A stretch of 64,000 bases of DNA from Candidatus Sericytochromatia bacterium (GTDB lineage Bacteria > Cyanobacteriota > Sericytochromatia > S15B-MN24 > VGJW01), in the NCBI GenBank assembly GCA_035285865.1, contig JAYKHS010000011.1:128172-192171 (forward strand), given 5' to 3'. Under the pieces are notes generated by a model. That model was not told the DNA's origin. It did not search any database and worked only from the letters and a program-made list of their open reading frames with translations. Both the position numbers and the translations under genes were made by a program. Below are positions 1 through 64,000 of the stretch, piece by piece (position 1 is the stretch's first letter; each line of letters begins with the position of its first letter).

Positions 1-1220
1 CAGCGCACGAGCGCCTGTACGGCAGCCAGTGCATCGATGCGGCCGGCACCGAACGCGGTATCGAAGCCCGGCTCACCGAGATCCACCGAGGTCTTTCGAA
101 TGTGCTCGGCCACCTCGGCGGCCGTCCACTCCGGCCTGAGATTCCAGACCATGGAAGCCAACGCCGCAACCAACGGAGTGGCCATCGAGGTCCCTGACAA
201 GACCTGATACTTGTCATAGCGATCGGTTGAAAGAATCTTGGATCCGGGGGCTGTGACGCTGATGTGGCTGCCACGATTCGAGAACCCGGATCGGGTGTCG
301 TCCGCGCGGGTTGAACCCACCGCGAGGACACCGGGGTAGGCTGCCGGATAGCTCGGTTCGTCGCTGTCCTCATTGCCCATGGCGGCAACGACGAGGACAC
401 CCTCGCCGACGGCCCACTTGATGGCCTGTGACAGCGTGAAGTTCTTCTGGGGGGCACCAAGTGACAGGCTGACGACCTTGGCGCCCCGGTCGACGGCATG
501 CACGATGCCCTGAGCAATCTGGTCGTAGGTCCCCATGCCTTCCCAGTCCAGAGCCTTGACGACCAGCACCGGGGTATCGGGCGCACCGCCTGCGACACCA
601 ACGCCATTCCCGGTAGCAGCGCCGACGATACCGGCACAGTGCGTGCCGTGGAAGTGGTCATCCTTGGGATCCGGATCCTGATTGACGAAGTCCCAGCCGG
701 ATACAACCTTGTCCTTCAGGTCCTCGTGGCGAATGTCCGCACCGGTATCGACGACGGCAACCGACCGCCGAGAACCTCCTCGGGCAAGGGTCCAAGCCTC
801 GGGAAAGCGGCACTTGCCGAGGGCCCACTGCTCACCAAGCATGGGATCGTCCGCGGCGCGCAAGCTGAAGGAGGGGGGACGTACCGAGGGAGGCTCATCC
901 TGCCTCGGCAGTCCGAGACCTGCACGCCCGTTCGGCTCGGCCCAAGCCGCGCCCGGCAAGTGACGCGCACGCGCAGCGAACGCCGCCGGGTCGGCTGCGG
1001 CGTATACTTCCAAGCCGAGGCGCGCCACACGCCGGACAGGCGCCACACCCATCGCCTTGCGGCCTTGCACGGCCAACGCACCGGGTGCCCACGCCACGAC
1101 GACCTCCCGGACGGAAGTGGCCTGAACCCGGGAGCCTGAGGCGGCCAGCGGCGTTCTTGCAGCAGGAAGACTGCCGCAGCCGACCAGGCCCAGCAAGGTC
1201 AAGGCGATGAAACGATTCAC
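1..1220 (-). CDS. S8 family (subtilisin-like) serine peptidase, lipoprotein; stop codon probably cut by the window edge
   Basis: Not in the ORF track; read manually. GTG at 1220 with GGAGG upstream, MNRFIALTLLGLVGC lipobox. Triad motifs VAVVDTG, HGTHCAG, GTSMATP; ends GAGRIDALAAVQALVR followed by TG at the edge. Confidence 0.92.
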   Translation of the reverse strand, partial: MNRFIALTLLGLVGCGSLPAARTPLAASGSRVQATSVREVVVAWAPGALAVQGRKAMGVAPVRRVARLGLEVYAAADPAAFAARARHLPGAAWAEPNGRAGLGLPRQDEPPSVRPPSFSLRAADDPMLGEQWALGKCRFPEAWTLARGGSRRSVAVVDTGADIRHEDLKDKVVSGWDFVNQDPDPKDDHFHGTHCAGIVGAATGNGVGVAGGAPDTPVLVVKALDWEGMGTYDQIAQGIVHAVDRGAKVVSLSLGAPQKNFTLSQAIKWAVGEGVLVVAAMGNEDSDEPSYPAAYPGVLAVGSTRADDTRSGFSNRGSHISVTAPGSKILSTDRYDKYQVLSGTSMATPLVAALASMVWNLRPEWTAAEVAEHIRKTSVDLGEPGFDTAFGAGRIDALAAVQALVR

Positions 1221-1326
1221 CAAGGACGCCTCCAGAACAAACGGCGAACAGGTCTTGTAAAGAACGGTTTAACATTGGAATAATAACCTTATAACCGACC
1301 TGATACAAGTCCCCCCGAGGTAGCCG
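1221..1326. promoter_or_regulatory. AT-rich divergent promoter region between the S8 peptidase and the OPT gene
   Basis: Markedly AT-rich stretch (ggtttaacattggaataataaccttataacc) between divergent starts, with -10-like hexamers on both strands. Exact boxes not resolved. Confidence 0.45.
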
Positions 1327-3615
1327 ATGGCCGTCCAGCAACCGACCCGTGAGGAGCCTGCGACGGCTTTCCGTCCCTACATCCCGGATCATGCATCACT
1401 GCGCGAGTTCGGTATCCTGCCCCTCCTCGTGGGGACCCTGCTCGGTGCCGTGTTCGGGGCCTCGTCCCTCTATCTGGTGCTCAAGGTCGGTCTCACCGTT
1501 TCAGCCTCCATCCCGGTTGCCGTGCTCTCCATAGCGCTGTTCCGACTGCTGGGCAAGTTCGGTGTCCGTCCGGCAACCATCCTCGAGAACAACCTTGTCC
1601 AGACCGCGGGCTCGGCTGGTGAGTCCATCGCCTTCGGGGTTGGGGTCACGATGCCGGCCATCCTGATTCTGGGCTTCGACCTCGAGCTCACGCGCGTGAT
1701 GCTGGTGGCCACGCTGGGCGGGTTGCTCGGCATCATGCTGATGATTCCGCTTCGCAGGGCACTCATCGTCAAGCAGCATGGCGTGCTTGCCTACCCCGAG
1801 GGCACGGCCTGTGCCGAGGTCCTGAAGGCAGCAGCCTCGCCCGAGTCCCGTGCAGCCGCATCCGGGGCAGAAGGTGCGACAACGACGTCGGTGACAGACC
1901 CGGCCAGTGCACGGGCCATCTTCGGGGGGTTCGGCCTGGGCTTCGTGTACCAGATCCTGATGCTGGGCCTGAAAGGCTGGAAGGAAGTTCCGGAGAGGGT
2001 CTTCGGTGCCCCGCTGGCCGGTGGTTCCGTCGGTGCGGAGGTCTCGCCCGCCCTGCTGGGCGTCGGCTACATCATCGGTCCCCGGGTGGCCGCCGTGATG
2101 ACCGCAGGCGGCGTGCTGGCATACCTGGTCTTCATCCCGGCCATCCGCTACTTCGGAGGCTCGGGCATCATTCCGCCCGGTCTGGTGCCCATCGACAGCA
2201 TGGCGCCGGGGCAGATCCGCGGAACCTATCTGCTGTACATCGGAGCCGGAGCCGTGGCCACCGGTGGCATCATCAGCCTGTTCCGCTCCCTGCCCCTGAT
2301 CGGCCACAGCATCCTTGCCGGACTCGATGACCTGCGCGGCAGCCGGGAGGCGGGCTCGGAGGCCGTGCGACCCCGAACCGACCGGGACCTTCCGCTGGGT
2401 CTCGTGCTTGGCGGAATCCTGTTGCTGATCGCCGGCATCCTTGCCGCGCCATCCCTGCATATGAACCTGCTAGGCGCCCTGATGATCCTGCTCTTCGGAG
2501 CCCTCTTCGCGACCGTTTCGTCGCGCATCACGGGCGAGATCGGCTCCTCGTCGAACCCCATCTCGGGCATGACGGTGGCGACCCTGTTGCTGACCTGCCT
2601 GGTCTTTCTCGGCCTTGGCTGGACCAGCCACAACGACTACGTCACGGCCCTGTCGGTCGGTGCCATCGTCTGCATCGCCGCATCCAATGCCGGCACGACC
2701 TCTCAGGACCTCAAGACCGGCCACCTCGTCGGAGCCACGCCGCGCCTCCAGCAGATTGCCATCCTCTTCGGGGCCTTCGCTTCGGCCCTTGCGCTGGGCC
2801 CCGTACTGCTCGGACTCAATCAGGCCGCGACGGTCTACGTCCCCCAGAAGGTCGTGCTCACGGAAGGAGCCAGCACCAGCGTCCGGGTGGCCTTCCCGGA
2901 AGGCTTCCGGGCTCCTGTGGGCGAATTGGGCAATGAGGAGCGCCTCGAAGGCCCGCAAGCAGTCGACGACAGGGCGACCTACCGCGTCTGGCAGCAGCAG
3001 GATCCCGATCGAGGGCCTGTCGGCAAGTACCTCTGCCGCGAAGATGGAACCGTGACCTGGCTCGTGGATCCCGGCATCAACGGCAGTTGGGACCGGCGAC
3101 CGGACGGTACGACGGTAGCCAAGTACGATGCCCCGAAGGCCACGCTGATGAGCTACATCATCAAGGGAATCCTCAATCGGGAGCTGCCTTGGACCCTGGT
3201 GATTCTCGGTGGCTTCGTCAGCATCGTCCTCGAACTGGCGGGCATTCCCTCCCTCGCCTTTGCCGTCGGCCTGTACCTGCCTCTGGCGGCCTCGGTGCCC
3301 ATCATGGTCGGTGGCGCCATCCGCTGGTGGGTCGATCGACGCAAGCCAGCGCTCGAGGGCGATGCTGACGAGGGCAGTCCCGGCGTCCTTCTGGCCTCTG
3401 GCTACATTGCCGGTGGTGCATTGGCCGGAATCGTCATCGCCTTCCTCGCAGGCGTGACGCAGGCCTTCTCGGCCTCGGTCGAGGAGTGGTCGACCGAGCA
3501 CAACCCGTTCTTCGCGGGCCCATGGTCGGACGCCCTGTCGCTCCTGCCGTTTGGCCTCCTGGCATTGCTGCTGCTCAACGTCGCTTCCCGCCGACCGAAC
3601 AGCCCTCGCGCCTAG
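1327..3615 (+). CDS. OPT family oligopeptide transporter
   Basis: Multi-TM protein with YLVLKVGLTVSASIP, ENNLVQTAGSAGES, YPEGTACAEVL, SSNPISGMTVATL, SQDLKTG. Confidence 0.93.
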   Translation: MAVQQPTREEPATAFRPYIPDHASLREFGILPLLVGTLLGAVFGASSLYLVLKVGLTVSASIPVAVLSIALFRLLGKFGVRPATILENNLVQTAGSAGESIAFGVGVTMPAILILGFDLELTRVMLVATLGGLLGIMLMIPLRRALIVKQHGVLAYPEGTACAEVLKAAASPESRAAASGAEGATTTSVTDPASARAIFGGFGLGFVYQILMLGLKGWKEVPERVFGAPLAGGSVGAEVSPALLGVGYIIGPRVAAVMTAGGVLAYLVFIPAIRYFGGSGIIPPGLVPIDSMAPGQIRGTYLLYIGAGAVATGGIISLFRSLPLIGHSILAGLDDLRGSREAGSEAVRPRTDRDLPLGLVLGGILLLIAGILAAPSLHMNLLGALMILLFGALFATVSSRITGEIGSSSNPISGMTVATLLLTCLVFLGLGWTSHNDYVTALSVGAIVCIAASNAGTTSQDLKTGHLVGATPRLQQIAILFGAFASALALGPVLLGLNQAATVYVPQKVVLTEGASTSVRVAFPEGFRAPVGELGNEERLEGPQAVDDRATYRVWQQQDPDRGPVGKYLCREDGTVTWLVDPGINGSWDRRPDGTTVAKYDAPKATLMSYIIKGILNRELPWTLVILGGFVSIVLELAGIPSLAFAVGLYLPLAASVPIMVGGAIRWWVDRRKPALEGDADEGSPGVLLASGYIAGGALAGIVIAFLAGVTQAFSASVEEWSTEHNPFFAGPWSDALSLLPFGLLALLLLNVASRRPNSPRA

Positions 3616-3657
3616 ACCGATCGCGGGCCATGCTCCCCTCTATCGGGGGGCATCGGC

Positions 3658-5241
3658 ATGGCCCGTGACGTCTTCTACTCGATCCGCCTGGGATCCTTTC
3701 AGGATAGCGACGGCGATGGCATCGGGGATCTGGGCGGCCTGATCGGGCGCCTCGATCACCTCGTGTCGCTGGGCGTGACGGTCATCTGGTTGCTGCCGAT
3801 ACATCCTTCGCCCGGACGTGATGATGGCTATGATGTCAGCGACTACCTGGAAGTGGACGCCCGATATGGCAGTCCCGAGGACTTCAGGAAGCTGGTCGCG
3901 GCCGTCCACGCACGCGGCCTTCGCCTGATCCTCGATCTGGTCCTCAACCACACGTCGCGTGCGCATCCGTGGTTCGTGCGTGCGCGCCATGCGCCATCTG
4001 ACCATCCCGACCGCGCCTGGTACGTCTGGAGTCCGACCCCGGATCGCTACCCGCAGGCAAGAGTCATCTTCGCCGAGGAGGAACCTGCCAACTGGTCATG
4101 GGATCCAGTGGCCGGCGCCTGGTATTGGCACCGGTTCTATCGGGAGCAGCCTGACCTCAACTGGGAACATCCCCCGGTGCGTGCGGCGATGCTGCACGTG
4201 ATCGACCATTGGCTGGATCAGGGCGTGGACGGTTTTCGCCTCGACGCCCTGCCCTACCTGCATGAGGCAGAGGACAGCCCATGCGAGGGCCTGCCGGAGA
4301 CCCATGCCACGCTGCAGGCAATCGCCCGCCATGTCCGGGCGCGGCGGAAGGACGCCATCCTGCTGGGGGAGGCCAACGGTAGCCTCGAGGGCATCCGCAC
4401 CTACTTCGGCCACGGGCAGGGCTGCAGCCACATGCTGCACTTCCGGCGCATGACCGCCACCTATCTTGCGGTGGCCCGCGAGGCGGCAGAGCCACTGGCT
4501 GCTGTCCTCGGAACCGAAGGCCGCCCCCCGGCAGGCTGCCGCTGGGCAACCTTCCTGCGCAACCATGACGAACTCACGACCGAGCATCTGTCGGATGCCG
4601 ATCGAGAACTCCTCCTGGCTCGATTCGCACCACGCGGAGGCCAGCGACGGTTTGGCGGGATTCGCAGGCGACTCGCACCCCTAGCGGGTGATGCGAGGCT
4701 ATGGCAGTTGCTTCACGCCCTCTGGCTGCTTTCCCCAGGCGACCCCGTCCTCTGGTACGGGGACGAGATTGCCATGGGGGACGCCCCCGGCCTCCCGGAC
4801 CGCATGAGCGTCAGGACACCGATGTTGTGGGACGAGGGAGCATCCGCAGGCTTCACGACGGCCCGTGAAGAAGACCTGCCGCTGCCGCTTGCCCGTGCAC
4901 GTGGCGGGCCTGTGTCCATCCAGGCGACCGCCACACGGTCTGCGCTGGGCTTCGTGCGACAGTTGCTCGCCATCCGCAGGGCCCATCCCGAGATCGAGGA
5001 CGGCAGGCGCCGAATCGAGCACGCCGGTTCGCTTCTGGTCGTGAGCCCCCCGGCCGGTGCGTCAGGGTTGCTGGTCGTCGCATGGGTCGGAAGGACAGGA
5101 GGCGTCGTGGATCATGCCCTCGAGGTCGGCTCGGATGCGCGGGTGGAGCGTTTGATCGGAGGCCGGACTCTGACCCTTGTCGGAGGCAAGCTGCATGGGC
5201 GAATGGGACCTTGGGGCCTTGCGGTGCTTGCCGTGCGGTAG
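3658..5241 (+). CDS. treS: GH13 alpha-amylase family protein, trehalose synthase (TreS)-like
   Basis: [66 protein letters not shown]. Confidence 0.8.
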
Positions 5242-5276
5242 AATCGAGCAGTTGTTGCACGACTCAGGAGAGCCCG

Positions 5277-8000
<2,724 letters not shown>

Positions 8001-8016
8001 GACGACGCCTCGGTCG

Positions 8017-8058
8017 GCAGCACGGCCCCTTGGAGGACACTCCGGGGGGCCGTGCTGC
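8017..8058. terminator. long hairpin after acnA (terminator-like, no U-tract)
   Basis: GCAGCACGGCCCCTTGGAG-GACA-CTCCGGGGGGCCGTGCTGC, 19-bp stem with two G-U pairs, between convergent genes. Confidence 0.6.
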
Positions 8059-8103
8059 TCCCGGTCATCCGGCATGGAGGCAAGAGGCCCCTGGCCAACG
8101 AGA

Positions 8104-8133
8104 AGCGGGGCCCCTCATCCGAGGTGCCCCGCT
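8104..8133. terminator. second hairpin, 3' of the minus-strand S8 gene
   Basis: AGCGGGGC-C-CCTC-ATCC-GAGG-T-GCCCCGCT inverted repeat. Confidence 0.5.
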
Positions 8134-8154
8134 ATCCTTGGGCAGGCCTGCGGC

Positions 8155-9405
8155 CTACTTCATGACTGCCTTGTAGGCATCGACACGACCAGCGCCCGAG
8201 TTAGAGTCCGGGCCGGGATTGTCGATGTCGATGGCCGTCGAAACCAGCCGGTCCTTGATGACCTTGGGGCTGCGCTCGATGCCGCGTCCGAGCATCAGGG
8301 CCATCACGCCAGCGGTGATCGGCGTCGAGAAGGAGGTTCCATTGGTGGAGCCATAGCCGCCACCCATCTTCAGCGTGAAGATGTTGACGCCCGGGGCCGC
8401 AACGGAGCACCAGCTGCCACGGGTGGAGAAGTCCGCCACCCGATCCTTGTTGTCCGTCGCGCCGACCGCGATCAGGTCAGGGACTTCATTGCCGGCGAAA
8501 GCCGAGGGGACATTTTTGCTGACCGTGCCCGTGTTGCCCATCGAACAGGCCATGGGAGTGCCCTTGGCCATCACGGCCTCGGCTGCGCGCTTCGTCGCCT
8601 GGACGGCCGTGGGGTACTCGGCCATGTTCGGCTTGAACGAGAGGCTCATCGTGATCATGTCGGCATTGTCCGCGGCCCACAGCATCGCTTCGCATACGGA
8701 AGAAGCCGAGTTGCCAACCTTGACCGGGACAATCCGGGCGTTCGGAGCGACACCGGAGATGCCCTTGCCGTTGTTGGAAACAGCACCGACAAGCCCTGCC
8801 GTCATCGTGCCGTGGCCCTGGCCATCCTGCGGGGGACGACCGGGCTGATCGAAGTTGGCTCCCTCCTCAAGGACGCCCTGAAGGTCGGGATGCTTGAGGT
8901 CGACGCCCGTATCGACGACAGCGACCTTCACGGTCCTGAGATTGCCGGCCTCGGCCCAGATCTTGGGAATGCCCATGGTGTCGAGGTACCACTGGTCCTT
9001 GCGATTGGGGTCAGCGTCCGAGTAGGCGCGGAAGCCGGGGAGGGCAACCGCCTCCTGCATCACGGGGATGTCCACCTCGGGCATGAGTTCGGACTCAACG
9101 AAGCTTACACCGGGCAAGGATGCGAGACGCTGCCGGGCCTTTGTCAGGTTACCCTGGACCTCGAAGACCTCCATCGCGAGCCGCGGCATCTTCTTGACGG
9201 AGGCAACGCCAGCGCCCTGGACGAGGGCAGCGGACCGCGCCGCCGTGGCGCCGTCCTTGAAGCCGACGATGAGGCGGCGCGCGAAGACAGCGCGAGCACC
9301 CATCAGGCTCGTGTCCTGCTTCATGCCGGTGACGGCAGGGGTCTGGACGCCGCAACCGACGAGCGTGACGGCGAGCAGGCCAAGGGCGCGGGACTTCAGG
9401 TTCAA
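8155..9405 (-). CDS. S8 family serine peptidase, lipoprotein
   Basis: TTG start with GAGGAG, LVGC lipobox, propeptide-like RRLIVGFKDG. VAVVDTG, HGTMTAG, GTSFSTP. Confidence 0.92.
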   Translation of the reverse strand: MNLKSRALGLLAVTLVGCGVQTPAVTGMKQDTSLMGARAVFARRLIVGFKDGATAARSAALVQGAGVASVKKMPRLAMEVFEVQGNLTKARQRLASLPGVSFVESELMPEVDIPVMQEAVALPGFRAYSDADPNRKDQWYLDTMGIPKIWAEAGNLRTVKVAVVDTGVDLKHPDLQGVLEEGANFDQPGRPPQDGQGHGTMTAGLVGAVSNNGKGISGVAPNARIVPVKVGNSASSVCEAMLWAADNADMITMSLSFKPNMAEYPTAVQATKRAAEAVMAKGTPMACSMGNTGTVSKNVPSAFAGNEVPDLIAVGATDNKDRVADFSTRGSWCSVAAPGVNIFTLKMGGGYGSTNGTSFSTPITAGVMALMLGRGIERSPKVIKDRLVSTAIDIDNPGPDSNSGAGRVDAYKAVMK

Positions 9406-9525
9406 GGCGGTTCTCCTCAGCCGGGGGACACGAGAGGTAAAGGCTGAGTGAACTATAGACCAAAGAATGCTTGAACTTGCCTGTTTGGCAGCTGTTATTT
9501 CAAATTTCGGCTGCCGTCGCGGGAT

Positions 9526-10923
9526 TCAGGCGTGAATGGCCTTGCCGGTGACGGCAAGCGCGGCTTCCTTCAGGACCTCGGCAAGCGTGGGATGCGCATG
9601 CGAGGCCATGGCTAGGTCCTCGCTGCTGGCCCCGAAGGCTATCGAGACGGCCGCCTCGGCAATCAGGTCGCCGGCCCTCGGGCCAATGACATGGACACCC
9701 AGGACCCGATCCGTCTCGGCGTGCGCCAGAATGATGGCCTTGCCGTCGATGTGACCGAGCGCCCTGGCCCGGCCGTTCCCCCTGAAAGAGAAGGTGCCCT
9801 TCCGGAAGGGGATGCCTTCCCGTTCGAGTTCTTCGGACGTTCGGCCCACGGAGGCAATCTCGGGCTCCGTGTAGACCACGGCCGGGATGCTCATGTAGTC
9901 CACGTGTCCGTGGCCGCGGACGATGATGTCGACGCACGCCACCCCCTCCTCCTCGGCCTTGTGGGCAAGCATCGGGCCGCGGACCAGGTCACCGATGGCG
10001 TAGACGCCAGGCGCCGAGGTTCTGAAATGTTCGTCAACGGGCACGATCCCGCGGGGACCGGTCTCGATGCCGACCGTTTCGAGGCCGAGGCCATCCGTAT
10101 TGGGCACGCGGCCCGTAGCCAGCAGCACCTTGTTGCCGATGACGGGCTCCGCTCCCTCGATGCGGACCGCGACCCGACCGTCCTCGAGCAGATCCGTACC
10201 CAGCACCTTGACTCCGAGTCGGAACGTCAGGCCCTGACGGCCGAAAATCCGCTCGGCCTCGCGGGCGAGCTCGGGCTCCATCCCGCCAAGCAGGCGCGGC
10301 AGGTATTCGAGCACCGTCACCTGCGCGCCCAGACGGGCCCACACCGAACCCAACTCGAGCCCGATGACCCCTCCACCGATGACGACAAGATGCTCCGGAA
10401 CCTTGTCGTAGGCGAGTGCCTCCGTGCTCGTGCCGACGTGAACGCCGTCCACGGTGACACCGTTGAGCGAAGCTACTTTCGAGCCGGTTGCGAGGATGAC
10501 ATTCGTGGCCGTGAGGGTTGTCTCCGCGCCGGACTCATCCCGTACCACGACGGTTCCCGGCCCAGCGAGGCGCCCCCGCCCGACGAATCGGCTGACGCCA
10601 TTCTTGCGGAAAAGCCCGTCGATGCCCTGGGTCAGGGCCTGGACCACCTCATCCTTGCGCGCCATCATCGTCGTCAGATCCAGGCTGACGCCTGCGACAC
10701 GGACGCCATGAGCCTCGAGACCCGACCGAGCCTCGTGGAAACGCTCGCTTGACTCCAGCAGGGCCTTGCTGGGGATGCACCCCACCCGAAGGCACGTCCC
10801 GCCAAGCCGCGCCTCCAGCTCCACGCACGCCGTTCGCAAGCCGGCCTGCGCCCCCCGGATGGCAGCGACATAGCCGCCCGGACCTCCACCGATGACGACG
10901 AGATCGAACTGCTGGGTCTCCAC
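9526..10923 (-). CDS. lpdA: dihydrolipoamide dehydrogenase (E3)
   Basis: GGGPGGYVAAI, GGTCLRVGCIPSK, MLAHKAEEEG, HAHPTLAE. Confidence 0.97.
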   Translation of the reverse strand: METQQFDLVVIGGGPGGYVAAIRGAQAGLRTACVELEARLGGTCLRVGCIPSKALLESSERFHEARSGLEAHGVRVAGVSLDLTTMMARKDEVVQALTQGIDGLFRKNGVSRFVGRGRLAGPGTVVVRDESGAETTLTATNVILATGSKVASLNGVTVDGVHVGTSTEALAYDKVPEHLVVIGGGVIGLELGSVWARLGAQVTVLEYLPRLLGGMEPELAREAERIFGRQGLTFRLGVKVLGTDLLEDGRVAVRIEGAEPVIGNKVLLATGRVPNTDGLGLETVGIETGPRGIVPVDEHFRTSAPGVYAIGDLVRGPMLAHKAEEEGVACVDIIVRGHGHVDYMSIPAVVYTEPEIASVGRTSEELEREGIPFRKGTFSFRGNGRARALGHIDGKAIILAHAETDRVLGVHVIGPRAGDLIAEAAVSIAFGASSEDLAMASHAHPTLAEVLKEAALAVTGKAIHA

Positions 10924-10925
10924 GG

Positions 10926-12101
10926 CTAGACCTCCAGCAGCATGCGGGCCGGGGACTCGAGGCAGTCCTTGATGCGCCGCAGGAAGGTCACGGCCTCGCG
11001 ACCGTCCACCAACCGGTGATCATACGTGAGCGCCAGATACATCATGGGCCGCAAGACGACTTGCCCATCGACGCCGACGGGACGCTCCTGGATGGCGTGC
11101 ATGCCCAGCACGGCGCTCTGGGGCGGATTGACAATGGGTGTCGAGAGCATGGACCCGTAGATGCCGCCGTTGCTGATGGTGAACGTGCCACCCTGCATCT
11201 CCTCGGGCTTGAGCTTGCCTGCCTGGGCCCGCGTTCCGAAGTCGGCGATGGCCTTTTCGATGTCGGCAAAGCCCAGACGGTCGGCATCGCGCAGGACAGG
11301 GACCACGAGGCCCTTGCCGCTGCCGACGGCCACACCGATGTCGAAGTAATGCTTGTAGATGATGTCCGTGCCCCGAACCTCGGCGTTGATCGCCGGGAAG
11401 GCCCTGAGCGCGTCCACGGAAGCCCGCACGAAGAAAGACATGAAGCCAAGCTTGACGCCATGCCGATCCTTGAAGCCCTCGCCGTGCTGCTTGCGCAGGT
11501 TCATGACCGCCGACATGTCCACCTCATTGAAGGTCGTCAGCAAGGCGGCATCCTGTTTGGCCTGAACCAGACGCTCGGCGATGCGCCGACGCAGGGAGGT
11601 CATCGGCACGACCTCCTCGGACCTGGCCGCCGCCCGGGGCGCGGCCGCCGCCCGCAGCGCATCCTCCTTGAGCAGACGTCCACCTGGTCCTGTGGCCGCA
11701 GCATCCGCTGCCGTGAGTCCAGCATCTGCCAGCACGCGCGCCGCAGCAGGCATGACGACCGGAGCAGCCTTGGTCGGTGCGCCGGAGGCTGGCTCGATGA
11801 CCGGCGGAGCGGCTGCAGGCGCCGCGGATGCGGAAGCTGGAGGCTCGACTGGGGGAGCAGCCGACTCCTCGACCCGGGCGATGACCTCACCGACCTTGGC
11901 GGCAGCGCCCTCGACCTTCAGAACCTCGAGCAGCACGCCATCTGCGGGCGCAGGCACTTCGAGCGTGGCCTTGTCCGACTCGATCAGCACCACCGTCTCG
12001 TCCCGGCGGACGCGCTCGCCCTGCTTGCGGGCCCACGGGCCGAGCGTCACGTCGGTGATGGACTCGCCGACACTGGGCACGACGATGTCGCGAACGGTCA
12101 T
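10926..12101 (-). CDS. sucB: 2-oxoglutarate dehydrogenase E2, dihydrolipoyl succinyltransferase
   Basis: VPSVGESIT and ESDKATLEV lipoyl domain, [19 protein letters not shown] at 12101 with GAGG RBS. Confidence 0.96.
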
Positions 12102-12145
12102 GGTCTTCCTCTCGGGTTGTGAATGCGGGACACGTCCCGCGTGGT

Positions 12146-14911
12146 TCATCGGACGGGAGCCACGGGCAGAGGCGCGAGGGCCTCGTCGAGGATGGCCCGG
12201 TGCTCCTTCTTGTGCTGCGAGGGACTGCCGGCTGCAGGGCTGGCCGATGCGGGCCGCGCCACGGGCCTCCAGGAGCGCCCGGCAAGGGCGTCGCCAAAGG
12301 CAAGCCTCAACCAAGGCCACGCGCCCATGTTCAAGGGCTCTTCCTGAACCCAGAGCACTTCGGCCTGTCGGGAGGCCTCGGCAAACAGGGCCGCAACCTC
12401 CTGGACAGGGAAGGGATGCAACTGCTCGACACGGATGATGGCGACCTCGTGCATGGCCTTGGCCTCGCGTTCATCCATGAGATCAAAGGCCACCTTGCCC
12501 GTGCAGAGCAGAATTCGGCGAGCCTTGGCAACGGGCACCTGGTCATCGGTCAGCACCCTGCGGAAAGTTCCGCCCGCGAAGTCTGCCACCGTTCCCGTCG
12601 TGCGCCGGTGGCGCAGCAGGCTCTTGGGCGTGAAGACCACAAGCGGCTTGCGCCACGGCCGCAGAACCTGCCGCCGCAGGAGATGGAACAACTGGGCCGC
12701 GGTCGTGGGGTAGGCGACCTGAAGGTTGTCCTGAGCCGAGAGCTGCAGAAAGCGCTCGATGCGCGCGCTCGAGTGCTCGGGTCCCATGCCTTCGTAACCA
12801 TGCGGCAACAGCATCACGAGGCCGTTGAGCAAGCCCCACTTGGCCTCGCCGCTGGTGATGAACTGATCGATATGGACCTGTGCGCAATTCGCGAAGTCTC
12901 CGAACTGGGCCTCCCACGCCACGAGACCGCGAGGAGTCTCCAGCGCATAGCCGTACTCGAAGCCGACCACGCCCATCTCGGACAGCGGACTGTTGTGAAT
13001 GGCGACGGGCCCCTGCGCATCCGCGAGGTGTTGCAGGCTATTGTGGCGCCTGCCATCCCTGACGTCCGTCAGAACGGCGTGACGGTGGCTGAACGTCCCG
13101 CGACCGCAATCCTGGCCCGTCAAGCGCACCGGATGGCCCGCGACGGCCAGACTGGCAAAGGCCATCGCCTCGCCCGCCGCCCAATCTAGGGGCTCATCCC
13201 CGGTCGCCATCCTGCGACGCTGCTCAAGGATGCGCTCCACCTTGGGGTGAGGGGTGAACCCTTCCGGCATGGTGGCCCAGGCCGTCAGGAGCCGCTCCAG
13301 ATCGGTGGAAGCAAGGCTCGTGTCCACATCGGGGGCCTCGGCTTCGGGCCCACCGACCACACCGACCCAGTCACCTTCCGCTTCGTGGACCCCGGGCTTG
13401 CCTTCCGGTGAGCGGGCGAGCGCAAGCTGCCCCTCGAGCGCATCGCGAGCCGCGGTAACCATGCCATCCACCTCGGCTCGCGTCAGCACACCAGCGGCAA
13501 CGAGGGCGTCTCCCTGTGCCACGTGCAGCGGTGCCCGCGCATCGATGGCCGCATACATCGCAGGCTGCGTGAAACGGGGTTCGTCACCCTCGTTGTGTCC
13601 ACGCCGGCGATAACCGACGAGGTCCACCACGACATCCCCCCCGAATCGGGCGCGGTAATCGACGGCCAGAGACAGAACCTGCATGACCGCAGCGGGATCC
13701 TCGGCCGAGACGTGGAATATCGGGGCATCCAGCATCCGGGCGACATCCGTCGCATACTCGCCGGAGCGCGCCTCATGCCAGGAGGTGGTGAATCCGACCT
13801 GATTGTTCACGACGAGATGCAGCGAGCCGCCGGAAGCGTAGGCCGGCAGGCGAGAAAGATTCAGCGTTTCCTGGGCAATGCCTTCACCGATGAAGGCGGC
13901 ATCTCCGTGAATGATGACGGCCATGGCATCCGTACCCCGGTGATCCCGAAGAGCCCGGGCACGCCCCATGGCCACCGGGCCAACGAACTCCAGATGGCTG
14001 GGATTGAAGCAGAGCGAAACCTCGACCGGGTCCGCTCCGGTGACGTCCCACGAGCGATGCCAGCCCAGATGGTACTTGACGTCCGCATGCCCGGGATAAT
14101 CCCCGTCGGTATCCTCGAACTCACGGAAGATACGCGCAGCCGGCTTGCCGGCAATGTGCGTCAGCACGTTGAGGCGTCCACGATGGGCCATGCCGATGAC
14201 CAGATGCCGCGTGCCAGCAAGCCCCGCCCGCTGGATCAGGTGCTCCAGTGCCGGGATGAGAGTTTCGGAACCCTCGAGCGAGAAGCTCTTGGCCCCGAGA
14301 AACTTCTTCTGGATGAAATCCTCGAATACGGCAGCACGCGTCAAGGCATCAAGGACAGACCGCTGACCGGCATTATCGAGCGGGGCCAGAAGGCGTCCAC
14401 GCTCGACCTCACGGACCAGCCATTCTCTGGAGTCCACTGCATCGATATGGCCAACCTGAACCGCCACGCGACCCGCCCATGTCCGGCGAAGCCAATCGAG
14501 GAACGCCTGACCACCGGCGAGCCCGGCAGGAAGGCCGATCCCATCGGGCACGGGACCCGCCATTTCCTCAGGCGAGAGGCCGTGCCAAGCGGGCTCGAGT
14601 TCGGGAACCGGCCCCCGTGGAGTCCCGAGCGGATCCAGCGGAACCGCCCGATGGCCGTGTCGGCGGTAAGCATCCACAAGGCGGACCAATCCCGGACGCG
14701 ACGTCCCCTCGGCAACGCCGCTGCCCCCGAACAACGGGCCCGCAACGGCAGCCGGACCGACACGCGTCGGATGCTCGGCGTGGGCCGCCGCGAAGGTGGC
14801 GCGCCAATCGGGAGCCACGGACTCCGGGTCGGACAGCCAATCGGCGTAGAGACCCTCGACGTAAGCCAGGCTCTGGGGATCAGGAAACGAGTTCGAGTTG
14901 GACACGGTCAT
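12146..14911 (-). CDS. sucA: 2-oxoglutarate dehydrogenase E1
   Basis: [60 protein letters not shown]. Confidence 0.97.
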
Positions 14912-14997
14912 CCGCACCTTCGGGGAGGATGTGACGCCCTATTGTAGCCTGACGGCTTCACACGGGCCATCATGCGCCACGCTGCGAGGGCGACCGC

Positions 14998-17900
14998 TCA
15001 GTCCCCGGCGACCAGAGCAGCTCCCGGTACCGGTGTGGCCACGGAATTCTCGGCGACTACAGTCGCCCTTCGGCCTCGGCCGAGGAGCCTGCCGGTACCT
15101 CCCTTGAGGTCGTCCAGCAAAGTGTAGAAGACGGGCACGACGAGCAAGGTCAGGAACGTCGAAGTGACCAGACCACCAATGACCACCACCGCCATCGGCG
15201 AACGGAACTCGGAACCGGCACCGAGGCCAAGCGCCATCGGGAGCATGCCAAGCACCATCGCGGCCGTGGTCATGAGGATGGGCCGCAACCGAACCTTGGC
15301 TGCCTCGATGACGGCATCCGTGCGCGTGCTCCCCCGCTCCCTCATGGTCAGCGTGAAATCGATGATCAAGATGGCGTTCTTCGTGACGATGCCCATCAGC
15401 ATGATGATGCCGATGAGCGCCATCATGCCGAGATCCTTGCCGAAGACCAGAAGACCGAGAAACGCCCCGATGATCGAAAGCGGCAAAGAGATCATGATGG
15501 TCAGCGGGTGCAGGAACGATCCGAACTGCAAGGCCAGGATGAAGTAGATCAGGATGATGCCCATCAGGATGGCTTGGCCGAATCCCGAGAAGGAATCCTG
15601 CTGCTGCTTGGCCTGACCGTCCATGTCGGCAACTACGGTCGGCGGCAGCTCGAGCTTCGGCAGCAACTCGTTGCGAATCAGATCCGTCGCGGTGCCGACC
15701 GTCGTGCCGGGGACCAGATTGGCCGTCACGTGGACCAGCCGCTGACGATTCTTGTGCTCGATCTGCGAGAATCCGCCACCGAAGGTGACCTCGGCAAGGC
15801 TGGACAACGGCACCGCCCCGCGCGGGGTCGTGACGGAGAGATTGCGAATCCCGTCGAGGTCCCTGCGGTAACGATCCGAGAGGCGCACCCACACATCCAC
15901 CTCATTCGGACCAAACGTGATGGTGCTCGGCGTCTCGCCACTGGTCGCCAGACGCAGCGTGAGCGCCAATTGGGACGCCGTGACGCCGTACTGGGCCATG
16001 CGCTCGCGATCGGGCACGAGGCGAATCTCGGGCTTCTCGTCCCCGAGGGAGGACTCGAGATCCGCGAAGATGGTCTTGTCGGCCATCAGCGCCACGAGCC
16101 TTGAAGAGTACTGACGCAGCTCCTCGAGGTTGTCACCCTGAAGCTGGACGTCCACGGGCTTGTTGTTGCCGGGCACCAGGCTGAACTCATCGGCAAGAAC
16201 CTTGTAGCCCGCCGTGCCCGCGAACTCCTCACGCACCCGCTTCGCCAGCTGGGCATCGGAGATGGACCGCTCCTCCTTGGGCACCATCAGGATGGACAAG
16301 CGGGCATCGTCGACGGTGCCGTAGTTGCCGATGGTCGTCAGCACGTGCGCCACCTCGGGATGTGCTTTGACCTTTGACGCCACGGAATTCGCCACGCGGG
16401 TGGTTTCCGCGAGCGGAGACCCCTTGGGCAACTGGACGCGTAGCAGGAACTCGCCGCGATCGGCGTTGGTCAGGAAGGTCTTCTGGATGAACTGCGTCAG
16501 GCTCAGGCCCCCGAAGAAGGTCACGCCGGCCAGAACCAGCACCAGACCGCGATGTTCGAGGCCCCAGCGGAGCATGTGTCCATAGCTGCGCTCCATGGAG
16601 CTCTCCCCTCCATGAATGCTCTGGTCCTTGGGCGCCACTTTGAGCAGGTACGCCGACATCATGGGTGTAAGGGTCCGTGCGATCAGGAGGGAGAAGGCCA
16701 CGGCAAAGGTCACCGTCAGGCCGAAGCTCTGGAAAAACCTCCCGATGAAGCCGGACATGAACGACATCGGCAGGAAGACACCGATGATCGTCATGGTGGT
16801 CGCCGTGACGGCCAGCTGGATCTCCCCCGTCGCGTTGATCGCGGCGCGGATCGGCTCTTCCCCGAGCTCCATGTGGCGGTAGATGTTCTCGAGATCGACA
16901 ACCGCATCGTCGACGAGAATGCCTACGACGAGCGACAGGGCCAGGGTCGTCAGGTTGTTGAAGGTGAAGCCCATCAGGTACATCGGGATGAACGCGGCGA
17001 TGATCGACAGCGGGATGGCCAGCCCGCTGATCAGCATGGCTGGCACGTTGCGCAGGAACACGTAGAGCACCAGCACCGCCAGGACCGCACCGATGGCCAG
17101 GTGCTCCCAGACGGCCGCATTCGACATCTTCACGAACTTCGTCGTGTCCTGGGCCTTGGTGATCGTCAGGCCTTTGGGCAACGTGTCGCGAAGGGCGGCC
17201 ATGCGGGTATCGAGGGCACCCACCATCTCGACGGCGTTGGCATCCGTCTGCTTGGTCACGGAGAGGATGACGGCCTGGGCACCGTCCACGGAGGCATAAG
17301 TCGTCCGATCCTTGCTGGTCTGCCGGACCGAGCCGAGGTCACGAAGCCGGACCTGCCCGCCCGCAGGCGTATTGACCACCATCCCGGACAGGTCTTCGAC
17401 ATCGGCGAACTTGCCCATCGTCCGAATGTTGTATTGACGCGGAGACCCCTCCACGACGCCTCCGGGCAAGTTGTAGTTCTCGGCCTGGATGGTCTGGAAG
17501 ACGCCCGGCAGCGACAGACCATAGGCCTGCAGGCGCTCCGGCTCGAGCGCCACCTCGACGGCCGGTTCGACGTTGCCCGAGAGCAGGATCTGGGCCACGC
17601 CCGGCACCTGCTCGAGGCGCGGCTTGAGCGTGTCCTTGACCCAGGTGGACAGGGCCATGTCGGACATGCCGGGAGCCGAAACTGCATAGCTGACAATCGG
17701 CGTCGAACTGAAAGAGAAGGTCGAGAAGCTGGGGGGCTTCGCATCCTTGGGCAACTTGTACTGGACGGCGGAAATCTTGTCGCGAATGTCCGAGGCCGCC
17801 TCTTTCGAGGAGGTCCCCAGCTTGAGCGTCACGATGACGGTCGAGAGGCCGTCCTTGGATTGTGAGGACAGCGTATCGAGCCCATTGATGCCGCCCACTG

Positions 17901-18159
17901 CGTCCTCGATGGGCTTGGTCACCAACGTCTCGACCTCGGACGGAGCCGCACCGGGGTAGACGGTGTTGACGACGACGACGGGGAATTCGATGTTCGGGAA
18001 GAGCTCCAGAGGCATCTTCATGAACGAAGCAAGGCCACCGATGACAAGCATCACCATCAGGATGATCGTGGTGACAGGATTCCTGATGAAGAACGTGGAG
18101 AAGTTGAAGCCGGTCGGCTCTTCTCCGACACGGTCGCCTTGCTGGTCGCTCATCGACAT
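14998..18159 (-). CDS. RND efflux transporter permease (AcrB/MdtC family)
   Basis: 1053 aa. YPGAAPSEVE, GILVDDAVVDLENI, GIVTKNAIL, RLRPILMTT. Confidence 0.95.
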   Translation of the reverse strand: MSMSDQQGDRVGEEPTGFNFSTFFIRNPVTTIILMVMLVIGGLASFMKMPLELFPNIEFPVVVVNTVYPGAAPSEVETLVTKPIEDAVGGINGLDTLSSQSKDGLSTVIVTLKLGTSSKEAASDIRDKISAVQYKLPKDAKPPSFSTFSFSSTPIVSYAVSAPGMSDMALSTWVKDTLKPRLEQVPGVAQILLSGNVEPAVEVALEPERLQAYGLSLPGVFQTIQAENYNLPGGVVEGSPRQYNIRTMGKFADVEDLSGMVVNTPAGGQVRLRDLGSVRQTSKDRTTYASVDGAQAVILSVTKQTDANAVEMVGALDTRMAALRDTLPKGLTITKAQDTTKFVKMSNAAVWEHLAIGAVLAVLVLYVFLRNVPAMLISGLAIPLSIIAAFIPMYLMGFTFNNLTTLALSLVVGILVDDAVVDLENIYRHMELGEEPIRAAINATGEIQLAVTATTMTIIGVFLPMSFMSGFIGRFFQSFGLTVTFAVAFSLLIARTLTPMMSAYLLKVAPKDQSIHGGESSMERSYGHMLRWGLEHRGLVLVLAGVTFFGGLSLTQFIQKTFLTNADRGEFLLRVQLPKGSPLAETTRVANSVASKVKAHPEVAHVLTTIGNYGTVDDARLSILMVPKEERSISDAQLAKRVREEFAGTAGYKVLADEFSLVPGNNKPVDVQLQGDNLEELRQYSSRLVALMADKTIFADLESSLGDEKPEIRLVPDRERMAQYGVTASQLALTLRLATSGETPSTITFGPNEVDVWVRLSDRYRRDLDGIRNLSVTTPRGAVPLSSLAEVTFGGGFSQIEHKNRQRLVHVTANLVPGTTVGTATDLIRNELLPKLELPPTVVADMDGQAKQQQDSFSGFGQAILMGIILIYFILALQFGSFLHPLTIMISLPLSIIGAFLGLLVFGKDLGMMALIGIIMLMGIVTKNAILIIDFTLTMRERGSTRTDAVIEAAKVRLRPILMTTAAMVLGMLPMALGLGAGSEFRSPMAVVVIGGLVTSTFLTLLVVPVFYTLLDDLKGGTGRLLGRGRRATVVAENSVATPVPGAALVAGD

Positions 18160-18162
18160 GCT

Positions 18163-19245
18163 CTACCCTCCGGCCTTGATCGTCAGGGAGTCACCATCCT
18201 TGACGAAGGCTGCCCCGTCCGCGACCACCCTTGCCCCTCGAGCGAGGCCCGAAAGCACCTCGACCCGCGCAGCTTCACGAAGGCCGGTGCGCACGGGCGT
18301 GCGGACCGCCCGGCTGCCATCGGCAACATAGACCACCTGTTCCGCGCCGTCGGTCTGCACGGCCGACGTCGGGACGACCAGACCCTGATGCGTGCCCGCC
18401 GCGAGTACACCCACGACGTTCATGCCGACCCGCAGACGCCCGGTGCGTTCCAGCGCGACCTTGGCGGAGATGAGCCGTGATTGCGGATCGACGACCTGGG
18501 CAATGTCCAGGATCCTGCCCCGGAAGACCTCGCCGGGCAGGGCCACGGAGGTTACGGTCACGGGCGCCCCCTCGCGCACCAGAGCAAGGTCGCGCTCCGA
18601 GAAGGCGAGTTTCGCCTGGAAACCGTCTGCCCGAGCGAGCGTGAAGAGTGGCGTGGAAGGGCCGGCCATCGCACCGACCTCCACCTGACGCTGGAGCACG
18701 ATGCCCTCGATGGGGCTGGTGACGACGGCATTCGCCTGCGTTGTCTCGAGCAGGCGGATGGAAGCCCGCGCCTGCCGAACCTGACTGTCGTTGAGCCGGA
18801 CGCTGCCCTCGGCAGAGCGCAGCTGCTGGTCGCTGGCGACGTCCTGCTCCCGCAGCTCCTTGACCCGTCGCAGGTTGTCGCGAGCCAGCTCCAGGTTGGC
18901 CTCGGCCGCAGCAAGGGCACTGCGTCCCTGCTGCAACTGCCAGGCCATTTCCGGAACATCAAGGCGGGCAAGGACCTGACCCTTCCGCACGCGCGCACCC
19001 TCTTCCGCCCCCAGATCGAGCACGCGACCGGAGGACTTGGGGATGATGGTGACCTGCGCCTTGGGGATGACCGTGCCGGACAACTCCAGACGTCGGGACA
19101 TCTGCTCGGTGCGGGCCGCCTCAACGGTCACCGCGACGGGTTTGCGCACGGAAGAGGTCGCCTTGGACGCCGGAGCAGCCCCCTTCTGGCAAGCGACCAA
19201 CACCGTCGCGCACAGGGCAAGGGAAGCGATGGCCACGAGTCTCAC
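18163..19245 (-). CDS. RND periplasmic adaptor (membrane fusion protein), lipoprotein
   Basis: LVAC lipobox, G-R-V...VRKGQVLARLD lipoyl halves, coiled coil, SPIEG, VVPTSAV; located between TolC and RND genes. Confidence 0.93.
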   Translation of the reverse strand: MRLVAIASLALCATVLVACQKGAAPASKATSSVRKPVAVTVEAARTEQMSRRLELSGTVIPKAQVTIIPKSSGRVLDLGAEEGARVRKGQVLARLDVPEMAWQLQQGRSALAAAEANLELARDNLRRVKELREQDVASDQQLRSAEGSVRLNDSQVRQARASIRLLETTQANAVVTSPIEGIVLQRQVEVGAMAGPSTPLFTLARADGFQAKLAFSERDLALVREGAPVTVTSVALPGEVFRGRILDIAQVVDPQSRLISAKVALERTGRLRVGMNVVGVLAAGTHQGLVVPTSAVQTDGAEQVVYVADGSRAVRTPVRTGLREAARVEVLSGLARGARVVADGAAFVKDGDSLTIKAGG

Positions 19246-20714
19246 GGGCGTCCTCCGGTCGAAGCAAGGCCGACGCCCGTCGCCACGAAAGCAACCGGGT
19301 CGAGGCCCAAGGATTGAGCGAGACGCAACTCGGCCGCGAGCGCGTCGTAATGAGCCTGGACGGAGCCGGTCCGCGCCTGGGTCAAGGCCGTCTGGGCGTC
19401 AATGACCTCATAACCGGTCCCGACGCCCGCCTTGAAGCGCACGTCGGACAGACGCTGTGCCTCAGCCGCCACGGCCAGCCCCGATTTCGCGATGCGCACC
19501 CTGTCGCGAGCCTCCTGACGACCCAGCCAGGCCGCCGTGATGTCCGTCGACAGTGCACGCCGCAACTGCGTGAGCTGCAGGTCCGTCTGCACCAGATCAA
19601 GGCGACCGGAGGCCACCTTGGAGGCGTTGCGCCCCCAGTCGACCAGCGGCACTTGAAGAGACGCCGAGACATTGAGCGACCGCCCGGTTGCCAGGCCCAG
19701 CTGCGTGTAACTGGCCGAGCCGATAACCTTGGGATACACGCTGGTCTCGGCGAGCGTGAGGTTGGCTTCGTCCATCCGGCGCTTGGCCATCAGCGTCTGG
19801 ATTTCGGAGCGAAGCTCGACTGCCGGACCCAGATCCCGACCAGGCTCGAACGCAACTTGCGGCAAGACAGGCTGGGCCTCCAACGGACGCTGACCAAGCG
19901 GCTCACCCAGCGCGGTGCCCAGTGCCAGACGCGCCAGCTCGAGACCACCCGAGGCGGCACGAAGCTGGCCCTCCACGGTAGCCAGACGACTCTGGGCCTG
20001 CAGAACCTCGAATCGGGTTCCCGTCCCGGCCCGGAACCTGCGCTCTGCGGATTCGACGTGGCTCTGGGCCTGACGCTGAGCCTGCACCGCGACCTCGAGG
20101 AGAGAGGATGCCCTGAGAACCTGCAGGAAACCGTTTGCCGCATCATATCCGGCCTTGCGCAACTGGGCACGACGGTCCTCTTCGCCCATGGCTACGGAAG
20201 CCTCGGCAAGGCGGAGGCCCGCACTCGTCTGGAAACCGTCGAAGAGTACCTGACTGACGTTGAGTCCCGAGGTCATCAGCATGAACGGAGCGTCGGTCAC
20301 TGCACCGAAACCGCCCAACCCGCCGAGTCCTCCAAGGCCACCCATGCCGAGTCCCCCACCCAGACCACCGGCCCCCACGCCGCCCTGCGCTCCACCCGGA
20401 CCGCCGAGGCCGCCAGCCCCGCCGAATCCGAAACCGCCCAACCCTATGGCATTGCTGTCCACCTGCTTGAACATGAGGCCGGATGCGTTGGCACTGATTT
20501 GAGGATAAAGCCCCGCATAGGTCTGGGTGATCAGCTCCCGGGCCTGAGCCACCTTGGCATCGGCGACAGCGACGGAGAGCGCACGGGCACGCGCGGAGGC
20601 CACAGCCTCCGCCAGCGTCAGCGGGGCGGACGCCGGAGCGGACACCTCGGCACGAACCTCGGCGGCACCAAAGAGCACCAGCAAGCTAGCCAGCAAGGAT
20701 GCCTGACGCGTCAT
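19242..20714 (-). CDS. TolC family outer membrane efflux protein with Gly-rich insertion
   Basis: Signal peptide, LTLAEAV, YPQIS, SQVLFDG, RFRAGTGTRFEVLQAQ and its second repeat RFKAGVGTGYEVIDAQ. Confidence 0.92.
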   Translation of the reverse strand: MTRQASLLASLLVLFGAAEVRAEVSAPASAPLTLAEAVASARARALSVAVADAKVAQARELITQTYAGLYPQISANASGLMFKQVDSNAIGLGGFGFGGAGGLGGPGGAQGGVGAGGLGGGLGMGGLGGLGGLGGFGAVTDAPFMLMTSGLNVSQVLFDGFQTSAGLRLAEASVAMGEEDRRAQLRKAGYDAANGFLQVLRASSLLEVAVQAQRQAQSHVESAERRFRAGTGTRFEVLQAQSRLATVEGQLRAASGGLELARLALGTALGEPLGQRPLEAQPVLPQVAFEPGRDLGPAVELRSEIQTLMAKRRMDEANLTLAETSVYPKVIGSASYTQLGLATGRSLNVSASLQVPLVDWGRNASKVASGRLDLVQTDLQLTQLRRALSTDITAAWLGRQEARDRVRIAKSGLAVAAEAQRLSDVRFKAGVGTGYEVIDAQTALTQARTGSVQAHYDALAAELRLAQSLGLDPVAFVATGVGLASTGGRP

Positions 20715-21781
20715 CGGCCACCCCGGTCCGGTCGGTAGGCGACACCGATCCGATAGTCCTGGACAGCTTCGGAGAGCGCGCTGCTGGCCCCGAAGCGCCG
20801 CATGGCGACGAGTTCGAGATCGAGGGAGGACTGCAAGGGCAAGGCAAGGGTCGCCTGCACGGTGGCCGGCTTGAACTCCGTGACGGCATAGGGCGCAGCG
20901 GGCATGCCGACGGACTGAAGAACGGCGTAGCTCGCACCCGCACGCAGGGTAGCACCGAAGAGCACCGTTCCGGCATCCAGGCCCAAGCCGAGCCCCTGCC
21001 TGTTCTGGCTGAAGTCCATCGCCGTGCCGGTCCAGGGGACGCCGGCATTGCTAGCCTGCGTGTAGAGTCCCGTCCATACGAGCGAGGGTGACCATTCGAA
21101 GGCGGCGTCGCCGAAGACCGGACCCGCGGACAGACTGATGACCGTCTCCTCCACCGAGGGTTGCGGCTCGGGCTGCACGAGCAGACCGCCCACGTTGATC
21201 TTGGTCTTCACCCGGCTGGTCGCGAGACCGACGAGGAACTGGCCGAGGCGGACCTGGCCGCCGGCATCCAACATGTTGAGCGTCGTGCCCGACACGCTGC
21301 GCGCGGGTCGTGCACCTTCTCCATCCCGCAGCACCGTCCACTGCCGCGCCGAAAGACCAAGACCGAGGCGCGTCGGAAAGGCCTGCACAGGCACCTCCTG
21401 CTCGGAGACGACGCCGTCGCGGGCCGGAGTCACGAACGCCGCCTCGTAGACAGGGACAGGCTCGAGCACGATGCGGCGATCACCTGCGGCTTCGACCTCC
21501 CGCGTCACGAAGCCGGGCGCGGAAACCACGAGCACGGCCAGCGGGATGCCGGGAAGGTCCAGCAGGAAGCGCCCCTCGACGTCCGTCACGGCAAGACCGA
21601 CGTGCCCACGGACCGATACCAGCGCAGAGGGAATCGGCCGACCTGCCGGGTCGAGGACCTGCCCCGACAGTTGCTGCCGCGCCGAGGCCGCCGGCGCGGC
21701 AGCAGCGGGAAGAGCCGCCGCAGGCAACGCAACGGCAACCAACGCCAGGCCAAGGCTGCGAAGCACGACTGACAACGCCAT
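20711..21781 (-). CDS. exported protein: carboxypeptidase-regulatory-like (beta-sandwich) domain plus putative outer-membrane beta-barrel
   Basis: Signal peptide; [31 protein letters not shown]-terminal alternating beta-strands ending RIGVAYR. ATG overlaps the upstream TGA. Confidence 0.7.
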   Translation of the reverse strand: MALSVVLRSLGLALVAVALPAAALPAAAAPAASARQQLSGQVLDPAGRPIPSALVSVRGHVGLAVTDVEGRFLLDLPGIPLAVLVVSAPGFVTREVEAAGDRRIVLEPVPVYEAAFVTPARDGVVSEQEVPVQAFPTRLGLGLSARQWTVLRDGEGARPARSVSGTTLNMLDAGGQVRLGQFLVGLATSRVKTKINVGGLLVQPEPQPSVEETVISLSAGPVFGDAAFEWSPSLVWTGLYTQASNAGVPWTGTAMDFSQNRQGLGLGLDAGTVLFGATLRAGASYAVLQSVGMPAAPYAVTEFKPATVQATLALPLQSSLDLELVAMRRFGASSALSEAVQDYRIGVAYRPDRGGR

Positions 21782-22203
21782 CACTGCACCACCCTGACGC
21801 TCACGGAGGCGTCGACGATATCCACGAGGTCGCCGTCGACGACAACCGCCCACTTCAGACGCTCGGCCCGGGTCGGAGCCTGTACCGGCGTGACGGGGAC
21901 GAAGTCGAGTTGCGTGTCCGACAGCCGTGTCAGTGGCGTGGCCAACCCTCCGACGAGCAGCTTGAGACTCCGCGCCCGCGTCCAGCGCTCCGGCAAGGAA
22001 GATGCGCCGTCTGCCTGCAACAGACCACGGGCCGTCGTACCCGAAGCAGCCACGGTGTAGGTGACCGTGACCGTGACCGGCACGGCACCGTCATTGAGGG
22101 TCGCCGTCAGGGGCAGAGGGCTGTCACAGCCTGCCAGCAGCACCGCTGCTGCCAGACACTCTCGAATGCGTAACAAGGCGTGACCTCGACAAGAAGGAAA
22201 CAT
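21781..22203 (-). CDS. hypothetical lipoprotein
   Basis: LLAGC lipobox; stop overlaps the next start (TGATG). Start position uncertain. Confidence 0.6.
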   Translation of the reverse strand: MFPSCRGHALLRIRECLAAAVLLAGCDSPLPLTATLNDGAVPVTVTVTYTVAASGTTARGLLQADGASSLPERWTRARSLKLLVGGLATPLTRLSDTQLDFVPVTPVQAPTRAERLKWAVVVDGDLVDIVDASVSVRVVQ

Positions 22204-22240
22204 CGACCCCCATTGTCGAGAGTCTGTCTAGATTTACAGT

Positions 22241-22269
22241 ACGGTAGCCACTTTGCAGAAAGTTTGCAA
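22241..22269 (-). promoter_or_regulatory. sigma70-like promoter for the lipoprotein-OMP-TolC-MFP-RND operon
   Basis: Minus strand TTGCAA-N17-TACCGT, overlapping a TGCAAA direct repeat with 11-bp period. Confidence 0.45.
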
Positions 22270-22290
22270 CCGCAGCAAAGGGACCCGCTG

Positions 22291-23079
22291 TCAGGTCGCG
22301 AGGTAGCCGGTCGACCGAAGCGTCTCCGTCCGCTGGCGGTCGACCCGCAGATGGCTCAGGAAGGTCCGGGCCCGCTCAGTGGCCGGCTGTTTGAAGAATA
22401 CTGCCGGTGGCGCATCCTCGATGACCCTGCCACCGTCCATGAACACGATGCGATCGGCCACGCGTTCCGCGAAGTGCATCTCGTGCGTGACGACCACCAT
22501 CGTCATGCCCTGGGCCGCAATGGTGTTCATGACTTCGAGGACCTCATGGACCATCTCCGGGTCCAAGGCACTGGTCGGTTCGTCGAAGAGCAGCGCGCGC
22601 GGTTCGAGTGCCAAGGCACGGGCAATCGCGACGCGCTGCTGCTGTCCGCCCGAGAGTTGGGGGGGCCAGGCCTCAGCCTTGTGCCCCATGCCGACGCGCC
22701 CCAGCAGGACGCGGGCACGCTGTTCCGCCTCGGTCCGGCTCGCGCCACGAACCAGCGTCTGGGGCAGCGTCACGTTCTCAAGTACGCTCAGGTGCGGAAA
22801 GAGATGGAATCCCTGAAAGACCATCCCGACCTCCGCACGAAGCGCGGCCAACTCCTTCGCAGAGGCCACAAGCGGCTTGTCGAACAGCGTGATGCTGCCC
22901 TCGTCCACCTCCTCGAGCCGGTTCATGCAGCGCAACAGGGTGCTCTTGCCGGACCCGGAAGGCCCCAGGAGGACCACCTTCTCGCCTGCCTTGATGTCCA
23001 GGTCCACGCCCTGCAGGACCTTGAGTCCACCGAAGGCCTTATGAAGATTGCGACAGGAGATGGCAACGGCAGCAGTCAA
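22291..23079 (-). CDS. polar amino acid ABC transporter ATP-binding protein (GlnQ family)
   Basis: GPSGSGKST, LSGGQQQRVAIARAL, FDEPTSALDPE, VTHEM. Confidence 0.95.
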   Translation of the reverse strand: MTAAVAISCRNLHKAFGGLKVLQGVDLDIKAGEKVVLLGPSGSGKSTLLRCMNRLEEVDEGSITLFDKPLVASAKELAALRAEVGMVFQGFHLFPHLSVLENVTLPQTLVRGASRTEAEQRARVLLGRVGMGHKAEAWPPQLSGGQQQRVAIARALALEPRALLFDEPTSALDPEMVHEVLEVMNTIAAQGMTMVVVTHEMHFAERVADRIVFMDGGRVIEDAPPAVFFKQPATERARTFLSHLRVDRQRTETLRSTGYLAT

Positions 23080-23082
23080 GAT

Positions 23083-24525
23083 TCAGATCCTCTGCAGTCT
23101 GGCTTCGGTCCACCGGGCAAGCAGGGCGGCCGGGTAGCTTATGGCGAGATAGAGGGCCGCCGTCAGGAGACCCAGACTGATGTAGTCGTAGGTTACGGAA
23201 GCCAGCATCCCGTAGCTCTTCGTCAACTCCACCAGCGTAATGACGGAAACCAGCGAACTGTCCTTGAACAACGCGATGAAGTCGTTGGTCACGGGGGGGA
23301 TGGTCACCCTCAGGGATTGGGGCAGGATGACGTGCCGAAGCGACTGCCATCGCGACATGCCGAGCGCGGCGCAAGCTTCGTGCTGGCCCTTCGGCACAGC
23401 CTGCAGACCGGCACGGTAGTTCTCTGCCTCGTTGGCTGCGTAGTTGAGGCCTAGCCCGAGGACACCGGCGACGAAGGCGTCGAGCTCGACACCCAGCTTG
23501 GGCAAGGCGTAGTACAGCATGTACAGCTGGATGAGCAGCGGAGTGCCCCGGACGATCTCGACATAACCGGTAGCGAACCACCGTACGGGTGCCGGACCGA
23601 ACACCCTGCCGAGCGCGAGCAACATGCCGACGGCCATGGCGAGGACCATCGCGGCCAAAGAGATGCGACAGGTCATCCACGCACCCTGAAGGAGAACGGG
23701 CAGATGTTCGAAAAGCCCCGGTCCATCCTGACGGGCAATGGGCTGTACGTCCCGATAGGTGGAAAGTTTCTCCTGCAGCGGATTCCATAGCCGCCAGCGA
23801 CGCAAGATACGCTCCAGGCTGCCATCCTCGATCATGGAGCCAATGGCCCGGTCCAGCTCGCGCTTCAGCTCCTCATCCCCCTTGCGCAGCGCCAGGCCAT
23901 AGAAGCCGAGGCCGCGAGTAGGCTCAATGAATCGGACCCGGGGATTGCGCGAGGCGTAAAAGTCGGCCACGGGCTGGTCGATGTAGACGGCGTCCAGCCT
24001 GCCGATCGCGAGGTCTTCATAGACCGCGAACATGTCGGTGTAGTGCTTGATGTCTACCTTGCCTAGCTTCTCGAGCTCTCGGTGCGCCGCCGAACTCGTG
24101 ATGGTCCCGACCTTGAGACCGCGCACGTCCTCGAAGACCTGGACCCGTTCGTCGCCCCGACGAACCGCGATGCGCTGCTGGTAGACGCAGTACGGGCGGG
24201 TAAAGAGGGCACCGCGTTGATGGTCTTCGGTAATCTCGATGCCGGCCATCGCCACATCTATGGTGTTGCGGGCAAGGGCCGGTATCAGGCTGTCCCAGTT
24301 GACTTGAACGGGCAGGAACGGCCGCCCCACGCGCTTGCCAAGCTCATCGGCAATCTCGCGTTCGAAGCCGATGATGCGGGCAGGATTCTTCGGGTCCGCG
24401 TAGCCGTAGGGCGCTCCACCCTCGAGGTCGAGGCCCCAACGCAATTGCTCGGCAGCCGGCGCCGGCGCCGCCGAGGCAAGCCAAAGCAGGGCAAGGAAGA
24501 GCAAGTCGAGCCAACGTAGGCGCAC
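23083..24525 (-). CDS. amino acid ABC transporter, fused substrate-binding protein plus permease
   Basis: Family-3 SBP domain (APY, GFEREIA) followed by a HisM-like permease (RGTPLLIQL, ILPQS, LFKDSSL). GTG at 24525. Confidence 0.92.
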   Translation of the reverse strand: MRLRWLDLLFLALLWLASAAPAPAAEQLRWGLDLEGGAPYGYADPKNPARIIGFEREIADELGKRVGRPFLPVQVNWDSLIPALARNTIDVAMAGIEITEDHQRGALFTRPYCVYQQRIAVRRGDERVQVFEDVRGLKVGTITSSAAHRELEKLGKVDIKHYTDMFAVYEDLAIGRLDAVYIDQPVADFYASRNPRVRFIEPTRGLGFYGLALRKGDEELKRELDRAIGSMIEDGSLERILRRWRLWNPLQEKLSTYRDVQPIARQDGPGLFEHLPVLLQGAWMTCRISLAAMVLAMAVGMLLALGRVFGPAPVRWFATGYVEIVRGTPLLIQLYMLYYALPKLGVELDAFVAGVLGLGLNYAANEAENYRAGLQAVPKGQHEACAALGMSRWQSLRHVILPQSLRVTIPPVTNDFIALFKDSSLVSVITLVELTKSYGMLASVTYDYISLGLLTAALYLAISYPAALLARWTEARLQRI

Positions 24526-24635
24526 GGCGTCCCCCCAAGGATGACGCGCCATCGTACCAAGCCAGGCAGCCATTGCAAGTACCGACGGCGCAGGACAAGT
24601 TCCTGCAGTACTGATGCGTGGTTCGGAGGCTGGTG

Positions 24636-26018
24636 ATGTTGCGATGGCGGCCCGTCCTCTCGCTCATGCTGCTTGGTTGCGGTGCCACGGGCTGGACCGC
24701 TCCAACGGCGATCCCGGCGGCTGATCCACCGGTCATGGTGGTCCTCGGCCCGCAGGGCGCACACGTGACGATGGTACGGCGTCTCGCCTTTCCGGAAGGC
24801 CAGACCCATGCCGTGCTCGGTGGCCTGCCGCCGGGCCTCGAAGGCGGCAGCCTGTCCCTCGAAGGAGTACCCGACCTTGCCGAGATGCGCGTCCGTCCGC
24901 ACGCCGGGGACACGGCGAGCCTCGTGGCCGATGCCCACGGCAGCGAAGTCCTCGTGGAAACTCATCCAGGGGCCTCGCCCCGACCCGTTCGAATCGGCGG
25001 CCATCCGGAGCGTCCGCTCTACAAGATGGGAGAGGTCTGGTACGCGGAACTCCCGGGGAAGCTGGCATTGCCGTCTCTTCCGGCCGCAGCCGAGGGTACG
25101 CGGATCGACATTGGGCGCAAGGGCGGTGCGCCCCCTTGGCAGGGTCTTGCGACACTTCGCTTTCTCGATGGCCGGAGCCACTGGCGTTCGGACACCCGCA
25201 TCGTGCTTGATGCCACGGCGCGCCGGGCCGACCTCGAGAACTGGGCGCTCGTGCAGTGGGCTGCCGGCGGGTACGGCAACAGCGTAGGCCTCGACCTCGT
25301 CGTCCAGCCTCTTCGTCAGGGTCCCGGATGGGAGCTGCGGAGCCTCGCGGCCGACGCCATGGCACCCGCCCTGCAGGCGGAATCCGGCCTCTGGCGCTGG
25401 CGAGCGCCCGGTCCGGTTGACTCGGGAAGGAGCGGCCTTGTCCGCCTCCTATTGAGTACCAGAAGCGGTGTACCAGCGCGACTGGAGCAGGTATTCAGGC
25501 TCTCCGTGCCGTGGAATCCGTGGCAGGATGACACCCCGCATCGCGCAGAAACCGAATTGAAGTTGGGCACGGATGGGGGAACAGGCCTGAACTGTCCCCC
25601 AGGACGCTGGCAGGTCAGTCGTCGGGACGCCACAGGCCGCCCCATGCCCGTGGCACAAGGCCAGTCATCAGGTGCGCCCGTGGATGCCCGGCTCAGCCTG
25701 GGACTCGGTCAATCCCTCGACACCCTGGCAAGGCTGGTCCAGAAGCGCTGCACCGACGACGAGAAGGGTTACAGGCAGGTCGCCCTCGAGGTGCGATTGA
25801 CCCACGCAGGCAACGAACCGGCTACGGTTCACCTCTCGCTGCGGCCGGATGCGCCATGGAGGTGGCTCGCGGGCACGCCGTCGCCCGACCTGACCGGAAC
25901 GACGGAACTGGCGTGGACGTTGACCATGCCTCCCGGCAGCACGCGGTCGATCGAGGTGGAGATGACGCGCGTTGCCTCCGTCAGCCGTGTCGCCGAACCG
26001 GGACCCGGACCACAGTAA
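24636..26018 (+). CDS. DUF4139-like exported protein, probable lipoprotein
   Basis: GGAGG plus ATG at 24636, LLGC. N-terminal AHVTMVRRLAFPEG..GLP and C-terminal WTLTMPPG resemble DUF4140/DUF4139; divergent. Confidence 0.6.
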   Translation: MLRWRPVLSLMLLGCGATGWTAPTAIPAADPPVMVVLGPQGAHVTMVRRLAFPEGQTHAVLGGLPPGLEGGSLSLEGVPDLAEMRVRPHAGDTASLVADAHGSEVLVETHPGASPRPVRIGGHPERPLYKMGEVWYAELPGKLALPSLPAAAEGTRIDIGRKGGAPPWQGLATLRFLDGRSHWRSDTRIVLDATARRADLENWALVQWAAGGYGNSVGLDLVVQPLRQGPGWELRSLAADAMAPALQAESGLWRWRAPGPVDSGRSGLVRLLLSTRSGVPARLEQVFRLSVPWNPWQDDTPHRAETELKLGTDGGTGLNCPPGRWQVSRRDATGRPMPVAQGQSSGAPVDARLSLGLGQSLDTLARLVQKRCTDDEKGYRQVALEVRLTHAGNEPATVHLSLRPDAPWRWLAGTPSPDLTGTTELAWTLTMPPGSTRSIEVEMTRVASVSRVAEPGPGPQ

Positions 26019-26457
26019 TGCCGGAACGCGCGAATTTCAGGCGCAGACGCAGGAATTCGCCAGCACGCAAAGGGTGAACAGGGCCCATGAGCATCAGATG
26101 CAAGCCGTCCGGACTCAGCCTTACGGAATCTCGTGCGGGTATCCTGAGGCCGTCGACGGGGTTCATCAAGGCCCCTCCCCGGGGGCCTCGTCCTGCTGCG
26201 TGCACCCGCACCGCACGCACGCCCTCGGCCGACGCAGAGATCAACCGATCGGGCGCTCCGGAGCCCGTGATGCGCCCGTAGGCAGCAAGCACCTCGACTC
26301 CGGGCGGAGATTCGGCAATCCAGAGATCGACGCGAGGCCGAGCGACCGGGTCGGCACGTCCCGTGCCATCGGCAGATACCGACGCATCGACCGCCCACCC
26401 TGGGACCAGGCCGCCGAGAAAGAGGCACAGGCCAAGGCTGGAGATCAAGGTGCGCAC
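25981..26457 (-). CDS. PCu(A)C family periplasmic copper chaperone
   Basis: Signal peptide, AAY..DRLISAS, copper motif H-X11-M-X21-H-L-M. Confidence 0.88.
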   Translation of the reverse strand: MRTLISSLGLCLFLGGLVPGWAVDASVSADGTGRADPVARPRVDLWIAESPPGVEVLAAYGRITGSGAPDRLISASAEGVRAVRVHAAGRGPRGGALMNPVDGLRIPARDSVRLSPDGLHLMLMGPVHPLRAGEFLRLRLKFARSGITVVRVPVRRHG

Positions 26458-26466
26458 GTGTACATG

Positions 26467-27036
26467 CTACCCGCCGAGGGCCCGCGCGAGTTCGCCGCGA
26501 ACGAAAGGCGGGGAGAGATGGCCCCGCAGGCGACCCCGCGGATCAATCAGGAACACGTCAAGGGAGTGCTCGATCTCGCCGCCGCCCTCGGCTGCAGGGG
26601 CAAAGGCCGCACCGAACGCCTTGCAAACCGCTTGCAAGTCATCGGGATCCGCAATCCGGACCCCGAGAAATGCAGGATGGAAGTAGGCAACATATGAAGC
26701 GAGTTGCCGCGTCGCGTCCCGATCGGGATCCACGGTCACCATGACAACCTGGACGCGGTCGCCTCTGTTCCCGAGAGCGCGCACCTCCCTCGCAAGGTCC
26801 GAGAGTGCCGTCGGACAGGCCGTGGGGCACCCGCGGTAGCCGAAGTAGACGAGTCCCCACCTGCCGGCCAATCGCTCCCACGTGAACGGACGGCCATCCG
26901 AAGCCGCCATCGCGACATCGGGGAGTTCCGACAGCCGCACGGACCACCACGCCCCGGTGAGACCCACGGCCAGTACCGACAGCAGGGCTGCCAGCAAGGA
27001 CCGGGGTCCAAACCGAAGGCGTGGTCGTCCGCGCAC
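26467..27036 (-). CDS. SCO1/SenC family copper chaperone
   Basis: N-terminal TM, YFGYRGCPTACP, VTVDPDRD, conserved His in IEHS. Confidence 0.92.
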   Translation of the reverse strand: MRGRPRLRFGPRSLLAALLSVLAVGLTGAWWSVRLSELPDVAMAASDGRPFTWERLAGRWGLVYFGYRGCPTACPTALSDLAREVRALGNRGDRVQVVMVTVDPDRDATRQLASYVAYFHPAFLGVRIADPDDLQAVCKAFGAAFAPAAEGGGEIEHSLDVFLIDPRGRLRGHLSPPFVRGELARALGG

Positions 27037-27043
27037 GAAACGG

Positions 27044-28333
27044 CTACTTGACCAGAGTCCGGTCGATCACGGAGATGCTGCTTTCGGTAATGTTCGAGAC
27101 GAATGCCCGTGTTGCCGTGAAAGCGGCCTTGTGGTGCCCGACACCCACCTCAATGACATGCAGCACCTTGAAAGACACGGAGTCGATCACCGTGACCGAG
27201 GCGTCTCCATCGCCCATGACCCATATCTGATCCGGGCCACCGGCTTCAGGAGAAGGTACCCTGTAGACATGGACGGGCGAGGCTGGCTTTTCGTCCAGCC
27301 TGCGGCCAACCAGGACATGGGTCAGGATCTGGCCGCTCGCCAGATCGACGACAGCCACTCGGTCCGCTCCCTTGCAGGTGACAAAAGCCCTGGCCTTGTC
27401 AGCCGTCAGGACGGAATCCGTAGGGGTGGACAGGGTCGTGGCCTTGTTGACCACCATCCGGCCTTCGGGGTCATAGACCACGATGGTGTTGCTGGTCTTG
27501 TTGCCGAATACCAACCGATCCTTGCCGCCGACCAGACCCATCTCGATGGGGCCCGGCTCGTTGCCCTCCTTCAGGATGGTCTTGTCTCCCACGGGGGTGC
27601 CATCGGCAGGGGAGAGCGCCGATACGACGACGGCATGGTCGGGACCGCTGGGCGCCGCGACGAAGGCCTTGCCCACGGCAATGAAGCCCCCCGCACTGCC
27701 GGTTCCGACCGGAGCAAGGTCGAAGGAGGCCGTGGCAGGACTTGCGGCGAAATCCGTCACGCCCGCAACCGAGGGCCAGCGCACCCAGAAGACGCTTGCC
27801 GGCACGGCGGACTGCTGGAGAAGCGCCGTGCGATCATCCCACCACCCCACCCGGGAGCCGGGCTTGCCCTGCATCGGGATGAAGGCGACCTGATCCCGGG
27901 TCGTCGGGGACACGATCCGCATGCCTTTGGTGGCGCCATCGAGGGCAATGGCGACGCGGTGCCGAGGATCGGCCTTGGTGTAGCTGGGACTCGCCGAAAC
28001 CGTGGCACCGGGTGCCCCCGGGAAGATGGCCGCGAAGTCCAGAGTCTTCAGGACGGCCTTGATTCCGGCATCCGGCAACGTGGCGTCGAATTGCGGATCG
28101 ATGATCTCCAGCTTTCCTGCGGAAGGATTCGCATTGAAAACGAGGCCTTCGGCCACATCGATGCCGTGGGGCCCCTTGGCCGTAGGGATCGTGGCGATCG
28201 GCCGGAGTGCCGGTGCCCCGGATGTGGTGACCGTATTGATCGTGGTGTTGCCGGAAGTGCCGGTAGACGGGGTGCTGCACGCTGTCAGGATGGCAGCAAG
28301 CAGAGCAGTGGAAGTATGCGAGGACTGTCGCAT
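27044..28333 (-). CDS. YncE/YVTN-type beta-propeller lipoprotein
   Basis: LTAC lipobox; blade repeats GPHGIDV..VFNAN, NTIVVYD, AFVTCKGADRVAVVD, SVTVID, AFVSN..SISVID. Confidence 0.8.
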   Translation of the reverse strand: MRQSSHTSTALLAAILTACSTPSTGTSGNTTINTVTTSGAPALRPIATIPTAKGPHGIDVAEGLVFNANPSAGKLEIIDPQFDATLPDAGIKAVLKTLDFAAIFPGAPGATVSASPSYTKADPRHRVAIALDGATKGMRIVSPTTRDQVAFIPMQGKPGSRVGWWDDRTALLQQSAVPASVFWVRWPSVAGVTDFAASPATASFDLAPVGTGSAGGFIAVGKAFVAAPSGPDHAVVVSALSPADGTPVGDKTILKEGNEPGPIEMGLVGGKDRLVFGNKTSNTIVVYDPEGRMVVNKATTLSTPTDSVLTADKARAFVTCKGADRVAVVDLASGQILTHVLVGRRLDEKPASPVHVYRVPSPEAGGPDQIWVMGDGDASVTVIDSVSFKVLHVIEVGVGHHKAAFTATRAFVSNITESSISVIDRTLVK

Positions 28334-28359
28334 GGATTAGGAACCGATGCCTCCATGTA

Positions 28360-28385
28360 GCCTTGTCGGAACATTCCGACGAGGC
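28360..28385 (-). promoter_or_regulatory. intergenic stem-loop between the leader ORF and the beta-propeller gene
   Basis: Minus-strand RNA GCCUCGUCGGA-AUGU-UCCGACAAGGC (11 bp, one mismatch), 5 nt before GGAGG. Confidence 0.55.
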
Positions 28386-28403
28386 AGGGGTGAACGCGCT
28401 GAA

Positions 28404-28751
28404 TCAGGCGTTCGCGCGGCGCGGAGGCGGAATCGGCGGCCCCGGGGCCTGTTGGCTCGGCAGGTTCCTTAAACCGACCTGGGGCAACTGGGCAGGGCGT
28501 GCTTGCCTGACAGGCACGCACGCCGACCCGGGCATCGAGGCCTCCTCAAGAACCGGGGCCTCAGTGGACAGGCCCGTACCAGGGCTACCAGACTCCTCCA
28601 GCCTGTCCGGAGAGGCGCCACGCGCCCACGAGCAGGGATGAGCCAGGCCCTGGTGCAGGCAGACGCGGGTACAAGCGGCATCGGCGTTGCGCACGCCCAA
28701 CAGGACCACCACGAGTGACAGGATGCTGAGGAAGCGCAGCAGCACCCTCAC
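28404..28751 (-). CDS. 115-aa exported Cys/His, Pro-tailed leader protein (CutF/DUF2946-like)
   Basis: GTG overlaps the desaturase TGA (GTGA) with a GGGGG RBS. Signal peptide ending NADA, then CTRVC (CxxxC) with nearby His/Cys; C-terminus APGPPIPPPRRANA. Confidence 0.7.
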   Translation of the reverse strand: MRVLLRFLSILSLVVVLLGVRNADAACTRVCLHQGLAHPCSWARGASPDRLEESGSPGTGLSTEAPVLEEASMPGSACVPVRQARPAQLPQVGLRNLPSQQAPGPPIPPPRRANA

Positions 28752-29782
28752 GCCCCCTGCCTCCCGATCCGTACCACCGCGCGCGCGGAGCCCAAATAGC
28801 CACGTTCGGGAGCATCCTCGAAGCCGGCTTCGGCAAGGCGTGCGGCGATGCGGCGGTGGCCCTCCTCGAGGGCATACCACGGTACGAACGCAAAGGCATG
28901 ATGAATCGAGTGATAGTTCAGATAGTTGAAGAATCGCGCCATCAGGGGATGGGTCGCGACATTGCGGCAGCCGGCCCACTGGGTGTCGAAGAATGTCGGA
29001 CCTGCACCCCAGAGGCCGTCGTGCTCGATCTGGCCGCGGAACTGCATGATCGCGCCTACCACCCGTTCGAGAACGAACCACGTCAGGGCCCACGAAAGGG
29101 CCATCTCGAGGCCACGCCCACCCAGCATGTGCTCTCCGGCCCACCAAGATCCCGCGTACAAGGCCGCTTGAGTTGCCAGAATCCCCACCAAGTCGATCGC
29201 GAGCGCCGCGCGCATCTTCGGGTCCTCGTCCCGCAGGACGTAGGCGTGACGCGCCATCTCGAGAATGAGCCCGATGCCGCCCTCGAGGAACATCCGCACC
29301 CATAGGCGATGGCGCAGGCGCAGCCGCCCGAGGGGACCCGCGGCCGCCCAGTCCTCGGGAAGAGGTTCGATGCGTTCCGGATCACGCGTATCCGTACCGT
29401 TCCACTTGTGGTGGAGCAGGTGCAGACGGCCATAGGTCAGGTGAGGCCAGAAGAGGGGCCAGGACAGGACGGGCGGCAGGCCTTCGTCTATCCAGCGAAT
29501 GCCGGTCAGCGTCCGATGGATGGCATCGTGCGTCAGGATCATGGCCGAGGCCACCCAGAATGCCAGCAGCATCAAGGCCACGCCCTGCAGCAAGGGCTCC
29601 CGGAGCACGGCACCCGTCGCCACGGCAACCGCCAGGAGCACCATCACCAGGCCACGGAAGGCGATCTGGACGAGCCCGGGACCCGGACGCACGGTGGCCA
29701 GGTCCCGGACCAGAGCGGCAAGCTCGGCCACGGGCACGGCCCGGGAGTAGGCCGGTACCTCTCGTGACGCGGCTGACTGCAT
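28748..29782 (-). CDS. membrane fatty acid desaturase family protein
   Basis: Three His boxes HDAIH, HLLHH and HSIHH, with TM segments. Confidence 0.9.
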   Translation of the reverse strand: MQSAASREVPAYSRAVPVAELAALVRDLATVRPGPGLVQIAFRGLVMVLLAVAVATGAVLREPLLQGVALMLLAFWVASAMILTHDAIHRTLTGIRWIDEGLPPVLSWPLFWPHLTYGRLHLLHHKWNGTDTRDPERIEPLPEDWAAAGPLGRLRLRHRLWVRMFLEGGIGLILEMARHAYVLRDEDPKMRAALAIDLVGILATQAALYAGSWWAGEHMLGGRGLEMALSWALTWFVLERVVGAIMQFRGQIEHDGLWGAGPTFFDTQWAGCRNVATHPLMARFFNYLNYHSIHHAFAFVPWYALEEGHRRIAARLAEAGFEDAPERGYLGSARAVVRIGRQGA

Positions 29783-29849
29783 GGTTTCATCATGCCCCGG
29801 ATGGACCAAGGCTTTCAACCCCGATGACTCTGGACGAGGCCCGGAACCC

Positions 29850-30455
29850 TTGAATGAACAGGCCGTGGCGGATGCCTTCCGGGCGGGGCTTGGCATCCCG
29901 CTGGCCATGGCCTGGTCAGCGGATGCCGCACAAGGCCCCGAATGGAAGGGTAATCCGAATGCCCACGCCAGACGCATCTCCGCGTGGAGACGCGGCCGCA
30001 AGGCCCTCGGTGAGGTCATGGGGCAACTGGGTCGCAAGGAGGACCCGACGCGCTGGGCAGCACCGGGGCCCGGTCTGTCTCTCGCGCACACCGAGGACTG
30101 GGCGGTCGCCGTCGGGCGATTGGACGGCGGTCTCGTAGGCATTGATCTGGAGAATGTGGACCGTGAGGTCTCGCTCGGAGCCCTGCTGCGCCTCGGCATC
30201 GGCCCGGAGGTTTCGGGTGCTGAAGTGGTGGTGGCGCGCCTGGTGCTCTGGACGGCACTCGAAGCCGTGCACAAGGCCAGATGCGTCGAGGGTGGCCTTA
30301 TTCCCGGGCAGATCAGGCTGTTGCCCGAGGGGCCCGGGCACGGACGCGCCGAGGCTGACGGAAAGGACTACAGGTGGCTGGCGCTGCAGACCGAACGAGG
30401 CTTGGTCACAATCGCTGCCCCGATGGCTGATTCCGTGGAACGGCCCGCCACATGA
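29850..30455 (+). CDS. 4'-phosphopantetheinyl transferase superfamily protein
   Basis: SLAHT, VGIDLE, WTALEAVHKA motifs. TTG start with GAGG (uncertain). Confidence 0.75.
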   Translation: MNEQAVADAFRAGLGIPLAMAWSADAAQGPEWKGNPNAHARRISAWRRGRKALGEVMGQLGRKEDPTRWAAPGPGLSLAHTEDWAVAVGRLDGGLVGIDLENVDREVSLGALLRLGIGPEVSGAEVVVARLVLWTALEAVHKARCVEGGLIPGQIRLLPEGPGHGRAEADGKDYRWLALQTERGLVTIAAPMADSVERPAT

Positions 30456-30912
30456 CTACGTGGGGAAGTCCGACCAGCGTGAATGAGGCGCCGTGGGCCG
30501 TCCAACCTTCCCGCAGATAGAACTCCAGAGCGGCCATCCGGGCGTTGCACCAGACCATGCTGATACCTGCCTCAGCCAGTCGGGCATCCAACTCCCCGAG
30601 CAGCATTCGGCCAATGCCACGGGAACGCCAGTCGGGGGCAACGGCCATGCCGCGCAACTGACACGGCGCACCGGGCAACTCGGGATGCGAATTGGGCACG
30701 ACCGTACAGCAGCCGACCAGATTTCCTCCGTACCGGGCAACGAGGTGCAGGGCGCGCGGGTCGTCGTCCTCGCGGTAGACGCTGTCCTGCTCCGGGCGCC
30801 CGGGCCGCAGGACGGCATGGCGAAGGGGCCTTATCGTCGCAGCGTCCGTGCGCACGACCTCCACCCGATCCCGCAGGCTGAATTCCTGCTCGACTCCGGA
30901 TTCGTTCGCCAT
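30406..30912 (-). CDS. GNAT family N-acetyltransferase
   Basis: LRHAVLRPG, QLRGMAV..RSRGIG, WCNAR..FY. Confidence 0.9.
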   Translation of the reverse strand: MANESGVEQEFSLRDRVEVVRTDAATIRPLRHAVLRPGRPEQDSVYREDDDPRALHLVARYGGNLVGCCTVVPNSHPELPGAPCQLRGMAVAPDWRSRGIGRMLLGELDARLAEAGISMVWCNARMAALEFYLREGWTAHGASFTLVGLPHVVMWRAVPRNQPSGQRL

Positions 30913-30918
30913 GCGGAG

Positions 30919-31809
30919 TCAACCGAAGGACGGAACCGAGGGCGTCGGCTCCACGGGGATATCCGGAGCAGGGGGCAATTCGGGAACTCCTGAAGGAGCA
31001 ACGGACGGCAGTTGTCCCGGTGATGCCGATGGTGAGGGAACGGTTTGTGGAGGACTCGCCACTCCGCCTTGCATCGGCACCGGCAGGAGGGCATCGAAGG
31101 CCGCCCTGAGCGCCTCCTGCTCCGAGCGGATCCGCTCCAGCTCCTCCGTGACGTCCGCAAAAGTTCTCAAGGCATCCAGGGCCAAGGCATCCGCCTCGTC
31201 TTCGAGGTCCAGCGTCAGGCGGCGAAAAGCCTCCGCCGAAGCGTCATCGAGCACCTGCCCCTGGCCGAAGGTCTTCCGGAACCCGGCCGTTGCAAGGGTG
31301 GTCTCGAAGTTGACGGGCTGGTTCTCTCGATCGAAAACCAGACTTTCAAGGACAAGCAGACGCTCGCCGACCGTCACGACGGTGCGCAATGCGACCGGCT
31401 TGGAACCTGGGGCCACGACCGTGAAAAAGCCACGAGCATCCGTGGTCTTAACGAGCGTCCGTCCATCCTGAAGCGTCACCTCCACTTCGGCTCCGGCCAC
31501 CGGCAGGTCCGCCTCCTCGACTGCCTGCGCGAGCAGACGACGACCACTGCCTCGTTGCTGCAGGCTGCCCGAGCCATTGGCCACCAGGGAACCTTCGGCG
31601 TTGACGAGAATCCCTGCTCCGGACTGCTCCCGAACCCTTCTCTGGACCAGAACGCGCCCCGTCCACGCATCCACGGACACGGGCACAGGAGTGGGCGCGG
31701 AGAACGCTGCGGAATCCTGCAGAAGCACGACCGCGCCGCTCGGCGCGCCATCCGTCCGGACGCACCCGCAGACCAGAAGCAGAAGGCACATCACCGAACA
31801 GAATCGCAC
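30919..31809 (-). CDS. hypothetical lipoprotein with Pro/Ser-rich tail
   Basis: 3' part of the 931-aa track ORF. LVCGC lipobox, PVAGAEV..TTDARGFF beta-sandwich motif. Confidence 0.6.
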   Translation of the reverse strand: MRFCSVMCLLLLVCGCVRTDGAPSGAVVLLQDSAAFSAPTPVPVSVDAWTGRVLVQRRVREQSGAGILVNAEGSLVANGSGSLQQRGSGRRLLAQAVEEADLPVAGAEVEVTLQDGRTLVKTTDARGFFTVVAPGSKPVALRTVVTVGERLLVLESLVFDRENQPVNFETTLATAGFRKTFGQGQVLDDASAEAFRRLTLDLEDEADALALDALRTFADVTEELERIRSEQEALRAAFDALLPVPMQGGVASPPQTVPSPSASPGQLPSVAPSGVPELPPAPDIPVEPTPSVPSFG

Positions 31810-31983
31810 GACGCTTACCCCCTGCCGCAGACCCTCTTGTCCGTGCATACCCCGTGAGCCGAGACGGCGACGACAAGAGACCGCGATGATTGCCCCTTGT
31901 TTTTCCGCAATTTTAACAAGTTCTTCACCTTTGCCCACGATGAATCCCTTGGCCGTGACAACCCCCACCCCGGAGGTCCTTCC

Positions 31984-33537
31984 GTGAACCGACTGCCACG
32001 CACCCTCGCCGCCACGCTGGCCCTCGCCGTGACGGGCTGTGGTACCGGCCTCCAGGCCCCGGCCACCCAGCCTGTTGCGGTGCAGGTGCGTACCGAGGCC
32101 CAGTTGCCGCGCTTCGCCCCACCGCCTGCGGCTGATGAGGCCGTGGCGGGCGAGGCCATCGTACGGTTCGGCATCGGTGAAGTCGCCCCGCTGAGTCTGC
32201 CGGGCGCGACCCGCCTGCGCCCGGTGCCCGGGGTCGAGAACGCCTGGGTCTATCGCCTGTCGTCCGGTGCCTATACGGAAGGCACGACCCAGTCGTGGGA
32301 CGCGCTCAAGGCCATCGCCTACGCCGAACCGGTCTACACGTACCACACCATGGCCTATCCCGTGGGCGAGGACCAGACCCTGTACGGGCTCAATGTCATC
32401 CAGGCCCCCAAGGCGTGGGATCGCGTGACGGCAAAGCGCGATGTCATCGTTGCCGTCATCGATACCGGTGTCGACTACAACCACCCGGATCTGGCCGGGG
32501 CCGTCATCAAGGGGCCGGACATCGTGAACGACGATGATGACCCGATGGACGATCAGGGACATGGCACGCACTGTGCCGGTACAATCGGGGCGGCCGCGAA
32601 CGGTGCAGGCATCGTCGGCGTTGCTCATGGTGCGCGAATCCTGGCCATCAAGGTCCTCAATGCGCGTGGTTCGGGTAACAACGTGGACATCGCCGCCGGC
32701 ATCGATGCGGCAGTCAAGGGTGGAGCCAAGGTCATCAGCCTCAGCCTTGGCGGCCCCGAGTCCCGCGCGACCCGGGACGCCATTCGCGCAGCCACCGAGA
32801 AGGGCGTGCTGTGCGTGGCTGCGGCCGGCAACGACAACAGCAAGCGCCCCAGTTTCCCCGGTGCACAGCCGGAAGCGCTCGGGGTGGGGTCGTCCGATTC
32901 CCGCGACCGCAGGTCGACCTTCTCCAATTACGGCGATACGGTCGACATCTCGGCGCCAGGTACCGACATCATGTCCTTGGCCGTGGGCGGCGGATACCGC
33001 AAGCTCTCCGGGACCAGCATGGCGACCCCGCACGTTGCCGGTGCCGCCGCCGTATTGTTGTCCCAGCAGCCAGACCTTGGCGTGGCTCGGCTCCGACAGC
33101 TGCTGGAGACCTCGGGTGACAAGGTCACCGGCTTCACGGAAACTCCCGCCGTCAAGCGCCTGAATCTGGCCAAGGCCCTCGATTCCCTCGATGCTCCGGC
33201 CGTCGAGGTCCCCGGGACGCCCGGCGGCCCGGATGCGCCGGTCGAGGACAGACAGCCCGCGGTGCAAGGTCTCGCCATCGGAACCAAGTCCACGAGCGCA
33301 GTCCTGTCCTGGAAGACGGAGGTTCCCGCCCGTTGCACGGTGACCTATGGCCTCGGTAATGCCTTGGACCACACCGTTGAGGTTGGTTCGGCCTTCACCT
33401 CCGATCACAAGGTCACGATCAAGGACCTGAAGCGCATGAAGACCTACTCCTTCCGTATCGTCACCACCGCCCGGAATGGACAGTCGCTCACGACGCGCAC
33501 CCGGACCTTCAAGACCCGCCTGATCGGATCCCTCTGA
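31984..33537 (+). CDS. S8 family serine peptidase, lipoprotein, with C-terminal FN3-like domain
   Basis: GGAGG plus GTG at 31984, VTGC lipobox. VAVIDTG, HGTHCAG, AAGN, GTSMATPHV; tail TSAVLSWKT..VTYG..HKVTIKDL..TYSFRI. Confidence 0.93.
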   Translation: MNRLPRTLAATLALAVTGCGTGLQAPATQPVAVQVRTEAQLPRFAPPPAADEAVAGEAIVRFGIGEVAPLSLPGATRLRPVPGVENAWVYRLSSGAYTEGTTQSWDALKAIAYAEPVYTYHTMAYPVGEDQTLYGLNVIQAPKAWDRVTAKRDVIVAVIDTGVDYNHPDLAGAVIKGPDIVNDDDDPMDDQGHGTHCAGTIGAAANGAGIVGVAHGARILAIKVLNARGSGNNVDIAAGIDAAVKGGAKVISLSLGGPESRATRDAIRAATEKGVLCVAAAGNDNSKRPSFPGAQPEALGVGSSDSRDRRSTFSNYGDTVDISAPGTDIMSLAVGGGYRKLSGTSMATPHVAGAAAVLLSQQPDLGVARLRQLLETSGDKVTGFTETPAVKRLNLAKALDSLDAPAVEVPGTPGGPDAPVEDRQPAVQGLAIGTKSTSAVLSWKTEVPARCTVTYGLGNALDHTVEVGSAFTSDHKVTIKDLKRMKTYSFRIVTTARNGQSLTTRTRTFKTRLIGSL

Positions 33538-34759
33538 GGTTTCGAAGACGAGCCGAGGCCACCCTTCTGCCCACACCGGCGAGGGTGGCCTCTGCGTTGA
33601 GCAGTCCCGCCCCGTGACGCTCATCCGGCCCGGGCGGGCCCAGGTCCTCGGCACCCCTCCGGAGTGACGTCGCAACTTCCGCGGGGGCCATCCCGGGGGC
33701 GAGGCTTCTGACAAGAGCGGCCACGCCCGCCACGTGGGGCGCAGCCATGCTCGTGCCGGAGAGCGGCCACCACCGACCTCGAGGAAGCGTCGAGAGGATG
33801 CGGGTGCCCGGGGCCACCAGCGTCATCCAGACACCGTAGTTCGAATAGTCTGCCAGTCCATCTCCGGGCGATGTCGCACCGACAGCCAGGACCCCGCGGC
33901 AGGCGGCAGGATAGAAGGCCTGCCAACTGGCGCTGTTGCCCATGGCCGCCACGACGACGCTTCCCTTTGCCAAGGCGTGGTCCACGGAAGCTTGCTTGGC
34001 CAAGGCACCTTCACGGCTGCCGATGCTGAGGTTGATGACGTCCGCACCGAGATCAGCGGCCTTGATGATGCCCTCGCAGACCCGAGCCACGGTCCCTTCC
34101 CCCTGGGCATCCATGACCCGGACCGGGACCAGCGTCACGCCGGGTGCGACACCGGATATGCCCAAGCCATCATCTGCCGTGGCACCGATGATGCCGGCCA
34201 CGTGCGTGCCATGGCCATTGGGGTCGGCGGGGTCGGTATCCCCGTCGACCAAGTCGATACCGGGCCCGAGGCGACCCCGCAGGTCCGGGTGCGTCCCGTC
34301 GACACCCGAGTCCACGACAGCGACCCGGACACCCGGCACCCCGCGCGTCCTTGACCACGCCCTGCGTGCGCCGATGCGGTCAAAGCCCCACTGCTGGCCG
34401 CCCGAACCGTTCTCATCCAGCCACGAAGGCCCCTGCCAAACCGAGGCCGGCGGCAAGACCTCGCGAGCGTTCTGCTCCATCCACCGCGCACCCTCGATCG
34501 CCGGACGCCTGGCCTGCCGCGCACGCACCAGCCAGAGCCCGGCCCCGAGAGGACGACTTGCCTCGAGCGCATCCCCACCGGAGACGGCCTCAGGTCGAGA
34601 CACCGAAACGTCGAGCGCCACGATCCACTCACGGCCCGTGGCAGCGGTCTCGGGCCGGAAACCTGTATCCGGCATCCCGATTTCCGGCAGCGCCGACACG
34701 TTGCCACACGCCGAGAGCAGCAGCGGAAGGGCCACCATCCGCATTCCGATACCAGCCAT
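33509..34759 (-). CDS. S8 family serine peptidase, lipoprotein
   Basis: GGAGGG plus ATG at 34759, LSAC lipobox. VAVVDSG, HGTHVAG, GTSMAAPHV. Confidence 0.92.
   Translation of the reverse strand: MAGIGMRMVALPLLLSACGNVSALPEIGMPDTGFRPETAATGREWIVALDVSVSRPEAVSGGDALEASRPLGAGLWLVRARQARRPAIEGARWMEQNAREVLPPASVWQGPSWLDENGSGGQQWGFDRIGARRAWSRTRGVPGVRVAVVDSGVDGTHPDLRGRLGPGIDLVDGDTDPADPNGHGTHVAGIIGATADDGLGISGVAPGVTLVPVRVMDAQGEGTVARVCEGIIKAADLGADVINLSIGSREGALAKQASVDHALAKGSVVVAAMGNSASWQAFYPAACRGVLAVGATSPGDGLADYSNYGVWMTLVAPGTRILSTLPRGRWWPLSGTSMAAPHVAGVAALVRSLAPGMAPAEVATSLRRGAEDLGPPGPDERHGAGLLNAEATLAGVGRRVASARLRNLRGIRSGGS
33555..33592. terminator. hairpin just after the plus-strand S8 stop, within the 3' end of the convergent S8 gene
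   Basis: GAGGCCACCCT...AGGGTGGCCTC, perfect 11-bp inverted repeat. Confidence 0.55.
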
Positions 34760-34762
34760 TGA

Positions 34763-37512
<2,750 letters not shown>

Positions 37513-37590
37513 TTTTCATCAGAACGGAAGAATACCGGGCTCACGAACACCTGATAACCCGGCAGGGCAGAGGCCCTGTTGGAGCCAAAG

Positions 37591-38193
37591 ATGCCGATCG
37601 TTCCCGTCTCTCGGTCAGGCAACTCCTGCGCAGGTGCCCATCTCGACGCGCCAGGGCGCGAACCGGATGCGCCCGTCGGCAAGCAGCCACCTGACCACTG
37701 GGATGGCTTGCAACGCGCACGGACCGCCTCGAACGCGAAGGATCTGCTGGACATCCTCGTCACGCACCCCGGACACCGCGCGTTGCTGCGGCGACATGGC
37801 ATCACGTCGCCCGGCGCGATTCTTGCCTGGGCCGAACAACCGTGGAGGCGAGCAGCATTGACGCTGTGGAGCGGTCTGCCCGACACGAGCCTCGAGGCCT
37901 ACGGCAGGCGCTTCGACCTCATGCAGGTCTCCGGTCTGACTGCCGACGAAGCAAGATTGCTGCACGAAGTCGGCATCGAAAGTCCGGAGCAGCTCGCCTC
38001 GCTCGAAGGAATCAGGGCCGACGATGGCGCGGTCCTGAGCCGGCTGACAAGCAGGATGGGTCTCGTGCGTGACCGCATCCGGAATCAGGATGGGCTCTGC
38101 CTGAACGTCCCGGACGAGGCCCGACTGGGCGCGCTGGCCGTTGCTGCGGCAGGCATCCGGGGGCGTATCCGGGTGCGCGACCGGTCGCGCTGA
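37591..38193 (+). CDS. DUF4332-like protein
   Basis: LRRHGITSP..DLMQVSGL..ARLLHEVGIESPEQLA pattern. GGAG plus ATG. Confidence 0.6.
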   Translation: MPIVPVSRSGNSCAGAHLDAPGREPDAPVGKQPPDHWDGLQRARTASNAKDLLDILVTHPGHRALLRRHGITSPGAILAWAEQPWRRAALTLWSGLPDTSLEAYGRRFDLMQVSGLTADEARLLHEVGIESPEQLASLEGIRADDGAVLSRLTSRMGLVRDRIRNQDGLCLNVPDEARLGALAVAAAGIRGRIRVRDRSR

Positions 38194-38724
38194 TCAGGTA
38201 TCCGAGAGCCGGAGCAGGCGTTCCGGCTGATTGGACTCGAAGTGCAGGTGCGGTCCCGTCGTCCACGCACCCGTATTGCCGCAGGTGCCGACGACATCCC
38301 CCCGCTTGTAGGGGCCGGCGACCTTGGTCGACTGCAGGTGGGCGTAGCTTGTCTCGAGACCATCGGCAGCGCGCAGCACGAAGACGTTGCCGTGGGTGTG
38401 ACTCCGCATGCTGCGCCCCTGCCCGTCGTGTGCAGCGCGCACGGGGGTGCCTTCGAAACACGCGATGTCAAGCGCCGGATGCCCCGGCTGGACCCCTCGG
38501 GTCACGACCCCTGCCATCGGTCGCAGCAGCGGTTGCGGACCTGGCGGGGTCTGACGGGGCACGACCCGACGCGGGGCCATGGCGCGCGGGACGCCGGAAA
38601 GCTTCTGCAGCACGGTTTTCGGGGAACCTCTCGGGACGGGATAAAGAACCATCGCCCGAAGCACCGGCAGGACAGACCAAGAAAAGACCAAGAAAGGACC
38701 AAGAATCAGGAAATACGACCCCAC
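38194..38724 (-). CDS. M23 family metallopeptidase (compact)
   Basis: HPALD (HxxxD), GTPVRAAHDG, YAHL, GNTG..TGPHLHFE. Start uncertain. Confidence 0.85.
   Translation of the reverse strand: MGSYFLILGPFLVFSWSVLPVLRAMVLYPVPRGSPKTVLQKLSGVPRAMAPRRVVPRQTPPGPQPLLRPMAGVVTRGVQPGHPALDIACFEGTPVRAAHDGQGRSMRSHTHGNVFVLRAADGLETSYAHLQSTKVAGPYKRGDVVGTCGNTGAWTTGPHLHFESNQPERLLRLSDT
38675..38705. repeat. 11-bp-period tandem repeat, GACCAAGAA x3
   Basis: gaccaagaaaa-gaccaagaaag-gaccaagaa read directly. Confidence 0.85.
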
Positions 38725-38728
38725 CCGA

Positions 38729-39004
38729 TCACCGGGATGCGCTCAGCCATGCAAGCACTGCGAGCGCGAGCAGGACGAACGTCAGGCGCATGGCCCCACC
38801 CTGTCGTCGCTGGCCCGATTTCCACGCCGAGCGGGTGGACCAGGACACGCCTGTGCCCGGGACGCCGAGGCTGGTGCGCACGCCCTCCTCGTCGACCGTC
38901 ACCCGTGCGCCCCGCCTCCCGAAGGACAGGGATGGCCTGCCCATGCCGAGGTTCAGGCTGATCCCCGGCAACAGACGGACGGACTTGCGGAATCTCCAGC
39001 CCAT
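38729..39004 (-). CDS. DUF4236 domain protein with C-terminal TM helix
   Basis: MGWRFRKSVRLLPGISLNL..SLSFG..GART-like..SLGVPGTGVSW signature. Confidence 0.85.
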   Translation of the reverse strand: MGWRFRKSVRLLPGISLNLGMGRPSLSFGRRGARVTVDEEGVRTSLGVPGTGVSWSTRSAWKSGQRRQGGAMRLTFVLLALAVLAWLSASR

Positions 39005-39061
39005 GGTCCTCACCCCCGAGGTACTCATGCCCGGACCATGCAACGAAGCAGCCGAATTGCG

Positions 39062-39544
39062 TCAATCTTCGCGTTCTCGACTGCGATGGCCGCGGGTCTG
39101 TTCTGCTGCCCCGGGCCGATGAACCAGTTCGCCGCCGGATGCACCGGTCCGGATGGCGAAAATCAGGCCTGCACCGGAACTGACAACGGAGGCCAAGGCC
39201 AGCCACGGACCGGCAGGGCTCGCATGCAGACAGAGCGCAGCCCCGCCCAGCAACGCGGCGCCAGCGGTCGCTCGAACAAAGGTTTCAGCCATCTCCTCGT
39301 GCCCTTCGATCGCCTCCTCAGGAAAACGATCCTCGAGGCGTTGCTCTTCTGCCTCTCCCGTGCTCATGGCCACGACACCACCGACCAGAGCCAGAACCTG
39401 CAAGAGAAAGACCAGCGCCCAGGCACGAGAAGGCAGCCATTGCCGCCTCCATGACGCCAGCACCACGGCGCCGAAGATTGGCAGGATGACGCACAGGCCA
39501 AGCGGCAGATGCACGGCCTGGGGATGACTCAAGGGCAGGTCCAT
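39062..39544 (-). CDS. DUF2231-like membrane protein
   Basis: HPQAVHLP N-terminal motif, about four TMs, TGASGGELVH. Confidence 0.7.
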   Translation of the reverse strand: MDLPLSHPQAVHLPLGLCVILPIFGAVVLASWRRQWLPSRAWALVFLLQVLALVGGVVAMSTGEAEEQRLEDRFPEEAIEGHEEMAETFVRATAGAALLGGAALCLHASPAGPWLALASVVSSGAGLIFAIRTGASGGELVHRPGAAEQTRGHRSRERED

Positions 39545-39643
39545 GACCCGGATGGTAAGGCAACGGGTCAGGGGGTGATCCCGTGGGGATCCGCCGGACT
39601 TCCTTGGCAGCGCGGCCCTGCCCGTGGCCTCCCCAAAGCATCG

Positions 39644-39670
39644 TCCCCCCGCCTGACGGAGGCGAGGGGA
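39644..39670 (-). terminator. hairpin just downstream of tRNA-Pro
   Basis: TCCCC-C-CGCCT-GACGG-AGGCG-A-GGGGA; weak U-tract. Confidence 0.4.
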
Positions 39671-39677
39671 GATCCAG

Positions 39678-39751
<74 letters not shown>

Positions 39752-39762
39752 AACAGAGGAAG

Positions 39763-39771
39763 ACTATAGCA
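39763..39771 (-). promoter_or_regulatory. extended -10 promoter of tRNA-Pro
   Basis: TG-C-TATAGT, 11 nt upstream of the tRNA. Confidence 0.6.
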
Positions 39772-39823
39772 GGCTCCGGCAGGCTGGTCCATAGCCGGCA
39801 GTACGGAACCCGGGCCCGCTCAA

Positions 39824-40282
39824 TCAGACCAGCAAGTCAAGGATCAGCCCACGGATGGCATCAAGCCGCGCAGCCAGATCCACCACCCCCGCCTGGCTCT
39901 TCAGGACATCCTCGGACAACTGCTCGAGGTCGTGATCGAGGGTGCGCAGAATGGCCAGCGTCCGATTGCGCCTGTCCGTATGCTGATCGACACGCCCGAG
40001 GCGCTCGTGCACCCGTTTGATGAAGCGCCGCACCAACTCGCGATAGGCAGCCAGCTCCCCCATCGAGGGCCGTTCCATCAGGCGCCGGGCCTGTCGCTCG
40101 ATCTCGGAGACCAGATCCTCGGCGCTGCCGGGAACGTGAATGGCCCTCGGCACGGCCGCAAGCTGGTCCTGAAAGCTGGACGGCCCGACCCCGAGGACCT
40201 CACGCGGCGCAGCGGGGCGATCCTGCCTCAAGGGCGATGCGGAACCGCGACCTTCCTGGCCAACCTTGAGGTCCATGGCCAC
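39824..40282 (-). CDS. YaaR (DUF327) family protein
   Basis: YRELVRRFI and C-terminal LDAIRGLILDLLV. Confidence 0.8.
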   Translation of the reverse strand: MAMDLKVGQEGRGSASPLRQDRPAAPREVLGVGPSSFQDQLAAVPRAIHVPGSAEDLVSEIERQARRLMERPSMGELAAYRELVRRFIKRVHERLGRVDQHTDRRNRTLAILRTLDHDLEQLSEDVLKSQAGVVDLAARLDAIRGLILDLLV

Positions 40283-40338
40283 ATCCTACCCGCGAAGCGC
40301 CGGGGTCGCCGTGTTACGCTGAAATCACTCCTGTTGCG

Positions 40339-42264
40339 ATGAGCCAGCTTTTCCTCCACGACACCCTTCTGGACGGTCTCAATCCCGCCCAACTTCAGGC
40401 CGTGACGACCCTGAACGGCCCGGTGCTGGTCATCGCGGCCCCCGGTTCGGGAAAAACCAGCGTCCTGACGCGCCGCATCGCCCGCATGGTGAGGCAAGGC
40501 ATCGCACCCGAGGCCATCCTCGCCGTCACCTTCACGCGCAAGGCAGCAGGCGAGATGGCGGAGCGCGTATCCCTCCTGCTCGGCGACAAGGACAGCCAGA
40601 CCAAACTCACCATCGCCACCTTCAACAGCCTGGGCATGAAGCTGATCCAGCAACATCATGCGGCGCTGGGTTTCGCGCGACCGCCCCGCCTGTTGGTCGA
40701 GCAGGGCCAGCGGATGGTCATCGACCTAGTCCGACGAGAGCTCAAGGCCGACGTGTCCGCCCAGGACGTCGCGGCGTTCATCTCTTGGAACAAGAGCCGT
40801 CTGGTGGCCCCCGACCAGGTTCGCAGCGTGAGTGCCGACCCCAAGGATGCCGTGCTGGCCAAAGCCTACGCGAAGTACGATGATTGGCTCAAGACCCGAT
40901 GCACCTATGACTTCGACGATCAGATCGTCCTGCCGGTTCGCCTGCTGGAGAAGCATCCGGAGATCCGTGCTTCCGTGAACGCGACGTGGACCCATCTGCT
41001 CATCGACGAGTTTCAGGACACCAACAAGGCTCAGTATCGCCTCGCGCGGCTTCTGGCCGGCGAGGCGATGAACCTCTTCGCGGTTGGCGACGACGCCCAA
41101 GGCATCTATGGATTCCGCGCCGCGGAGTTGGACAACCTGCTGGGCTTCGACCGCGATTTCCCGGGCACGATCCGCATCATGATGGAGCAGAACTATCGGT
41201 CCACGCCCCAGATTCTCGATCTGGCCAATCAATTGATTCGGCACAACAGCAAGCAGATCGAGAAGACCATCCGGGCCGTCAAGCCGCCCGGAGAACCGTG
41301 GGAGCAGTGCATCTGTCCGGACTCCTTCCAGGAGGCGGACTGGATCGTTGGCCGTATCCAGGCCCTTGCCGCCAAGGGCCATCCCCTTGACGAGATCGCA
41401 GTGCTCTACCGGACGCACGCTCAGGCGGGCTTGCTCATCGAGCAGCTCGATCAGGCGAAGATTCCCTACTCGGCCAAGCGCAGCGGCAGTTTCCTCGAGC
41501 ACCCCGGCCTGCAGGAACTGTTGGGTTATCTGCGGCTGGTTCCGCCGTCAAGCAGCATGGCTGAACTCGGACTCGAGGCCCTGCTCAAGCGTCGTGGTGC
41601 GATGGCCGAGACGGTCTCGGCCCTGTCCGGCACCGCGCGCATGCGCAAGAAGGCCCTGCTCGACGTCTGCCGCGATGCCCGGAACTGCCCGCTTCCCACC
41701 CTTGCGCAGCAGCAGACGGTCCTGCAGACGGTGGCGATGATCGACGGCTGGCGTCGTTTCAAGGGACCGGTGGACGCGCTCATCCTGCAGGTGCTCAAGG
41801 ACACCGGCCTGCGCGGACAGCTGGAGAATAGCCGGAAGGAAGAGGCCCGCCAGAAACTGGACGTGTTGTCGACCTTCCACGCGATTGCCCAGCGCTGGGC
41901 TTGTCGGACGGTCGGCGAGTTGCTGCGCCGTGTGGATGACAGCCTGAAGCCCCGCAAGCCCAAAGGGCGACAGAAAGCCGTCCAGCTGGTGACCATCCAC
42001 GCGGCCAAAGGCCTCGAGTGGGAAACCGTCTTCCTGATGGGCCTCGAGGAAGAGACGCTCCCGTACCAACTCGCCATCGAGGAAGGCGGGATCGCCGAAG
42101 AACGACGCCTCTGCTACGTTGCCGTCACACGCGCCAAGTCCCGGCTGCTGCTCAGCTACAGCAACCAGCGCATTCGCTTCGGTCACCGAAGGGATGCCAT
42201 GCCCTCGCGCTTCCTGCGCGAGATGGGGGCCGGCACCACCGCACCGGAGGTTCGCCAGGGATGA
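40339..42264 (+). CDS. UvrD/PcrA/Rep family ATP-dependent DNA helicase
   Basis: LNPAQ, APGSGKT, TFTRKAA, DEFQDTN, VGDDAQGIYGFR, NYRST, TIHAAKGLEW, EERRLCYVAVTRA. Confidence 0.95.
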   Translation: MSQLFLHDTLLDGLNPAQLQAVTTLNGPVLVIAAPGSGKTSVLTRRIARMVRQGIAPEAILAVTFTRKAAGEMAERVSLLLGDKDSQTKLTIATFNSLGMKLIQQHHAALGFARPPRLLVEQGQRMVIDLVRRELKADVSAQDVAAFISWNKSRLVAPDQVRSVSADPKDAVLAKAYAKYDDWLKTRCTYDFDDQIVLPVRLLEKHPEIRASVNATWTHLLIDEFQDTNKAQYRLARLLAGEAMNLFAVGDDAQGIYGFRAAELDNLLGFDRDFPGTIRIMMEQNYRSTPQILDLANQLIRHNSKQIEKTIRAVKPPGEPWEQCICPDSFQEADWIVGRIQALAAKGHPLDEIAVLYRTHAQAGLLIEQLDQAKIPYSAKRSGSFLEHPGLQELLGYLRLVPPSSSMAELGLEALLKRRGAMAETVSALSGTARMRKKALLDVCRDARNCPLPTLAQQQTVLQTVAMIDGWRRFKGPVDALILQVLKDTGLRGQLENSRKEEARQKLDVLSTFHAIAQRWACRTVGELLRRVDDSLKPRKPKGRQKAVQLVTIHAAKGLEWETVFLMGLEEETLPYQLAIEEGGIAEERRLCYVAVTRAKSRLLLSYSNQRIRFGHRRDAMPSRFLREMGAGTTAPEVRQG

Positions 42265-43292
42265 CCCTGCTCATCGACATCGCGGCACTGGTGGCGCTGA
42301 TTGCCATCATCATCTGGTTCTGCGAGCTGTTCACCAACGCGATCGAATGGACCGGCAAGAAGCTGGGCCTGAACGAAGGCGCGGTGGGCAGCGTGCTCGC
42401 AGCCGTTGGAACCGCGCTCCCTGAGACCGTGGTTCCGCTCATCGCGCTCATCGGGGGATGGCTGGCGGGACATGAGGCCGGTGGTGCCGTGGCGGAAGGG
42501 GCCATCGTGGGCGCCCCCTTCATGCTCGCGACGCTCGCCATGTTCGTCACCGGCGTGGCCGTCATCGTCTTCACCCGCAGGGGACGACGCACCGAGGTCA
42601 TCGCCGTCAACGGCAGGGTCCTCGGACGTGATCTGACGACATTCCTCGTGACCTTCATCGCGGCCATCGGAGTCTCGTTCCTGCCCGATCTCCACATCGG
42701 CCCCGTCACGCTCAAGCAGTTGGCCGGCCTGCCGTTCCTGGCAGCCTACGGTTTCTACGTGGCGCGAACACTGGCCGACGAGGGCGAGATGGAAGGCGAC
42801 ATCCACCCGCTGACTTTCGACGGCAAGCGGGCCGAGCCACGAGGTGGCATCGTCGCGCTGCAAGTCGCCGTGGCCTTGCTGGGCATCGTGGGCACGGCGC
42901 ATTTCTTCGTCGAACGCCTGCAGCACCTCGCCGAGATCGTCCATCTGAATCCGCTGATCCTGTCGCTGCTGATTACGCCCATCGCGACGGAACTTCCCGA
43001 AAAGCTCAACAGTGTCCTCTGGATCGGGGCCCGCAAGGACACCCTCGCGCTGGGCAACCTGACCGGGGCGATGGTGTTCCAGACCTGCATCCCGATGGCC
43101 GTTGGGATGATGCTGACACCATGGATCCTGAGCCCCTCGTCGCTGCTCGCGGCAGGCCTGACGGTACTCGCTTCCGGCCTCATGATCATCCAGTTGCGCG
43201 TGCGCGGTGAACTGACGCCGACAGTACTCCTGGCCGGTGGCTTCTTCTATGCGCTCTTCACCGTGGGCCTGTTTGCATTCCGCCTATGGTAA
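42261..43292 (+). CDS. sodium:calcium antiporter (CaCA family)
   Basis: Alpha repeats GTALPET and ATELPEK; many TMs. ATGA overlap with the helicase. Confidence 0.88.
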   Translation: MTLLIDIAALVALIAIIIWFCELFTNAIEWTGKKLGLNEGAVGSVLAAVGTALPETVVPLIALIGGWLAGHEAGGAVAEGAIVGAPFMLATLAMFVTGVAVIVFTRRGRRTEVIAVNGRVLGRDLTTFLVTFIAAIGVSFLPDLHIGPVTLKQLAGLPFLAAYGFYVARTLADEGEMEGDIHPLTFDGKRAEPRGGIVALQVAVALLGIVGTAHFFVERLQHLAEIVHLNPLILSLLITPIATELPEKLNSVLWIGARKDTLALGNLTGAMVFQTCIPMAVGMMLTPWILSPSSLLAAGLTVLASGLMIIQLRVRGELTPTVLLAGGFFYALFTVGLFAFRLW

Positions 43293-43303
43293 GTCCGGCT
43301 GCG

Positions 43304-43312
43304 TGCTAGCAT
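43304..43312 (+). promoter_or_regulatory. extended -10 promoter of tRNA-Ser
   Basis: TG-C-TAGCAT, 9 nt upstream of the tRNA. Confidence 0.5.
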
Positions 43313-43321
43313 GGCGGCCCC

Positions 43322-43406
43322 GGAGGAGTGGCGGAGCGGTCGATCGCGCCGGTCTTGAAAACCGGAGATGGGTAACCATCCGTGGGTTCGAATCCCACCT
43401 CCTCCG
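43322..43406 (+). tRNA. tRNA-Ser (TGA)
   Basis: GGAGGAG/CTCCTCC acceptor, CCGGT-CTTGAAA-ACCGG anticodon arm, long variable arm, G discriminator; followed by CCT. Confidence 0.95.
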
Positions 43407-43430
43407 CCTCACCTTCATCGAGGAACGCAC

Positions 43431-43997
43431 TTGCCTTTCACCTTCGAGAATATGGCCTTGCCAGGCGTCGTCCTCGCAAGGGCGCGCACGTTCGCAGACA
43501 GCAGGGGGTACTTCCGCGAGACCTTCAAGGCTTCCGACTTCGCAAACGCCGGCGTGCCGGAGACCTTCCTACAGGACAATCTGTCCTTCTCGCGGCGGGG
43601 CACGGTTCGCGGCCTGCACTACCAGGTGGCTCCGCACGCACAAGGGAAGCTCGTCCAGTGCGTGGTCGGCAGGATTTGGGACGTGGCGGTCGACATCCGA
43701 CCTGGCAGCCCGACCTTCGGTCAGTGGGTGGCGGCCGAACTCACGGAAGAGGGCGGCGAGGCGCTCTACATTCCGGAGGACTATGCACATGGCTTCCAGG
43801 TCCTGAGCGAAACCGCCCTCGTCGCCTACAAGTGCACCCGCGAGTTCCACGGGCCATCTGAGGGCAGCATCCGCTGGAACGATCCCGACCTCGCCATTGC
43901 GTGGCCGTTGCCTGACGAGGCTATCCTCTCGGATCGTGACGGCAACAGCCCCTTCCTTCAGGACCGCGTTCTCGCCTCCGCTTCACCGACTGCCTGA
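43431..43997 (+). CDS. rfbC: dTDP-4-dehydrorhamnose 3,5-epimerase
   Basis: DSRGYFRE, QDNLS.S.RGTVRGLHYQ, DVAVDIRPGSPTFG, AHGF, IRWNDP. GAGG plus TTG. Confidence 0.95.
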   Translation: MPFTFENMALPGVVLARARTFADSRGYFRETFKASDFANAGVPETFLQDNLSFSRRGTVRGLHYQVAPHAQGKLVQCVVGRIWDVAVDIRPGSPTFGQWVAAELTEEGGEALYIPEDYAHGFQVLSETALVAYKCTREFHGPSEGSIRWNDPDLAIAWPLPDEAILSDRDGNSPFLQDRVLASASPTA

Positions 43998-44015
43998 AGG
44001 CAGCAGGAAAAGCTC

Positions 44016-44936
44016 ATGTCCGCTTCCGCTCTGATACTTGCCGCAGCCCCAGCGTTGGCCAGCGGGTCTCTTCCAATCGACCGGCCGTTGGACACCCGAG
44101 AGGTCGAGGTTCGAATTGAAGTCAAGGATGCTTCTGGTTCAGAGCCTGTCCGTATCGAGCAGGAGGTCCGCAGGATGATTCGGGGCCAGGGCCCCGACGC
44201 CGCGCGCAAGCGCCCCGGTCCTCTGGACGGTTTCTGGTTCGACCTCGAGACGGGGCCGCTGCTGATCGTGCGGAACGATGCCCAGTACGGCCCGAACGAC
44301 GGCACCTTCTACACCGCCGGTGACGTGATGCAGAATCGCAACCTGCTGCCCTCGCTGCGGATAGTCGCCGAAGCACGCTTCTGGGACACGGAGAGCCTGG
44401 TCTTCCTGTACGCCCCTCTGGACCTCACGACCCGCGTGACGCTTCCCAAGGACATCACCTTTCAGGACACCACCTTTGCGCGGGGCACGGTCGTCGATGC
44501 CCGCTACAAGTTCGAGGGATGGCGTCTGTCATGGCTCCACCGCGTGGCCGGGACGTGGGAAGACGGATTCGAGATCGGCGTGACCAATCAGGTCCGTAAC
44601 GCCATCGTCTCGTTCTCCGATGTGCAGGGCCTCAAGTACGACGACGAGCAGGACATCGGCTGGGTGCCCGCCGTCAAGGTGCGCTGGCGGAAGCCCTTGC
44701 CCGATGGCATGTCCTTCGTTTGGGAGGCAGACGGCAGCTCCACGCTTGGCCTGCTGCCCGTCAAGGGTGGCCTGCTGGACACGGCAGCCACGCTCTTCAT
44801 TCCGCTCCAGAAGAAGCTGGACACCTTCTTTCGCGTGCGGTGGGTCAACGGCGGGGCCACGGTGGCCCAGCGCCGCATCTTCAACGACAGCGACTTCGCT
44901 GCCGGCCTCGTGGGCCTGCGCTGGCAGGTCCGCTAG
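44016..44936 (+). CDS. hypothetical exported protein, putative outer-membrane beta-barrel
   Basis: Signal-like N-terminus, amphipathic beta-strand pattern, C-terminal GLVGLRWQVR. Confidence 0.6.
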   Translation: MSASALILAAAPALASGSLPIDRPLDTREVEVRIEVKDASGSEPVRIEQEVRRMIRGQGPDAARKRPGPLDGFWFDLETGPLLIVRNDAQYGPNDGTFYTAGDVMQNRNLLPSLRIVAEARFWDTESLVFLYAPLDLTTRVTLPKDITFQDTTFARGTVVDARYKFEGWRLSWLHRVAGTWEDGFEIGVTNQVRNAIVSFSDVQGLKYDDEQDIGWVPAVKVRWRKPLPDGMSFVWEADGSSTLGLLPVKGGLLDTAATLFIPLQKKLDTFFRVRWVNGGATVAQRRIFNDSDFAAGLVGLRWQVR

Positions 44937-45087
44937 GCCGAAAGGCGCAACCGCAGGGTGCAACCGACGCTGGCTTGCGGCGCGAAACGTCGTCATGGCC
45001 TAGAATTGGGCAGTTGTTACCCTGCCTCTCCCTGCTGCGCCCGGCACGACGCTTGTGCGCCCCGGGCCTATCGATAGGAGTCCTGCC

Positions 45088-46569
45088 ATGTCGGCAACCT
45101 TGACCCTGCCCCAGACCACGCTGTGGATCGACGGTGCCTCCGTGACGGCCACTTCGGGACAGACCATGACGGTATCCAGTTCCGCCACCGAGGAAGTGAT
45201 TTCCGAGCTCGACATCGCAGGCAAGGAAGACGTCGATCGGGCCGTGGCCGCCGCGCGCAAGGCCTTTGGCCGCTGGGCGACCACTCCGGCCGGGAAGCGC
45301 ACGCGCATCCTCAACAAGGCCGCGGAACTGATTCGGGCGCGAGCAGGTGAGCTTGCCGAGCTCGAGAGCCGCAACAACGGCAAGCCCATGGCCCACTGCA
45401 AAGGCGAAATCATCTCGGGCGCCGAGGTATTCGAGTTCTTTGCCGGTGCCGCAACCAAGATTGTCGGTGAGACCGTGCCGACCATCGTGCCCGGCACGCT
45501 TTCGATGACCGTGAAGGAGCCCATCGGCGTCTGCGCCCAGATCATCCCGTGGAACTACCCCTTCATGATGGCCAGCTGGAAGCTCGCCCCGGCCTTGGCT
45601 GCCGGTTGTTGCGTGGTGCTCAAGCCATCCGAACTCACGCCGCTCACGGCCATGAAGCTGGCCGAGATTCTTGCCGAGGCCGGACTCCCTGCCGGCGTAC
45701 TGAATGTCGTGCACGGTCCCGGCGAGACCGTCGGCAATTGGCTGGTGACGCATCCCGGCGTGGACAAGGTAGCGTTCACGGGAGGCACCGAGACGGGCCG
45801 CGCCATCATGGCTGCAGCTGCCGGACGCCTGAAGCGCCTGACACTCGAGCTGGGCGGCAAGTCCCCCAGTGTCGTGTTTGCCGATGCCGACATCGAAGCC
45901 GTGGCCGCCGCCTCGGTGCACGCCATCTTCTACAGTGCCGGCCAATCCTGCGAGGCCCGCAGCCGTATCCTCGTCGAGCAGTCCGTGCTTGACCGCTTCG
46001 TCGAGGCCTTCGTGACCAAGGCGAGCAAGCTGGTCGTCGGGGATCCGACCCAGGACACGACGCACGTGGGCGCCCTGATCTCGGCCGACCACCTCGCCAA
46101 GGTCGATGGCTTCGTCCAGCGTGCGGTCGCTGCCGGAGCAACCGTGGCGCTCGGGGGCCGTCGGGCGGATGGCCAGGCGAAGGGGCATTTCTACATGCCG
46201 ACCGTGCTGACAGGCGTCACCCCGGAGCACGAGGTTTTCCAGAACGAGGTATTCGGTCCGGTCGTGACCATCACGCCATTTACTTCCGAAGCCGAAGCCC
46301 TGAAGCTTGCCAACGGCACCGACTACGGCCTATTCGCCTCCGTCTGGACCCGGGACCTGGCCCGCGGGCTGCGGGTTGCCCAGGGGATCAGTTCGGGTGG
46401 CGTTGGCTTGAACCAGCCTTTCACTGCCTTCTCTGGCCTGCCCTTCGGGGGAACCAAGCAGTCCGGACTCGGCCGCGAACTCTCCGTCCGCAGCCTTGAT
46501 GCCTACCTTGAGGAGAAGGCAATCATGATCAACACGACGGACAAGGTATTCAATCCGTTCGGGCTGTAG
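45088..46569 (+). CDS. aldehyde dehydrogenase family protein
   Basis: [47 protein letters not shown] plus ATG. Confidence 0.95.
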
Positions 46570-46643
46570 TGCCATCGGGTGCGGTCAGGCAGGATTTGCT
46601 TGCCCGACCGTGCCCCACCTCCCTGCTGCAGGACAACATCCAG

Positions 46644-47660
46644 ATGCGCATTTTCAATGACGTCACCGAATTGGCTGGACGTACCCCTCTCGTTCGCCTG
46701 AACCGCGTGACGATGGGCTGTCACGCCACTGTCGTGGCGAAGCTGGAAAAGTTCAACCCGATGCATTCCGTGAAGTGCCGCATCGGCGTCGCCATGATCG
46801 ATGGAGCCGAGCGTGAGGGGCGCATCCGACCGGGGAAGACGACGATCGTCGAGCCAACCAGCGGCAACACAGGGCTTGCCCTCGCCTATGTGGCTGCGGC
46901 TCGGGGCTATCGGCTCATCGTCACGATGCCGGAGACCGTCTCGATGGAGCGGCGCACCCTGCTGCTCTCACTGGGTGCCGAGGTGGTCCTGACACCGGGG
47001 CCGCTCGGCATGCCCGAGGCCATCCGCCGAGCACAGGAGATTCTTGCTGAGGGGCCGGATCGCTGGATGCCCATGCAGTTCGCCAATCCGGACAACCCGA
47101 AGGTGCATCGTGAAACGACGGCCGAGGAGGTCTGGCAGGATACGGAGGGGCAAGTCGATGTCCTCGTCGGTGGCATCGGGACGGGCGGCACCATGTCCGG
47201 CCTCTGGCAAGCCCTGCATGATCGCAAGCCCACGCTGCAGTTCATCGGGGTGGAACCTGTCGAAAGCGCGATTATTTCCGGGGGTACCCACGCGCCGCAT
47301 CGCATCCAGGGCATCGGCACCGGTTTCATACCGGACACGCTGGACCCGGGACTCGTTGCCGGCTGGCGGGATGGCGCGCGCGGTGAAGTGATGACCGTGT
47401 CAGGAGAGGACGCGATGCTGATGGCACGTCGCCTGGCGCGCGAGGAAGGCCTTCATGTCGGCATCAGCTGCGGCGCTGCTGCAGACTGCGCCATCCGCTA
47501 CGCCATGCGTCCCGAGACGGCTGGCAAGCTGGTGGTGGTCGTCCTGCCCGATCTGGGCGAGCGTTACCTGTCGACCCTGCTCTTCGCCGAAGAGCGCGCG
47601 GCAGCGGAAGCGCTGGTCCCGTCTCCGTCCGGCCAGACGACAGCGGCGCTGCCGGGTTGA
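46644..47660 (+). CDS. cysK: cysteine synthase A
   Basis: [13 protein letters not shown] (PLP Lys), [29 protein letters not shown]. Confidence 0.95.
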
Positions 47661-47662
47661 GC

Positions 47663-48250
47663 ATGTCCGTGCCCGGGTCCATTCGTGAGGTCGTGCAGGA
47701 CCTCCACGAAGTCGTCACCCGCATCCTGCGCGAGGATCCCGCTGCGCGCAGCCGGCTTGAGGTGTGGCTGTGCTACCCCTCGCTCCATGCCTTGGCCGGC
47801 CACAGGCTGGCCCACCACCTCTGGAGCCGTGGCCATCGCCTGGCTGCCCGACTGCTCTCCCAGTGCGTGCGTGGCCTGACGCTCATCGAGATCCATCCCG
47901 GCGCCCGCATCGGCAAGCGCTTCTTCATCGACCATGGGGCCGGGGTCGTCATTGGCGAGACGGCCGTCATCGGCGACGATGTCCTGCTCTACCATCAGGT
48001 GACGCTCGGCGGGGTATCCACCGAGCGCACGAAGCGGCACCCCACCCTGTCGGATCGCGTTGTCGTCGGAGCTGGCGCAGCCATTCTCGGGGACATCACC
48101 GTCGGGGAGGAGGCACGCATCGGCGCAGGCAGCGTGGTCCTCAAGGATGTCCCGGCCCGGGCAAGGGTCGTCGGGATACCCGGCAGGATCACCATGCCGG
48201 TGCGGGTACCGGATCTGCAGGAGACCTACGAACTCGGGGCCGGAATCTGA
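47663..48250 (+). CDS. cysE: serine O-acetyltransferase
   Basis: DPAARS, IEIHPGA.IG..FFIDHG, VTLGG, KRHPT. Confidence 0.94.
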
Positions 48251-48283
48251 GTCCGGCCCCATCGTGTTGCCGCAGGCCGCGAG

Positions 48284-48493
48284 CTAGCCGCGACGACTGA
48301 AGCCAGCGCCCCGATTCGCCTCGTCGCCGAGCCTGCGGTCAAGCGCTCGAGTCGAGAAGTCGAGGTCGCGACTGACCGCCCTCGGAAGCGCCTCCGACGC
48401 CGGACGCAGACTGCCTGCAGCTGCCCTCGCCTGTGCCAGAGCCGCCAGTCCGCCTGCCAATGGTGCCGTCACACCGCGCCCTGCGAGATTCAT
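48284..48493 (-). CDS. hypothetical small protein (69 aa)
   Basis: Strong GAGGAGG RBS before ATG at 48493; fills the gap between cysE and the ATPase. Confidence 0.5.
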   Translation of the reverse strand: MNLAGRGVTAPLAGGLAALAQARAAAGSLRPASEALPRAVSRDLDFSTRALDRRLGDEANRGAGFSRRG

Positions 48494-48591
48494 GTTCCGC
48501 CCTCCTCTACCGAGAGGCTCATCGTCCAGTGCGACTTGGCCGACGCTAGATTTCACAACCACACAATCACCCGCTGGCCTCTCTCCGGATC

Positions 48592-51129
48592 ATGGCAGTG
48601 GTGCATGTGCCTCCTTCCGCCCCCCATCCCGGCCTGAGTGCCGAGGAAGCAGGAACCAGGCTGCTTCGAGACGGTCCGAACGAGCTGCCTGCCCGACGGG
48701 CCAGTGACCTCTGGGCCCGCTTGCGCGGCCTGCTCGAGGAGCCGATGTTGCTGCTGCTGGCCGGCACGACGGTACTCTATGCACTCCTCGGCTCACGCGA
48801 GGATGCTCTGGCCATGGCGATCGGTGTCGGATTCGTGATGGGGATGAGCATCTTTCAGCAGGGACGAGCCCATCGCGCGCTCGAGGCCCTGCGTGCCGAA
48901 GCCCGACCTTGGACCCTCGCGCTGCGCGACGCGAGAGCCACCCGCGTGCTCGCACGCGATCTGGTGGTGGGGGACTGGATTGTCGTCTCGGCCGGAGAAC
49001 GGATGGCAGCCGATGCGATTCTTCGCGAAGGCAAGGACGTTCGGGTCGACGAAAGTCTTCTTACCGGGGAAGCCATGCCTGTCGAGAAGGTCTGTCGGCC
49101 AAGCGGCGGATATCAGGATCGCTCGGGCGGAACGGACCCCGCGCTGCTGCGGGCCGGGACCCTCCTCCGTTCCGGGCGTGGTCTGGCCGAGGTGATTCGG
49201 ACGGGCAGGCGCAGCGAGGCCGGACGCATCGGGGCCAGTCTCGAGACCATCGAAGGAGCGACGCCGCGGCGTGACTCCGCCGTCCAACGCATGGTGGGCC
49301 AGTTGTCGTGGCTGGCCTTCTGGGCCTGTGCCTTCGCCACCGTCACCCACGCGTTACGGCAAGGAGGCACGCTCCTGGCGTGGCGAGACGGCGCGCTCGC
49401 CGGCATGGCGCTTGCCATCTCCCTGATCCCCAAGGAACTCCCGGTGGTCACCACCATATTCCTGGCCCTTGGTGCGTGGCGACTGACCCGCGCAAGGGTT
49501 CTGACCCGCCGTCTGATGTGCCTCGCCACGCTGGGGAATACCGACGTCCTCTGTGTGGACAAAACCGGCACCCTGACGATGAATCGCATGGCACTTGTCA
49601 TTCCGGATGATCAGGAAGCGAAGGCCGACGCCCCGTGGTCACCGGTCGAACTCGGCCTTCTCGCCTCACCGCCAGAGGCGGATGACCCCATGGAACAGGC
49701 TCTGGGCGAGGCCTGGCTGGCCCGGAAACAAGAGGCATGGCGGCCACCCGCGGGATGGCATCCGCAGACATCCGTGAGGCCCGGTAGTGGATGGATGGGG
49801 TCACAGATGACGTGGCTCGATGCATCGGGCGCCATCGTCCTCGAGGCAGCCAAGGGTGCCCCGGAACAGCTGCTTGCGATGTGTCCGATGTCTCCGAGCG
49901 CACGGCAGGCCATTCTTGCAGAGGTCACGAGCCTCGCAGTCCAGGGCAAGCGGGTGCTCGGTATCGCGTGGGCCCGCCCGGCAGCCAGCGATCCGGCAGC
50001 GGATTGCCCCGTCTGGTTCTGGGGCGGCCTGCTCGCCTTTGACGACCCGCTACGGCCTGGGGTGGCGGCTGCCGTGGCGAGGTGTCGCGAGGCTGGCATC
50101 CGCGTCATCATGCTCACGGGCGACCACCCTGCCACTGCCCTTGCCAAGGCTGCCGAAGCGGGCATCGACACGACGAGCGGCTGTGCCTCGGGCAGCACCA
50201 TCCGGACCATGTCCTCGGATCAACTTCGGCAACTGCTCACGGGCAGGCACGTCTTCGCACGCGTTCATCCGGAAGACAAGTTGCGCCTTGTTCAGGCGCT
50301 GCAGGCTGATGGCTGCCGCGTCACGATGACGGGAGACGGGGTCAATGATGCTCCTGCCCTGCTTGCCGCACAGGTCGGAGTCGCGATGGGCAAGCGCGGC
50401 TCGGACGTTGCCCGGGAATCTGCAGATCTGATTCTGCTCGAGGATGACTTCCCCGCGCTCGTATCGGCCATTGCCGAAGCCCGGACGATCCACAGCAGGC
50501 TGCGACGCGCGGCGTCCTTCATCGTCTCGGCACATATCCCCATCGCCACCCTCGCACTTCTGCCGGCCGTGGCACCTTCGCTGCCGCTGATCCTGCTGCC
50601 CATCCATCTGGTGCTGCTCGAGGGGATCATCGATCCTTCGTGCACCCTCGTGCTTGAGGCAGACAAGGAGGACGACGACGTGATGAAGCAAACACCCCGC
50701 GCAGATGACGCCCCTCTGCTCGAGCCGCATGCCTTGCGACTTGCCGTGTCACGAGGGCTTGCTGCCTCGATCGGATCCCTCGCAGCCACGCTGTTCACGT
50801 GGCAGGCCAGTGGGCAGGCGGACATGGCAAGGACGGCGGGTTTCCTGTGCCTGATCGCAACGCTGCCGATGATCCTGCACGTCTCCAGGGGGCCTGCTCG
50901 CAGAGGTCCGCTCACGAACCCGGCCTTTGCCCTGCTGCTGCTCGTCATTGCCGCCGGGACTGGCTTGGTGAGCCGCTTCCCCATCCTGCAGCACGCGCTC
51001 CACCTCGCCAGCGTGCCCGGGGCCCAAGCAGTCGCGATCGGCTGCATGCTCACCGCGACCCTCGGTGTCATCCGGCTGAGCTCGGCAGAAGATATGCCCC
51101 CACACGCAGCGAGGCCGGGGGCGGCCTGA
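48592..51129 (+). CDS. cation-transporting P-type ATPase (P2-like)
   Basis: GPNEL, DESLLTGEA, DKTGTLT, KGAPE, MLTGD, TGDGVNDAPAL. Confidence 0.93.
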   Translation: MAVVHVPPSAPHPGLSAEEAGTRLLRDGPNELPARRASDLWARLRGLLEEPMLLLLAGTTVLYALLGSREDALAMAIGVGFVMGMSIFQQGRAHRALEALRAEARPWTLALRDARATRVLARDLVVGDWIVVSAGERMAADAILREGKDVRVDESLLTGEAMPVEKVCRPSGGYQDRSGGTDPALLRAGTLLRSGRGLAEVIRTGRRSEAGRIGASLETIEGATPRRDSAVQRMVGQLSWLAFWACAFATVTHALRQGGTLLAWRDGALAGMALAISLIPKELPVVTTIFLALGAWRLTRARVLTRRLMCLATLGNTDVLCVDKTGTLTMNRMALVIPDDQEAKADAPWSPVELGLLASPPEADDPMEQALGEAWLARKQEAWRPPAGWHPQTSVRPGSGWMGSQMTWLDASGAIVLEAAKGAPEQLLAMCPMSPSARQAILAEVTSLAVQGKRVLGIAWARPAASDPAADCPVWFWGGLLAFDDPLRPGVAAAVARCREAGIRVIMLTGDHPATALAKAAEAGIDTTSGCASGSTIRTMSSDQLRQLLTGRHVFARVHPEDKLRLVQALQADGCRVTMTGDGVNDAPALLAAQVGVAMGKRGSDVARESADLILLEDDFPALVSAIAEARTIHSRLRRAASFIVSAHIPIATLALLPAVAPSLPLILLPIHLVLLEGIIDPSCTLVLEADKEDDDVMKQTPRADDAPLLEPHALRLAVSRGLAASIGSLAATLFTWQASGQADMARTAGFLCLIATLPMILHVSRGPARRGPLTNPAFALLLLVIAAGTGLVSRFPILQHALHLASVPGAQAVAIGCMLTATLGVIRLSSAEDMPPHAARPGAA

Positions 51130-51151
51130 GCCCTCCCCGGCCCGACCAAGT

Positions 51152-51748
51152 TCAAGCCGTTACAGCGCCGAAGTGCTTCGTGGCGGCCTCACGGACCTGA
51201 TCGAGGTAGCCCTTGCGCGTCGCTTCATCGACCGAGGGCACCGCACCGAAGAAAAGATGCTCGACGACTTCCATCCCGCAGAACGCGAAGATACCGGCGT
51301 CCTGGGTCTGTCGCAGCGAATCGTGCATCCCGATGGACGCATAGATGTCGGACGGCGTTCCGTGATTGCTGACCAGCAGGACCTTTCTGCCCTTCAGCAA
51401 GCCTTCGACACCTTCGGCACCGTACTGATAGGCGAATCCATAGAGGAAGACGCGATCGACGTAACCCTTCAGGATGGCGGGAAGGCCGGTCCACCAGACC
51501 GGGGCAACAACCGTGATGGCATCAGCCCACGAGACATGGCCCTGCTCCTCCACGATGTCCGCAGGCAGGCTGCCCGCCTTCATGGCCACGAAGTCGCTGC
51601 CCTTGAGCACGGGCTGGAAGTCCATGGCGTAGAGATCACGCACGACGACTTCCCCACCTTGAGCCTTGTACGCCTCCGCGAGGGTCTCCTTCATCGCGTG
51701 GGAGAGACTTGCCGGATTGGGATGTGCGTAGAGGATGAGGTGCTTCAC
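51152..51748 (-). CDS. NAD(P)H-dependent oxidoreductase (flavodoxin-fold quinone reductase)
   Basis: YAHP..S, VRDLY, PVWWTGLPAILKGYVDRV. AGGAG plus GTG. Confidence 0.92.
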   Translation of the reverse strand: MKHLILYAHPNPASLSHAMKETLAEAYKAQGGEVVVRDLYAMDFQPVLKGSDFVAMKAGSLPADIVEEQGHVSWADAITVVAPVWWTGLPAILKGYVDRVFLYGFAYQYGAEGVEGLLKGRKVLLVSNHGTPSDIYASIGMHDSLRQTQDAGIFAFCGMEVVEHLFFGAVPSVDEATRKGYLDQVREAATKHFGAVTA

Positions 51749-51827
51749 GAAGGGTCTCCTTTGGGGGGCACACCGGGAACAGTCGGCAACGATACGCGAG
51801 GCAGGGAAGCTTGTCCACGGGCGCTCA

Positions 51828-52682
51828 TCACCCCAGCCTGTAGAGCTCCGTCGCATTGCGCGCCGTGGCTGCCCCCAATGCCTCTACAGTCGTGCCACGC
51901 AACTCTGCCAGCACTTCCAGCACCCTGACGACCCAGGCAGGTTCGTTCCGCTTGCCCCGATAGGGCGGCGGCGCCAGGAACGGGGCGTCGGTCTCGACCA
52001 GCAGGCGCGCCTCGGGTACCCACGCTGCCACCTCCCGGAGCTCTCCTGCCTTGGGGAAGGTGACAATCCCGCTGAAGGAAACGTGAAGGCCCCGTTCCAC
52101 GGCGGCTCGGGCCATGGACATGGTTCCCGTGAAGCAGTGAAGAACACCGCCACGGGCCGGAAGGCCCACGTCATCAAGGATGCGGAGCGTATCGTCCTCG
52201 GCGAGGCGCGTGTGGATGACGACGGGCTTGTCCAGACGGGCAGCAAGGCGCAACTGGGCGGCGAATGCCTCCTGCTGCAGCTCCCGGGGGCTGTGGTCAT
52301 AATGATAATCAAGGCCGCATTCCCCCACGGCGACTGCCTTCGGATGGGCGAGGGCACGCTCCAGCAGGGCAGCGACCTCTGGCCCCCAGTCCTTGGCCTC
52401 ATGCGGATGAAGCCCGAACGCCGACCAAAGTCCGGGAACACGGTCCAGCAACCGCAGCAGGCCCGGCACCTCGTCCGGACGGCAACTGGCGGCAATCATG
52501 CGACCGACGCCTGCTGCGCGCGCCCGCAAGAGAAGTTCGTCGATCTCGGCATCGATCCGCGACTGGTCGGCCAGAGACGCATCCGCCGCATCACGCCCCC
52601 AGCCCGGCAGCATGTCGAGGTGACAGTGACTATCGATCCAGGGGGCTTCCGTCGGTATCCCCGATCCGGCCGAGCTGATCAA
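51828..52682 (-). CDS. tatD: TatD family hydrolase
   Basis: IDSHCHL, GLHPH, VGECGLDY, IHTR, LHCF, VETDAPFL; directly follows metG. Confidence 0.93.
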   Translation of the reverse strand: MISSAGSGIPTEAPWIDSHCHLDMLPGWGRDAADASLADQSRIDAEIDELLLRARAAGVGRMIAASCRPDEVPGLLRLLDRVPGLWSAFGLHPHEAKDWGPEVAALLERALAHPKAVAVGECGLDYHYDHSPRELQQEAFAAQLRLAARLDKPVVIHTRLAEDDTLRILDDVGLPARGGVLHCFTGTMSMARAAVERGLHVSFSGIVTFPKAGELREVAAWVPEARLLVETDAPFLAPPPYRGKRNEPAWVVRVLEVLAELRGTTVEALGAATARNATELYRLG

Positions 52683-54232
52683 GCCTTGGCCCCCTTGGCA
52701 GCCGCGGCACCGATGCGGGGATAGACGGGCCCCGTACGCACCAGCTCGAAGACCCGCCCGACTCGGCCATCGAAGACCGTATCAACCCAGCGTGCATCAA
52801 CGAGGCTGTCGCCCGGGCCCAGCTGCTCCCAGAGTTTGCCGGCGAGGCCGGGGATCGCGGGAGAGGCCATGATGGCCGCAACGCGCAGGCTTTCGAAGAC
52901 TCCCCAAAGCACCTGCTGCAGCAGGGCGAGATCCCCCGCCTTGGCGAGGGCCCACGGGGCCATCCGGTCGATGAAGAGATTGATCTCGTCAAGCAAGGAC
53001 CACACGGCCGCAAGCGCCTCGTGCAAGGCCAGACGTTCCATCGCCTCTCGGTGGGCCTCCCGGGCCCTGCCGGCCGCCTCGGCCAGGACGCGGATCTCGT
53101 CTCCCAGTTCGGACGGGCGCTCGATGCGCATCGCGAAATGCCGCTCAGCGAAGGTCAGCATCCGATGCAGGGCGTTGCCGAAATTGTTCGCGAGATCCGA
53201 GTTCACGCGATTCTCGAACGCCTCTTGCGTGAACTCGCCATCCTTGCCGAAAACGATTTCACGCAACAGATAGTAGCGCAGGGCATCCGCACCGTACTCG
53301 CGCGCCATGTCGACCGGATCGACAACAATCCCCGTCGTCTTCGACATCTTCTCCTGGCCGACCAGGACCCAGCCGTGGGCGTAGACCTTCCGGGGGAGTG
53401 GCAAGTCAAGCGCGAGCAGCAAGGCGGGCCAGATGATGGCGTGGAACTTCGTGATGTCCTTGCCGACAAGATGCAGGTCCGCAGGCCACCACCGGCTGAA
53501 CGACTTCTCGTCCGTCATGTAGCCGATACCCGAGAGGTAGTTGGACAGTGCATCGATCCAGACATAGACGACATGGTCGGGATCCTCGGCGACCGGCACG
53601 CCCCACCTCAGGCTCTGACGCGATACGGAAACGTCCGGAAAGCCCTCCAGGAGATTCAGGGTCTCGCGGCAACGACCTTCCGGCTCGAGCGGCCGGCTGT
53701 CACTCTCGAGCCACGCTCGGACCCTGTCCTTGTAGCGGGAGACGAGGAACACGTAGTTCTCCTCGCTCTGCCACTCCGTGGGTGCCCCGTGGACGGGGCA
53801 GCAGCGATCCTCCGCCATGTCGCGTTCCAGCTTGAACTCCTCGCACGAACGGCAGTACCAGCCCTCATAGCGCGCCTTGGTGATGTCGCCCTGCTGCAGG
53901 AGGCGCGAGAAGATACGCTGGACCATCGCCTCATGGTCGGCGTCCGTCGTCCGAATGAATCGGTCTGGAACAATCCCGAGCAATGCCCACGCCTCTTTGA
54001 ACTGCCCGGCCTTCTCGTCGCACCAGGCAGCCGGAGAGACACCGGCCTCCCGGGCCACCTTCTCGATCTTGGCACCGTGCTCGTCCGTACCAGTAAGGTA
54101 GAAGACATCATCCGCCCCCAGCAGCAAGCGCTGATGGCGCGCAATCATGTCGGCGGCGATCTTCTCGTAGGCATGCCCCAGGTGGGGACGACCGTTGACG
54201 TAATCGATGGCGGTGGTGACGTAGTAGGACAA
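52679..54232 (-). CDS. metG: methionine--tRNA ligase (short form, no C-terminal tRNA-binding domain)
   Basis: TTAIDYVN..HLGH, GTDEHG, YVWIDAL, KMSKT, DLANNFGN. Confidence 0.96.
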   Translation of the reverse strand: MSYYVTTAIDYVNGRPHLGHAYEKIAADMIARHQRLLLGADDVFYLTGTDEHGAKIEKVAREAGVSPAAWCDEKAGQFKEAWALLGIVPDRFIRTTDADHEAMVQRIFSRLLQQGDITKARYEGWYCRSCEEFKLERDMAEDRCCPVHGAPTEWQSEENYVFLVSRYKDRVRAWLESDSRPLEPEGRCRETLNLLEGFPDVSVSRQSLRWGVPVAEDPDHVVYVWIDALSNYLSGIGYMTDEKSFSRWWPADLHLVGKDITKFHAIIWPALLLALDLPLPRKVYAHGWVLVGQEKMSKTTGIVVDPVDMAREYGADALRYYLLREIVFGKDGEFTQEAFENRVNSDLANNFGNALHRMLTFAERHFAMRIERPSELGDEIRVLAEAAGRAREAHREAMERLALHEALAAVWSLLDEINLFIDRMAPWALAKAGDLALLQQVLWGVFESLRVAAIMASPAIPGLAGKLWEQLGPGDSLVDARWVDTVFDGRVGRVFELVRTGPVYPRIGAAAAKGAKA

Positions 54233-54271
54233 GGCACGCTCCAGAAAGACCTTACAAAGGGCTGAGCCCCA

Positions 54272-54280
54272 TGCTATCCT
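54272..54280 (+). promoter_or_regulatory. extended -10 promoter of tRNA-Phe
   Basis: TG-C-TATCCT, 10 nt upstream of the tRNA. Confidence 0.55.
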
Positions 54281-54290
54281 TTGATTCCAC

Positions 54291-54363
54291 GGCGCGGTAG
54301 CTCAGTTGGTAGAGCACTAGACTGAAAATCTGGGTGTCGGCGGTTCGATTCCGCCCTGCGCCA
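54291..54363 (+). tRNA. tRNA-Phe (GAA)
   Basis: GGCGCGG/CTGCGCC acceptor, CTAGA-CTGAAAA-TCTGG anticodon arm, GGTTCGATTCC T-arm; followed by CCT. Confidence 0.96.
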
Positions 54364-54370
54364 CCTTTCC

Positions 54371-54399
54371 GGCCCCGGCCCTTGCGGTCGGGGTCTTTT
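54371..54399 (+). terminator. intrinsic terminator of tRNA-Phe
   Basis: GGCCCCGGCC-CTTGC-GGTCGGGGTC-TTTT. Confidence 0.8.
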
Positions 54400-54522
54400 G
54401 CTTGGGCTTGCACGCGTGTCATGCCGTATTCCGTTCCGATTAAATGTTGCGCAAGGACCGCAAGTCCTCCGGACAATCCCCAGGGACAGGGGGCACTGAG
54501 CGGCGAGAGCCTGGAGGGCTGG

Positions 54523-54915
54523 ATGCTACTGGAATTGATGATGGCACGGGGGCTGATGCGCGGCAGGGGTCATGACCCGTTGGATGATGTGGACGGGGAC
54601 CAGCGCGATGCTCAGGACGCAGGCATGCTGGCTGCCCTGCTGGACATGGAGCGGAATCAGACCATGCAGCGGGCACTTGACGACATCTCCCGGCTCTTGA
54701 AGGAATAGAACGACCTCCTCAAGGGCATGGCGGATCGCAATCAGGCTGTTCAAGGTGGGGGGCTCTCCTCGAGCATGGCCCTCGAGGCATTCAAGACCCT
54801 GGACAACGATCGGGATGGCAACGTCACCCGAGACGAACTCGATCGGCATCTGGGGTTCGCCGGCCGAGCACCCGGCCCACCCCGCCAGGGATCGGAGAAT
54901 GCGTCCGCAGCCTGA
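54523..54915 (+). pseudogene. EF-hand protein gene interrupted by an in-frame TAG at 54706-54708
   Basis: GGAGG plus ATG at 54523. The frame continues past the TAG (RLLKE*NDLLKGMADR) into the EF-hand loop DNDRDGNVTRDE. Confidence 0.6.
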
Positions 54916-54971
54916 GGCGACATGGGCAGTACCTCGGTCCCGGACCTGATAAATCCGGGACCGTGCCCCAT

Positions 54972-55622
54972 TCAGCGCAGGCCCACCAGCTTGTGCGTCT
55001 GCAGCGACAACCGCCATTGGGGATGCTGCAGACAATAAGTAATCGCATCCTGCAAATTGCGAGCAGCCGCGGGTCCATCCATCGGCTGAAGGAAAAGATG
55101 CGTGAAGGCCTGTTCGGCAAACCGTTCCGGCATGGCACCCTCCTGCGGGAACACCAGTTTGAGTTCGTCACCGCATGTCTGGACCAGTTCGGTCGTACCC
55201 TTGGGACTGACACACACCCAATCAAGGCCATCAGGCACCTGACGCGTACCGTTGGTTTCGATGGCAATGCGAAATCCCGCGGACTTGAGGGCCGAGATCA
55301 GAGGATCATCCAGTTGCAGCGTGGGTTCGCCCCCCGTGCAGACAACCCAGCGCGGGCCCGTCGAGGCACCCGTGCTGCGCCAGGATTCGGTCACCGCAGC
55401 CACGAGAGCATGGGCGTCATAGGTGCCCCCCCCAGGGCCATCCGTGCCGACGAAGTCCGTGTCGCAGAAGGAACAAGCCGCTCCGACCCGATCCGTCTCT
55501 CGCCCGGACCACAGGTTACACCCGGCAAACCTCAGGAAGACGGCCATGACCCCGGTCTGGGCCCCTTCCCCCTGCAAGGTGGGGTAGATCTCCTTGACTG
55601 CATAGCGCCGACGCTCGGTCAT
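54972..55622 (-). CDS. queE: 7-carboxy-7-deazaguanine synthase (radical SAM, Cx14CxxC variant)
   Basis: EIYPTLQGEG, RFAGCNLW..CSFCDT, TGGEP, ETNGT, SPK, LSLQTHK. Confidence 0.95.
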   Translation of the reverse strand: MTERRRYAVKEIYPTLQGEGAQTGVMAVFLRFAGCNLWSGRETDRVGAACSFCDTDFVGTDGPGGGTYDAHALVAAVTESWRSTGASTGPRWVVCTGGEPTLQLDDPLISALKSAGFRIAIETNGTRQVPDGLDWVCVSPKGTTELVQTCGDELKLVFPQEGAMPERFAEQAFTHLFLQPMDGPAAARNLQDAITYCLQHPQWRLSLQTHKLVGLR

Positions 55623-55672
55623 GTGGCCATGGTACGGCGCACGAGCCTGCTGCGACCAGCTCGGCCGCGCGA

Positions 55673-56932
55673 CTACTTGCCAACCTGACCGATGATCGAG
55701 AATACCGGCAGGTACATGGCGACGACGATCGAACCAACCAGGATGCCGATGGACCCCATCATAAGCGGCTCGAGCAGGCTGGTCAGTGACTTGATGGAAG
55801 CCTCCACCTCGCTGTCGAAGAAGTCGGCGACCTTCTCGAGCATGGAATCGATCTGACCCGTCTCCTCACCGACGGAGACCATCTGCGTGACCATCGGCGG
55901 GAAAATGTCCGCCTTCTCGAGCGGTCGGGAGATGCCTTCGCCCTCGCGCACGGCCTGACGGATATCCTCCATCGCACCCGAGATCACGGTATTGCCGGCA
56001 GAATCCCGCACGATCTCGAGCGCGGACAACAGCGGCACGCCCGAACGCAGCAGCGTCCCCAAGGTCCTGGTGAACCTGGCGACCGCCACCTTCTGGACCA
56101 GCGGACCAATGATCGGCAGCTGCAACTGGTACTTGTCGATCAGGTGACGACCCTGATCGGTCGCCGCGAACCGCTTGTACAAGAAGACGGAAATGGCAAT
56201 GAGACAGACCAGCGAGAGCCCCGCCGGTCCGCGTGCATTCTCGGACAGGTCGATCATGAACTGGGTGTAGGCCGGGAGCTTGGCGTTCATCTGCGCGAAC
56301 ATGTTGGAGAACACTGGCAAAATGAAGAGCAACATGCCCACGAAAATGCCAACGGCCATGATGCCGACGGCAATGGGGTAGGTCATCGCGGACTTCACCT
56401 GCCTGCGCAGCTTCGCGTTGGCCTCGTTGAAGGCCGCGATCCGCAAGAGCACTTCGTCGAGCACACCGCCCGCCTCGCCAGCGCGGACCATGCCGACGAA
56501 AAGATTGTCGAAGACATCCGGATGTTTGGCCATGGCGTCCGACAGTGCCGTACCCGCCTCGACCCGCATGCGGATGTCGTTGGCCACTTCGCCCAGACGC
56601 TGGCTGGTCGTCTGCTCGGCCATGATGGACAGTGCCCGGACCAGAGCGACGCCCGAGTTGATCATGGTCGCCAACTGTCGGGTGAAGATCGACAGATCCT
56701 CGAGCTTGACCTTGGGCTGCAGGAAGCTGAAATTCTTGAGGCGCTCGCTCAGGCTGGGACCGAGATCCGCCGCTTCCTCGCCCGTACCGTCCTTGGTGAC
56801 CCGTAAGGGCGTGACGATGATGTAGCCCATCTCACGCAGCTTTTCCCGAGCCTCCTCCGGAGAGTTTCCGGGCATGACCTTGATGAAGGACTTGCCGGAG
56901 TGGTCGCGGACCTTGCAGCTGTATTGCGGCAT
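55673..56932 (-). CDS. pilC: type IV pilus platform protein (T2SS F family)
   Basis: FTRQLATMINSG, GEAGGVL, SAMTYP, GEETG, LEP, AMYLP. Confidence 0.95.
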   Translation of the reverse strand: MPQYSCKVRDHSGKSFIKVMPGNSPEEAREKLREMGYIIVTPLRVTKDGTGEEAADLGPSLSERLKNFSFLQPKVKLEDLSIFTRQLATMINSGVALVRALSIMAEQTTSQRLGEVANDIRMRVEAGTALSDAMAKHPDVFDNLFVGMVRAGEAGGVLDEVLLRIAAFNEANAKLRRQVKSAMTYPIAVGIMAVGIFVGMLLFILPVFSNMFAQMNAKLPAYTQFMIDLSENARGPAGLSLVCLIAISVFLYKRFAATDQGRHLIDKYQLQLPIIGPLVQKVAVARFTRTLGTLLRSGVPLLSALEIVRDSAGNTVISGAMEDIRQAVREGEGISRPLEKADIFPPMVTQMVSVGEETGQIDSMLEKVADFFDSEVEASIKSLTSLLEPLMMGSIGILVGSIVVAMYLPVFSIIGQVGK

Positions 56933-56942
56933 CGACGTCTTC

Positions 56943-58049
56943 CTAGTGCGCCATCGACTGCGCCATGGATCCTGCCGGCGCAGCACCGATCATCCGGATC
57001 AGGTCATCTGGACGCGAGGTCTTGGCGATGGCGTCCTCATAGGCGATCTGCTTGTTGAGATAGAGGTCTCGCAGCGCGTTCTCCAACGTCTGCATTCCGT
57101 ACTTCTGACCGGTCTGGATGGACGAGTATATCTGCGCGGTCTTGCCTTCGCGGACCAGGTTCGCGATCGCAGGCGTGTTGATCATGATCTCGAGGGCCAT
57201 GCAGCGTCCCTTGCCGGCCTTGCCTGGCTCACCCATCTTAGGGACCAACGTCTGGGACAGCACGGCAACCAGCGAGTTCGAGATCTGCACGCGAATCTGC
57301 TGCTGCTGGTGGGGCGGGAAGACGTCGACGATACGGTCGACCGTCTGCATCGCCGAGCTGGTGTGAAGCGTGCCGAACACCAAGTGACCGGTTTCTGCCG
57401 CCGACATCGCGAGGCGAATCGTCTCGAGGTCGCGCATCTCACCAACCAGGATCACGTCGGGATCCTCTCGCAGGGCCGCACGAAGCGCGTTATCAAAGCT
57501 GCGCGTATCAGCCCCGAGCTCGCGCTGGTTGACGAGGCTCATCTTCGGCGTGTGCACGAACTCGATGGGGTCTTCGATGGTCAGGATATGTTCGGCTCGG
57601 GTAGCATTGATGTTGTCGATCATCGCAGCCAGCGTCGTCGACTTTCCGGAACCGGTCGGCCCGGTGACGAGGATGACACCGCGCGGTTTGTGCGTGAGCT
57701 CCCGGATGAGGGGCGGCAGGCCGAGGTCCTCGAATCGAGGCACCTTCGACTTGATCGTACGCAAGACGGCGGCAAAGGCGCCCTTGGAACGAAACGCGTT
57801 GACGCGGAACCTGCCCAACCCGACCACGCCGTAGGAACAGTCGAGTTCCAGCGTCTGCTCAAGGGTCTTGCGCTGGTCGTTCGAGAGGATCGAGAAGATC
57901 AGGCGCTGGGTATCCTCGGGGGTGAGCGGCTCATAGTCCGTGCGCACCAGTTTGCCGTTGATGCGGATGATGGGCGGCACACCGGAAGAGATATGCAGAT
58001 CGGACCCATCACGGTCGAAGGTAAGCTGGAGCAGTTCTTCCATGTACAC
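56943..58049 (-). CDS. pilT: type IV pilus retraction ATPase
   Basis: SDLHI, GPTGSGKSTT, TIEDPIE, LREDPD, AAETGHLV, AIANLVRE (AIRNLIRE-like). Confidence 0.96.
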   Translation of the reverse strand: MYMEELLQLTFDRDGSDLHISSGVPPIIRINGKLVRTDYEPLTPEDTQRLIFSILSNDQRKTLEQTLELDCSYGVVGLGRFRVNAFRSKGAFAAVLRTIKSKVPRFEDLGLPPLIRELTHKPRGVILVTGPTGSGKSTTLAAMIDNINATRAEHILTIEDPIEFVHTPKMSLVNQRELGADTRSFDNALRAALREDPDVILVGEMRDLETIRLAMSAAETGHLVFGTLHTSSAMQTVDRIVDVFPPHQQQQIRVQISNSLVAVLSQTLVPKMGEPGKAGKGRCMALEIMINTPAIANLVREGKTAQIYSSIQTGQKYGMQTLENALRDLYLNKQIAYEDAIAKTSRPDDLIRMIGAAPAGSMAQSMAH

Positions 58050-58093
58050 GGTGGCGGTCCTCCGAAGGGTTTCCCCTGATCAACGACTGACGT

Positions 58094-60007
58094 TCAGGCA
58101 GCAAGAATCGTCCCGCAATTGGGACAGCCCTTCCATCCTTCTTCCACCCTCTGATGGCACTGCGGGCACATCTTCTTGAGATCGATCTGGCAAAACGGGC
58201 ACTTGATGAACTCGTCCCCGACCGGGTTGCGGCAGCTCGGGCAGAGCTTCTCCTCACCTTCGCCGGAAAAGGTCACGCGGACGACCTCCTCGAGCGAGGT
58301 ATGGCCGTCGCGAACAAGCTTCAAGGAGTAATCCTTGAGCGTGACCATGCCGCTCTGCTTCGCGGCATACCGGATGAGCGCCGTCGAGGCACCGCGGCCA
58401 ACGAGATCGCGAAGTTCGTCGTTCATCTTCATGATCTCGTACACGCCCAGACGGCCCGAGTAGCCCTTGTTGCACTGGGGACAGCCCACGGCCTTGTAGA
58501 AGGTCGGCATGGCAGCCGGGTCATAGCGGTAACCGACGAAATCGAGGTCCCGGACCTCCGGGGTGTAGGGCACCTTGCAAGCCCCGCAAAGGCGCCGGAC
58601 AAGGCGTTGCGCGACCACACCGATGGTGGCTGCCGAGACGAGGAAACCCTCGACCCCCATCTCGGACAGGCGCATGATGGCCCCCGGGGCATCATTGGTA
58701 TGCAGCGACGTGAAGACGAGGTGCCCAGTCAGTGCGGATTCGATGGCGATCTTGGCGACCTCGTAGTCACGGGTCTCGCCGATGAGCATGATGTCGGGAT
58801 CCTGACGAAGGAACGCCTTGAGAATTCGGGCGAAGGTATAGCCGATCTCGGGACGGGCCTGACACTGGATGAGCCCGGGTGCGTCGTACTCGATGGGGTC
58901 TTCGGCCGTCGAGATATTGACATCAGGGGTGTTGCGCTCGTTCAGAATCGAATACAACGTCGTCGTCTTGCCGGAACCGGTCGGTCCCGTGACGAAGATG
59001 ATGCCGAACGGTCTGTTGGCCATCTCGCGAACCAGTTCGAGGTCTTCCGGATACAGGAAGAGTTTGTCTAGGCCCAGCGTGGTGCTGCCCTTGTCCAGGA
59101 TGCGCATGCAGACCTTCTCGCCGTGCTTCGACGGCAGAGTTGACACGCGGAAGTCTACATCCCGGTTCTTGAAGCGCACGCGAATCCGGCCATCCTGCGG
59201 CAAGCGCTTCTCCGAGATGTCCAGCGACGCCATGATCTTGAAGCGGCTCACCAACGCAGGAAGGAATTTCTTGGGGATGAGCGACTGCCTGTGCAGCAGG
59301 CCATCGATGCGATATCGGACCTGGACTTCGTTCTCGAAGGGTTCGATGTGGATGTCGGAGACCTTCTTGCCTCCGAGTGCCCCGGTCAGGATGGAGTTGG
59401 CAAGCTTGATGATGGGCGACTCCTCGCTCATCCGTTCCAAGTCGGTGACCTTGAGATTATCCTCCTTCTGCTCGATCATCTCGATGTCATCATCACCAGC
59501 AAGATCGCCCAGTACCGAAGCGATATCGGGCACGGCGCCGCCGGATCCCTGTGCAGCCACCTGCTCAGGAGATTCGCCCCTCATCTGGTCGAGGAACCAG
59601 AAAAACTCATCCTCGGTGATGACGACCTGCTGGATGGAGATGCCTTTGAGCATGAACCGAACATCATCGAGCGCGATGAGATTCTGCGGGTCCACCATGG
59701 CCAACTGGAGGCGGTTGTTGGTCAGCGAGATGGGCACGAGCATGTGCTGCCGGATCAAATTCTCCGGAATCAGTTTCAGGACCTCGGGTGGGACCTTGGT
59801 CTTGCGCAGGTTGATGTAGCGCAAACCATACTGGAGTTCCAGCGCATCCTTGATCGTGGCCTCGGTGACATAGCCCTGTTTGATCAGGATGAGGCCCAGC
59901 GACTCCTTGGAAGCCTTCTGGACCTCGACTGCCTGTGCGAGTTGCGCTTCGGTGATCGCATTCGCATTGAGCAGGATTTCCCCGAGCTTCATCTTGACGA
60001 TGGCCAA
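58094..60007 (-). CDS. pilB: type IV pilus assembly ATPase with N-terminal MshEN-like domain and C-terminal double zinc ribbon
   Basis: SDIHIEP, RLPQDGR, GPTGSGKTTT, LRQDPD, LHTNDA, internal tetra-Cys, tail with four CxxC. AGGAGG plus TTG. Confidence 0.95.
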   Translation of the reverse strand: MAIVKMKLGEILLNANAITEAQLAQAVEVQKASKESLGLILIKQGYVTEATIKDALELQYGLRYINLRKTKVPPEVLKLIPENLIRQHMLVPISLTNNRLQLAMVDPQNLIALDDVRFMLKGISIQQVVITEDEFFWFLDQMRGESPEQVAAQGSGGAVPDIASVLGDLAGDDDIEMIEQKEDNLKVTDLERMSEESPIIKLANSILTGALGGKKVSDIHIEPFENEVQVRYRIDGLLHRQSLIPKKFLPALVSRFKIMASLDISEKRLPQDGRIRVRFKNRDVDFRVSTLPSKHGEKVCMRILDKGSTTLGLDKLFLYPEDLELVREMANRPFGIIFVTGPTGSGKTTTLYSILNERNTPDVNISTAEDPIEYDAPGLIQCQARPEIGYTFARILKAFLRQDPDIMLIGETRDYEVAKIAIESALTGHLVFTSLHTNDAPGAIMRLSEMGVEGFLVSAATIGVVAQRLVRRLCGACKVPYTPEVRDLDFVGYRYDPAAMPTFYKAVGCPQCNKGYSGRLGVYEIMKMNDELRDLVGRGASTALIRYAAKQSGMVTLKDYSLKLVRDGHTSLEEVVRVTFSGEGEEKLCPSCRNPVGDEFIKCPFCQIDLKKMCPQCHQRVEEGWKGCPNCGTILAA

Positions 60008-60039
60008 GGCGTCCCACCCTCCTTAACAGCGAAACATGC

Positions 60040-60071
60040 AAAAGGTCCTGATGGGTAACTTACCCGCAGGA
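60040..60071 (-). terminator. possible weak terminator or attenuator between the Roadblock gene and pilB
   Basis: Minus strand TCCTG-C-GGGTAAGTTACCC-AT-CAGGA followed by CCTTTT. Confidence 0.35.
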
Positions 60072-60082
60072 AGCCCGTTGTC

Positions 60083-61951
60083 TCAATTGTCCCGGGTCGA
60101 GATGACTTCCCAGACTCCGCCGATGTCCAGCTCGGCAACGCCTTCGGCAAGGACAACCAATACCCCGATCTCCAAGCCCACGATCATCAGCGAACCCTCG
60201 CTGCAGTCCATCATGGCCCAGCCCAGCTTGCCAACCTGCATCTTGCGGACCTGCACCTCCAGGTTGGCGAACATCGACGAAGCGATGGCCCCCAGCATCT
60301 CGCGGTCGTGGTCGGTCGAGAGCTGAGCGGAGATGACCAGGCCGTCGCGCCCGACGATGAGGGCGCCAGAGGCGCCACGAACCGCCTGAATGCGTTGAAG
60401 CATCTGGTCCAACTCTTCACCGCGTGCCGTGGTGATGAGCCGAGTACGCCCGTCACCACCCTCGCCGCGGTCGATGATCTTCTTGAGTTGGTTCTGATCG
60501 ACCAGCATCTTGCCGACCGAAACCAGACCATCGGGTCTGGGTGCTTCGGGCACTCCGGACGGGGGGGCGGGCACCCCGGGAGGCGCCGACGGCGGCTCCG
60601 GAGGGGCGGGCGGGACAGAAGTCGGAGGTGCCTCGGGCACCACGGCCTCGAGGGGAGGCACAGAGGCCGGAGAGGCATCGACCGGGGGCTGCCAGACCTC
60701 ATCGACGGGCTGCTGCCAACCGGCATCGCCGCCCTCGACGGGTGCCTGCCAACCGGCATCGGCAGGGGGTTGCCAACCGGCATCGCCGCCCTCGACGGGA
60801 GGCTGCCAACCGGCATCGGCAGGGGGTTGCCAGCCGGCATCGCCGCCATCGACGGGAGCCTGCCAACCGGCATCGGCAGGGGGCTGCCAGGCGGCATCGC
60901 CGCCCTCGACGGGAGGCTGCCAACCGGCATCGGCAGGGGGTTGCCAGCCGGCATCGCCGCCATCGACGGGAGCCTGCCAACCAGCATCGGCAGCGGGCTG
61001 CCAGCCGGCATCGCCACCATCGGCAGGGGGCTGCCAAGAGGCATCGCCGCCCTCTGCGGGAGCCTGCCAGCCAGCATCGGCAGCGGGCTGCCAGCCGGAA
61101 GCGGCATCATCGGCCTGAGCTACCCAGCCCTGATCCGGGGCAGGATCCTGCGGCTGCCAACCTTCGACGACCGGGGCCTCAGCAGCGACCGGCGGCGTAT
61201 CGGCAGCACCGGGCAGCATGCCCATGAACTCGCCCATCAGATCGGCAGCGGGGGAGGATGCAGGAGTCTCGGGCTGTGCAACCGAAACACTCTGCTGCTG
61301 GTCGTGTGCTGGTGAGGCAGGGGGAGGATCCGCCTGAACAGGACGCGCAGGCTGCGGCTCGAAACTGTCGAAGAGGCTGTCCAGCGAGGCATCAACCCCT
61401 TCGGGGAAAAGCTTGTCCGAGTCGACGGCAGCAGCTTCAGGAGCAGGCTGAGCGTGTGGAGCTGCCGATGGCATCGCCATCTGAGGAGCGGAATCAGGGG
61501 CCTGCTCCCAGCTGCTCGAGGCTCCCCAGCCATCATCCGCGGCAGGCGCATCGGCCTGAGGTTCGGCAGCAGCACCACTCAACCAATCCTGTCCCGTAGG
61601 ACCGGCATCCGCCCACTCGGAAGCCGCGCCACCCTCCTGACTCTCGGCGGTCGCACCAGCGGTCCAGGCATCGCCGCCGTCGCCCCAGGACGAATCACTG
61701 CCCCACGAACTGTCTGCCGAGTCCCAGCCGGCTTCGGCTGCGAGCGAGGGCTCATCATCCGACCAACCCGCATCAGCCCCGGTGATGTCCGCCTCGGAGG
61801 CCTTGCGCTTCTTGCCCTTGGCAGGTTTGATCTTGCCCTTGCCGCCGGGCAGCAGGCGGGCGAGAAAGCCCATGAGGCCACCGGAGGCCGCCTTGGCGGA
61901 CTTGCCCTTGCCCTTGCCCTTCGTGCCGGCCTTGGAACGCTGCCTTGCCAT
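60083..61951 (-). CDS. Roadblock/LC7 (MglB-like) domain protein with a long acidic, Trp-repeat low-complexity region
   Basis: C-terminal LQRIQAVRGASGALIVGRDGLVI..LGAIASSMF..G.L Roadblock signature. GAGG RBS; co-oriented between pheT and pilB. Confidence 0.85.
   Translation of the reverse strand: MARQRSKAGTKGKGKGKSAKAASGGLMGFLARLLPGGKGKIKPAKGKKRKASEADITGADAGWSDDEPSLAAEAGWDSADSSWGSDSSWGDGGDAWTAGATAESQEGGAASEWADAGPTGQDWLSGAAAEPQADAPAADDGWGASSSWEQAPDSAPQMAMPSAAPHAQPAPEAAAVDSDKLFPEGVDASLDSLFDSFEPQPARPVQADPPPASPAHDQQQSVSVAQPETPASSPAADLMGEFMGMLPGAADTPPVAAEAPVVEGWQPQDPAPDQGWVAQADDAASGWQPAADAGWQAPAEGGDASWQPPADGGDAGWQPAADAGWQAPVDGGDAGWQPPADAGWQPPVEGGDAAWQPPADAGWQAPVDGGDAGWQPPADAGWQPPVEGGDAGWQPPADAGWQAPVEGGDAGWQQPVDEVWQPPVDASPASVPPLEAVVPEAPPTSVPPAPPEPPSAPPGVPAPPSGVPEAPRPDGLVSVGKMLVDQNQLKKIIDRGEGGDGRTRLITTARGEELDQMLQRIQAVRGASGALIVGRDGLVISAQLSTDHDREMLGAIASSMFANLEVQVRKMQVGKLGWAMMDCSEGSLMIVGLEIGVLVVLAEGVAELDIGGVWEVISTRDN
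60677..61018 (-). repeat. 57-bp (19-aa) coding tandem repeat x6, consensus GGDAGWQPPADAGWQ(P/A)PV(E/D)
   Basis: Six consecutive units read in both DNA and protein; partial units extend to about 61100. Confidence 0.92.
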
Positions 61952-62058
61952 GGGTCTTCCTCGAAAAACGTGACCTGACCGAGCCGAACGAGGTCAAGAC
62001 GACATGCTATGGTACCCGCCTGCCGTCGAATCTCACGCAAGAGGGCCGATGCACCCGA

Positions 62059-64000
62059 CTACGCCCGACGAGATGCCCCGAGCCGGGTCTGGAGCGCCGA
62101 AAGCAGCTCCGCCTCGATGGCCTCGACCTCGGCATCCTTCAAGGTGCGATCTTCTGCACCGTAAGCCATGGCCATGGCCAGACTGACCGTACCTTCCGGG
62201 ATGCCTTGCCCCGAATAGCGATCGAAGCAACGCAAGGACCGCAGACGATCTCCGGCCGTCTCGCGTATGACGGCAGCCACCGCACCGGCTGTCACGGAAC
62301 GGTCCACGACCACGGCCAGATCCCGGCGGGCGACAGGATGGCGATCGAATGCCCGGAAGTACGCGGGTTCCGACTTCCGACCAAGCCGAGGCAGCCGCAC
62401 CTCGACCAGGACGACCCGGCCCCAGCCAGCCAGTCCCGCCTCCTCCAGAAGACCAGGATGCATCTCCCCGGCCACGCCGACCGCACCGGGTTCCAGAATG
62501 GCCGTCCGGCCCGGCTGCAGCCCCGGTCGAACGGCGGCATCCCACGAAAACGACTCGGCAACCTTCAGGTTCGCCAGCAAGGACTCGAGGAGACCCTGCC
62601 CCCAGCGAACATCGGGAGCGAACGCGGCGGGTGCATGAAGCCAAGGACCACGGTCCAAAGGGCCTGCCAGCAGGGCAGCGAAACGCAGTTCTTCCCGGAT
62701 GCCATCGGCTTCGGCCCAGGCAACCTGGCCGATCTCGAAGAGTGCCGCTTGCTCCGCACCCTCGCGCCGCCGCCGCGTCGCCAAGTCGACGAGACCAGGC
62801 CACAGCGACCGACGAAGCACCTGGAACTCTCCCATGCCTTCCGCGACGGCTACCGCCTGGTCAGAAACGAAAGCGTCGTCGCGCCCCACGGGCACCAAGG
62901 ACGGCAACATCACCTCATCGAGACCCTGGGCCGTCGCCCACGAGCGAACGAATGCGGCGAGATCCGGTCCCCCGGCGTCGCGGTCCAAGGACATCGGAGG
63001 CAGGACGGCTGGTATCGAATCAAGACCTGTCTGGAAAGCCACTTCCTCGAACAGGTCGACTTCCCGGAGCAGGTCGAGGCGACGCCAGTGGGGGGGCATG
63101 ACAAGCCAGGCCTGACCTTCTGTCGTGACGCGCGCGCCCATTCGCTTCAACGAGGCGAGTTGGTCCCCATCCGAGAGTTCAGCACCAAGCAGGGCGCGGG
63201 TCCTGGCGGGACGGAACACGATCGCATTCGGTCGCACCCGAGTCGGATCGGGCACGATATCCGAGACCGCCCCCGGACGGCCCCCGGCCACCGCCACGAT
63301 CCGACGCACGGCCTCGGCGAGGAGCAAAAGCGTATCCTCGGCATCCACGCCCCGCGCGAAGCGCTGCGACGATTCCGACTGAAGCTGATGCCTGCGCGCC
63401 GTGGCCCGGACCGACGTCGGGTCGAAGCTCGCCACTTCGATGAGGATGGACGTGGTCTCGGCCCGGACCGCGCTGTCCGCCCCGCCCATGACCCCAGCAA
63501 GCGCGACGGGTCCACGCGCATCGGCAATGACGAGGTCACCCTGTTCGAGGTCGGCCTTCCGCCCGTCAAGCAGAACCAGAGTCTCACCCGGATTAGCGGG
63601 ACGCACGGACAGTCCATCTCCCTCGAGTCGATGCCTGTCGAAAGCGTGCATCGGCTGCCCGAACTCCAGCAACATCATGTTGGTGACGTCGACGATGCCG
63701 TCCACCGACCGAAGCCCCGCAGCGTCCAGCAGGCGCGCAACGTCCGGTGACGAGGTGGGCACCGTGACACCGTCGATCACGCAGGCGGCATAGCGCAGTA
63801 CTCCGGCGGGGGCAACGGCCAGAGTCCCGACCGAGGGTCCATCGCCATTCCCGATCAGGACCTCGGGTAGCGGAAGGACCTCCCCGAGGCCAAGCGATGC
63901 GAGCTCCCTCGCAACACCATGCGCCGAGAGCAGATCCCCTCGATGCGCGGGTACGGCAAGTTCGAGGACCCACTCACCCAGGCCCATGGCCTCGGCAATC
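62059..64000 (-). CDS. pheT: phenylalanine--tRNA ligase beta subunit (5' end outside the window)
   Basis: RGDLLSAHGVARE, VDVTN..GQPMHAFD, ALAGVMGG, DLFEEV, C-terminal RDLAVVV..FDRYSG..RTLKD anticodon-binding domain. Confidence 0.94.
   Translation of the reverse strand, partial: IAEAMGLGEWVLELAVPAHRGDLLSAHGVARELASLGLGEVLPLPEVLIGNGDGPSVGTLAVAPAGVLRYAACVIDGVTVPTSSPDVARLLDAAGLRSVDGIVDVTNMMLLEFGQPMHAFDRHRLEGDGLSVRPANPGETLVLLDGRKADLEQGDLVIADARGPVALAGVMGGADSAVRAETTSILIEVASFDPTSVRATARRHQLQSESSQRFARGVDAEDTLLLLAEAVRRIVAVAGGRPGAVSDIVPDPTRVRPNAIVFRPARTRALLGAELSDGDQLASLKRMGARVTTEGQAWLVMPPHWRRLDLLREVDLFEEVAFQTGLDSIPAVLPPMSLDRDAGGPDLAAFVRSWATAQGLDEVMLPSLVPVGRDDAFVSDQAVAVAEGMGEFQVLRRSLWPGLVDLATRRRREGAEQAALFEIGQVAWAEADGIREELRFAALLAGPLDRGPWLHAPAAFAPDVRWGQGLLESLLANLKVAESFSWDAAVRPGLQPGRTAILEPGAVGVAGEMHPGLLEEAGLAGWGRVVLVEVRLPRLGRKSEPAYFRAFDRHPVARRDLAVVVDRSVTAGAVAAVIRETAGDRLRSLRCFDRYSGQGIPEGTVSLAMAMAYGAEDRTLKDAEVEAIEAELLSALQTRLGASRRA

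Follow-up and report, generated by a model that had tools for sequence, protein, structure and literature searches.

A conserved leader gene with a predicted stall site and RNA switch precedes copper-chaperone genes in Candidatus Sericytochromatia

Introduction

The closest described systems to the locus reported here are two bacterial leader proteins whose translation ties copper to the expression of downstream genes. CutF, encoded in cutFOG of Rhodobacter capsulatus, is a protein of about 115–118 residues with a Sec signal, a CxxxC motif and a PPPR sequence near its stop codon (PMC8456105, PMC9973294), and its tail ends PEPEGPPPRL (PMC8456105). As described in these reports, copper induces a stall in CutF translation that releases the Shine-Dalgarno (SD) sequence downstream (PMC8456105; bioRxiv 2025.02.05.636593), which follows a short intergenic region and is masked by mRNA structure, the stem-loop being described as intergenic, and a PPP-to-PAP mutant loses induction of the downstream product CutO (bioRxiv 2025.02.05.636593). 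The CutF stall is described as occurring at PPP, as sensitive to EF-P and as effective only in cis. The cargo is a multicopper oxidase. About 45 residues separate the CutF metal site from the last proline, a distance that in the CutF model puts the metal site in the SecY vestibule. The genes found most often beside CutF-like genes include PCuAC (PMC9973294 section 11).

CruR (Bp2923) of Bordetella pertussis, a DUF2946 (PF11162) protein, likewise combines an export signal, a cysteine motif (CxxC), a terminal di-proline (RAPP) and a conserved spacer length (PMC9426467). The spacing in DUF2946 leaders is 45 ± 2 residues (PMC9426467 section 9), and adding five residues strongly reduced the copper response of CruR (PMC9426467). 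Copper relieves the CruR stall, and Rho termination over 162 nt follows (PMC9426467). DUF2946 leaders stand first in their operons, with ScoC and PcuAC among their frequent partners (PMC9426467 section 10), and the cargo of CruR-type operons is of the copper-supply kind, comprising SCO, PCuAC, OprC-type receptors and MbnPH (PMC9426467). In both systems, as these sources describe them, the stalled ribosome is the ON state, and the two differ in what copper does to the stall. How metal binding by a nascent chain alters stalling, and why CutF and CruR answer copper oppositely, are questions that the present locus touches.

Results

We analysed a 64,000-nucleotide stretch of Candidatus Sericytochromatia DNA, referred to throughout as the window. 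An earlier note on it had proposed a CutF- or CruR-like leader of 115 residues in the 3′ part of a longer open reading frame, directly upstream of beta-propeller, SCO and PCuAC genes. The ORF is present at 28404..28751 and lies on the minus strand, which had been left unstated, with a GTG start at 28751 and a TGA end at 28404; the longer frame is a 299-residue ORF (29303-28404). We rejected the 299-residue frame as the gene itself, as its extension is not conserved and the open frame measures 325, 265, 207 and 138 residues in four genomes, and the plus-strand reading of 28404-28751 is ruled out by stops in that frame. The leader GTG overlaps the TGA of an upstream desaturase gene (GTGA), and an SD-like GGGAGG lies in the desaturase 3′ end at 28760..28765 (minus strand), 8 nt upstream of the GTG. 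GGAGG is similarly placed in two other genomes of the genus (G001 and G003) and in a metagenome contig (L059), and the signal is weaker in a third genome (G002).

The encoded protein runs from a basic n-region through 14 hydrophobic residues and RNADA to ACTRVCLHQGLAHPCSW, a low-complexity linker and the C-terminal APGPPIPPPRRANA, which is followed by the stop codon. Signal peptides are recognised by their n-, h- and c-regions and lipoproteins by a lipobox. Judged by eye from sequence and hydropathy, residues 1-25 (28677..28751, minus strand) form a predicted Sec signal peptide with a basic n-region, a 14-residue h-region, an A-D-A or A-D-S cleavage motif and no lipobox. A crude scan of 16,928 frames in the genome gave 44 candidates with a signal and a PP; the leader has the highest N-terminal 11-residue mean hydropathy among them (3.21), and none of the others was convincing by eye as a further leader. 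The mature N-terminus carries a predicted metal site, C27-x3-C31-L-H33-x4-H38-x-C40-S-W42 (28626..28673, minus strand; residues 27-42, CTRVCLHQGLAHPCSW), in which C27, C31, H33, H38, C40 and W42 are invariant in four of four genomes. A fast-drifting linker of fixed length (residues 43-104, 62 residues; 28440..28625, minus strand) leads to the predicted stall site, a P-x-x-PPPR tail at 28419..28439 (minus strand) with P105 and P108-R111 invariant.

The leader has no Pfam or NCBIfam match at E≤1, and its ESM Atlas model is unstructured (pTM 0.20). The nearest named Atlas clusters (DUF2946, CzcI, DUF6660 and DUF6769, at 0.93-0.94) share few features with it and serve as a lead only. A relation to DUF2946, for which the earlier note had suggested a profile search, was not borne out: PF11162 gave no match at E≤1 to the leader and none in 47 genomes of the class, although the same profile found its positive controls in Caulobacter and Deinococcus. 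The profile did not match any of the 37 sister proteins described below either, and membership in DUF2946 was rejected.

We found the leader in all three other genomes of the genus and in the metagenome contig, giving five sequences that are kin. The gene order desaturase-leader-propeller-SCO-PCuAC is kept in 3/3 of these other genomes, and the signal, CxxxC-x-H-x4-H-x-C and PPPR are kept in 4/4 genus genomes. An alignment of the four genome leaders has 115 columns and no gaps; C27, R29, C31, L32, H33, H38, C40, S41, W42, E69, P105 and P108-R111 are invariant (n=4). Across six genome pairs, pN/pS was 0.06-0.30 in the tip and 0-0.36 in the tail, compared to 0.65-1.07 in the linker (uncorrected proportions near saturation, from the four genomes and leaving out L059), and linker identity across genus pairs was 10-31%. 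The distance from CSW to PPPR is 72 residues in all five leaders, in contrast to a desaturase tail that varies between 50 and 56 residues and a propeller linker of 40-41. Purifying selection acts on the tip and the tail and not on the linker, which evolves almost neutrally while its length is kept.

GC-rich windows hold many long open frames, and a leader with no family match might be such a shadow frame instead of a gene. No other reading frame there is stop-free across the four genus genomes; the leader's motifs are invariant at low pN/pS, its start and length are shared, and independent gene calls exist, with NCBI/nr records listing three homologues as 115-aa hypothetical proteins. The frame and selection tests effectively refute the shadow-frame reading, which we consider exceedingly improbable. 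By its pattern of sequence conservation, the leader is a real, conserved gene and belongs to a new sequence family. When 5.8 billion proteins were searched by profile, these five leaders were the only ones found among 2978 candidates of similar length.

The unit opens with a fatty-acid-desaturase-family gene of 344 residues (28748..29782, minus strand; PF00487, E 1.5e-26), whose junction with the leader is the same in 4/4 genus genomes and in L059. Six nucleotides before its ATG lies a predicted sigma-70 promoter, TTGAAA-18-CATGAT (29789..29818, minus strand; a consensus match only), which is likely the start of the transcription unit and would give a leaderless start. The promoter search found 2 sites against 0.6 expected, and the -10 box (CATGAT or CATCAT) stands 6 nt before the desaturase ATG in 4/4 genus genomes, with TTGAAA in 3/4. 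We saw no conserved promoter directly before the leader, which therefore probably stands second in the unit. We detected the desaturase in 7 of 47 genomes, and the one homologue examined in another family has unrelated neighbours, so the arrangement looks like a genus-specific fusion; we found no link between the desaturase and copper.

Downstream, after 70 nt and on the same strand, the propeller, SCO and PCuAC genes follow as the earlier note had described. The first (27044..28333, minus strand) encodes a YncE-like beta-propeller, a predicted lipoprotein with invariant His56, His355 and His401; its Pfam matches fall below cut-off, and the fold was assigned by sequence matches to YncE, NirF and surface-layer propellers, with an AlphaFold model that is all-beta (mean pLDDT 85.8). 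Its link to copper is by neighbourhood only. The SCO1/SenC copper chaperone (26467..27036, minus strand; PF02630, E 4.9e-32) retains CPTAC and the downstream His. The periplasmic copper chaperone PCuAC (25981..26457, minus strand; PF04314, E 9.2e-23), the last gene before a convergent ORF, retains H-x11-M-x21-H-x-M, which we take to be the PCuAC copper motif. SCO and PCuAC stand downstream of the leader in 4/4 genus genomes, the copper-homeostasis content that is also looked for in DUF2946 operons. Also encoded in the leader genome are CuA-type COX1/COX2, EF-P and CopA, together with a second SCO close to cox. The assembly, which is 83% complete, yielded neither cytochrome bd nor a multicopper oxidase. 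The host, suspected earlier to be non-proteobacterial, is indeed Ca. Sericytochromatia.

We then compared the leader with the rule set for CutF-like proteins in section 25 of PMC9973294. It is 115 residues long, within the limit of 150 (5/5 leaders); its PP falls within 15 residues of the C-terminus, as PPPR plus four residues (5/5); C27-x3-C31 supplies an invariant CxxxC; the leader-propeller distance is 64-75 nt; and the signal shows the n/h/c pattern with A-x-A/S, judged by eye and hydropathy. The leader thus agrees with the CutF-like rules on length, PP, CxxxC and intergenic distance and is likened to CutF by rules and anatomy, not by direct sequence homology; the proposed CutF-like anatomy (predicted signal, CxxxC, Pro-rich tail) is supported. 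It resembles CutF in length, predicted Sec signal, CxxxC, PPPR near the stop, short intergenic region and, by prediction, a downstream SD masked by mRNA structure, and resembles CruR in its predicted export signal, cysteine motif, terminal di-proline, conserved spacer length and copper-supply cargo. It departs from CutF in its host, in standing second in a unit where it is coupled to the desaturase, in its propeller-SCO-PCuAC cargo as opposed to a multicopper oxidase, and in a predicted anti-SD that lies in the PPPR codons within a three-way junction as opposed to an intergenic stem-loop. Its metal site, at the mature N-terminus, is 70-83 residues from the last proline, compared to about 45 in CutF; C31 and C40 are 79 and 70 residues away, compared to 45 ± 2 in DUF2946 leaders. 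CruR differs further in its motifs (CxxC and RAPP versus CxxxC and PPPR), its position at the head of the operon, and its output, Rho termination over 162 nt versus predicted SD masking over a 70-nt gap.

On two points the earlier note went too far. It spoke of a different cargo set, although SCO and PCuAC are already frequent partners of such leaders (PMC9426467, PMC9973294) and only the propeller goes unlisted in the sections cited. The cargo is therefore not new apart from the propeller and, in relatives, an outer-membrane barrel, since SCO, PCuAC, OprC-type receptors and MbnPH are known partners. It also spoke of the same mechanism, which is too loose, as CutF and CruR are described as acting in opposite directions and this leader has no DUF2946 match, has a spacing of 70-83 residues and is the second gene of its unit. 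We found no paper on such leaders in Sericytochromatia, although members could be listed in two supplements, File S1 (PMC9973294) and Table S1 (PMC9426467).

Folding of the leader's last 20 codons with the intergenic region and the next start suggests that the PPPR codons double as part of an RNA switch. The SD of the propeller gene, GGAGG at 28350..28354, is predicted to be masked by the leader tail through an anti-SD, GCCUCC, in the PPPR codons at 28428-28423 (both minus strand). The SD paired with the end of the leader coding sequence at P≥0.75 in 12 of 16 leaders (5/5 in the genus) compared to 10 of 150 control gene pairs (a random sample of 221 pairs that were crudely called), and in none of 20 control pairs with Pro-rich tails (of 351). 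Three further leaders (L075-L077) were left out of the RNA tests, two being cut by contig ends and one spurious. The RNAalifold consensus is a three-way junction formed by the anti-SD/SD helix, a hairpin P2 over the leader stop codon (28392..28413, minus strand; 10 pairs, 2 with two-sided changes, 92% of cells paired) and an intergenic hairpin P3 (28360..28385, minus strand; two stacked helices, 5 pairs with two-sided changes). Seven of its 27 pairs changed on both sides, a count reached in 0 of 500 shuffles, with the structure derived from the same five related sequences; the SD helix itself had no two-sided change. The window segment folded with z = -2.5, and Rfam gave no match at E≤1 over 25500-31000.

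Codon choice in the tail is skewed. CCT, a rare codon, makes up 21 of 45 leader PPP codons (L078, which has no PPP, left out of the count) compared to 11% of genomic Pro codons, and at least one CCT is present in 14/15 leaders compared to 69/212 genomic PPP runs; the CCT codon creates CCUCC, the anti-SD. Much of the anti-SD pairing follows from the peptide, because Pro codons are C-rich: synonymous shuffles kept a pairing of 0.6-0.7 in three of four genus genomes, and the observed pairing ranked in the top 9% of synonymous shuffles for 10/16 leaders (6/100 for the window, 60/100 for G001). The pairing also varied with the segment folded, 10/15 leaders reaching 0.75 or more in another segment and L074 giving 0.05 versus 0.97.

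A translating ribosome occupies a defined length of mRNA, which we used to model its effect. Covering the mRNA to 15 nt past the second Pro lowered the cost of opening the ribosome-binding site in the window from 17.1 to 10.2 kcal/mol, a drop at the 97th percentile of controls; the drop was 3.0-5.2 kcal/mol in the other genus leaders and less than 1 in four sister leaders. With a blocking footprint, SD accessibility in the window rose only to 0.34, and it was unchanged in several relatives. Together, the folding models predict that leader-tail codons mask the downstream SD. The spacer between the propeller SD and ATG is 16 nt in the window (28334-28349) compared to 9-10 nt in homologues, and the extra bases ATCGG are predicted to lengthen the masking helix by pairing with Pro-Ile codons.

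To place the leader among its relatives, we followed the propeller gene, for which 36 of 61 genomes gave a match. Its partner in other families is a PF13557-like barrel that carries an N-terminal CxxCxC. Of the wide loci, 20 in all, three carried the genus-type leader and seven a Cys-rich ORF with a signal and PPPR before the barrel; in the other 10 no leader was detected. A profile of the 7 Cys-rich leaders matched 10/10 genomes of their family and 2/8 of another, the new hits preceding a barrel (L072, L073, L074) or a TonB receptor (L078); leader and propeller share a contig in 8 other genomes, or 9 counting the contig-split case of G022. A search of 1.84 billion representatives with a joint leader profile gave 40 clusters at E≤0.001, 37 of them outside the genus. 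None of these 37 sister proteins has a Pfam family above cut-off and none matches PF11162 (0/37). PP occurs within the last 15 residues of 35/37, 2-9 residues from the C-terminus; the joint profile includes the Pro tail, although some hits matched by their N-terminal part only and still end in PP. The last Cys before the linker is 54-68 residues from the last Pro and the first Cys 80-129 (34 proteins, leaving out P0041, a doubtful hit at 74). Across the phylum, the sister-family profile matched 12 of 201 genomes, all in the host's order, and was not found in those searched outside it.

Like the window leader, the sister leaders have a signal, a PR-x-C-x-x-x-G-x-x-x-C start and an xPP[R/W] end; they too are predicted to mask the SD, and they stand ahead of the same propeller gene. 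They differ in having 6-10 Cys in a metallothionein-like pattern as opposed to 3, in heading their own unit, often behind a TAnnnT box 6 nt before the ATG, and in having an outer-membrane barrel (PF13557) between leader and propeller. Using hhalign, the window leader matched one sister profile (A2) at 94% (E 1.4e-7, signal included) and a wider alignment (A6) at 56% over 19 columns. The shared start, tail and propeller make homology between the window leader and the sister family probable. We grade it probable and not firm because neither sister profile finds the genus leaders, both missing all four genus genomes.

Discussion

The sequence family, its geometry and its predicted stall-codon RNA switch are what is distinctive here, the regulator class and most of the cargo being already known. 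We think it quite probable that the leader acts as a stalling switch on downstream translation; granted such a switch, copper is just as probably its ligand; and granted both, it is moderately likely that the genes are on at low copper. In the full scheme, to which we give about an even chance, stalling at PPP would free the SD and turn on propeller-SCO-PCuAC, and copper-driven folding outside SecY would likely release the stall. By prediction, co-translational Sec export would have placed the Cys/His tip in the periplasm by the time PPP reaches the peptidyl-transferase centre. The PPPR codons, when free, would pair with the downstream SD in the three-way junction, as covariation and codon bias suggest, and a ribosome on PPP would cover the anti-SD and make the ribosome-binding site about 7 kcal/mol cheaper to open. 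That the ribosome pauses at PPPR we infer from CutF and CruR, and that the ligand would be copper from these together with the motif and the cargo; metal binding by the tip is predicted from its residues. When copper is scarce the pause would persist and the scavenging and assembly chaperones would be made. In the weakest step, copper would fold the tip 68-70 residues from the centre, just outside SecY, and the chain would be pulled free; the ribosome would then terminate and the SD be masked again.

The copper-release direction is favoured by the supply-side cargo, as for CruR, and by the tip, which ends 68-70 residues before the last Pro. Tail and output, being CutF-like, point the other way, so the direction is only moderately favoured. 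By sequence, the cargo is supply-side throughout the family: SCO and PCuAC here, a CxxCxC barrel in relatives, a paralogue in L078 before a TIGR01778-like TonB receptor, and MbnH beside a barrel-propeller pair in another family. It takes about 50 extended residues to reach the periplasmic end of SecY, and folding of LepB pulls at about 70 (bioRxiv 2021.02.06.430026), although the authors ascribe LepB's 70 partly to its membrane anchoring; the match to the tip distance is suggestive only.

The same switch could instead answer as CutF does, with copper blocking a disulfide-driven folding of the tip and prolonging the pause, so that the chaperones are made with copper present. The PPPR of the leader tail is identical to that of CutF, whose output is SD unmasking (PMC8456105; bioRxiv 2025.02.05.636593), the three conserved Cys could form disulfides, and copper chaperones can buffer excess copper in a genome where no multicopper oxidase was found. 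However, the family cargo is of the uptake and assembly type (TonB copper-receptor-like, barrel, SCO, PCuAC), the class that CruR is described as switching off in copper (PMC9426467), and the 45 residues that place the CutF site in the SecY vestibule compare with 70-83 here; we hold this direction unlikely, if deserving of attention. A stalling leader might also sense another cue, whether a different thiophilic metal, periplasmic thiol oxidation or, as in SecM, export speed. The metallothionein-like pattern of the sister family would suit this, disulfide-driven folding can exert force from the periplasm (PMC7513700), and SCO and PCuAC follow the propeller in only one of 8 sister loci (L038), each examined over its full width or to the contig end. 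Both downstream chaperones nonetheless keep intact copper motifs in the genus, CxxxC with His is an SCO/CutF-type copper signature, and the unit has no sec genes, which leaves a non-copper cue less likely still.

The leader might, finally, be no more than a small secreted copper-binding peptide or chaperone that is expressed with its operon and causes no regulatory pause. It is translationally coupled to the upstream gene like any operon member and is not first in its unit, unlike DUF2946 leaders. Yet only 16 residues of the mature chain and the PPPR tail are conserved, the Atlas model has no structure, and the neutral linker of fixed length, near-terminal PP, CCT bias and SD masking would have no role in a released protein, so we regard this as improbable.

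The leader approaches a minimal natural construct, in which a short conserved tip is joined to a PPPR tail by a neutral spacer whose length is fixed. The spacing falls within the range where force-profile work detects periplasmic folding, so a pulling-force model is directly testable through linker length. More speculatively, and we hold this doubtful, it could be a separately built sensor specific to Sericytochromatia that gauges periplasmic copper by folding force: a 16-residue Cys/His knot on a sequence-free 62-residue ruler, which would keep it at the distance from which periplasmic folding pulls on the ribosome, with stall codons doubling as anti-SD (about 15 nt serving as both arrest site and RNA switch), as a module moved inside a genus operon where it would gate only the distal copper genes. 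Leaders of this kind would bring such control to a family that Pfam does not recognise, in the non-photosynthetic sister class of cyanobacteria. They also point to candidate parts for copper uptake, namely the His-bearing propeller lipoprotein and the outer-membrane barrel tipped with CxxCxC.

Additional observations on the window and related loci

Upstream of the desaturase and divergent from it, the window holds a weak phosphopantetheinyl-transferase-like ORF (29781-30455, plus strand; PF01648, E 0.22) that was not found in G002, and adjoining it a GNAT ORF (30406-30912, minus strand). Two divergent ORFs that resemble secreted peptidases of the subtilisin (S8) type, with motifs judged by eye, lie at 31897-33537 (plus) and 33509-34942 (minus). 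The PF13557-like barrel of the leader genome itself (L081:1498-2562, G000:C26), whose N-terminus carries CTTCGC, does not adjoin the propeller; no leader was seen before it, and a thioredoxin-like ORF and a secretin-like gene lie upstream. Six sister leaders (L038, L040, L072, L073, L076 and L078) have the same -10-type box directly before their own ATG. The TAnnnT-type box 6 nt before an ATG with no SD, found in these six and at 29782-29818 of the window, suggests that leaderless mRNAs are common in this class.

Among the related loci, L078 (1483-2644) encodes a paralogous Cys-rich leader with an RPPW end before a TonB-dependent receptor. This receptor's best NCBIfam hit, from a partial sequence and below cut-off, is to the copper receptor TIGR01778. 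In another family, barrel-propeller pairs stand behind an MbnH-family di-heme enzyme in L047 (5520-9109), where TIGR04039 scores above cut-off, and in L050, no leader intervening. In L037 (6134-14193), L041 and L043, a second barrel-propeller copy is preceded by a TonB receptor, HmuY and a CbiX-like gene, again with no leader, and the scan of L037 places this copy in a heme/tetrapyrrole context. Genes for cytochrome bd, a copper-free oxidase, are divergent from the leader of G011 (L040:3323-5756), and an ORF similar to cytochrome bd subunit I lies upstream in L072. The N- and C-terminal halves of a sister leader occupy two contig ends of G022 (L098 at the end of C439 and L103 at the end of C63), the second directly before a barrel, and are probably one gene split by assembly.
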